From Girardia tigrina (Eukaryota): a stretch of 53,441 nt of DNA. The first letter of the stretch is position 1. Each line of letters begins with the position of its first letter. Positions 1 through 53,441 of this stretch are shown here, piece by piece. Below the pieces are notes generated by a model that saw nothing but the letters and a program-made list of their open reading frames with translations, searched no databases and was not told the origin of the DNA. The DNA is taken from contig MQRK01178215.1 of the NCBI GenBank assembly GCA_001938485.1, positions 1 through 53,441 on the forward strand. The letters are read 5' to 3'. The translations under genes and the position numbers were made by a program.

Positions 1-1177
1 AAAAGTATCAATTAGCACATTTGAACACTGTGCAGACACTGCTCAATCATTTGAGTAAAGTCGCGTTTGAGACGAATAATTTTATTCTGTTACTATAAAT
101 AGAATTTGTCAGCGTCCAATATAAGAATTACTAAATTTCATTTTGAAATAAAGCAATTTCAGAATTGTTTGTTACTACTGTAGAAAAGTAAAGCAAAGAA
201 ATACTTTTTATCAAATTCAATATCACTTAAACGTAAATANNNNNNNNNNNNNNNNNNNNNNNNNNNNNNNNNNNNNNNNNNNNNNNNNNNNNNNNNNNNN
301 NNNNNNNNNNNNNNNNNNNNNNNNNNNNNNNNNNNNNNNNNNNNNNNNNNNNNNNNNNNNNNNNNNNNNNNNNNNNNNNNNNNNNNNNNNNNNNNNNNNN
401 NNNNNNNNNNNNNNNNNNNNNNNNNNNNNNNNNNNNNNNNNNNNNNNNNNNNNNNNNNNNNNNNNNNNNNNNNNNNNNNNNNNNNNNNNNNNNNNNNNNN
501 NNNNNNNNNNNNNNNNNNNNNNNNNNNNNNNNNNNNNNNNNNNNNNNNNNNNNNNNNNNNNNNNNNNNNNNNNNNNNNNNNNNNNNNNNNNNNNNNNNNN
601 NNNNNNNNNNNNNNNNNNNNNNNNNNNNNNNNNNNNNNNNNNNNNNNNNNNNNNNNNNNNNNNNNNNNNNNNNNNNNNNNNNNNNNNNNNNNNNNNNNNN
701 NNNNNNNNNNNNNNNNNNNNNNNNNNNNNNNNNNNNNNNNNNNNNNNNNNNNNNNNNNNNNNNNNNNNNNNNNNNNNNNNNNNNNNNNNNNNNNNNNNNN
801 NNNNNNNNNNNNNNNNNNNNNNNNNNNNNNNNNNNNNNNNNNNNNNNNNNNNNNNNNNNNNNNNNNNNNNNNNNNNNNNNNNNNNNNNNNNNNNNNNNNN
901 NNNNNNNNNNNNNNNNNNNNNNNNNNNNNNNNNNNNNNNNNNNNNNNNNNNNNNNNNNNNNNNNNNNNNNNNNNNNNNNNNNNNNNNNNNNNNNNNNNNN
1001 NNNNNNNNNNNNNNNNNNNNNNNNNNNNNNNNNNNNNNNNNNNNNNNNNNNNNNNNNNNNNNNNNNNNNNNNNNNNNNNNNNNNNNNNNNNNNNNNNNNN
1101 NNNNNNNNNNNNNNNNNNNNNNNNNNNNNNNNNNNNNNNNNNNNNNNNNNNNNNNNNNNNNNNNNNNNNNNNNNNNG

Positions 1178-1296
1178 TTGTGTGTCGAATGCCCATTTTC
1201 CCCCTACTGTTGAGATTTTGAGACACGTTGTGACAGAGAGTGGGAGGGGTTTAAAAAAGTCTTTTTTTTCGTGTGACATAATTTATGAACTATACA
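1178..1296. mobile_element. possible terminus of a DNA transposon/MITE (PIF/Harbinger-like end), rest hidden by N gap
   Basis: ...gggaggggttaaaaaag...gtgtgacataatttatgaac resembles Harbinger-type subterminal/TIR sequence; partner end not visible. Confidence 0.25.
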
Positions 1297-2316
1297 AATA
1301 TTTAAAAACGTATATTTTAATATACATAATTGTACATTTACAATTGTGTTTTTAATGATCTAAAATATGTAGTATTTTTTAAATTTTTATTCTTAAAAAT
1401 ATGTAATTGTTACCGACTTAATCTTGGTAGTTCGTTATGCAACTATTATATTCGTATAAATAACAGAAATTCATAATCGATGATAATAAGCAATTAGAAG
1501 GAAGTTTTCGATATTGTAAATGACCGTCAAAACGGATTTTGTTGGGGCTCGGAATCGCCATTATTCTCGGAAATTTTCCAATATTACAAGAAATTGAGTG
1601 AAAGAAAAAAGTGATTAATGTGACAAAATTCATTTACAAAAACACCCTACAATTTGAAGATCCAAACAATAAAAGAAATTCGATAATAAAAACGATTATT
1701 TAAACAAAATGTCATTTTGTTCAAAATTCGGTTATTTTAATTGTTTCATTGTTTGTACAATTTTTTAACATCTCATTATGAAATGGACATCAGAATTTAG
1801 GAATTATATTTATATAATAATGTAAATAGAAAATTGAAAAGCTATGATCTCGGAAGGCCCGGAAATCTATTTCTTCAACTTCGTACCGAGACAAAGGGAT
1901 TGGTGAAACCACTGATAGTGTTTTTAAAGACTTTTTTACTGAAATCATCTATGAACTACCTCAACACTTTCCCTTTTATCAGCTACTTCCACAATGGCCT
2001 TGAAATATTGTTAGATCATCAATTTAAAAACTTACCCTTCCTCAATCTAATGCAAAGAGAAATATTGTTAATTAAATTTCAATGACCTTTTTAAAATCGA
2101 TTAAAGTAAGAATATGATCCAAATCAAACATGGCCCCGTTCCGTAAATCTAAATGCAATAACCTGAGCCATTGAAGAACAAATGAATAAAAAACCGAAAA
2201 TTGGTGTAATGAACGAGTTACTATTGCAGCTATGTCCAATATCTAACTCTGCTGAACACTGATGAGATATATCTACTAGTTGTATCGACCAGATTGTTCA
2301 ATGTATTTTAGATCAG

Positions 2317-2526
2317 GTGGCCAATAATTTCGACCATTTGATTTGGTGGTGTAATCACGAATCTAGAACTGTCTTCATTTGCAGAGATTTTCTTTCAGTT
2401 TCTGCAACTAGTGGGTCATCAGAGAGAATTTTCTTAACTGCAAGAAAAATTGTTACAGCCATTAGAATTTATCTTAATCTAGGAGCAGTGGAAATCCTGA
2501 CATTTCTGCATTGCGTCGAGTGGTGA
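2317..2526 (+). pseudogene. hAT transposase C-terminal dimerisation domain remnant
   Basis: WW..H....RDFLSVSATSGSSERIFLTARKIVT matches the hAT dimerisation motif (A.S..SERxFS). Confidence 0.7.
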
Positions 2527-4385
2527 AAGTTAAAAAGAAATTAACCACTTAACGTACGTGCCCGAATTCAGTTCGGGTATGCAAAAGTGGCAAATTTGCG
2601 AATGCCCGAACCCATGTCGGACATTTATATTTTTAATGTTCCGCATTAATTTTTCAGGAAACGAATTCGTTGTTTGAACTAAACTGTATATGTTTACAAT
2701 TGTTGAATAAAAAATACGATGATTTTTACCACTAAATTCTAAAATAATAGGTGATTTAAGTAGTTAAACAATAATTATTAAATGTATTCAATAAATTGTA
2801 TTTTGCAATAAATAATTTGTCTATAAATCTTAATATTTCTTTAAGAGATTTTTTTATACTTTTTACCCGTGGCTCGGATAAAATTTGTATCGATGAACCG
2901 GTGCGGAAGATATAAGAAATCGAACATTCGTAAAGGAATACATTTTACCAAATTTTATATTTTCAAAGGATTTTTAACAATTGAAAATATATTTTGTGAT
3001 ACTTTACCATGCAGTATCATCTGCTTTTATCAACCTTGATTTAAGTTAACAAAATTTAAATGTTCATTATACATTATTCATTGGACATTATACGTCCCAA
3101 AACTATAACTTAATTAATTAAAAATTGTTTTAATAATAAATATTATTCAATTAATAGTAAATAATTAATTAATATTTATTAATAAGAAAGTAAAGACCTA
3201 TCAATACCATTTAAACAGTGCAATACGAATTATTTCACTACTAATAAAAAACCATTGTAACAAAAAATTGATTAGTAATAATAATTAATTACTATTTGTC
3301 ATTAATTAAAACTAATTTTGAAGGAAAATTTGTTTTTTTATTATCTAAGAAAAAGTAATTAAATAATTAATATTTATTAATATATAAATGCTTATACTGT
3401 ACAAATATTTACTAAATGTATAAAAAACATTTCAAATACATTCAAGAATCGTGCATATTGATAAATTGTTGTCTGTTGATTAAAATTCTTCTTTAAAATC
3501 AGAACAAAACATTTAAATTGATTCTAAATAGAATTTCATCAACAGCACAATATTACACATTTGCATGTAGAAGTATGCATAATAATGAGAGAAAATAACA
3601 AAATCATTTCAAACATTTCTCTCAATATTCTGATAAAAATATTAGTTTTTAATTAATATGTTTTTAAATTTTCATTCTTTCATTTTATAATAAATAATAT
3701 TTAAAATATATAATATAATTATAAATTATAAAAATTAATTTATGTTAATGATGAAACTTTCTAAAATTTTTGTTGGAGCAGCGGTTTTTTAAAATCAAGA
3801 TATGACCAAGCCTGATTATTATTATCCATTAAAATTTTAAATTAAAAAAAATATTAATATTTTAATTTTATAATATATTTTATTTTTTGTCACAATAAAA
3901 TAAAATAATTTTCAATTATCTAAGATTTTTTTTATAAAAAAAATTCTGAAAGGAAATTCAGTGACATTTAAAAATTAAATACGTTGATTAATATTTGAAT
4001 TGACTGTTTAATTTTCAGCCCCAATGGATTACCTGATTAGTTTCCACTATAAGCGAGTCGTACAATTTCCATATATAATCGTTTCCCGACCGCGCGATCG
4101 GCTGTTTGATGTCGCAGTTCTTTCTCGTCGGATAAATCGGTTCGGGATTCGTATTGTTTCGCTTAATAGACGTAATTCGCGATATCATCTGTTTTAGAAA
4201 AAAAATAATAAAATAAAATCATTGTTTCAAATTACAAATAAAAAAATTAAGAATTATTTATAAATATTTTGAAAATTAATTATTTTATTTATTGTTATCA
4301 TGAATCTACATTGAAGTATCATACAAATTATAATTTTCAATTATATCAAAACGAATTTTAATTCTTAAGAAAACTACATTATTAG

Positions 4386-5560
4386 GTGTACACAAAGGTT
4401 CTTGTCGTTTTTAGACAAATTTTTTATGTCAAAGAAAATCCCATGAAACAGCTAATATACTTATTCAAAATAGTCTCCATTTTGCAGCAAATTCGGTGGA
4501 TCTCTCTTACGTTATTAGGTGGTTGTAGGTCTAAGATATATTGGATCTTACCGCGAATTGGGCTAAGAATGTTTTCACTGATGGTGTGTCCCAAAAAATC
4601 CACACTACCTAAAAAGAAAAAACATTTCTTCAAATTTATTTTTAGGTTTTGCTTATCTAAGATTTCAATTCTTCAATTATATGATTTTCATGATCTTCGA
4701 TACATCTAGATCCTATCAAAATGTCGTCTAAATAAACTACAACATGTTTTGAATTTCGAAAAAGTTGGTCCATGTCTCGTTGGAACAAAGCGGCCGCATT
4801 CTTCAAACCAAAAGGCATACGAATAAACTCGAAGAATCCAAAAGGAGTAGTAACCGCCGTCTTACAATTGTCTTCTTCTGACATAGGAATTTGATAGTAC
4901 GCTTGAATCAAATCAATTTTACTGAAGAATTTAGCGTCTGCCAGTCGAGTAGTGACATCTTTTATTAAAGTAAGAGGATATTCGTCCCTCAAAGTTATCG
5001 CGTTAAGCCTACGATAGTCCCCACAACAACGCCAGTCATCATTTGGTTTTTTTTCATAAGTAATGCTGAAGACCAATGGAAAGATGAACATCTTACAATT
5101 TTTCGGGCTTCCAAGTTTCGAAAGATTTCTTTGCCGGCTTCAAGTTTAACTGGTGGTAAACATAGAATCCGAGAATGAACCGGTAAACCATTCGTAATAA
5201 TATTGTGAGCAACACAACTGGAACCTTCTAAGTCAGTAAACAGGTTGAATACCTTTGGGAAGGTTGACAAGAGTCGTTCAACAAAAACTTTGTTAGTGGT
5301 TATTTTATCTAAATCAATCTTTAATTCGTTGGCCACTCCGATAGAATACTCAGAAATATTACTAGTTAGTACTTCATTCATGGAAACCAAGTTGATAGAA
5401 TGATTAACAGTATCGGAAGTGATCGTGAAAGAATGAAGATCCGCTAGAGTTTTTTGAGTGGAATTTTTTTTTAATTTTCTAGAATTAAAGAAAACGTAGC
5501 TTCTAGTGGGAGTTTTTTTATTTCTAATCTGGAGACAAAAATTATTAGTAACTCCGTTAT
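4386..5560 (-). mobile_element. Ty3/Gypsy pol fragment (RT), frameshifted
   Basis: WRCCGDYRRLN, FSKIDLIQAYYQIPM, MPFGLKNA, YLDD, KC.F....VDFLGH in consecutive broken ORFs 4995-5747, 4657-5091, 4424-4633. Confidence 0.9.
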
Positions 5561-6368
5561 TTTGAATCGCAGGCTGCAATTCGCGTAACTTTTTTATTCC
5601 ACAACGCAACCGCTGATGGATATCCCGACTGCAGCTACCACATGTGGTCAATATACTACCTAGGAAACAGAACTCGCTCACCCATTCTATGACTTTGTCA
5701 CCACACATCACTTGCGATATTCCAGTCCCCGAGTCATCAGTTCGCACATGACTTTCGTCTTAGATGCACTAATGGTCAACCCAAATTGTGAAAATGTGCT
5801 TTTAAGTATATCAAGGTTTTTACATGCACGATCAATATCAGAGTCGATGATATATAGATCATGCGCATAAGCAAGTCTATTGACTTGAAATTCGTCCCCA
5901 TGGTCGTCGATCAGGGTAATTCCTCCCCTGAATCCTTTCAGTATCGAAGAACAAGTTAAAAAGACAAGATCACATCACACATCCCTGTCTGACACCTCTT
6001 TCCATGAGAAACTCAAAATCTTTCATAGAGGCAATAAAGCTTATATGGAATTCCTTGATCAGGTAGATAATCTTGTCAGTCAAGCCGAATCTTTTTAGGC
6101 AGGCCCCCAGAACTTCACGTGAGACACTATCAAATGCCTTTTCCAAATCGGTGAATAACACAAATACCTTCTGGTTCTTATACCGACCTTCTTCCGGTAT
6201 CCGTCTGAGTTTCCCATAGCTTGCATAGTACTGCCAAGTGTATAACCTTTCTTCCATCACCGGCGTCATTCTATTTACAATTATTCGTGCAAAAACCTTT
6301 TTCGGTGACTTCCAAGAGGAAAATTCCAATATAATTATGTGGATCCAGACCTTGCACCCTTTCCCTTT
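5560..6368 (-). mobile_element. RTE-like LINE RT fragment (decayed), same lineage as 13.9-16.6 kb
   Basis: FKGKG..DPHNYIGIFLLEV, FTDLEKAFDSVSRE, GVRQGCV, LAYA(H)DL, EWVSEFCFLGS; a further 18-bp piece (VVTLLKG) lies beyond the short-element insertion at ~6713-6731. Confidence 0.85.
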
Positions 6369-6712
6369 GAATCTCACATCCTATAAAGGTATTAAGCCCG
6401 AGGCTTTTTAGGAGGGCTGAGACGTTTATGGCTTCAACGGGCACTCCCCCAATGTTGGGATCCATGCCTTAGTTCCACCGGCGAACCGGCTTCACACTCG
6501 ATTGTAAGATCACTACTCCACTTCAATCATGACACTCAGGACGGAATGCGAAGACTAGCCCATACGGATCGCAAGTTCGTAGTTGCTACGATATTCTGTC
6601 GGCTCAGATATCGGCTAGCTTTTGGGCACTTTAGCCTAGAGACCGAGATCTCTAGTTTCTCAGGGATACTACGTTGAAGTATGCTCACTGGCAGCACAGA
6701 CGATCCCTTTCC
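6369..6712 (-). mobile_element. short non-autonomous retroelement (SINE/SIDE-like), copy A: 5' HDV-like ribozyme plus LINE-like 3' hairpin
   Basis: The first ~120 nt and last ~110 nt are highly similar to 47341-47752; it interrupts LINE RT coding sequence at the FKGKG codons. Confidence 0.8.
6623..6709 (-). ncRNA. HDV-like ribozyme (slightly decayed copy)
   Basis: P1 AGGGAT/ATCCCT, P2 TGAGCAT/GTGCCCA (1 mismatch), P3 ACT/AGT, L3 TCAACGT, P4 CTAGAGAT/GTCTCTAG, J4/2 GCTAAA. Confidence 0.65.
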
Positions 6713-8277
6713 CTTTAAGAGTGTTACCACTTATATACATATATCATTGACATATATATATACCATTGACGTAATCATCAAGTGTGCGAACAGATTCATC
6801 TCCAATATTATTTGGAATAGCAGATGCTAGATGTTCATTCTTAGCTCCATCTTCCTTAAACTTTTGTTTACTTCGATCATCATCATTCGACTTTGTACTT
6901 TTTTCGAGTGATGTATCAGATTCGCATTTTTTTCTGGTTGTTACGGCGATTGTCACTGGTGACACATATTGTAATGGTGACACATATATTGTGACACATA
7001 CATAAAAAAATAAAAATGTACATTTACATTTATATTCATATTTATATTTATATTTACATTTATATTTATATTTATTTATTATGAACCATATTTTTATATT
7101 AACATTTTTATATTTGTATTTTCAAAGATATTCAATATTTATAACAAAAGATACTATATGTATAATTAAAAAACATAATAAAATATAAACTATTTGTTAT
7201 TTTTGTTAAGCGATACTTGTTACTAAGAAGCCTTTGAAGTCATATTTAATCTCGAGTTACAATCTCTATTTCTAAAGGAGTCGTATTTCACTGATTAAAT
7301 GTAAAACAAAAGTCATACAAAAAATTAATTCTTTTTGATATAACTAATGAACCATAAATTAGTTTTAAAGACATTTTAATAAATAATATCGCAATATTTT
7401 AACCAAAATAGAACACACAAAGACAATGAATACAGAATTATTAGAAGAACCACTATAAATATTATTTTTGTACTAGTAAGAACTTTTTGATTTATATTTA
7501 CAAAATTTAAATTATATTTTTTACTTCTCTTTATGTTAATTAAAGACTTATTGGTTTAATACAGTCTTATTTTATCTATTTGTCAGCTTTACTGACAATA
7601 AAATTTAATATAATTTTTTATTATATTTTAAGAAAAATAAGAAAAATCCCCAAATATAAATAAAATAATATTAAAAAAATTGATTTCATGTATTTTTATT
7701 TCACTTTTCCTTTGTTTTTTGAATAAATATAATTTTGTTCAGACACTTCCAAGCTATACGAGATCAGTATTCCAATATTTATGCATTTGAATAATAAAAT
7801 GTAAGGTAATCATTCTTCAACGATCAGATCAAATGTCTTTATCATTAATCCTTGAAGAACAAGGGTTTGGTGACATTTAATAATCGTGACCCTTTATGGG
7901 TGACAGAATTAATTTCGCGTTGGAATTCAATTAATTCAATTTAGAATTAATTTAATTTAGTATTAATTAGAAGTAATTTAAATTTGTGTTTTTTTTAAAT
8001 TTAGTAGATAATTTAAATTACTAAATAATTACTAAACCAATGGAATAAATTTAATTTTGCATTGGAATTCATTTTGAATTAGAATAAATTTTAAAAAAAA
8101 TATTTTTTTTAATTTACTATGTATTTAACTTTAGTATTTTTAAAGCATTTAAAAACATATTTATTGAAAGAATAGAAAAAAGTAAGTTTCTTCTTTAATG
8201 CATAAAAAATTACTATATTTTTGTAGTGTATGAAATTGTCGAGGGCCTACGAAGGGGATCAAAGCTATACAAAGTTG

Positions 8278-9010
8278 GGGGATACTTGAACTTAATATCA
8301 CCGACAATTAAACCATACGACAGTTAATACCGGGAAATTTATACCTCGACATTTTATACCAAATTATTTAAAAAATTAAAATGATTATGTAATTGAATTA
8401 TTATTTTTTTTATTTTAACTTTTATTTTAAATTGAAATTACTTTGAATTACAAACTTTTTTTATCATTATTTTATTTAATTTTCACCCGAACAATTATTT
8501 TAAATTAATACCAAAAATTTAATCCCGTAGAAAAAACAAGAATTTGGAACAGAGAGTGATTAGGAAGTTGATAATACTCTTAGTAATTCAATTAGAAGTT
8601 TACCTGTATTGCCTTGAGGGGGCGTTTAAGAAGTGTTTTTAGAATTGGCTGATTCTATGCTATTGCATGAAAACAGTGCTAGAACATAAAATTAAGAAGA
8701 AGTAGACCCAGCCGAGATGAGACCTATAGACTTTCTATCTTCCCAATAGAATCGTGGAATCATTTTGAAACTGCTTCTGAAGTTTAACTAGAACAACTAA
8801 TAGTATTGAAGGATGGGATTATAGTTTGCAAGTTTTGTTTCAATGTCTTTCACTTAAAGAATATCAGTTAACTGTTTCAATGACTTTTTTATCAGCAAAT
8901 TCTAAAAACGCTTCTTCTAAAATGTCGAGATATTAAATATTGCAGTATTAACTGTCGCTGATATTAAATGTCACAGGGTTTAAGTGTCCGTATATAATAA
9001 ATAATATCCC
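8278..9010 (+). mobile_element. MULE-like deletion derivative
   Basis: Imperfect long inverted termini (cgacagttaatac / gtattaactgtcg; ctcgacatttta / taaaatgtcgag) and an internal RTTNSIEGW motif typical of MULE transposases. Confidence 0.55.
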
Positions 9011-9860
9011 TTACATAAACTAATATTTAAAATATTTAAAAACTTTTCATCAAAAGTATTTAAAATTTCTCAATAATTATTCTCAGTTCTTTTCATTTCT
9101 AATTGATAAAATAAATAACTTTTAGAACAATTTCAAGACTTAGTTCTTTTTGTTTCAAGATCCGGAGTGAATTGCATTTTACTGATCCTAGTTAAATTAA
9201 TTCATGTTGTTCGATATTTGAGATCCTTCGAAACATTTTATTGTTTTAAGCACTGTAACAAAATAAATCGAAATAATGGTGTTACTAGCAAGTAAAACGA
9301 CCATATTTAAGGCCAACAAGAGCGAGTTTTATTATTCATAAGTCTATAAAATTATGTTATATACGGTAGTTATTAACCTTTCAAACTTTAAATTCCCAAA
9401 AACATTAACATAAAAGTACTACTATATTTTGAGTGTTTGATCTAGTATTGTTTGAAAAAAAAATATAAAAAAAATTGAAAAAACGTTTGTTCAAGTAATA
9501 TGTAAAATAACAAGAAAATGACTTATAAACCTTAAACTACATTTGTGAAAGTTAACTGACGTTAACTCTTCACCTGTGAAAGATATGTTAGTTAAATAAT
9601 TTATTAGAAAATATTTTACATACCCTTTGTTAAGAGAACTCACACATTTATATACATTTATTACAATTACAATTTGGATCATCTTTATGGCAATCCGTTT
9701 TAGTTCTTTCTTCAAAGCTTCATACTTTTCATCCCCAAATTTGAACTAACTTGAACTTATATATTCTTTTATAAATATTTACTACAAATGTTATTGGTTA
9801 AAATTAAAATTATTATTTATCATTTAAAAATATTAATTTGATTAAATAATTTAAAAAATA

Positions 9861-12751
9861 TACTACCCAAATTAAATATGTATTCGGACACGTAAAATAA
9901 TTTTTATTAAAAATTTTAAATTATAAATAATATGTACTTATTTGTATTATAGGTGAATTAATTTGATATTTTACGATAATCTAAATACAATTCTAAAATT
10001 ATTTGAAGAAATCAAATAAAAAGTTAACTAATAAAAATTTTATTCGTATTTAAAAATTTGTTCTCAAATTCAAAAGAATTCGGACACTTAATAAAAATTA
10101 TAAAATAAATGTAGGCAATGAATTATTCTAAATTCAATATGGATTATTAGTAAAAACACATGTAGTTATAATTATTTAAATATTTCAGTCGATTAAATTT
10201 TCGTTATTTTTAAAATATGGTTCGAGGAAAAAAGATGCATACGGAAATGCGTGAGAAAATATTTGCCATGCATGTTAAAGGAAAATCAGTAAGGGAAATT
10301 TCAAGAATTTTAGAGGTAAGTAAATCGGCGGTGTTCGATAACATTAAAAAAGCTAAATACCGTCAGAATAACTCATCGCCAAAGAAATCTGGACGACCAA
10401 AGTTAACTTCCGCTACTGATAACCGGTGTTTGAAGAGGTTAATTCCTCAATATCGTCATGCTACTGTTCAAGAAATCAACGGGAAATGGAGTATGCAAAC
10501 ATGCATTTCTTCTTCTCCATTCACTTGTCTACGTCGAATACAGGAATTAAATTATTCATTCTACAAGATAAGATTTTATTAATGAAATTTATGCATTGCG
10601 TAACACTTTTTTAAGGCTAAAAAAAACCGTTTCTGTCACATATTCAAAAGTAAAAGAGATTTGAATGGGCTCTTAATCATAGTAAATGGAGCCAAAATGA
10701 TTGGAATAAAGTTATTTTTTCAGACGAAACTTCTTTTGAATTGTTTATGGGTGTAAATGGAAAATCGGTATTACGGCTTAGTACCGAGTCATTATTATCG
10801 GACTGTTTAAACCGAACTCTGAAATTTCAAGAAAGTGTAATGTATTACGGAAGCGAGCTGATATGGTCAAAGAATCTTACCAATTTGATTAAGCAACCTC
10901 GTAATTAATAAAATAAATAAAAAGAGATACTAACTATTGAACTATAATTATATATATAACAATCAACGGAAAGAGGTTGAGATCAGAAAAGACAGTTATT
11001 TGATCACACGAAGAATAGTATCACAAGAATGTAAAAAATGTCAATAATTTAAAACGGAGAAAAATAGCGGTAATTTTTAAGTCCAATTTCACGAGGAACT
11101 CTTGGATGTCACGTATCGACGTTTTGTCTCGGTCGGGAAATACACTTCTCCGCGGATTATTTTGGTTTGATTTGAAGTTGTGTAGGACAATACGAATTTA
11201 TGGCTCGGTATCGATTGTCTCCGTGCTCGAAAATAATCGAATGAATTAATTAATTCACTGAACGATGAAATCGGCGACGGATGATTAATTTGGTTAAGCA
11301 GAAATTGCCGTTTCAAGTTATCAGATCGGAATATATTATTGTATTTGTAATTAAATTAATTGTGATCGATTTTATCGATCATTTGAATTCATAATTTTGC
11401 CATAGGCAATTATGAATTAAATTATTATTTATTTACCGCGAGCATCGAGAGACGATCTATGTGCTGATTGATGTTTCGTGTTCTAATTGACTTGTCCCAC
11501 CTCACGCATCAATTGATTATAACAGAAATCGAAGCAAATCGCACTGACTATTAATGCGGGCGTTATTGGTAGAGGAACTAACTATTCATGGGCACATATC
11601 TCACATTTCATGAATTATATCACTTCTTATCAATTGAATAAATGTGCTTGCGTTTGATTTTCGATCACTTTCATTTTGTGACGATTATTTGTCTTGATTT
11701 TATTATTTTTTTGGTTGCAAATTTTATCAATTTCGTAAAAGAATAAAAAAATTCTTGTACCCTCTCTTCACTTTCGCAATGTATCTTCTTTATGTTCCTC
11801 TGATATACCAAACAACACAAAAAACATACAAAAGTAAAATAAAATAATAGTTATAAGTCACAAAACTGTCACCGGTCAGAAATAAAAAAAAATTATACAC
11901 ACACAAGGGATTATTTGAGATACAAAAATGACAAAAAAAACAAGTACAAGTTTTTTTAAAGAAATAAAAGAGTATAAATTCAGACTCAATTTTCCGTATG
12001 TACGTCGGTGTGAGATCAATGCCCGCAACATAATGATTTTGGGTTGTATGACAAGCAAAAGACTTGGCTGTCTTCACTTTATAGAGGGCACAATGAACTC
12101 TACAAAGTATACCGAGATATTAAGGGAAAGTCTCATCCCATCTATTACACAATATTTTGTCAATGGAGATTTCATTTTTCAACAAGATGGAGAATCTTGT
12201 CATACTTCTAAATTTACAAAAACTTGGATGATGAAAAATAATATGCCCTTCTCGACGTGGCTTTCAGGAAGCCCAGATTTAAGTCCTATAGAGAATGTTT
12301 GGGCAATTATGAAAAAGGAATTACGAAAAAAAGTCATAAAAATAAAATTAATTTGAAAAATAAAATTTTAGCAATATGGAATAGTTTTCCCATCGATAAA
12401 TGTCAGGATTTATACAATTCAATGAATAGAAGAGTGGAAGATGTCATAAAAGCAAAGGGCGATGTTACAAGATTTTAAATAGTAGGTGTCCGAATTCTTT
12501 TGAATTTGAGAACAAATTTTTAAATGCGAATAAAATTTTTTTTAGTTAACTTTTTATTTGATTTCTTCAAATTATTTTAGAGTTGTATTTAGATTATTGT
12601 GAAATATCAAATTAATTCATCTATAATACAAATATGTTCATATTATTTATAATTTAAAATTTTTAATAAAAATTATTTTACGTGTTTTAATAATAAATTT
12701 TTAATAAGAATTATTTTGCGTGTTTTAATACATATGAATTTTGGTAGTATA
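9861..12751 (+). mobile_element. Tc1-family (DD34E) transposon with ~230-bp TIRs, interrupted by a TG..CA-like insert
   Basis: 9861-10090 is inverted at 12485-12751; HTH ORF 10217-10582 (SGRPK), VIFSDET, FQQDG..CHTS, SPDLSPIENVW; probable decayed ~47-nt intron at ~10568-10614. Confidence 0.92.
10843..12030. mobile_element. 1188-bp solo-LTR-like insertion with 5-bp TSD TAATG
   Basis: TAATG at 10838-10842 and 12031-12035; ends TATTACGG...CCGCAACA; removing it rejoins the Tc1 ESVMIxGCM motif. Confidence 0.8.
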
Positions 12752-12949
12752 ATTAAAATTAATAAAATCATTTAAAATTTACTGTTACAATAAATTTAAA
12801 CAAATTTTAATATTTAATCTAAATTTGAATAAATTAGTTTCAGATTATAAGAATTCAAATATGAATCATCCATCTGATTCTGAGAGACACAATCAAAATC
12901 AACACACATTTAAACACAAAACATCAACATTTCAAATAATCCTCACATT

Positions 12950-13885
12950 CTACTTGCTAAAGGAAAGTACAATTTGATTAACTGCAAATCAACTTTGAGG
13001 TTTACCACATCAAAATTCAGCGAAAATCTTTAATTAAGCTGTAATATCATCCGTGAAAGTTGTAAAGATATTGCCGCAGTATCACCCTATAAAATAAAAG
13101 ACATTTATCTGGATATATAAAGTTTTAAGTTCCAAAATGAAGATTGAATTATCAGTACAAAGTTTTCGATATCAAAATTTTGGTCGTCAGTGGAACAGGT
13201 GCTCTTTTTGTTTGCACTTCTGAGTAATAAAATACTTTAGTTCTTTTAAAATTATTCCGTGTTCATTAATCATCCAAAAGCCCTTTGGTAAGCTTGTTTG
13301 TCTCAACCTCAGCAATGTAGTCCATTAGAACTTTCAGTACTTTCTAAAACTAAAAAATAATTTCCTTGTTAAAAAAGATGAATTTTACAAGACATCGACT
13401 TGAACTATGTTAAAAGCATAATCCAGTTTTTGGTTATTCCTTACACTTAAAAAATTAAATATATAAAAATGATTTTTTGTGATTAAAGACATTTGAATCT
13501 TGATTTTTTGGTGAATTAATAAAATCAAAATTAATAAAGGTCTTTACTTTCGGAGCTGGGTCATGAAAACCTTTTGTGTTTAGTATGACTGCCTTCTATT
13601 TGAAATTTTATAATATTAAAACAGAAATTAATTTTATTTCTTCTAAAAATTAAATCTCCTTTCTTCAAAAGATTAAATTTTTCCGTTTTTATAATCAGTG
13701 ATTGATTGAAATTTAAGTAAAGAAAACACTTAATATCAACCTCATTTAGAAAAATCTTCAAAATCAAAAACCGTATTTTGAACGAAGATGAGGCAGTAAT
13801 GTTTAACAAGAAGGTCATATGGTATAGCTGCAAAGTTTGCAACTTTCCTACGGTTAATAAATGATATTTTAAAAGACATTCTTAA
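12950..13885 (-). pseudogene. very degenerate LINE remnant (APE endonuclease-like N-terminus, possible RT scraps)
   Basis: Manual translation gives MSFKISFIN....DLL..YCLIFVQ, KGDL, KLDYAF and FTDD in broken frames. Confidence 0.3.
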
Positions 13886-13889
13886 AGTC

Positions 13890-16571
13890 ATTCAGCAGCA
13901 TTTAATGAGTTGAAAGAATCTTTGACAATGGCGCTAGCCGAAGATCCAAACGGTCACCAATAAACCAGCGATGGATAATTGGGCATGAAGAAGAACTTAA
14001 ATTACTCATCAAAGATAAATGGCAAAAATGCAATGAGTTTGTAAAGTGTAGGAATAACACCAATTACTTAAAGTGGAAAGCAAGAAGGCTTTTTCTCCAG
14101 AAAATGATAAGAAAATGGAAGCGTAATAGGGTGCAAACACTAGGAGACCAAATTGAAGGGATCTTATCATTGAATGGAGAAGGTAAGCTAAAAGAACTGT
14201 TCATTGAATCACATGTCCTCTGCGACTTACAATCTAAAGAAAACACTCTGCGTACTCTTTCAACCCCAATAGGGAACTCTGTTTTGGTTGATCCCTTTAC
14301 CAGACTATTCAAGAAAGAAGAAAGGGAAACATTCCTATAGGGATGGATACAATAAGGGATAATTTGAATACATCACCAACAACAGAGGAAATAGAGGAAG
14401 CTATACAGCAGTTAAAGAGCGGAAGCGCCACAGGATCAGATGGACTGATCCCGGAGATCTACAAGTGGGGAGGAGTAAGTATACTCCCTCTACTAGGGGA
14501 GTGCTTCGAAAACATTTGGGAAGGAAACAAGGAATTCCCTGCTTCTTGTAGAGAGGCGAAGGTCGTAATACTCTTCAAGGGCAAAGGCTCCCGAAAGGAT
14601 CCAAGCAACTACCGAGGTATCTTTCTCTTAGATGTTGGTGGAAAGATTCTCACGAAAATTACAGTAAACCGCATCTTATCAATCTCTTGGGCAATCATCG
14701 ACAATTGGCAATTCGGATTCCGACCAGGCAAAGGGACTCAACAAGCTATCTGTATCTTATGGAAAATCCAGGAAGAAACTCGGTACAAGAATGTGCACAC
14801 CTTTTTCATATAAATTGACTTATATCCCTCTGGAGCCACTCTGGGATTGTTTAAAGTAACTAGGGATAAGAGGGAGAATTCTGGAAATCATTAAACTCTT
14901 CTATGAGGAATTCCAGGGTTTCATTAGAAATACTGCTTTTCCAATGGAGAAGAAAATGCATCAAGGTTGTGTTTTAGGACCACTCCTCATATCGTCCTTG
15001 ATACAGTAATAAAACGAGCAACGGACTCTCTGGAGGAGTTCAGAAGAAAATAGAAGAATGGATTTACTGGAGATTAATAGATTAACTTATGCGGACGAGC
15101 TTTGTCTTATCGACCTAGACTGGAATAATTTGATTCATAACTTGAACATTCTCAATAGAACATTCAAAGATTGCGGTCTAAAGATCAATACTAAGAAGAT
15201 TAAAGTTATGAACCTCAATGGAGATACCAGATTTCTCACTGCTGGGGATCAGCTTGAGGCAGGTATTGAGTGGGTTACAAATTTTAACTACTTATGATTC
15301 ACAATCTCTTCTGTCGGACAGGTTGAAGATGAAATACGAGAGAGGATAACCAAAGACATCTAAAAAGTAAAAAGTCTTAAACAGGTACTGAGGAGCCCAA
15401 AGTTAAGCATAAGGAACAAGAAGAAAATTATCCAGACTTGTATCTTCCCTGTAGTGGAACTTGCTTAGTGGAACTTTGTTACATTAATGAAAACTGGAGG
15501 ACTACAGAGAAGAGGATACAAAAACTACAGGACTTCAATAACCTATGTTCGAGAATGGTTATGTGAGTGAAGAAGACAAAAAGGATTCGGACGAAACTTA
15601 TCCACATAGGGCTACCACATTAAATGGATATAATTGCATGTAAATAACTCAAGTTCAATTGCAAAATGGACTCCACAAAGACGAACATACTTCAGAGACT
15701 TTGGAGAGCAACTTTACTAATAGGAAAGAAGATACCTGGAAGGAGCAAACAAATGATGAAAGAATGTCTCCGTGTCGATGTGAAATGGCTATTCGGCGAA
15801 GATGCTGATTACAATGAATTTGTACAGCACATTATACGCCGAGACCTCCCCCATTTTACAAAGCACATACATAACTGGACTCATTAGGAAAGGAATATCA
15901 TAAAGAACAGCAGCAAGTTTACCCAAACGTATCTGCCCGAGAAAGATGATAATTCAATACCCTAAAGAGGACTGCTTCAAAGAGTTTGCGGTAGCAAAGG
16001 AACTTAACAGCCACATGAAGAGGGATCACATAGAGAGAGGTGATCAGGAAGAACCGGGCGGAGCTAACACGTTTAAATACAACAAATGCAACAAAAGCTA
16101 TAAGACAAGAGGATGGCTAATAAGACATCTGAATAAGGATTACAGAGTAGACATGAACACAGAGGAAGAAAATAAAATTTAAGAAGCAATACAACGGAAG
16201 CAGATACACCACAAAACATACCAACTACCAATCTTTGGTTAGCGACAGAACGACTATCTCAATGGTGGTGGAGAAAACAATTAATCCCGAAAATACGCAC
16301 TTAACGTTTAGGACCACTGACTCAACAGCGAGGGTAGACTTCAAGTACCCCTTTCTCGGCTGTGCTAAGTCCAAAAATACAGTCAAAGGGATGCTCAATC
16401 ATTGTACCACAGTACATGATTGTCCGTTTGTAACAGGGAAGCCAAAGATATCTCGGAGACTGAAGCGATCCAACCCCGTAGGAGGCCAATCGAGGGCTAG
16501 CAGTCTTTAGTTTGGGTGGACCCTCTAAAGAGCCTAGTAGCTCAATACCATTTGAAGGAGATGGGAGGCCA
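13890..16571 (+). mobile_element. 5'-truncated RTE-like LINE: RT plus three C-terminal C2H2 zinc fingers, defined tail-less 3' end
   Basis: SATGSDG, NYRGIFLLDVGGK, QFGFRPGKGT, QGCVLGP, LTYADE, CxxxxC..H...H motifs at 15946-16510; 3' end AAAGAGCC..GCTCAATACCAT..GAGATGGGAGGCCA. Confidence 0.9.
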
Positions 16572-19329
16572 ACTTAGAATATTTTAGAGTGCTGGAACAA
16601 GAGCACAAATAATTTAAATAAAAGTAATTTATATTTCTAATAAAAATTTTATCTGGAAAAAAACTTTTATCTCTAATTTTCACTATTTAAGAAAATTTAT
16701 CTATTTTAATTTTATAGTTTTGGGCGGAAACCAAAAAGATTGACCGAACATTTGCCGAGATAAGATTTTAATAATTAAAAAAAATAATTCATTTAATAAA
16801 CTAATTAAAGTAAAAAAAATAATTACAATTAAATAAATAATAAAATAATAATTTCATAGGTTTAAATCAATTCGGTGAGAGCTAATCATCATAATTGAAT
16901 CATACTCAATTGATTATGTGTCATATAATAAGTTATGGATTGTTTATTTATGTCTGTTTGAAATAATGTGGGAGTTATGAGTGTTTGTGTATTAGTCTCC
17001 AATGAGACAGAGATGTGTGACATTTGGAAATTTGATTGGTGTATGTGTGTATTTTAAGGGTGTGAATGTTTTTATTTTTGTCACAATCTTTTCTGTCTTT
17101 TTTTGAATAAGTGTTTTGCACATTAGGGATTATTTATTTGTAAAGTGAAAACAATTCAATAAAAACAAATTAAAAAAAAGAAATAGCATTTTTTTTGTTT
17201 TGAAATATTTAATATGAATTCATTTTGAATTTAAATCAACTATAATGTCTGATCGAGGAAAGAGTGGGAATCAAAGCGGCCATTGAAGTGAATGGCGTAG
17301 ATAAAATTAGCAGAATTAGTTTGAAACATTTTCCATAATCAATAATTTTTTTATATCTTTAGACGTTCAACGTTAAATATCTTATTAAGATCAATGTCAA
17401 TCTTATACAATTATGTAATGATGAAAGTGATTTGTTGAATCCTTTTTGAAACATCATCTCCGCAACAGTTAAATAGTTTGCTAAAATGAATTTTGTCGAA
17501 TAATTTTACATAAACGAATTTTTTTTAATATTTACTTGAACAACTTTTCCATATTGCATCATTTTTTAAGATGAATTTGTTTGAATTATTACTAATTAAA
17601 GCTAAAGATTTACTGAATCAATCTTGCTGACCACATATTTTTGTTAAAATTTTTGTTAACTATATTTTCTTTAAATTTGAATTTTCCTTTTGAAAGTATT
17701 GGTTTTGTTTTATTTCTCTATTGATCTGAATTATTTTTAACGATTAAAATATAATAAGATTCCATCACTCGAACGAATAAAGGATGAGAAATCTGAATAA
17801 ACATTTATTCGTTAAATGGACCAAGTACTAACAGCAGCAACTCTAAATGGGCCATTACTCTGCTTCCACTAGTCAGTCTTTAAGGAAACCTGGAGACTAA
17901 ATCAGACACTTGGAACCTGTGATAATAGATATCCTTTTTTTCGTATAACTGTCTTTTTTTATTATAATACCCTAAAGATAATTTCTAACCGAAAATCATT
18001 TTAAACTCGGATGTGATGTAAAATACCTTATTATGAGGATTTATATTTAAATTAGATATAAGTAAATAGTTTGCTATTAATTATCTTAATAATTCAGACT
18101 GCTTAAACTTCTTCATTGATACAACATTCAAATTAAGAATTCTCAATTTCATTTTATTTAATACCCTCATCAGTAAATTTACATTAACTTCCTCTTAAAT
18201 CTGAAAGACTGGTTTATATTTATAATTTATTCAAATCCATTGATATAAAAAATATTTAAATGCATTTATAATATAAACTTAGAAATCTGTTTTTTTAAAA
18301 ATATTATAAGATTTAAAATTAAAAAAACATTTATCACATAGAATTTAAAGTAAAAGATAGAAATTTTATTATATATTTTTTTTTAAATTACTTTTAAATT
18401 GACTTAGAAAAAAAATTAAAAATTAAATTATTTTAAATATAATAAAAATAATTTATTTTAATTTTTTTGTATTCATGATGGAAGATTATAGTTCAATAAA
18501 AAATATTTTTTAATATTTTATTTTATAATTTATTATATTAATTTTCAAATAATATTTATTTTATTATTTTTCTGATTTGAAATTAATTAATATTATCCGT
18601 GTCAGTGTGATATATAATGAAACACGAATGCAGCACATTAATCAATAATTTTATCATGTTATTTAGAAATTATTTTTCGATGTCGTGCAAATTTTATATA
18701 TTTTTTAAAATAATTATATATTTTTTCTTAGATTTTTAATACAATAATCTGAAAGTATTTATTTAAAAATTAATAACCGTATAAATTCAAAGTAAATAAT
18801 TTTGTGAATTTGCTTCTTGATTAGTTTACGTTGAATTAATTATTTTTAAATGAATTAAAATATTATTTAATGCTTCTCAATGTCAATTAAAAAGAAAATT
18901 ACTCGAATATTTCAGAAGGAAAAAATTAATATTTTTTCATGATTAGTAAAGAAAGATTAGTTTTGCAGTCTCAGAATGTATATTCTGCTGAGGGTTTATG
19001 TATCCTCGTCTTTGTCTGCTATAAATATCGGTAAAAAATTATTTTAATAAATAATATATATTTAACAAAAAACGAATAATGAACTACCACGAAGTCACAA
19101 AAATATGATTATGTTAAAGAATAAGAGATAAATCGTCAAAATAATTCAGAATCATTAAGAAAATATTACATGCAGACCTTAATTATGTTTCATAGCATGA
19201 CAAAGATTGTGTTCATAGACTATGTCAAGTGAAATTCATAGTTTTTATAACCTCTCGTCCCGTCATCAGAAGTCATTACAAAATTTTGTACCCCCTACCA
19301 ATTGTGATCCTACCAATTACAGTTATATT

Positions 19330-20550
19330 TGAATTTTAATTTCAACGATTTACTTTTTTTTCAAATTTATTTACAATTATTTTCCTAATGCATTGCAGCC
19401 TTTCAATAAAGAATTAAAATTATTTTCTTCTTTAAGAAGAAAAGAATTAGACATCAGTTTTTTGGAAACGTGCATCGAAGAGAGGATTATTTCATTGTTT
19501 ATATTAAAAATAAAATTTTAAGAGTGCTTGGAGAAGGTAGATGTTTGAGGAATTCATTAGCTTTCACTTTGGCTTCAATATTTCTTTAGAGTATTGAAGA
19601 TAAAATCGATTTATTTGCTGCTAAGACGCCGTTAGCGTATTAAAGCTTTGTTGATGGCATCTTGATTTTGAACAATAAGAATGATATATCTACATTTTAA
19701 ATTATATAAATTCTTTGCATTCAAATGTAAAGTTCACTATGGAGACCGAGAATAACAATAAATTATCATTTCTGGATTTGTTAATTGAGTGAAAGATTGG
19801 TTTTTATGAAACTGATATTTATTGAAAGAAAACTGATACACGATTGTAAACAACCCCGAATAGTTTTTGTGACTCTAAATATCATAGAAATATGATCAAA
19901 TGCCCGTTTTTTCGTTCATAAGCTCTTTCGTCTACATATAAGCGATGTGATGAAAGTCTTAATAAATTAACAAAATTATTATATGATAATGAATTTTCAA
20001 AATGAATTTTCAAAGAAACTATTGATAAACTAATTGAAAAAAGTAATAATAATAAACTTAAAAATTTTCAAGATCAAGATCAATCTTGTAACACTAATAA
20101 AAATAGTTAAGAAACTGGATATATTTTAAGCATGCCTTATTCAGAAGGTTTTAAAATATTTAAAAGTTCTATTTTAAAAGCAATAGATAATACAATAAAT
20201 TTAAAAACAATTTCCCGTATGTTTAGTAATTAATCTTCAACACTGTTGGCATTGTGTGCGGATCTCATTTACCAATATAAATGTAATGTCACATTCATTG
20301 GAGAGACTCTGCGTCATCTCTGTAAGAGAATCGAGAAGCACAGTCGTAAGGAAAGTAGAAATAATGTTGCTGGACATAGTAAATATTGTAAAGGGGACAT
20401 AAACATCCATAATTTTAAAATTCTGTGCACTCAATTTTATAATTATTGGTAGATAGTGACATGGGAAACGTTATATATAAGATTTTTGTATCCTAAAATT
20501 AATTTTCAAAATAAACTCTCAACAACTTTATTGAATATTTTAAAATGATG
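19330..20550 (+). mobile_element. Penelope-like element remnant (RT C-terminus plus uninterrupted GIY-YIG)
   Basis: ETENNNKLSFLDL, RKxTDT, LSMPYSEG, LIYQYKC..TFIGETLRHL..RIEKH, ETLYI...PKIN. Confidence 0.85.
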
Positions 20551-21021
20551 TATTGATTATGTATCGATTACGTAATCATGCCGGCAGTATATAAGTATAT
20601 TTCTTTTTTTAAAAAATCAAATTTTGGAAAATTACAGTTAATCCGTCGAAATTAATAAACAATTTCAATTGGCTTCTGAATTTAATTTAAACAATTTACC
20701 ATTTTTCTGCTATATATACATATATTATCTGTATTGTATTATTTATCGTTGTGTATTATTTATTTATTTATATAAATATATTTTTATTGTATTCTTATTA
20801 AATTTGAATTTAATATTCCATAGAGAAGATTAAATCTATATGGAATACTAGGGTGATTCAAATGTTTTTTTTCGTTTTTCTACTCATATTTTCAAGATAA
20901 CAAATCATGTAAACAAAACAAATTTATTCTTCAAAATACAGGCCTTTATTTTCCATAGTATTCAACCATCTTTAATCCAGTGGCTTGATTCAGCAGGAAT
21001 ACCACTCTGTCGTTTTGGAAG

Positions 21022-21594
21022 TGTTGTGGTGTTCGTGGTTTGCAAACATGTGAACATATCTTGGGAAACTGAGTCGTTTGGCTTTGAGCCCCCAGGTTAT
21101 CGGTAACCAACCATAAAATACTCTCATACTAATGTAGCCTCTGCATGTATATTTTAACTCCTAATCTCTCGATGTCTATGACCACAACTTGTCTCTCAAC
21201 CCCCATATCATCTGCAAGTGATAGGTGATGACGACCTTTCAGGTTCCAGATCTACACAGGTTTAAGACCAGATAGACCAGATCAGCCCTAGTGGGTATGA
21301 TGTGATGTTAGATAAAAACAATTTGCATTAATGTAATAACCCCATGATGTGTTGTTATATTCGAATACTGCTGTGATGTCCCCAGACACGATACTGTATG
21401 TTTCATCTTGTTATGTTAAACCCCCTTAGCAGGTAGGATAGCTATGACAATATTCCATCTTTTATTATTTTAAGCATTATAAATTCATATACAAAAGTGT
21501 AGGCTCGAATACCCTAACGCAAATCCTCCATTTATGTGTACGATTTAGCGTCAAGACGTGGTGTTATGATGAGGATTTTGATTCTATCGCAACA
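21022..21594. mobile_element. 573-bp solo LTR (Gypsy-type), 4-bp TSD GAAG
   Basis: TGTTG...CAACA termini; GAAG at 21018-21021 and 21595-21598; removal restores mariner FFASKTTEWY. Confidence 0.85.
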
Positions 21595-22445
21595 GAAGCA
21601 AAGAAATCGCGGCACCCTTGTTCAACTTCTCCTACCGAATTGAACTACCGCCCTTTGGGAAATCGCTCCATTGCTCAAAAAGCAGGTAGTCGCTGGGAGA
21701 AAGATCGAGGCTGTAGGCAAACTGTGGCAAAACTTTGATCCCCTGCAGATTCTGCCCTTTACAACGACTCAAACGAGCAGTGTGTGCCGAAGCGTTTTTT
21801 TGTTGGAGAGGAACTCGGTTGCGATTAACCAATGCCGAGTAACGCTCACAGAGAATGACATATGCTCTGTCTAGCTGCTGAGTGAAGAGGTTGGCGTTCA
21901 TAGTATGCCCATTGGGAACCAGCTGAAAGTGAATCACCCTCTCGAAATTCCACTAAACTTAAAGCTTAACTTTTGCAATCAAAGCGTCCTTGTTTAACCA
22001 CGGGTTGGGCGGCATACCAGGCTATAGCCACTGATTCTCCTTAATGGAATTATGGAAAAATATAAAGAAGCGCATATCATGGAGTGAGCAAGTAATTCTT
22101 TGTGTTTGAGTGACTGGTAGTTCGTGAGGAATACGTCAAAATCGTCTATTGAGAAGACCAAGCTAATGAACATGACGTTGAATAGTGGGCTCTGATGGAC
22201 CAAGCTCTGCTGATAATTTTCGCATGCTGGTGCAGGGCTGCTCTTTCACAGCTTGAAATAAAGTTTCATCATCCACAAAAGATGGTTGCCCAGAGTGAAG
22301 TTGGTCTTCCAAATTTGTCACCATTTGAGAAACGCTTGAACCGTAATTGTGACACACGAAAAATGACCGTACCTTTACTTTCTACTTCACACATTTCTCG
22401 GTCTGCGGCAGTTGCGTTGAAGCATTTTGAATACATTTGAACACT

Positions 22446-23145
22446 TTTGACAAAATTTTATGTAGAAAAAATTTTAAAATAATTCTTTTGGTAAAATTAT
22501 TAATTTCAAACAAAATAATATTTAGTTTAACAAAATTTGGAATTTAAAATTAAAAATATTTTAGTCTTTGTTTTAATTGATCAATTTTCAAGGCTGATGA
22601 AAACCACTATATAAACAGCAGCAAATTTAGTTTAGTTTGCCAAAAAATTTCCCTTAACAAAAAGCAACACCAAGGAGGCAAGTAAAATTGTTATTAAGAA
22701 TTATTTTTATTTATTATTCTTTTAAAATATTCTTTCTTTTTTTAAAACCATAAGTATCCCGTATGGGAGAACCAGGTTTTTTAAGTTTTTAATCAAATCA
22801 TCGTTCGTTTTGGAGATTCACAGTTTTTACTGTAATCTGTTAACTCGTACGAAATATTGATTTGTGTTTGTGTTTCTGTCATCAAGAATTGAATTATTAT
22901 TATTATTATTTTTGACTTGTTAATTTTTGTTATTTGAAATAAAGTTTCATAAAAGAATTTGTGTTCATTGTCTATATATTTATGTTGGAAGTCCTTTCTG
23001 ATTAATTGGAGTCAGATTAAAGATTAAAGAATAAAATTTGTGCTTAAAAAGTAAATATTTAAGATTAAAGATTTGAATATACAACAATAAATAATATAAA
23101 AATAAATAATGCTAAAATATATTATTCATATAAAATAACTGTCAC
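22446..23145. mobile_element. ~700-bp solo-LTR-like repeat, related (inverted) to 44508-45215
   Basis: Ends GTCACA; shares colinear blocks taatctgactccaa, cttccaaca, ccttgaaaattga with the 44.5-45.2 kb copy. Confidence 0.65.
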
Positions 23146-24259
23146 AATGAAAGGCAAAGAAAAACGAAAAAACTTTTGAATTACTCTAGTACATATAAAA
23201 TTAAATTTTAAAATTAAAAAATTAATAATTGATACAGCTATTAATTGTATAACTTACCAACTAATATTAAAAAAATTTTTAATGATTCTGGATTGCTGAT
23301 TGTCGTCATTTAACGTACTACGAACCTATTTACAGAAAGTTTTAAAAAAAAGAAAGTTAAAATTTTGAAAACTTAATGTAATTAATGATCTGACAAAATT
23401 AAATTTTATGAAATAATAAGTAAGCTAAATTTTAAATTTTGATAATTTCTAAAAAGTTGACAATCAAAAATTATCAAATAATAAAATTCAGATATTTTTA
23501 ACGAAGTTAACTGAAATAAATTTCCAGGATTAAAAATTAAATTTATTTCTAAAAAACAAACTTAAAAATAGTTTTGATAAAATAGTTAAATAAAAAGCGT
23601 AAACATATTAACTCAATTCAAAAATTTCAAAATTAAGAAATGAAGAAAATTTGTTTGAATAATCAGAATTTAAAATCAGAAAATAAAAATATTATTTCAC
23701 CAACTAAAATGCAGACTTATGATTGATATTCCGCGAGCAGTCACTGAGACAACTTCTATTGTTGTAATTATAAATTTTGTAAAAATAATTGATCAGTGTT
23801 GTCAACAATTTATTAGCTTGATACATAAGAAATGTCGTTTTTAAACCGTAAACTTTAAATGAACATAACTTTCTTTAATCAATTAACTTTATTAGTCAAA
23901 ATAAAACCATTACAATTAACACACTTATGAGGGGTTAGTGTAAATTTTCAATTCGCTGAATAAGTTAATGTTTTAATTTTAAAATTTTGCAAAAATTAAA
24001 TAATAAAAACAGAGTTTCAAATCAAAAAATTTTTAAGTTGATATATTTCAGTTGGCAGTTTTAATATAAAAATTTTAAAAGAAATAATACAATAAATAAA
24101 AGTTTATGCGTAAATTTATATATCAAGCTGCTACAAAAGTTTTTTTACGAAATTGAATAGTTTTCTACAAATTAATTTTAAAATTAGATGTTATATAAAT
24201 GTAAAAAATTACTTTTATTTTGTTTAGAATATTTTTTTAAAAAAAATACAGAATAATAA

Positions 24260-24649
24260 ATATCACCATTTTAATTTTAAATTTTTATTGGAAAACATGT
24301 TTCGCCCCTTTTGTGGCATCTTCAGTTCTGTATTTAATTAGAAACTAATTGTTTATATAGAAAGATGACCCTTACGTCACAGTATGTTACATCAAAATAC
24401 ACTAATATGATTGGACGAATTACTTAGCACATTTAGACTAGGTTTAAAAAACTTTATCAAGAGTGCTTCAGTAATTGTCCTTTCATTATTGAGATCAAAG
24501 TTACTAATCAAAACCGGAAAATCATTATCAAATACCCTCCTTTGAGTTCCATGACATTTCACTATGTGGTCCAAAATTGAGCTTTTTCTACTTGATTGGG
24601 TATGTTTTGCAATTCTAGTAAGGAGGTGACGATTTGTCTCTCCAATGTG
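24260..24649 (-). mobile_element. Penelope-like 3' end (second half of GIY-YIG plus pLTR)
   Basis: HIGETNRHLLTRIAKH...LDH...EALLIK..KPSLN followed by a hammerhead motif. Confidence 0.85.
24289..24330 (-). ncRNA. minimal type I hammerhead ribozyme of Penelope pLTR
   Basis: GAA-CTGAAGA-TGCC(acaaaagg)GGC-GAAA-CATG-TT-TTC; palindromic stem III ACATGT as known for PLE hammerheads. Confidence 0.7.
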
Positions 24650-25815
24650 GACCTTCCATCTCTGTAATGGTATTGAGCCTAAGGCTCTTTAGAGAGTCCA
24701 CTTAACTAAAGTCCTTAAGGGCCCCCGATAGGCCTCCTACGGGGTCAGTGGCCTTCCGTCCTTGAGCAGTCGGCTTGCCAGTAACGAACGACCAACCATG
24801 GAACTTTGTACCATGGCCGTACATGTCGTTGGCTGTTACGGTGGACGCGTAACAACCGCGAAATGGGCACTTGAATTGTCATCTTGCAGCCTTGTAATCG
24901 GCTGGCAGTCGGTATTGTAGGTGCGTCTCTTCGGCATCGTAGTTCGGCTGTATCCTCGGCATAATCACAGTTGCGTCCGGCAACTGAGGATTAAATTGGT
25001 TTGATGTCGGCTCTTCCTCGTTCTCTTCTTCTGAGTTTTCTTCTCTCTGGGCGTTGGATGTTGGCGCTTCTTGATGATTCTTCTGAATATGAATCCTTAG
25101 GAAACCAGTGGTCTTGCATTCCCTCGGACAGTGTTGATATTGATATTTTCCTTTCTTCTGACGTGGCTGGGCTTCCTTCTCTCTCTTCTTCCGCGGGATT
25201 GGCTCTGCTCCTTTGTGATCTCTTCTGAGATACCTGTTTAACTCCTTCACTTCCGCATATTGTTTGTAACAGGCATCCATCGGGCAGCTGTGTTCTTTCA
25301 GACGAGGTAGCACCAGTCTTAGTGTTTGCTCGTCCCCGCTTCTTTGGATTCNNNNNNNNNNNNNNNNNNNNNNNNNNNNNNNNNNNNNNNNNNNNNNNNN
25401 NNNNNNNNNNNNNNNNNNNNNNNNNNNNNNNNNNNNNNNNNNNNNNNNNNNNNNNNNNNNNNNNNNNNNNNNNNNNNNNATGTTGCTTTCTCCGACCGCT
25501 GATCTTCTTTCCTCCGATGAGTTCGCATCCACTGATCTGCTTGACGTTCTCCGGGCATTCTCCTAAATCGACCTTGGTATTGTGTACGATTCTTCTCCTC
25601 GCGATGATGTCCATTGGGCTTTGCAGTCCAATTGATATCTCATCCATCCTGATCCTTTCGGCATTCGAAATCCCCAAAGTTCGCTGAATACATAGATTGT
25701 GAAATGCTTTTAGCTTTTTCACGTGTACTTCATTTGTCCTCCAATTTTCACAGCTGTAGTAAACCACAGGGAATACACAGCTGCTAATTATGTTCTTCTT
25801 ATTCTGGAAAGACCA
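24650..25815 (-). mobile_element. 3' part of RTE-like zinc-finger LINE (5' truncated)
   Basis: SCVFPVVYYSCENW, CPMDAC..HxxxH-type fingers, CQHC...HIQKNH, HGWSFVTGKP; same 3' hairpin/AATACC end as 16.5 kb. Confidence 0.88.
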
Positions 25816-25857
25816 TTTGTTGTTTTTTTAATGATGTTATTTAAATATTTTTTATTA

Positions 25858-26679
25858 CAGGGTGCGGCAGCTATTTGAGAACAAAATGACATAAAGTTCA
25901 AAAAATGAATATACAACAGAAAAATAACATTTATTACAATTTAAAATTTTACATATATTAACACGNNNNNNNNNNNNNNNNNNNNNNNNNNNNNNNNNNN
26001 NNNNNNNNNNNNNNNNNNNNNNNNNNNNNNNNNNNNNNNNNNNNNNNNNNNNNNNNNNNNNNNNNNNNNNNNNNNNNNNNNNNNNNNNNNNNNNNNNNNN
26101 NNNNNNNNNNNNNNNNNNNNNNNNNNNNNNNNNNNNNNNNNNNNNNNNNNNNNNNNNNNNNNNNNNNNNNNNNNNNNNNNNNNNNNNNNNNNNNNNNNNN
26201 NNNNNNNNNNNNNNNNNNNNNNNNNNNNNNNNNNNNNNNNNNNNNNNNNNNNNNNNNNNNNNNNNNNNNNNNNNNNNNNNNNNNNNNNNNNNNNNNNNNN
26301 NNNNNNNNNNNNNNNNNNNNNNNNNNNNNNNNNNNNNNNNNNNNNNNNNNNNNNNNNNNNNNNNNNNNNNNNNNNNNNNNNNNNNNNNNNNNNNNNNNNN
26401 NNNNNNNNNNNNNNNNNNNNNNNNNNNNNNNNNNNNNNNNNNNNNNNNNNNNNNNNNNNNNNNNNNNNNNNNNNNNNNNNNNNNNNNNNNNNNNNNNNNN
26501 NNNNNNNNNNNNNNNNNNNNNNNNNNNNNNNNNNNNNNNNNNNNNNNNNNNNNNNNNNNNNNNNCATTCGTAAGAGTAGCTTCTGCCATGTCTACCAGCA
26601 AAAATAAAATTATGTAATTATAACACACAAAAAGATATGGTGTCTATATTACGTGTTCTCAAATAGCTGCCGTACCCTG
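25858..26679 (-). mobile_element. Tc1/mariner-superfamily element (interior is an N gap)
   Basis: TA-flanked 26-bp TIRs cagggtgcggcagctatttgagaaca / tgttctcaaatagctgccgtaccctg; ORF start MAEATLTN. Confidence 0.85.
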
Positions 26680-26702
26680 TACAACCATATGGTTATTAAA
26701 AG

Positions 26703-26753
26703 TGGCGAAACATGTTTTCCAATAGAAATTTAAAATTAAAATGGTGTTATTTG
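26703..26753 (+). repeat. inverted partial copy of the Penelope pLTR at ~24260-24306
   Basis: ggcgaaacatgttttccaata.aaatttaaaattaaaatggtg.tattt is nearly identical to the reverse complement of ~24260-24306. Confidence 0.75.
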
Positions 26754-27199
26754 TTTTTAATTAATAAATTACCATTTAAAGAAATTTAAAGAATTTAAAG
26801 ATTTAAAGAAATTAAGTAATAAATATTTTTAAAATTTTATAAGTTGATTGCATTTTATTTAAATGGAAAAATTAATTTTATAGGTAATAAAATTTTTAAA
26901 AGCATTCTAAAAAATTAAAAAGAAAATTTCAAAAATATGTTATCGAATATAATAACTTATTTTTAAAGTTTTTACACGTTCATTTGATTTTATTTAATGG
27001 AATAAATTAATTTTATTTGTCATATAATTTTTAAAAATGCATTTTAAAAATAATAAAAATTTGAAATAGTAAAAAGTCAAAAATAAGTTATAGAATATAA
27101 TAAATTATTTTTAAAGTAAAATAAAATTTATGAGGCGAGTTGAAAATTTTAATTAACTAAAATTTGTTTGAAAATTAAAAGTTGTCATATTACTAAATT

Positions 27200-28414
27200 T
27201 TGGTGTTAAAAATGTATTCTGATATTGATGTTGCAACCACTTCTCACAACACTGTTGCCAACGGGTAACAATTTTTTTTATTCCAGTTTCATAAAATTCT
27301 GTAGAAGTCATCCAAGGGTCTTTCAGCAACTCCTTGGTTTCTGAAGCATTTTTCGCAAAGGAAATGGCTGAAATGTTTGAAAAGGTGATAGTTTGTAGGA
27401 GAAAGGTCTGGTAAGTACGGTGGATGAGGCAAAGTTTCATATCCCAGTTTGTTTAACTTCAACATGGTCTTTCTTGCAACATGTGGACGAGCGTTGTCAT
27501 GCAAAAGAATTAGCCCTTTTCTACTGAGTAATGTCGGCCGTTTATTTGTAGTTCTTGGTGCATTTTGTCAATTTGCTGACATTACTTTTCCGCTGTAATT
27601 GTTTTGTCTTGTTTTAGGAAGTTGTAATGGATTAAACCATGTGCGGATCACCAAGCAGTTACAAAAACATTTATTGGTGTAATTTTGGCTTTGGGAAAGG
27701 CTTTGGAGCCTTATTGAAATCCAACCTCTGAGCTGAACGTCGTCGGTTGTCGTAAATGATCCATTTTTCATCGCACGTTACAATTCAATCCAGAAACGGG
27801 TCACTTTGATTACGCAAAAGCAGAGTAGAACGCACGTTAAAACGACGATTTTTTTTTATTTTCGTTTAATTCATGCGGCACCCACTTGTCCAACTTTTTC
27901 CCTTTCCCGATTTTTTTCAGATGGCAAACAACTGTTGATTGGTAAACGTTGAGTTCTTGAGCGACTTCCTATGATTTTTTTATGCGAGTCGGCATTGATC
28001 AACTTCTTCAAATGGTCGTCGTCAACTTGTGATGGTCGACTACCGTGTTCTTCATCTTCAACGTTCTCGTTGCCCCCACGAAACTTCGAAAACTAACGTT
28101 GTACTGTTCGTAAATTAGTGGTATATTGTCCAAATACATTGTTAATATTCCGAGCCGTTTCTGTCGCTTTTCGACCTAGTTTGAAATCGTAGAATAAAAT
28201 TGTTCTCATTTCCTTTATTTTAACATTTCTAAAATAAAATAAATACACGTTAAATTAACAACAATAATGTCACACTTGGTATCAAAATATAGAGTAAAGT
28301 TTAAGCTTTAAAGTAAATTTAAATATGAATCTATTTATTAATGATTTTCTAAATATTTCAAACAATGAATATTAAATAGACTAAAAACGTCATTTCTTTT
28401 GCATCAACCTAATA
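27200..28414 (-). mobile_element. mariner (DD34D, SETMAR/cecropia-like) decayed element
   Basis: HDNARPH, LPHPPYLPDLSPTNYHLF, TCDEKWI; TIR tattaggttgatgcaaaagaaatg at the right end. Confidence 0.88.
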
Positions 28415-29269
28415 CATAAAAGATGGTCAGAGGACTGCTTTGAATCATATGAAAGAAAGAAATTAATTCTTGTGACTAATTTTATTTTGACAAATAATTA
28501 TAATAATTCAATTTTTGGTTTCGTAATATGAAATAGCGAAATTTTAACCTAAATTTAAAGGGAGTCAACTTTTTTGTCAGATTTCCTGTCTATTAATATT
28601 TATTTAAATTCTTTTTATTTGTGAGTTACTTATACATAAGTAATGTATTTATTTTGTTAATGTAAAATGAAATTTTTAAATTAATTACTTTCTTGATTTT
28701 TAAAAGGAAATTTCAGTTATTATTATAAAAAAAATTAATCTGAAACCAAACGAGTTTAACAATCTTCATTTAATAAATATTATTTTGAAATTTATATTAT
28801 AATAAAATTAATAACTTATTTTTTCATTCTATCATTACTTTAAATAAATATTTTAAAGATAATTTTGCTTGTATAAGAAATATAATGGAATTAGAAAAAA
28901 ATATAATTTATATTTTTTGTAAAATAATTTAATTATAAAACAAGACATTGATTTCTCTGAGAAGAATAATAATGAAAAAATAATAATTATAAGTGTTTTT
29001 TGTAATCAGTAACACGTTTTATTTGGTTTTTATAACTTATTTTCAAATTTTCTTTTTTAAAAAAATACATTCTTTATTTTATTTATGTCGAAATTACCAA
29101 AAAAAACTCTCGCAGTGAAACAATTTGATTAAATAATTATTATTAGAAATAATTAACAAATATTTTTATATCTCTTTTAATTAAATTATTATATCTTAAA
29201 ATACATTGTTATAATTTTTTATAACCACTTAAGACTTTTGTTTCGACAGTTCTGGCAAAACATTCTTAT

Positions 29270-29870
29270 TTTTGCTTAGATATATCAGTTCTGACAAAAA
29301 CTTTTTGCAAAACTAAAAACATTCACTATTCAAAATAAAGACCATTTAAATCCATGACTTGAACCCATCTATCAGCAAGTTGGTTAATTCCGCTGAAATA
29401 CTAGTTTTTTTGTTTTTAGTTGCAAAAAACTTGTGGTACTCGTTTTCAGAGTCGCTCGGATTTTTGAAGTAGCGACCACGAAGTAAGTACGCAATGGAAC
29501 GGAAGGATAATAGTCAGATTGCACAAGGTCCAAACTAAAAGCTTGGTTTGAACGAAGTTCAATTCCGTCAAAATGCTTTATTTATTTTTTCTTGGGTTTT
29601 GTCTGGTGATGTGTGCTTTTGCCTTTTTTTTAATGCCGAAGAGCGTGCTTTTTATTTATCAAATGGAATTTTCTGCAAAGCACAGCATATATCCGATCAC
29701 AATTAGTGCAATAGAGTTTGGTGTCGAGAGATCGACCATTTAGAAGTATCTCGAAGTAAATTACACCTTCCAAATTCTGCAGAATGCACAAAAGTATCTT
29801 CCTTGAGAATTAATCACATTTTGATACCGGCAACATTACTTTTCCGGGGTCCAACCATTGTTAAAATAGT
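29270..29870 (-). pseudogene. highly degenerate mariner transposase remnant
   Basis: DLVQSDYY.FRSIAYLLRGRYF and LADRWVQVMDLNGLYFE fragments. Confidence 0.6.
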
Positions 29871-30600
29871 TAAGTAACTATTATATGGTAAAACTATCAT
29901 CAAATATATTTCTCTGAAATTATCGGGAGGTCTCTACACGTTTTTGAGCTAGAATTCTAGTCAATTCATATGATAACTCTTGGAAGCATCTATCGATTTT
30001 TCGAAGATTACTAAGATGCTGGACAATTTCTGTTTGAAGAATGTTGAATTTTGAGGACAATCTGAGAGTGTTTGTTAAGGGCATTAACATAAGTTTTATG
30101 AATAAAATATTAAAATCACATTTGGAGTCATCAAAACTCTCTAAAGATCTTTCACAATCTGACGACATCCTTTTAATAATGATTGTTTAAACAATGTTTC
30201 TCTATCTCTCTAAAATACTTATTGTCTTTTAATTGCAAAAATATTTTTAAAAATTAATAATCCTTACGTTCCTTTTAAAAAATTTAAAAATTTTTTTAAA
30301 TTATTATTGGAACTTTAAAATAAATTCCATTTTAATTGATTTATAAAATATTTTATCGATTGTAAAAATGTCTTTTGAACATTTAAATTTCATTATATTA
30401 AAACTTTCAAAACACAAAAATTATAAAAATTCTACTTTAAAAGTTTTAAAAATGTGGATTAAATGCATGATAAAAGATTGAATCTAATTTGTTTTAAGAT
30501 TCACTCAATTTAACTTTGCGCGCGTTATTGGTGTTATTAAATAAACGTTTGTACGTGTATTCATTTATTCGTTATTATTCGTGCTACAAACTATCCGGGC

Positions 30601-31400
30601 ATGACGGAGATTAAATTAATTCTGGAAGTGTCGCCGAAGTTCAACGCGATTGATTCGGATGTCAATGAATTTTTTGATAAGTTTGAACTTGTATATTCGA
30701 TCCGAAGCTGCGAAAAATTGGAAAAAAATAGTACCGCTGCTATCTTATGATGAAGCGTACAACGTGTACGCCAAACTATCTGACGAAATTAAGGAGTCGT
30801 ACGAAAAAATCAAACTGGCAATGAAAAATGCATTTGGAATATCAAAAATTGCCGCATATCGTAAGTTAATTACTAAAACATATCGACAGAGGGCATCTGT
30901 AAATGTATACTACAATTCAATAAATTCGCTTGGAAAAGCGAGTGGAGATATAATCATGATGACCTTCATTAACGGTCTACCTGCGCGTGTGGCGCAAGAA
31001 TTGCTAAAAAAGAGTACACCGATGCCCTGTAAATGATCGATGAAAGTAGCAAATTATTAGAAATTCGTGACAGTAAGGAACTAGGTTTCATTGGAAGTGA
31101 TAAGACAAATACTACGGGTGAGCACGGTGGTGTTAGTGCTGGCCACTCTAATGCCTATAAAGTGTCGCAAAGGTTCAATGAACGTAGTGTTGTGGCGAAC
31201 GTTAGCCGCCAGAAAAGCTTTCAACAGCCATATAATGAAACAAGATGTTTCAAGTGTAATGCGGTTGATCACATCGCAAGAAATTTTTCGGGAAACGATT
31301 TGGAAGATGTAAATTAATGGGAACCGATTGTATCTCGTCAAATAATGGTTCTATGATTTTTACCGAGGTAATTTATAAAGGTAGGCGGTTTAATGCATTG
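30601..31400 (+). mobile_element. LTR-retrotransposon gag remnant (Gypsy-like)
   Basis: FINGLP motif, CFKCNAVDHIARN zinc knuckle; broken ORFs 30650-31036 and 31033-31317. Confidence 0.75.
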
Positions 31401-31568
31401 ATCATTGATTATTTTCGAATTCCATAAGACTTGAAAGCCATTTAAAAAACTAATCCCTATCAGGTAAAACACTAGAAGTTTTTGAATCGTGTAGCACTAC
31501 CAGACAACTCCAAAAGGAAGTAAGAAGTTTATTATTCATTATTAAAGACCCATCATAAAGTAAAAATT

Positions 31569-32346
31569 TTACAGTTCTAATCTTTCTTCAATTTGAGTGT
31601 CATGTGGAAATTTATCATCCAAATATGTGAAATTGTTTTCATTTAAATCACATTTTGATTTTCGATCGTTATCGTCATAATCAATAAGGTTATTTGTAAC
31701 TAAAGATAAAATTTGATGATCCTGCTCCAACTGTTGAATGATCATTGGACGATTTATACTTTTAGATGAACTGAAAACTGTATCCTGAAATAATTTGATA
31801 ATTTCTTTGATTTTAAATTTCTCTCTCTCCTCCATATTCTTCCTTCTCCGTCATTGCGATCTGTCTTCCTCTTTTGAATTCTCTTCTGTAGTCGTCTGAG
31901 TTCCGGTTTGCTGAGCTTTTCGTTTGTGATTCTTAGAATTGTCGGCTATCTCTTTGGGTTCTCTTTTGATAATCCCTTCTTCCTTGATATCGTTTATTCA
32001 TTTTCGTGTAACATTCTTTGACTCTATGTCCTGGATTGTTACATCTTCCACATATTACCTTCTTGCATTCCCGTCGGACATAACCTTCCTCGCCACATGC
32101 ATGACATGTGATTTTCCTTTCTCGTTTACACTCGATCCGTCTATGTCCTGTTTTTTTACAATTCCAGCATGATATATTGTTTTGCCCTGGATGTCGTCTA
32201 ACAAAAGTGTCTCCTTCCTTCATCATGCCTCTTGTCGCTGATCTTCTTTTTACCACGTTCTTGTATGACGCTCTCATCGCGTGTTCTGGCCTTTCCATTT
32301 CGGGTAGGTTTTTATTTCTGTTTATTATTGTTATCATCGTCATCAA
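31569..32346 (-). mobile_element. gag nucleocapsid remnant with three CCHC knuckles
   Basis: CWNCKKTGHRRIEC, CHACGEEGYVRREC, CGRCNNPGHRVKEC. Confidence 0.8.
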
Positions 32347-33008
32347 GATTATGGTTCTTTAAATAATTGAAAACATTTAAAGTTATGAATTTATCACTAA
32401 TATTTATTTTAAGAAAAATCCCAATAAAGTTTCATATTTTATTTTTTATTACAATTTTATGTTATCTGATCGTTTTCTAATAAAAATTAATAGTTATTCA
32501 TTGTATAAAAACTGAGCTCAAATAATTTTTTGTTTTTTTTTGCGTTTTTCCTTTCGTGATTTGTCGGATAGTTGGACAAAAACTTTCCTTTAAAACAGTT
32601 TATATCGTGTTTGAGCAGGAGGAAAACAGGAGTAAGACATATTATTTTGATTATTTTTCAGTTTTATTTTGAAAACTTAAATTTATTCTTCAGCAAATAA
32701 AAACAAAAGTCGCATTTCTTTTAATAATTTTTTGATTGAGATAAAATAATATTTTGTTTTGTTTCCTTAATAAAAAAATAGTATTAAATTGTATAATAAT
32801 ATACATTGATAATATTTCAGCACATTTTAATTAATTTCTTTCAATTCCTTAAAAATCATTTTTGGAATTTATTTGATTTTAATAATTGGAAAAAAAACTA
32901 AAAATCTTTTTTAATTAAAATAAATCTGTTTTATTAAAACGAGTTATTATTTTTTATAAATATTTACTTATAATATAACATTCTAAAAAAATAAAAATAA
33001 TAATAATG

Positions 33009-33012
<4 letters not shown>

Positions 33013-33044
<32 letters not shown>
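33013..33044. repeat. (AT)n microsatellite
   Basis: Direct reading. Confidence 0.95.
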
Positions 33045-33050
<6 letters not shown>

Positions 33051-34081
33051 GTTTCTGGCTAGTCAAAATTTATGTATAGGTATATAGATAATGCTACCCC
33101 AACCTTTGGTTCGGTTTCAGTTTTTAACAGATTTATCTCAACAGTCCTCTTTATATTGTACATTACTTTTAATGGAAGTACGTATTCATATGTATTTAAT
33201 TTAATTGTTTTCTTTTAAGTCTAATGCAAGATAAAAAAGAAATAACAACAACATTTCCTTAAAAGCAATATTTTTATTAAAAGTCAGTAAATACATAGAA
33301 AAATAAATAAATATTAATAGTAAAGAAAGGAGACAATTAAGCTTGATAAAGGGCAAAATATTATCCGAAAATCCATTAGATATTATATTATCTGCTACAA
33401 CAGACAAATGTTTTTCTAAACTCAAATCAATATTAAATTATTTGAAAATTTTTTTATATATTTTATACTATAATTATGCTATGCTAACGAAATTGCTAGT
33501 TTGATTGTGACATTCCATGGAGGAGTATGTGACTTATTCGGTATGAAGGTCAGTGCAGCGGCCATTGTCGCAAATATGACAAGATCAACATCTCAACTGG
33601 ATTACTTACATTTAGGTGATTAGTTGTGACTTATTAACAAGGCAGTGGACTACCACAACCAGTTGTAGTGACATGTATATAATTAAATTTTGTATATATA
33701 AAAATATATAATTATAAATGATTATCAATCAAGTTATTTATTGATAAAATAATCCAACTGTACAAGATTACTCCGTCGAGATTACAGTCAATTTGGTGGC
33801 ACAATGGCGATGATTTGAATGGATGATTTATTTGAAAAAACAATATCAAACACAATCCCAATTAATTCCAAGAAGTCCAACAATCGTTCCTAATTCAAAA
33901 AAAACATCTCTCGAGCTCGATCAACAATTTAAATTTTAATACGCTATTATTCGATCCCCGCGTCTTCTGTCAATCTTGTCGCAAACATTATTTATCAATT
34001 TTTTTATGTTAGTTATTTATATTTTTAAAATAATTAATTGGGTGAACACTTTATAATATAGAACAAAATTATTTTGAAAGA

Positions 34082-34838
34082 ACCGTTGCTCGGCATTTGA
34101 AGCGAATTGGAAAGTCGAAAAAGCTCGATAAATGGGTGCCTCACCAATTGAAAGAAAGTAAAAAAAAATCGTTGTTTTGAGGTTTCTTCTGCACAAAAAG
34201 AACGACCCGTTTCACGATCAGATTGTGACGTGTGATGAGCAGTGGATTCTCTATAACAATCAAGAAGTTCTGCACAATGGTTGGACCGCGATGAGGCTCC
34301 TCACCACTTTTCGTAACCAAAAAAAAGGTTATAGTGACTGTTTGGTGATCACAGCTTTCTGAATATGGATGAAACAATCATTGCAGAGAAGTAATGCCAA
34401 CAAATCGACAAAATGCATCACGAGCTTCGACATATGTGCCAAAGATTGTTCAATATGAAGGGGCCAACTCTCCTCCATGAAAACGCCTGGTGACACATCC
34501 AAAACAATCCTACAAAAGCTAAACGAATTGGGTTACGAAACTCTGCCTCATCCACCCTACTCATCAGACCTTTCACCTACCGACTACCATTTTTTCAAGC
34601 ATTTGGACAACTTCCTCCAGGAAATATGCTTTAAAAGCAAGACTACGCAAAAGACGCCTTTAACACTTTTATCGCATATAGAACTCAGGATTTCTACACT
34701 CTGGCATCAATAAATTTGATTTTGGTTGGCAAAAACGTATTGATTATGATGGTTTTTATTTCGATTTATTCTGTGCTTTGTTACATTTGTTTAAAGTTTA
34801 GGTTCAAAAACCTACATTTTGTTTGCAACAACCTAATA
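34082..34838 (+). mobile_element. 5'-truncated mariner element
   Basis: WVPH, IVTCDEQWILY, LPHPPYSSDLSPTDYHFF; 3' TIR ...gtttgcaacaacctaata. Confidence 0.88.
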
Positions 34839-36173
34839 CAGTGCGTTCAAAAAGTAACTGTGCACCAGCAATTTCAAAACAAGAACGATATCCTGTGTTC
34901 TAAAAATCAATAACAAAATATTTTGAATAGTCAATTTTATGTGAATAACAATGACCGTCTCTTAATTTATTAAAAATAACAAGAAAAGAGTCACAACAAC
35001 TGCTGGAAATGCCCACCAAGTTCGTGAATACAAACGTTAATTCGACGTTTCAAGTTTTCGAACACTCGATGAATTTCCTCTTGGGTGATGGCTTCAATTT
35101 GGTGTAGGATGTTATCACGTAGGTCTTGCAAAGTTTGTGGTTTGTTTCGGTAAACATTTTGCTTTATCGCTCCCCACAGGCAAAAGTCCAAAACACTTAG
35201 ATCTGGGGATCTTGGCGGCCAAATTCCTTTGGAAATGATTCTCTTCGGGAAGATCTCATTTAAAAAACGAAGCAAAATGTTTGCGGTATGTGCTGTTGCA
35301 CCATCCTGCTGAAAATAGCCAGTCGATCGTTCTTCTTCAGTTAACTGGTCGATGAAAGCAGAAAGGATTTCCTTGCAGTANNNNNNNNNNNNNNNNNNNN
35401 NNNNNNNNNNNNNNNNNNNNNNNNNNNNNNNNNNNNNNNNNNNNNNNNNNNNNNNNNNNNNNNNNNNNNNNNNNNNNNNNNNNNNNNNNNNNNNNNNNNN
35501 NNNNNNNNNNNNNNNNNNNNNNNNNNNNNNNNNNNNNNNNNNNNNNNNNNNNNNTTCAACTCATGTTGACAAGTAACACGATATGGATATAAGCTTAAAG
35601 TTTTCCTCACGACGGCATGTGCAGTTCCAACGGATACACTCACTTCTTGAGATAAACGGCGCATTGACTTTGTCGGACTCTGGCTCATGGCTTTCGAAAT
35701 AACATTGACTTTTTGCTCCGTTAAAATCGTTGGTCGACCTGAGCGGGAGGGATCATGAACAGATCCAGTTTCTCTGAACTTGTTCACTAACGCTCGAACC
35801 GCATTTCGATGAGGTATTGCTGTTGAGGGAAACTTTTCGGCAAATTTTTCCTTCACTGCTTCTGTGTATTCATCATTCGCACGAAAGACATGTTCAATCA
35901 AAAATATTCTCTCCTCCGTTGACAAAACCATTTTCAATTGGAATTAACTTCGCAATAAATTGACTTTCGTCAATGATTAGATTAAATATCAAAATGATAT
36001 TTTTTTTAAAAAAAATTTAAAACGCTCAAAGTGTGTAGGTATGTTTTTTGTTCACGAATCTATTTCATAGTTCGATTTCATAGAAATTTGCATTTAAAAA
36101 GTCTGCTACAACGCTGATTATCTAAAAATAAACCAGACAATGAAAGGTGCACAGTGACTTTCTGAACGCATTG
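34839..36173 (-). mobile_element. Tc1/mariner element related to DD41D/rosa (DUF4817-type N-terminus), D-38-D spacing
   Basis: TA-flanked TIRs cagtgcgttcaaaaagtaactgtgcacc / ggtgcacagtgactttctgaacgcattg; FQQDGATAHT...WPPRSPDLSVLDFCLWG; ORF 35937 to 34991 spans an N gap. Confidence 0.9.
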
Positions 36174-37804
36174 TACTACAGAAAGTTGTCTTCCAAATTC
36201 TATTAATCACAAAGTACAACCTTAACTTTTAAAGTTTTTAAAAAATATGTCCAAAGTTACATTTTAACGAATATATGATGTGGATAATAATCTAATAATT
36301 TAAATATAATCATTAATCAATAATTAAAAATATGTCGTTTGAAAAATCTTTGGTCATCAACTTCAATTAAAACAATCTTTACCGTCAATTAATCGTTTAT
36401 TTCGAATAAAAGGGTACTGAATATTTTACAGTTTTCTAATAACATAAGTTTTTCACTGAAAAACTTATTAAAAATTTATAAATATTCAGTTTGATACATT
36501 GTAGAGTTTATAAAAATATAAAATTTAATTTATAAAAAATAATTTTTAAATTCTTAGTAAAATGAAAACATTTTTTCTTAATAAATCGTTTTATTTACGG
36601 AATTTAACAATATAAAAAAGTTACAAAATAGAAAAATAATTTTTAACAATTAATGAAACCGAACAAACATTTCTGACAAATTATTGTAAATTATTAATTA
36701 CTCAGAATTATTAACTCATTTAGAATAATAATTATTATAAAAATAATAATTATAGTATTAATAATAATAATAATAATAATTGATAATATTTAAAATTTAG
36801 TTTTTGCAAAACGTTTTTATATATTATTCAAAAGTTAATAATTTTTAATAAAAAAATTATTTTAAGATTTTTTTAATATTTGAGAGATGTAAAACAGAGT
36901 TATAAAATGGTCTTTTTCAAAACAGAATTTAATACTTTATAAAAAATTTTTACGTAACATATTTTTATATTAAAAAATTTTTTTGAAAACAAATAATTGT
37001 ATATTATTTGAAAAGAAATTTTTCTAATTTCGATTATTGTCTTTTATATAAAATATTTTTTTCTTTTTTTATAAATAAGTAAATTTAAATAACAAATAAA
37101 TTTAAATTAATTTTATTTAAAATAATTTATATATACATATATTTTTTTGATAAATGTCTTTTTTTCAGACTTGTCTGTAATCCAATTTCTTAGTTGCATT
37201 AAGATAAGTTGCATAAGATACGTAAAGAAGAGACATTTTTATACAAAATTATTATTAAAAAAATTATTTGGAATTATGTAAAAAACAGTCAAAAAATGAA
37301 ATAAAAATACATTTCAAAAATCTGTAAAAATAAACTTTATATGTACAATAATGTAAAAAAAATTCATGTTTTATTATTTTATAAAACAAAAACAGAAAAA
37401 TCAAAAGAAAAAAATAAATAAAAGATGAGCTGAGATTAAAATTTACTGTTACGTGTTTTTTATTAAACTTTAAAATTGTTTTTTCAATTAAAAAGTTAAA
37501 GTTTTTATAAAATTTTGGTTAATAATTTTATATTTTTGTATTTAAATTTTAAAAGATGTTTCTCGAATAACATAAAACATGTGGTTTTTATTATTAAGAA
37601 TTTTAAAAAAGGTATTTAAAATTGATAATTATCTTATTTTATTAAAATTAAATATTTCAATTTTTTAATATATTATATAAATTTTTCATATATATTTAGA
37701 ATGATCAAACGTTTCTATTTACAATTTTTAAGGTTAATTGTACGCTTGGAAATTTTTTCAATACAAAATTTATAAATAAATCAAATAATAATAAATACAG
37801 TTTT

Positions 37805-38569
37805 TTATTGCTTTAACCACGGCAACAGTAAACATTCTTTAGCCGACGGTCTGTCTGTTGGAAGCTTTGAAAAAGTCAATTTCAAAAAGGTTTCTAAATC
37901 AGGATTTTCGACAAAACACTTCTCTTTATAATTAACTTTTTTGTCATCGAATTTACCTTTCAGAAACGGAAACTTACCTGCAGTTGCTAAATTATAAAGG
38001 AGCACTCTGAATGACCAGATATCAACTTTCGGGGTGTGAACTTTCTTGTTAAAGACTTCCGGGGCCATGTATTGTTTTGACCCCATCTTTTTACAAACCG
38101 GTTTTTTTGCATCATAAATTGCTGCAAATTCGAAATCAATGATCATAACATCAAAATCTTCTTTGTCATTGACTTTTACAATGTTTGAAGGTTTCAAATC
38201 TCTGTGCATAATTGACAGAGAATGCATATGGTCAAGACCGCTAAGAATCTGAAATGAGATTCTTTTAGTTTGGTTCATGGGGAATCTTGTGGCCAGACTG
38301 TGATTCAAATCTCCGTATTGATAAAAAGGTAGAAGGAAAATGGTGAACCTTCCAAATTGAATTTTTCCCAGAATTTTAATAATATATGGAGACTCTTTAC
38401 ATTTATTTAACATCCCATATTCGTCAAATATTATATTATCACTTACTTTTCCAATGTACCTTTCTTTATTACCATTGTTTTGAAAGACTTTTACCTTTTC
38501 GTTTACATTTTGCACAAATGTAATATTATTTTGTTTGAATATATTTTCAAAAATACATTTATCAATCAT
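37805..38569 (-). CDS. intronless divergent Ser/Thr protein kinase (CAMK-like)
   Basis: 254-aa ORF with HRDLKPSN, IIDFE, GSKQYMAPE, KVDIWS, RPSAKECL...W. Confidence 0.85.
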   Translation of the reverse strand: MIDKCIFENIFKQNNITFVQNVNEKVKVFQNNGNKERYIGKVSDNIIFDEYGMLNKCKESPYIIKILGKIQFGRFTIFLLPFYQYGDLNHSLATRFPMNQTKRISFQILSGLDHMHSLSIMHRDLKPSNIVKVNDKEDFDVMIIDFEFAAIYDAKKPVCKKMGSKQYMAPEVFNKKVHTPKVDIWSFRVLLYNLATAGKFPFLKGKFDDKKVNYKEKCFVENPDLETFLKLTFSKLPTDRPSAKECLLLPWLKQ

Positions 38570-38859
38570 TTTATAGAAACTTTAATTTTAGTGTTACAAT
38601 TTTGATATAATTATCAATAAAATGTAATTTAAATGGAAACATAAAAATCTTTAAAAACATATTTTTCAATTCTATTGGATAATAATAAACTCATAATATT
38701 AAAATTTTTGTTTTAACATTACTTTTTTAAATTAAAATTTGTTTGCTAAACCTTTTGATTGTCAGATATTTTATTGTTTGTTGTAAAAGAAACTTTAAAT
38801 GTAAAAGCCCCTGATCAAATGAACTGTGTCTGAAAAGCTGACAGAAGTGATTGAATAAA

Positions 38860-39420
38860 GAAAGGATTATCTAAAAATGCTCCAGCCGCATATCAAAAGA
38901 GTGCAGTGTACGTATTCTTTTTGTTTTAAAGCTTTTGCGGAACAGAAGGAATTCAAAAGACTCATAAAAAACGTACATACGATCATAATATTGCAGCGTC
39001 AGAATGGAGAAAATCCTTCCTAACGTCCCAAGGAAATTGGTATAAGACCTCTAAAACGAATGGATGGTTAAAGCGACATTTATTGATCGATCACTGAACC
39101 CATGGCAGTACCAGTAGTACTAGTTTTTTACAAAATAACGTAGATGAAGGATGTACAGAATCTTTGAACTCAATCGCGACACATGATATGTTAGTGTCCT
39201 TCAATGGTACTGCGGGGATGAACTCAGGAGTGATTCCAAGAGTGGTTCTCGACGTTTGGTTAAGTAATACCACTGATGTGGGGATATTTCGGAGTCCTTT
39301 TATTCATTGTACGAAATTTGTTTATACAGACAAAGCTCTACAGAATCACGTAACGAGAGATCATGATTGGTCCTTTCTGACTGGGAAACCGAAGCGTGCC
39401 CTTGCACTGAAAGCATGCAT
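38860..39420 (+). pseudogene. remnant of the LINE C-terminal zinc-finger region
   Basis: CT...CFKAFAEQKEFK, GWLKRHL..DH, NHVTRDHDWSFLTGKP, homologous to 15.9-16.5 kb and 24.8-25.3 kb. Confidence 0.7.
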
Positions 39421-40511
39421 TCTTATATCTAAAGCCGTGCGCGAATGTAGTAGGCTATGTATTGTCTATTTATGGTTTCTCCCCGATACAGAGTATATGG
39501 CTTACTACCCTGTCCGCCAATACTGGAACTGTAGTCTCTACAATACTCAATTATCTGTCCAGTCGAGGGAAGCATATAACTGTAAAAGAAAAAAAACATT
39601 TATTTTTCACATAATAAAAATTAATATGAATTGTAAAAAATTGTGAAAGTTTGAAACTCAGGACTTTGTTATTCTTTTTTATTTCATTTAATATTACGAT
39701 TATTATTGCTAAATTAAGTATCAATTAGAAAAATTTTTTTACCGACACAACGCGGCTTAATTATTAACGGTACTTTTAGAAAAGGAACTACTTATCCGTT
39801 GCATTGAAAACCGATTAGCACAAAGAAATTATGAAGAGTTAGTTGAAATTTTCAATTCGGCAAATAATTTATAATTTTTTAATTTTAAATTTTAACAAAA
39901 ATTAAATAATTATGTAAAAAAATTAAATCTTAAAGGTTTGCATTGAATAAAGTCGATATATTTTCAAAGTAAAATAATTAGTCAAATAAGAATTTTTTAA
40001 TAAATAATAAACTGGGTAAACACTTTATAATTTAGAACAAAATTATTTTGAAAGAAATTAAAATTAAGTTAAATATTTTTACAAAATAATTTGTAAGAAA
40101 TTAAAGCTTCGTATTAATAAAATTTAATTATTCGATTTATAACTAAAATAAATTTTAAAATTAACAAGTTTGAATAAATAAAAATTTCAAAAAAGTATAG
40201 AACAGGGGTCGCAACTTATGGCACGCGTGTCACACGTGGCACGCAGCCTGAAACCAATTTAATTGTTGATTAGAAAGCAAATTGTAGAAATCAAATTATC
40301 TTTAAATTAAATATTAAATTTTATATATTAAAATTTAAAAATTGAAATTAAAATATTAACTTCAATATCAATATTTATTTTAGAATTTTAATATTAAATA
40401 ATGTTAATTTAAAATTCATTTATTTTAAAAATATTGAAATAAAATTATTTTTTTAAATTTTGTAGGAAAATATGGAAGAGTTGCCAAACAAAAGGAAACA
40501 TTATCAACGCC

Positions 40512-41848
40512 TGTTTCCGAATTTTCCGGAAGAAGGGAGCATCTGGGCCCATACAGATGCACTGAGAGAGTCGATAATGTCTTTCATCGCACTCGGGCGT
40601 TTTTCATTCATCAAATTGTCGTACTGATTAATGAAAAATCCCTTCGAACTTCAGGATACACAAAACGCATTCCATTTCTGATTTATAATATCGATTTTGT
40701 TTTCTTTCACACAACACAGTGAGACCGTATCGTTCAAAACCACCAAAAACGACTCTTTCTCATTTGGATGCCACCGCAAATCGACAAACTGCCTCTCGTT
40801 ATTCGGTTTATATTCACAAAAATTCGATTCTCCACTCTCCAGCAGAGATCTCTCGACACGGAACAACCCGACAGTCGCATATCGACCATCATCGGTCACC
40901 AAGGCGACCAGCAGAATCGATCCACCGCAACTGAGCTCGATCCAGGTGACACTCAACCGGAATTTTATAGAGAAAATTGGATCGAAACTCATGAGCCCGT
41001 CCCTCAAGTCGACCGATTCAATACTCGTTCTCTCGCACGAGGAGACACTGCAGAAATCCACATCGTTGTCGGCGATCGACGCCAGTAATCCGGCCCGACA
41101 ATCGATTGCATTATATCGGATGTTTTTCGTGCATTTAGTGGATGACAGTTTGAATGGATGAAGCGTTTGAAAATTAACGTTCATCGAATTCGATTTGTCA
41201 TTAAATCTTTCGAATCTTTCATAGAATCCTTTAACCATTTCAGTATCGATTTTCGAATTGATTGATTCACATTTCGCTTTGTAAAAACCAATCTTATTGG
41301 AACAATTCTCTATTCTCCGATCACACAGAAACACTGCGCCGTTTATTTGATTATTTCTATTCAAATTTCGATCTAAAATCGATTCGAGTTTGATAATATC
41401 GACGAGAAGAATCGGCGCATCAAAAGTCGCATCATTTAAAGTTTTTGTAATTTTAAAATTTGCGGTCTTTTTTAACATCGCGATTAGCATAATTCAGCAT
41501 CCAGAAAGAAATTAACTCTTTAATTAATTCAAAACGATATTCAGTCACGTATCGAATTTATTTTCATCAATGAAAATCATTATCGTTTTCACAAGTTCAT
41601 CAATTTAATTCAACAAAACAAAACTCAAGGTCATTTCACACTATCAATTTTCAATAACTAAAAAATCAAAATTACAATTCAAGTTGTTCAAGTTCCATCG
41701 AATAATTTCAAAATTACAAAAAATAATGAATTAATTTTCCATTTCAATTTGATTTGATTTTCTCCAATTTGAAACGAATATATAACAATGATAATAATTA
41801 ATTTAAAAAAAACAAAATATAATAATTAAAATGTTCGAATCCCGAACA
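40512..41848. mobile_element. 1337-bp TGTT..AACA insertion with 5-bp TSD ACGCC carrying host-gene sequence
   Basis: ACGCC at 40507-40511 and 41849-41853; removal rejoins the hAT transposase N-terminus (MEELPNKRKHYQ R PFQENWTNEY). Confidence 0.88.
40590..41490 (-). pseudogene. captured Nup214/CAN-like N-terminal beta-propeller fragment (279-aa ORF; TGA at a conserved Trp)
   Basis: VTWIELSCGGSIL..., VDLRWHP, AFCVS*SSKG..INQYDNLMNEKR align by eye with recalled Nup214 motifs HLALSCDNLTL, DMKWNP, VCWSPKG, VQYLPTLQEKK. Confidence 0.65.
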
Positions 41849-42295
41849 ACGCCCATTTCAAGAAAATTGGACAAATGAATATGAATTTGTAGAGCAGAGT
41901 GATTGTGCTGTTTGTGCTTTCTGTTGCGAAATTGTTGTGTGTGGCACATCGAGTGTACAAAGACACTTTTAAACTAAACAACAATCTAAGTTTAAAATCT
42001 CAGAAGAGAAAAGTGAAACCATCAAAAAAGTTATTTCTGGTTTCATAAAACATTTCTGGTTTCATAATGTGTGGCTTTGAAAGGTTAATCTTTTACAGAT
42101 GGAGAATACATCAAAGAAACTTTTTTAAACAGTGTTAAAATCTTGATCGGTGATTTACAAAATAAGGAGTTCATATTCTCTAGAATTAGAGAAATACCGG
42201 TTTCTGCAAGATCATTTCAAGGGTGCATAACTGACTTGTCTGAAAATGTAACAACTAAATAAACAATTGTATTAAAACAACCTCAAGTATTTAGT

Positions 42296-42349
42296 TATAT
42301 AAATATAATTATAAATATATAAATATAAATATAAATATAAATATAAATA
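42296..42349. repeat. (ATAAAT)n simple repeat inside the hAT transposase
   Basis: Direct reading. Confidence 0.8.
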
Positions 42350-44507
42350 TGGTTGGTAAGAAGAAAGGCTTTGTAAAACTTCTTGGAAATCATGTTGGAC
42401 GTAAATTGTTAAATTTTCATACATCAATTGTTAAAATTCATACATCAGGAGCCATTATGTGCAAGGATATCATCTCTGAATTAGGTCTCAGTGATGACAA
42501 TTGTTGTTAAGATAATAAACTTTCTTGTTTCTAATTCTTCCCTGGTTCACAGTCAATTCAAGTTTATTCTACAAGAAATTGAGTGTGAATATGGAGATCT
42601 TCTGTTATACAACAATGTTCGCTGGCTTAGTCGAGGTAAAGTTTTAGCTTTATTTATGTTGACTTGAAGCTATTAAGATGTTTCTTGATGAAAAACAGAA
42701 ACATATTGCTGAATCGAATGATGAAAACTGGTTGTTTAAGTTGATGTTCCTGACTGGCATAAATACACATTTAAATGAACTGGTTTTGAAACTACAAGGA
42801 CATGGTCAGACAGTACTTGATCTTTTCAGCTATTGGAAAGCATTTACAATAAAACTCGACATTTTTACCCATGACATCCACATAAAAGCATTCAAATACT
42901 TCCCAAATCTGAAGAATCATTTAAATAAATTTGAAGTGAATGTAGATGATCTACAGGAGTACATTGAAGCACTCAAAGCAGAATTTGATAAACGATGTCA
43001 AGACTTCCACATTCATGGACCCTTATTTTCATATCTTATTAAGCCAGACATGCATGATTTGACAAGTATCCAATTGGAAATTTTTAGTTTCATGGATATT
43101 GATGATTTTGAAATGCAACAGGTTGAATTTAGGTCTTCAGAAATATGTATACAAAAATATTTTGAACTAAGGAAGTGTTTGGAAGACGAAAATTTAGAGA
43201 AGTCTTGTGCTATTCTCAACTGTTGGACATGTCTCCCGAGATCTTTCATCTGTTGAAAGAAAATTACTTTTGCTCTTCTTTCGGCTTTTGGTTCTACTTA
43301 TACCTGTGAGCAAATTTTCTCTCACGTGAATGCAGTGTTAAGTCCACAACAAAGTTGTCTAACACCTGAACATTTTGAAAATTGTATAAAACTCAAAGTA
43401 ACAAAATATGTTGCTGACATTGAGCAATTGGCTAAGACCATGCAAGGTCAATGATCTCATTGCTACTTATTAATTTATTATAATAAAAACTTTTAAATAG
43501 TTTATTTCTTTTGATGTGGTTTACATATTTTTGTATTACTATTGTATTACTATATAAAATGTAGTTTAGAAAAAATACGTATGATATTGGCACGCAGAAC
43601 GATTTCAATTCTTAAGTCGGCACTTAGTTAGCAAAAGGTTGGCGACCCCGGGTATAGAATATGATAGATTAAAATTGATAACGTAAAAATATCAAGACGA
43701 ACGGTGAAGATGTTCTACGGTCTGTGATTCGAGTGTGTCCGTTGTAAGTACCGGAATATTATATTAATGTAGATAAAAAAACAGTTCATTGAATTAAAAG
43801 AATTAATAGTTATTAATTTTAGAGAGAATTAAATTAATAGATCTTGTTTGGTATTTTTTTAATTCACAACATAGATTATTTTGTTTTTTATTCACAAAAT
43901 ACAACTTAATGTTATCTTTTAAGATTGGTAGTAATTTTTATTTAAATAATTTTAAAATACTTATAAAAGAAAAATAAAGCAAATATTAATTAACTAGAAA
44001 ATAAGTTGTCCAGCTTGGAGAAATGGCACTGCGTATGTTGAAAATACCTTTCAAATAAAAGACCCTGCCTATTGAATATCCCCGCTTTAAAGGTGTGGCC
44101 AAGCTTATGAAACGTGTACGGTACAACATTTCAATTCACAACATAAAAGGTATATTCTCTTTGTTAATATAACGTCATTTTTCCAATTCTATTAGTGATG
44201 TTTAAATAATTTTAGCTTCTTGTTTACGGCCTAGATAGCGGAAAAATTAAAATAATGAAGAATTAAAAGATTTCAATCAAAGTGGTCCTTTTTATCTATG
44301 TGGATTTTTTATATTGAAAACTAAACCAATCTTGAACAATAAAAGCTGGAAACTCGTATTTTATACAGAAGTATAAGACACTTTTTTATAAATATACAGG
44401 TTCAAGGAATGTAACAAATTATATTGTTCTCGACAATTATAACAATGCAAAATAGGATGAAATAGAGGTATCGTCTGGATAATTCTTTACAAATAAAAAA
44501 GAGGGAC

Positions 44508-45215
44508 TGTGACGAATATTTTAATTATTGAATAATTGTGATATGATTGTATTAAATTTGTTGGGTATTACAATTAAATCTCGTTTTATTCTTTATTTAT
44601 ATTCAACTACTAATCTGACTCCAAATGAACAAAAGGTTTCTTCCAACAATAATATATGAAGAATGAACAAGACCTTTTAATAATAATTTATTCTGCAAAC
44701 AACAATTGATTTACAAACATAAATTCAACTCTATCAGTACACTACAATTCAAAGATCAAACTTCGATCAAACAGTTACAACAACTTCTTAGTTCGAGCGA
44801 TGCTAAATGATTTATTTAAAACTTATCTTCTCCTTTACAGGATACTGATACTTTCGTAATAGTACAATTTATTTTAAAAGCTTATTTTCTCCTTTACAGG
44901 ATACTTAAAACTTTCTATTAATTCTTTAGTTCAAAAAAATAACAATAATAGAAAACAAACAAGTTTACCACGCATAAAATTTTGAAATTAATTTTCTTCG
45001 AGTGATCAAATGGGCCTCTGTAACTGAAATAACTATTGCTTATATACTAGTTTTTCCTAACCTTGAAAATTGAATAACTAAAACAAATCTCAAAATATTT
45101 ACAAATATTTTATACTATTATAATAATCAAAAAAATTATTAATTTTAACCAGCGAATTATTTTAAATATTTTATTAGATTTAAAAATTTAATTTATATTT
45201 TTCGGAACCCCAACA
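44508..45215. mobile_element. ~700-bp solo-LTR-like repeat (TGTGAC...CA), related to 22446-23145
   Basis: Colinear homology blocks with the inverted 22.4-23.1 kb copy; internal duplication ttctcctttacaggatact. Confidence 0.6.
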
Positions 45216-46019
45216 AATTCGCAATTCTGATTCTCTTATCCATTTGAACATTTGGTGTTTTATTGAACTAACGATATTTGATAGGATTTGTTTTAACCGA
45301 TAAATTTTGAATTATTATGAAATATTTATGTTAAATTTTAAAAATTAAGATCTCTTTTAATTACATATGAGACTCCAGAAAAGCTCAGTTCAACTCAACC
45401 AACCATTTTCAGCCATATTGGGAAACTAAAATTGATCTATAAATATTAAAGATGGGTACTTCATCAAAAAATGAAGAATAATTTGAATGATCGAGTCTTA
45501 ACCGTTTTCATGCGGCTGTCCTTTTTAAAGGACACTCATATAAATGACAGTAGTCGTGACCTACTACTATATTTTTTCACTTAAACACAATTTTCTGATT
45601 AAGCAAGCATTTCTCTTTCTATTGATATCAGTACATCACGTAAACAAGCCCCTATTTCTGCTCCATTTGATGACAAAAAGTTATTGACAAAAAAAGACAG
45701 AATGCCACCAGAAGGCGAAATTCAAGTGCATTCAGTGTTCTGTAACTCTTCATTCTCTTTGCTTTAATGCATACCACACTCGCCCACAATAGCTTAGTGA
45801 TGCGTGTTTTTTATATTATTGCTGTGTATTAAAAAATTTAGTACTCTAATAATACGGCTGTCCTATAAAAAGGACACCTATTTTTCTCTCTCGGTATTGA
45901 TTGGGTCGCCGATTTAACCACATAATTTTCTTAGTTAGAGCATATATAGATTGTTTTAAAAGTTTTAACACGAAAGGTAAAGGTTTAATGGGGTCCGCAT
46001 GTAAACGGTTAATAAGCAC

Positions 46020-46692
46020 CTTTCTACTTGCTCGGTACAAGAACGAATCTTTCTTGCACCGGAAGACAATTGATGATGACAATGGATTATATACGAAAAA
46101 AACGAGATGAAAAGAGCATATTGCGAGCCCGGGCAGCCTGTCCCCTTCACTTTTAAACTAAGTTAAAACCAGAAGAAGAGAAAAAAGGACAAATACATTA
46201 CAAGTTTATAAAACCTAATAAAAATCTAAATTCGTTGTGATAATATAAGCAAATGGATGATTTAAATAAAACAATCAGAGAAAGACTTCAGTGATGTTCA
46301 ATAGGAAGCACGTCATGCTACATCATGATAATACCAGACCACGTACTGCTTTGGAGACTTGTCAGAAAAGTGCAAAGCTAGGCTGAGAAATTCGGTAACA
46401 TCTACCATACTCCCCAGAGCTAGCACCCTTTTATAATTACTTGTTTCTCTTTTTGCGAAACTTTTTTTCAAAAAATCAAATCAAGACTGAAGCCAATATC
46501 AAACAAGCACCATTTTGTTACGAAAAATATATCACTTTTTAAAAATGACATTTATAAGTTATCATTACTCTGGTAATAAGTCATAAGTAACATAGTAAAA
46601 TATATTCTACAATATATATTATTAAATGTATTAAAATTGTGTCGTTTTCTTGCAATTCAAAATCGGACATAACTTTCCGGTAGATCAAATAA
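46020..46692 (+). mobile_element. degenerate mariner remnant
   Basis: HHDNTRPRT, HLPYSPELAP.YNYLF; mariner-like end. Confidence 0.75.
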
Positions 46693-47340
46693 TATGTTTT
46701 ATATACAGATATAAAATATATTTCAAATATTTTTAATAAAATGAATTTTTAAAAAATTAAAGTTTAATAAAATAGTTAGCGAATTATGTTTTAAAAAAAT
46801 TAAACAGATTAGTTTTAAAATATTTTTTAAGTTGGTAAAAACTAAAAAGACATCATCTACATATCTCTTGTACGACCAAGGTTTTTCTACAAGAGATATG
46901 TAGATGATGTATTTTTGGTTTTCAGAAGTCAATCCCTCATTGAACCATTCCTAACATTCATGAATGGTATTCATCCTAATATTAAATTTATCACAGAATT
47001 GGAAGTAGATAAAAACTTCCTTTTCTGGACATTCTTGTCACTAGGATGAATGGAGGCTATAAAACTGAATTATTCAGAAAGGCAACAGATACAGGTCTTT
47101 ACACAACACCACAGAGTTTTTGTGAGGTAAAATACAGAGAGGGCATGATCAAAGGGCTTGTTCACAGAGTTTGGAATTTGTCGACCAATCTTGAAATTGC
47201 TAATCAGGGTTTAAATATTTTTAGAAAGCGCTTGAGGAACAATATGTATACAAACAAGCAAATAGAACACAACATTAGGGTAACATTAGACAAATTATGT
47301 ACAGATGCACGAGTTAAGAAACAATTAAAAGAAGAATATC

Positions 47341-47752
47341 GAAAGGGATCGTCTGTGCTGCCAGTGGGCATACTTCTACGTAGTATCCCTGAGAAACTAG
47401 AGATCTCGGTCTCTAGGCTAAAATGCCCAAATGCTAGCCGATTATTGCGGAACAGCCGGCAATGTATCGTATTCAGGAATTGGCCAGCAATCCATTCACT
47501 AGGCTACGCTTTATAATCTGGGTGTGTAGGCTGTGGGGAGTAGTGACCCCGCTGTCGGTGGTTGGATTGCATCTTAATGATCTGGGATGAATCAATCCCG
47601 GTGAAGGGGGTTGTAATGACGTCGTTGCATTTTCGAACAGGCGGAACTAAGGCATGGATCCCAACATTGGGGGAGTGCCCGTTGAGAACCATCAGCGTCC
47701 CAGGCCTCCTAAAAAGCCTCAGGCTTAATACCTTTAAAGGATTAGAGGTGCA
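47341..47752 (+). mobile_element. short non-autonomous retroelement, copy B (HDV-like ribozyme plus LINE-like 3' end)
   Basis: GC-rich block replacing the PLE RT-to-YIG linker; homologous to 6369-6712 at both ends. Confidence 0.82.
47343..47429 (+). ncRNA. HDV-like self-cleaving ribozyme
   Basis: P1 AGGGAT/ATCCCT; P2 TGGGCAT/ATGCCCA; P3 ACT/AGT; L3 TCTACGT; P1.1 CT/AG; P4 CTAGAGAT/GTCTCTAG; J4/2 GCTAAA with the catalytic C. Confidence 0.75.
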
Positions 47753-48154
47753 CATTGGAGATACAAATCGTCATCTCAAAACCCGGATTAGCGAGCACTC
47801 GCAAATGAGTCGATCGAGTAAGGTTCTTGATCATTGGTTATGTTGTAAGGATAGAACCTCATCCATTTCAAAAGATGAATTTTCTGTTCTACAAAAGGGT
47901 TTTGATTCACATTTCGAACGACAGTTTTATGAATCTCTACTAATAAGACACTACAACCCATCAATTAACATTCAGAATTTAATAATTAAAATTTTTAATT
48001 AAAATATTTTTGCCATTATTACCCAATAATACTTTAATAAATTATAATATATTTAAAAAATTATTCTATTTAAACTTAATATACCTTTTAAAATTATATT
48101 ATTAAGAACAATTAAAATATTGTACAACTCAAATATTTAAATACTAAATTTCCG

Positions 48155-48207
48155 AAAATTGCTGATGATGATGTACGTAAACATCGAAATGAGTACTCTT
48201 AAAATTT
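48155..48207 (+). ncRNA. minimal hammerhead ribozyme motif in PLE pLTR (two mismatches near the core)
   Basis: CTGATGA-T-GATGT(acgtaa)ACATC-GAAA-T-GAGTACTC-TTA; palindromic stem III; flanks aaatt/aattt. Confidence 0.6.
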
Positions 48208-49504
48208 ACTGTGAGTAAAACTAAAGAATTTTATAAAATACTTACGAATAATTTAAAACTAGTAATTACTAATGGTATTATTAAAGAAGCAATTATATTT
48301 TTTATAAAACATTTATTAATTTTATTGATGAAGTGTTATTAAAATATGTAATTTATATAGGAAACACAACCAATTAAAATAAAAAATTCCTTTGAAATTT
48401 TGTTTTAAAAGAAAAATTGTTTTAGAAAATCAATTAAAAATATAAATAATTTTATTTCAATTAATTTAAAATTATTAAAAATAAATTGTTTTGAAAATTA
48501 TTTTTATTAAAATAAATAAATAATATTTTTTGAATATTTAAATTTAAAGTTGCTTTTTTTGAATTTCATTAATTTTTTGATGTACGAGAAGACAGATTAG
48601 GAGATTGTACAACAGAAAATGTATTATCCTTTTTTGTAAAATATTTATTTCGAATTTTCTAAACGCCCTATTTGTTTCATATCGTTATTGATTTTTAACT
48701 TTTAATTATATTTATTGTAGAGAGTTTTACTTAAGTTTAAAGTATAGGAAGAAGGTAATTGTCTCTTTTACAAATAAAAGACGCACTTTAAGACATTTTT
48801 CTTGAATGAAAGAGCATCTTCAATGAATGTCTAATTAGTAGTGAGCCTAGCAAGAAAAATATAATTTAATTATTTTAATAAAATTGTTTTTTCATAACAA
48901 GCAAGTAAAGAACGTATTCATTCATTATGTTGATATTAATAATTTGTTTTTTATATTTTATTAAAGGGTTAATTCGGCTTTAATAAGAAAATCTTCCTCA
49001 ATGGATATACTGATTTGCACTTGGAAAATCGTTTTGACATCAAATAAAAATAATTCAACAAAATTTGCAGCTATTTATCTGGAACGATCTTCGAGCATAT
49101 AAAAACACCGTTTTATGATTTTATTGTTTTAATAGTAAAATTCATAATAAATCAAAAAAGATTTGATTTCAAATTTCTAGGAGTAAAAGACATTAAAAAA
49201 ATAATGTTATTTTGAATCTTTGGAGGAAAGTCGATTTTTAAGAACAGAAATAATATGAAAATAAATTTTTGACTGTCTTTTTGAAGGTTTAACGCTAATT
49301 CTTTTCATTAAATGTCTTTTTACTCTCTTACATAAAGGAAGTTTTCATATGTTTGATGTTGTGTAACAATATAAGCAAAAACTTATAACATCGTTAAAAA
49401 TGTGTTAAACAGTCAGCACAGATAATTTAAAGTTCTTATTTAATGTCAGTGGAATTAGCAAATTTTCTTTTTGCTTTTTTATTTCTTACAGAATATAATA
49501 ACCA

Positions 49505-51268
49505 TGTTTGAGCGAGTCTACCTCGACATCCCGACAAAAATTATAATTGTCAAAATACTGTCGGGATTCTTGACTATTCTATGCAGCAGTTACCATAATC
49601 TCGAGAATTTCGAATTGTGTTAATTTTAAATGTATTTTTAAATGAAATTAATGATCTTAACCATGTCTAAATTGATTCAGGGAATTATGAATAAAATTAA
49701 TTATCAATCATAAATCCAATTACTTTGAACAATGAACTGTTTCTTGTTAAATACAATGCGTTGAAGAAAGAAAGAATTCTTCTTTATACAACAAGAGTAA
49801 ATGTTTATCGATCGTCTTTCGCTCAGTAAATGGTACATTTAAGACTGAACCCAATATCAATTTCCGCTAATACTCAATCCACGCCCCGGTTGGTAGTGGG
49901 AATGTACAATTTCTTCATCTATTTTATGCATTAGTGAGAAGTAAGCGGGAATATAATTATATACGATTATTCCTGGATATAATTGAATTTTCTCAGAAAA
50001 GTTGATATTGACAGATCTCGAACTTTCAAGCACAGTTGCATTTAGAAGTGAATTTCCTAGTGGTAATCAAAAAGTGTGTTCCTTTAATTCGGGAGAATGT
50101 TTCAAGGAAGTCAACTGGCATTTCAGTATGGTATTGATGAAGCATTTAGTTTACTGATTCAACATGATTGCATGTTGGCGTTTCTTCCTCCGAATAAAAT
50201 ACCGAAAGCATCTGACATTTTGAAACTACATTTATCATAACTTGCTATGAATGGGGTGGATTGATTTCAAAAACATTGGTTTCGTACGCATCAAAGATTG
50301 GAATGTATTATTGGAGGAGCAAATGTTAGACTTTACAGAATCATTACAGAATTTTATAAAGAACTACAAATAAATAATCATGAAGAATTTATACTTTGAT
50401 GAGAACCTGGCACAAAGTCCAAGAAATATGTAATCAATAGAAAAAAAAGAATAACAGTAATGAACAGTTGAGACAATATAACTTGATTGGAATATCTAAG
50501 TGGAATAGCACAAAATTGGAATTATTAATAATTTCATTCGTGTATTTTTACATGATTTTTAATTTTTTTTATTATTTTAATATAAATTTATCAAGTTATT
50601 TTTATTGCAGTACTTTAGTTAAATATAAAAAATTTTAATAAAAGTATAATTTTAATAATTATAATAAAATCAAATATATAAACAATTATATAACTAAGAT
50701 ATAATATAATTTAACTGACACTAAGTAATTAAAACATATTATTAATAATGAATAATATTATAACATTTTATATTATAATATAATAATTTTTATAATATTT
50801 TAACCTAATTTTATATATTAATCAAAAAAAAATAAAATGATTATTTAATAAACAAATATCATAAATTTCTTTTTCAATAAATGTTGATATGCTTATAATT
50901 TTAATAATTGTAAACTTTATTCATTTAAATTAAATAAATTATTTATTTATTAATTCCTTAATTAGATAATAGATACTAATAATTATTTTTTTTATTTTTG
51001 AATTTTTTAAAATAATTTAATAATTTTAGATAGCTAAATTAATAATTTATATTAATTTTATTGTTTCAACTTTCACAAAATTCTTTAAATTTTTATTTAT
51101 TTTTTAAAATTTTTAAATAAATAATTTCCATTAATTTTTAAGTTTCAAAGTCATACAATTTATAATTTTTACGATTTATGATAACTGTCACATAATGTAG
51201 TAACATATCGTTGGTCTGGATTTCGAGTTTTCGGGATTTTAGATTCTCAGAATTTCTACCCTCTCCCG
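49505..51268 (+). mobile_element. degenerate MULE element
   Basis: Imperfect inverted termini (gcagttaccataa..cg / cgatttatgataactg); LAFLPPNKIP motif, LEYLSGIA C-terminus. Confidence 0.55.
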
Positions 51269-52116
51269 GTTGAAACACTTATTGCTCATTAAATACTCAA
51301 ATTTAGACATAAGGCTCAAAAGTAGATGTTAAAAAATGTGTTGCTATTTCATAAGTTATTTCGTCGTAAGACAAATATTTAGCTCATAAGTCTTATGAAT
51401 CTTCTTAAACGGTGTATTCTTGGGACTTTCGGACATCACCAAATATGATATATAAATATATTTTAGTATATAAAATTAAAAAAAAGAATAACTGAAGAAA
51501 TATAAATTCTTCAATTTAGTGATTGCTACTAAAATGAAATTCCTGAGGCAAACGGTCTTCCATGACACTAAATTTTTTGAAAATATAATTCCATTAAAAT
51601 TTTAATTTGCAAAAATTCTTGATTAACAAGAAGGATTAGCGTGTTTGGATGACTTATTTATTTTAATTACGACTTGGAATAAATGATTTATACTCTGATT
51701 CAGTTTTGGGATTAAATATGTGATGAGATTTTTCATTCAAATGTAAAATGTTTGAAAATATTTTTTTGATTTAATAATACAATATGAATTTTATTGATTA
51801 TAGTTCAAAATGTCTCTGCATCAAATAAGATAATTTTGCAAGGTCGGCTGTTGTAATGCAGTGACACAATTTTGTACAAGGAATCAAATCATTTTCGCAA
51901 TTACAAAATTCTATTAAAATATTTTTAAATTCAATTGAAATATTTATTTACAAACTATTGACTAGTAAAAAACTATTCAAAGATTAGGAATAAATTAATC
52001 AATAAAAACGAGTTTTGTTTAATCGAATTAATTGATTAATTTGTGTATGTTAGTCTTTGAATCTTGTAAGTAAAAAAGATGGTTGTAAATTTCGGTACAA
52101 CGCTTGTTGTCGTAAA

Positions 52117-53329
52117 TATTGGGTTGAGGAATAAGTTCCCGCCGTTTTTTGAAAAATTAAAATTTTATTTTTTAACAAAAGAGTCACTACAAATCACAAA
52201 TGTAATCTCCGCCATTGTTCACGACTTCTTCCCAACGTTCAACGAGTTTATCAATGCCTCTTTGGTAGAAATCGCCCGGTCTTGACTGGAAGAATTCAGC
52301 ACACCAAACTTGCAGTTCTCCATCATTGTTGAACGAAGCACCACGCAAAGCGTTAGAAAGCGAACGGAAAAGATGAAAATCAGATAGAGCCATGTCAGGT
52401 GAATACGGAGGGTGCGGTAGCACTTCCCAACCAAGCGTTCGAATGGCTTGTTTTGTCATTCTGGCAATATGAGGACGTGCATTGTCGTGTTGCAAAATAA
52501 CACCATGTTGTCGATTCGGATGTTTTTGTCTTATAGCGGCGTTGAGTCTATGCAGCTGTTGAACATAAAGTTCTGCGTTCACTGCTTGGTTTCGAGGAAG
52601 CAATTCATAATGAATAATCCCTTCCCAACCCCACCAAACACATAGCATTGTCTTTCGTGGATGAAGATCCTGTTTTGCTCGCGGTGTCGATTGTTCTTCT
52701 CGGCTACCCCATTCTTTGCGCTGTTTCATGTTGAAGTATAGGCACCATTTTTCATCACCCGTTACAATTCGATAAAGAAATTGTGACCGTGAGTAGAGCG
52801 ATGACGGGCAAGCAAACTCGCCGAAATTGTGGATCGCTAGTTTTTGTTGTTTTCGGTCAAAAGATGTGGTACCCAAGCTCCCATTTTTTGAAGTTTTCCC
52901 ATTGATTTCAGGTGGTTCACGACAGATTTTTGATCACAATCCATTTGTTCCGCCAATTCTCGAGTGGTTTATCGCAAGTCTTCATGCAAAAGTTTGTTCA
53001 AACGCTCTTCATCGAATTCATTTGGTCGTCCTGAACGAGGTGCATCCTTGAGGTCAAAATTGCCAATTTTAAATTTTGCGAACCAATCACGAGCGGTTCT
53101 ATCAGCTTTAGCACCTTCTCCGTATACAGCACAAAGCTCTCGGGCAGCGTCTGCGGCTTTGGCGCCTCGATTATACGCAAACAATAGATGACGTCGGAAA
53201 TGCTCATTTTTGTCGACTTGATACTCCATTTCAATGGTCTAAAAATAGACAAAAATTAATCTGAATAAAAAAACAAAATACACCATTTTTTAGAGCAAAA
53301 CAATAGCTTTTAAATAACATATAACATTA
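52117..53329 (-). mobile_element. mariner (DD34D) element, frameshifted; 5' end interrupted by another Tc1/mariner element
   Basis: ORFs 52969-53229 (HTH, RSGRP) and 52187-52876 (TGDEKW, HDNARPH, YSPDMALSDFHLF); TIR tattgggttgaggaataagttccc. Confidence 0.93.
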
Positions 53330-53441
53330 CAGGGTGCGGCAGCTATTTGAGAACACGTAATATAGACACCATATCTTTTTGTGTGTTATAATTACATAAT
53401 TTTATTTTTGCTGGTAGACATGGCAGAAGCTACTCTTACGA
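53330..53441 (+). mobile_element. left end of a second copy of the 25858-26679 Tc1/mariner element
   Basis: Near-identical to the reverse complement of 26568-26679, preceded by TA. Confidence 0.92.

Follow-up and report, generated by a model that had tools for sequence, protein, structure and literature searches.

Two retroelement ends in one stretch of Girardia tigrina DNA (53,441 nt, here called the window) meet the same nucleotide of two different Penelope endonuclease genes, which raises the question of whether a LINE and a short partner insert site-specifically into another retrotransposon. The answer is that an RTE-like LINE/SINE pair does prefer the YIG codon, genome-wide and without exclusivity, mainly in one Penelope family and with a measurable split signature. 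The explanation to which we give about three chances in four is that an RTE-like LINE and a ribozyme-headed SINE insert at the T^AC of YIG, likely by TPRT, with a protein reading a split DNA signature that family P1 fits best. The Penelope families are named after window copies: P1 is the 47752 type, P2 the 24648 type and P3 the 20295 type (Table 1).

Table 1. Penelope pieces, LINE and SINE copies and neighbouring features in the 53,441-nt window.
Feature	Position	Strand	Description
Off-target SINE copy	6369..6709	-	12-bp target duplication; empty site has T^A and GTG at -14..-12
3' fragment of another LINE subfamily, off target	16340..16571	+	71% to main subfamily
Penelope P3 endonuclease, decayed, uninterrupted	20245..20540	+	Without target signature
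Penelope P2 3' piece	24251..24648	-	GIY-YIG C-terminal half from split Tyr codon; stop 24392; 3' UTR
5'-truncated LINE	24649..25827	-	RT thumb and three C2H2 fingers; ~94% to other copies
TA-flanked element with terminal inverted repeats	25858..26679		Between LINE and inverted Penelope tail; unrelated; mostly N gap
Inverted P2 terminus copy	26698..26758	+	61 nt, 92%; arrangement as at Penelope 5' ends
Penelope P1 RT/thumb piece	46838..47339	+	Upstream of SINE; final ~210 nt before site deleted
SINE partner, full-length	47343..47751	+	5' HDV-like fold; LINE-like 3' hairpins
Penelope P1 3' piece	47752..48189	+	GIY-YIG C-terminal half; stop 48002; 3' UTR; GIY-YIG E=0.019, weak (half domain)

Both junctions read as an earlier note had quoted them: ACATTGGAGA begins at 24648 on the minus strand and at 47752 on the plus strand, and the frame that follows each reads HIG(E/D)T.RH...R..EH/KH, the second half of the GIY-YIG domain. 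The two downstream endonuclease pieces belong to different families, as stated there (130 matches in 239 nt). The junction nucleotide is indeed shared, and its exact position needs correcting by one base to the 3' side; because the empty site reads T^AC, the C of 'CAC' is an element base. The note also held that upstream Penelope sequence is missing and that target duplications (TSDs) are absent. The first statement fails at 47752, where the RT/thumb region precedes a deletion, and elsewhere in the genome, where upstream sequence is usually present; the second holds for these two loci and fails for others, at which TSDs are found. The LINE that ends at 24649 has a frameshift in its finger region and an N gap, and its 3' UTR terminus forms two hairpins before ...GGTCC. 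It is truncated at 25827, and behind it lie the element with terminal inverted repeats, an assembly gap and the inverted Penelope tail. The Penelope copy at 20295 is uninterrupted, as described; it has TTC in place of TAC and no GTG at -14..-12, and is no counter-example because the target signature is absent. The 3' ends at 6369 and ~16571 do sit in other DNA.

The target is a Penelope-like element, since four of four empty copies (the intact P2 copies among the matches) pass the Pfam GIY-YIG cut-off and a recorded protein with 90% identity to P2 (P0303) combines RVT_1 and GIY-YIG. Pfam gave no match for the 109-aa upstream Penelope piece. A minimal motif at ~24300-24330 in the P2 3' piece, matched by eye to the hammerhead consensus, and another at ~48162-48189 in the P1 3' piece are presumably hammerhead-like; an Rfam scan of the window returned three weak, unrelated matches and no HDV or hammerhead family. 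One end of the TA-flanked element recurs at ~53307-53441, and these two window copies probably represent a Tc1/mariner-type MITE.

Genome-wide searches covered the 1.43-Gb assembly in 255,254 contigs. An element end followed by CACATTGGAGA occurs 241 times, versus 0 for the reversed pattern. Searches for 3' ends that were blind to the target returned 1280 and 1248 matches with two LINE tail patterns and 314 with the SINE pattern; by eye, 33 of the 100 first-listed of the 1280 and 23 of the 100 first-listed of the 1248 run straight into the Penelope YIG. Among 80 LINE loci chosen by protein similarity from 162 matches, 69 3' ends were scored: 30 lie in Penelope, 7 at the site with other sequence and 32 elsewhere. 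Element heads agree, with Penelope in front of full-length LINEs in 50 of the 100 first-listed of 356 (by eye) and 14 of 30 (by script), and in front of SINEs in 36 of the 100 first-listed of 714 (by eye) and 14 plus 4 tandem of 31 (by script). From the side of the target, an element end precedes 43 of the 100 first-listed of 1409 P1/P2-type sites (by eye). Pattern counts are exact-match lower bounds that include duplicate contigs, and for the latter reason are not event counts; listed matches come from the lowest-numbered contigs. Enrichment of YIG flanks, without which the earlier idea would fall, was thus looked for genome-wide and is strong.

Occupancy differs sharply between target families. 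Exact patterns give 466 filled versus 854 empty sites for P1, a filled fraction of 35%. P3 is the commonest Penelope family (by eye, ~55 of 100 listed matches among 6275 empty sites), and 12 filled sites (of 13 matches) put its filled fraction below 1%. Targeting is therefore strongly family-specific, P1 standing far above P2 and P3, and it is not exclusive, involving about 10-50% of copies depending on the subfamily. On-target copies are scarce in one LINE subfamily, with 0 of 8 in a clade that has tree support and 3 of 37 when judged by eye; in another, a script puts 5 of 31 on target and inspection by eye 23 of 100. At 30 of 69 LINE 3' ends, 14 of 30 LINE heads and 14 of 31 SINE heads, Penelope exceeds the share of flanks, more than 20% for one repeat type, that PMC4494074 takes to mark target specificity; the low-targeting subfamily stays below it. 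A further 80 metagenome loci were kept apart from these junction scans; in the metagenome scan none of the 80 has a Penelope endonuclease nearby, and these relatives (22-38%) mostly lack the finger tail. Contigs from four public runs, which cannot show transcript ends and are weak evidence, were compared with the 5' junction: all contain LINE and empty-site ends, and one 81-nt contig bridges them. Separately, a repeated non-Penelope site ending ACCACAGGGAT carries LINE and SINE copies (C11259, C85641, C104687, C91501 and C77796; also run X11) and is possibly a secondary hotspot or a duplicated locus.

Off-target insertions also duplicate their target, by 9-15 bp in 52 of 54 cases, and their empty sites carry a signature of their own. 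Loci lacking both ends or with a TSD score below 8 were dropped (7 of 30 in the held-out set), and because each nick was placed at the nearest A, the A at +1 holds by construction. GTG stands exactly at -14..-12 in 19 of 31 sites (p about 1e-32 against the window frequency) and in 15 of 23 held-out sites, 34 of 54 in total; T occupies -1 in 48 of 54 and C occupies +2 in 39 of 54, with an A-rich spacer. The resulting signature, RGTG(T/A)-A-rich spacer-T^AC, is fitted by the window's own off-target SINE. In Penelope it begins at the final base of one codon, continues through TGT (the second CxxC cysteine) and three further codons, and ends with TAC, the Tyr codon of YIG. The earlier proposal that the catalytic YIG motif determines the target does not stand, as the signal is mostly upstream (GTG at -14..-12, A-rich spacer, T^AC) and not ATTGGAGA itself. 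With a matrix derived from these 54 sites alone, the main P1 site scores 16.6 of a possible 18.5 bits, higher than the best off-target site (15.3) and the best of 498,308 background positions (13.7); P2 scores about 11 and P3 about 10. Across 30 scored copies, the nine of P1 range over 10.8-17.3, those of P2 over 10.7-11.4 and those of P3 over 5.7-11.8, an order that agrees with occupancy.

It is unlikely that this fit is a coincidence, in which the LINE would have a loose split signature of RTE type without any past selection for Penelope, and thousands of suitable sites would simply be on offer in an abundant family. A split signature that lies one turn upstream of the TA nick is already known in RTEs (PMC13295347), at least half of the copies are off target, the low-targeting subfamily persists, and P1 spacers are A-rich, like the genome. 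However, no background or off-target site scores as high as the main P1 site, and spacers of off-target sites with the same core are nearer to P1 than background is (4.0 versus 2.7 of 10, p=6e-5), with no such likeness to the commonest P3 site (p=0.35). The matrix also predicts a Penelope share of 4-5%, against 36-50% observed for element heads. Because the prediction is about a tenth of the observation, either the matrix is incomplete or another factor adds to it: an off-target-only matrix with independent positions would under-rate the best site, and a further factor is possible.

One such factor could be an RNA guide, by which a LINE residing in Penelope is transcribed through into it and the transcript tail base-pairs with the nicked target. 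Penelope houses half of the full-length copies, targeting by other elements can be strengthened when target sequence is co-transcribed (PMC4494074), a few off-target 3' junctions have an extra AC/ACA absent from the target (L262, L278, L283), and a guide could account for the excess over the matrix. We nevertheless consider it very improbable. Off-target positions +3..+12 are unlike the Penelope site (3.3 versus 2.9 expected of 10; p 0.74-0.84; the P1 representative in one likeness comparison was an atypical copy); sequence downstream of +2 is thus irrelevant, which argues against a guide beyond a terminal AC. Both TSD copies also track variants of the target in L090, L266 and L267, so that the downstream copy is DNA-derived.

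Several lines of evidence bear on whether the insertions are separate events. First, copies that retain both flanks show Penelope ...CxxCxNSYIGE before the element and HIGET... after it, with target duplications of 8-14 bp, typically 11-13 bases from ACAT. They include full-length LINEs (L052, L065, L267), truncated LINEs (L057, L059, L060, L068, L266) and SINEs (L022, L079, L090, L096, L306). After 14 duplicates of 60 were dropped, the YIG site accounts for 15 of 46 distinct insertions with a detectable TSD. Second, by eye, Penelope sequence runs up to the site at the 5' end of 24 of 80 LINE loci; six of the 24 are full-length, and each of the other 18 has its own truncation point. The insertions are independent on the strength of these duplications and of the many truncation points. 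Third, elements are stacked at the site with a duplication between them (L002, L007, L012, L068), and P2, P3 and one further Penelope family are hit at the same base (L349, L277, L066, L295). Fourth, when 51 LINE 3' ends are placed on a tree, on/off status must change 13 times, against a shuffled mean of 17 (6 and 18 of 500 shuffles were as low); the labels are slightly clustered, and the star-like shape of the tree leaves it little power. The main group and one of the supported subfamilies contain on-target copies; a second supported subfamily has 0 of 8. The independent, site-specific and non-exclusive insertion proposed earlier is thereby upheld by enriched flanks, differing 5' breakpoints and mixed tree labels.

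One or a few ancestral LINE-Penelope chimeras, multiplied by 3' transduction, by the Penelope machinery or by segmental duplication, are the least probable source and largely refuted as the main cause. In favour of this origin, filled sites are mostly in one Penelope family, inverted Penelope pieces accompany a lack of upstream Penelope in some units (L246, L254, the window copy), and duplicate contigs exist. Against it, the 18 truncation points share a single site, the various LINE subfamilies and SINE variants all insert there, at least three Penelope families are hit, the TSDs are target-derived and on- and off-target copies intermingle on the LINE tree. A chimeric origin may hold for a minority of copies. 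Of the on-target 3' ends, about 14 have no Penelope upstream, some with inverted Penelope pieces, and may reflect deletions or a second round of copying by Penelope; the same machinery may have re-copied a minority of the units that combine a LINE with a Penelope tail, among them 24251-26758. Palindromic arrangements of a Penelope inverted duplicate, with or without a LINE, are also seen (L045; C59711, C7775, C12450).

The LINE is ~4 kb long, with an HDV-like head and one ORF that encodes an AP endonuclease (APE), an RT and three C2H2 fingers. A full-length copy (L065) measures 4055 nt including assembly gaps, and its frame opens 148 nt past the 5' end, leaving no room for a separate ORF1; in the Tx1 clade a separate ORF1 precedes the APE-RT. 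An intact 1145-aa version on record (P0001, 96%) carries Exo_endo_phos_2 and RVT_1 and belongs to a cluster with five near full-length members. The three C2H2 motifs are conserved in relatives at ~30% identity. In a FastTree phylogeny of 120 RT domains (midpoint root; profile-biased sample) the element falls in a group of 36 with support 93, and 34 of the 36 have two or more fingers; the ESM Atlas holds a similar cluster with RVT_1 at 100% and zf-C2H2 at 52%. Multi-finger RTE-like proteins with two or three C-terminal C2H2 motifs were recorded as P0003-P0006, P0019 and P0157-P0191. The nearest named matches of the LINE protein, CFDP2-named proteins and DUF6451 carriers, look RTE-like, and human L1 ORF2p scores lower (89 bits). 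Architecture and the names of these matches suggest that the LINE is RTE-like. The AlphaFold model has a mean pLDDT of 63.5, with the finger region (935-1081) under 50.

The first base of the LINE is G1 of an HDV-like double pseudoknot (18 heads, by descriptor), and the SINE, ~410 nt long, has a related 5' fold (58 heads). The descriptor was built for this analysis on the HDV architecture. Pairing left unconstrained by the descriptor reaches 6.7 of 7 in helix P1 and 5.8 of 6 in helix P2 of the SINE heads, with compensatory changes in helix P2; minimum-energy folding of the LINE head did not recover the pseudoknot (z 0.01). The two elements have 3' hairpins in common over ~45 nt with about 80% similarity, and the LINE terminus consists of hairpins and CCC-AC, with no poly(A) or microsatellite tail. 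SINE heads give no BLAST match to the main LINE head; because the head sequence differs and only the ~45-nt tail matches, the SINE is not a plain internal deletion of the LINE. One locus (L005, minus strand, from ~position 157 of the reverse complement) contains another LINE head, whose HDV-like sequence and APE start differ and which occupies the same duplicated site behind a LINE 3' end.

Starting from the established site, duplications, independence, signature and family ranking, known LINE biology suggests how insertion may proceed. A read-through transcript from the host would have its 5' end trimmed by the HDV-like ribozyme, and the LINE protein would bind the 3' hairpins common to both elements, mobilising the SINE in trans. 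The zinc fingers may hold GTG about one helical turn upstream, for which we see about even odds, as the APE alone could suffice. The APE would nick the bottom strand opposite T^A, the terminal AC of the RNA would anneal to the primer, and a second nick would follow ~12 nt downstream. Behind the element, the duplicated site would then retain no more than its downstream half, which later elements also use.

The pair can be compared with several known systems. Most target-specific families are RLE elements or belong to the Tx1 and R1 clades, and strong target specificity in APE-type LINEs is ascribed mainly to R1 and Tx1 (PMC4640811). In crocodilians, Tx1-Mar and SINEU reside in a Mariner, and Tx1-8_Crp and Tx1-4_AMi prefer LTR retrotransposons (PMC4494074); Tx1 (Tx1L of Xenopus) in Tx1d is cited in PMC6719617. 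Like Tx1-Mar and SINEU, the present pair combines an APE-type LINE with a SINE partner, and its preference for another transposable element is not exclusive. Unlike Tx1 systems, which hit DNA transposons or LTR elements (PMC4494074), it uses a catalytic-motif codon of Penelope; the LINE also differs from the Tx1 clade in its one ORF, HDV-like head, RTE-like RT and three C2H2 fingers, and the SINE head is ribozyme-like, whereas that of the Tx1-associated SINE is an snRNA.

RTE-clade LINEs such as Bov-B and plant RTEs have a Tn-TA insertion signature (PMC13295347), and HDV-like ribozymes occur in RTEs (PMC6765202). The present LINE has the single APE-RT ORF, a T^A nick preceded at about one helical turn by the split signature, a TSD that starts with A and the HDV-like head in common with them (PMC13295347, PMC6765202), but its upstream half is GTG and not a T run, and it ends in 3' hairpins and CCC-AC and not a microsatellite (PMC13295347). 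RTE-1 and other RTEs are described as dispersed integrators, with proteins under development for RNA-only gene insertion (PMC13708176); here, by contrast, up to half of the copies lie at one site of one repeat. The SINE resembles the SIDE-type elements described in PMC3414825, being short and non-coding with a 5' ribozyme and a LINE-type 3' end, and using the site of the LINE; an R1 hybrid among these has a 14-bp TSD. Their target is 28S rDNA, unlike the Penelope YIG codon, and the SINE head here differs from the LINE head, only the ~45-nt tail matching. In the freely available papers searched, no Penelope-targeting or target-specific RTE element was found.

A broader and more doubtful idea is that widespread, little-described RTE-like LINEs use their two or three C-terminal C2H2 fingers as a retargetable DNA-reading module, tuned here to the Cys and Tyr codons of the Penelope nuclease, with P3 escaping through its spacer. 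If true, the escape of P3 would make an arms race between two classes of retrotransposon traceable. LINE target specificity would gain a further origin in an RTE-like, single-ORF element with a defined split site, and hundreds of graded off-target sites make the specificity rule directly testable. A natural site-preferring RTE relative with intact ORFs on record (the P0001 cluster) shows how specificity may be added. The pair is also a countable case, as about a third of one retrotransposon's sites are occupied by another family. Harm to Penelope, which the earlier note had assumed in writing that the insertions disable these elements, is unproven because most of the hosts observed are fragments that were already 5'-truncated.

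Other features of the window concern different elements. A 213-nt inverted repeat (93%) at 9881-10093 and 12480-12692 encloses 2.4 kb that include a transposase-like frame near 10650-10900, probably a decayed DNA transposon. At 152-1355 all six frames are stop-free for more than 320 codons, likely an N gap like that at 25956-26564. A 258-codon frame on the minus strand at 37805-38581 contains a protein-kinase-like piece, and its match to the YIGK pattern is due to chance. Finally, several inverted repeats of 70-77% link 27339-27957 with 34060-34636 over ~7 kb, possibly the remains of an old, large inverted-repeat element.
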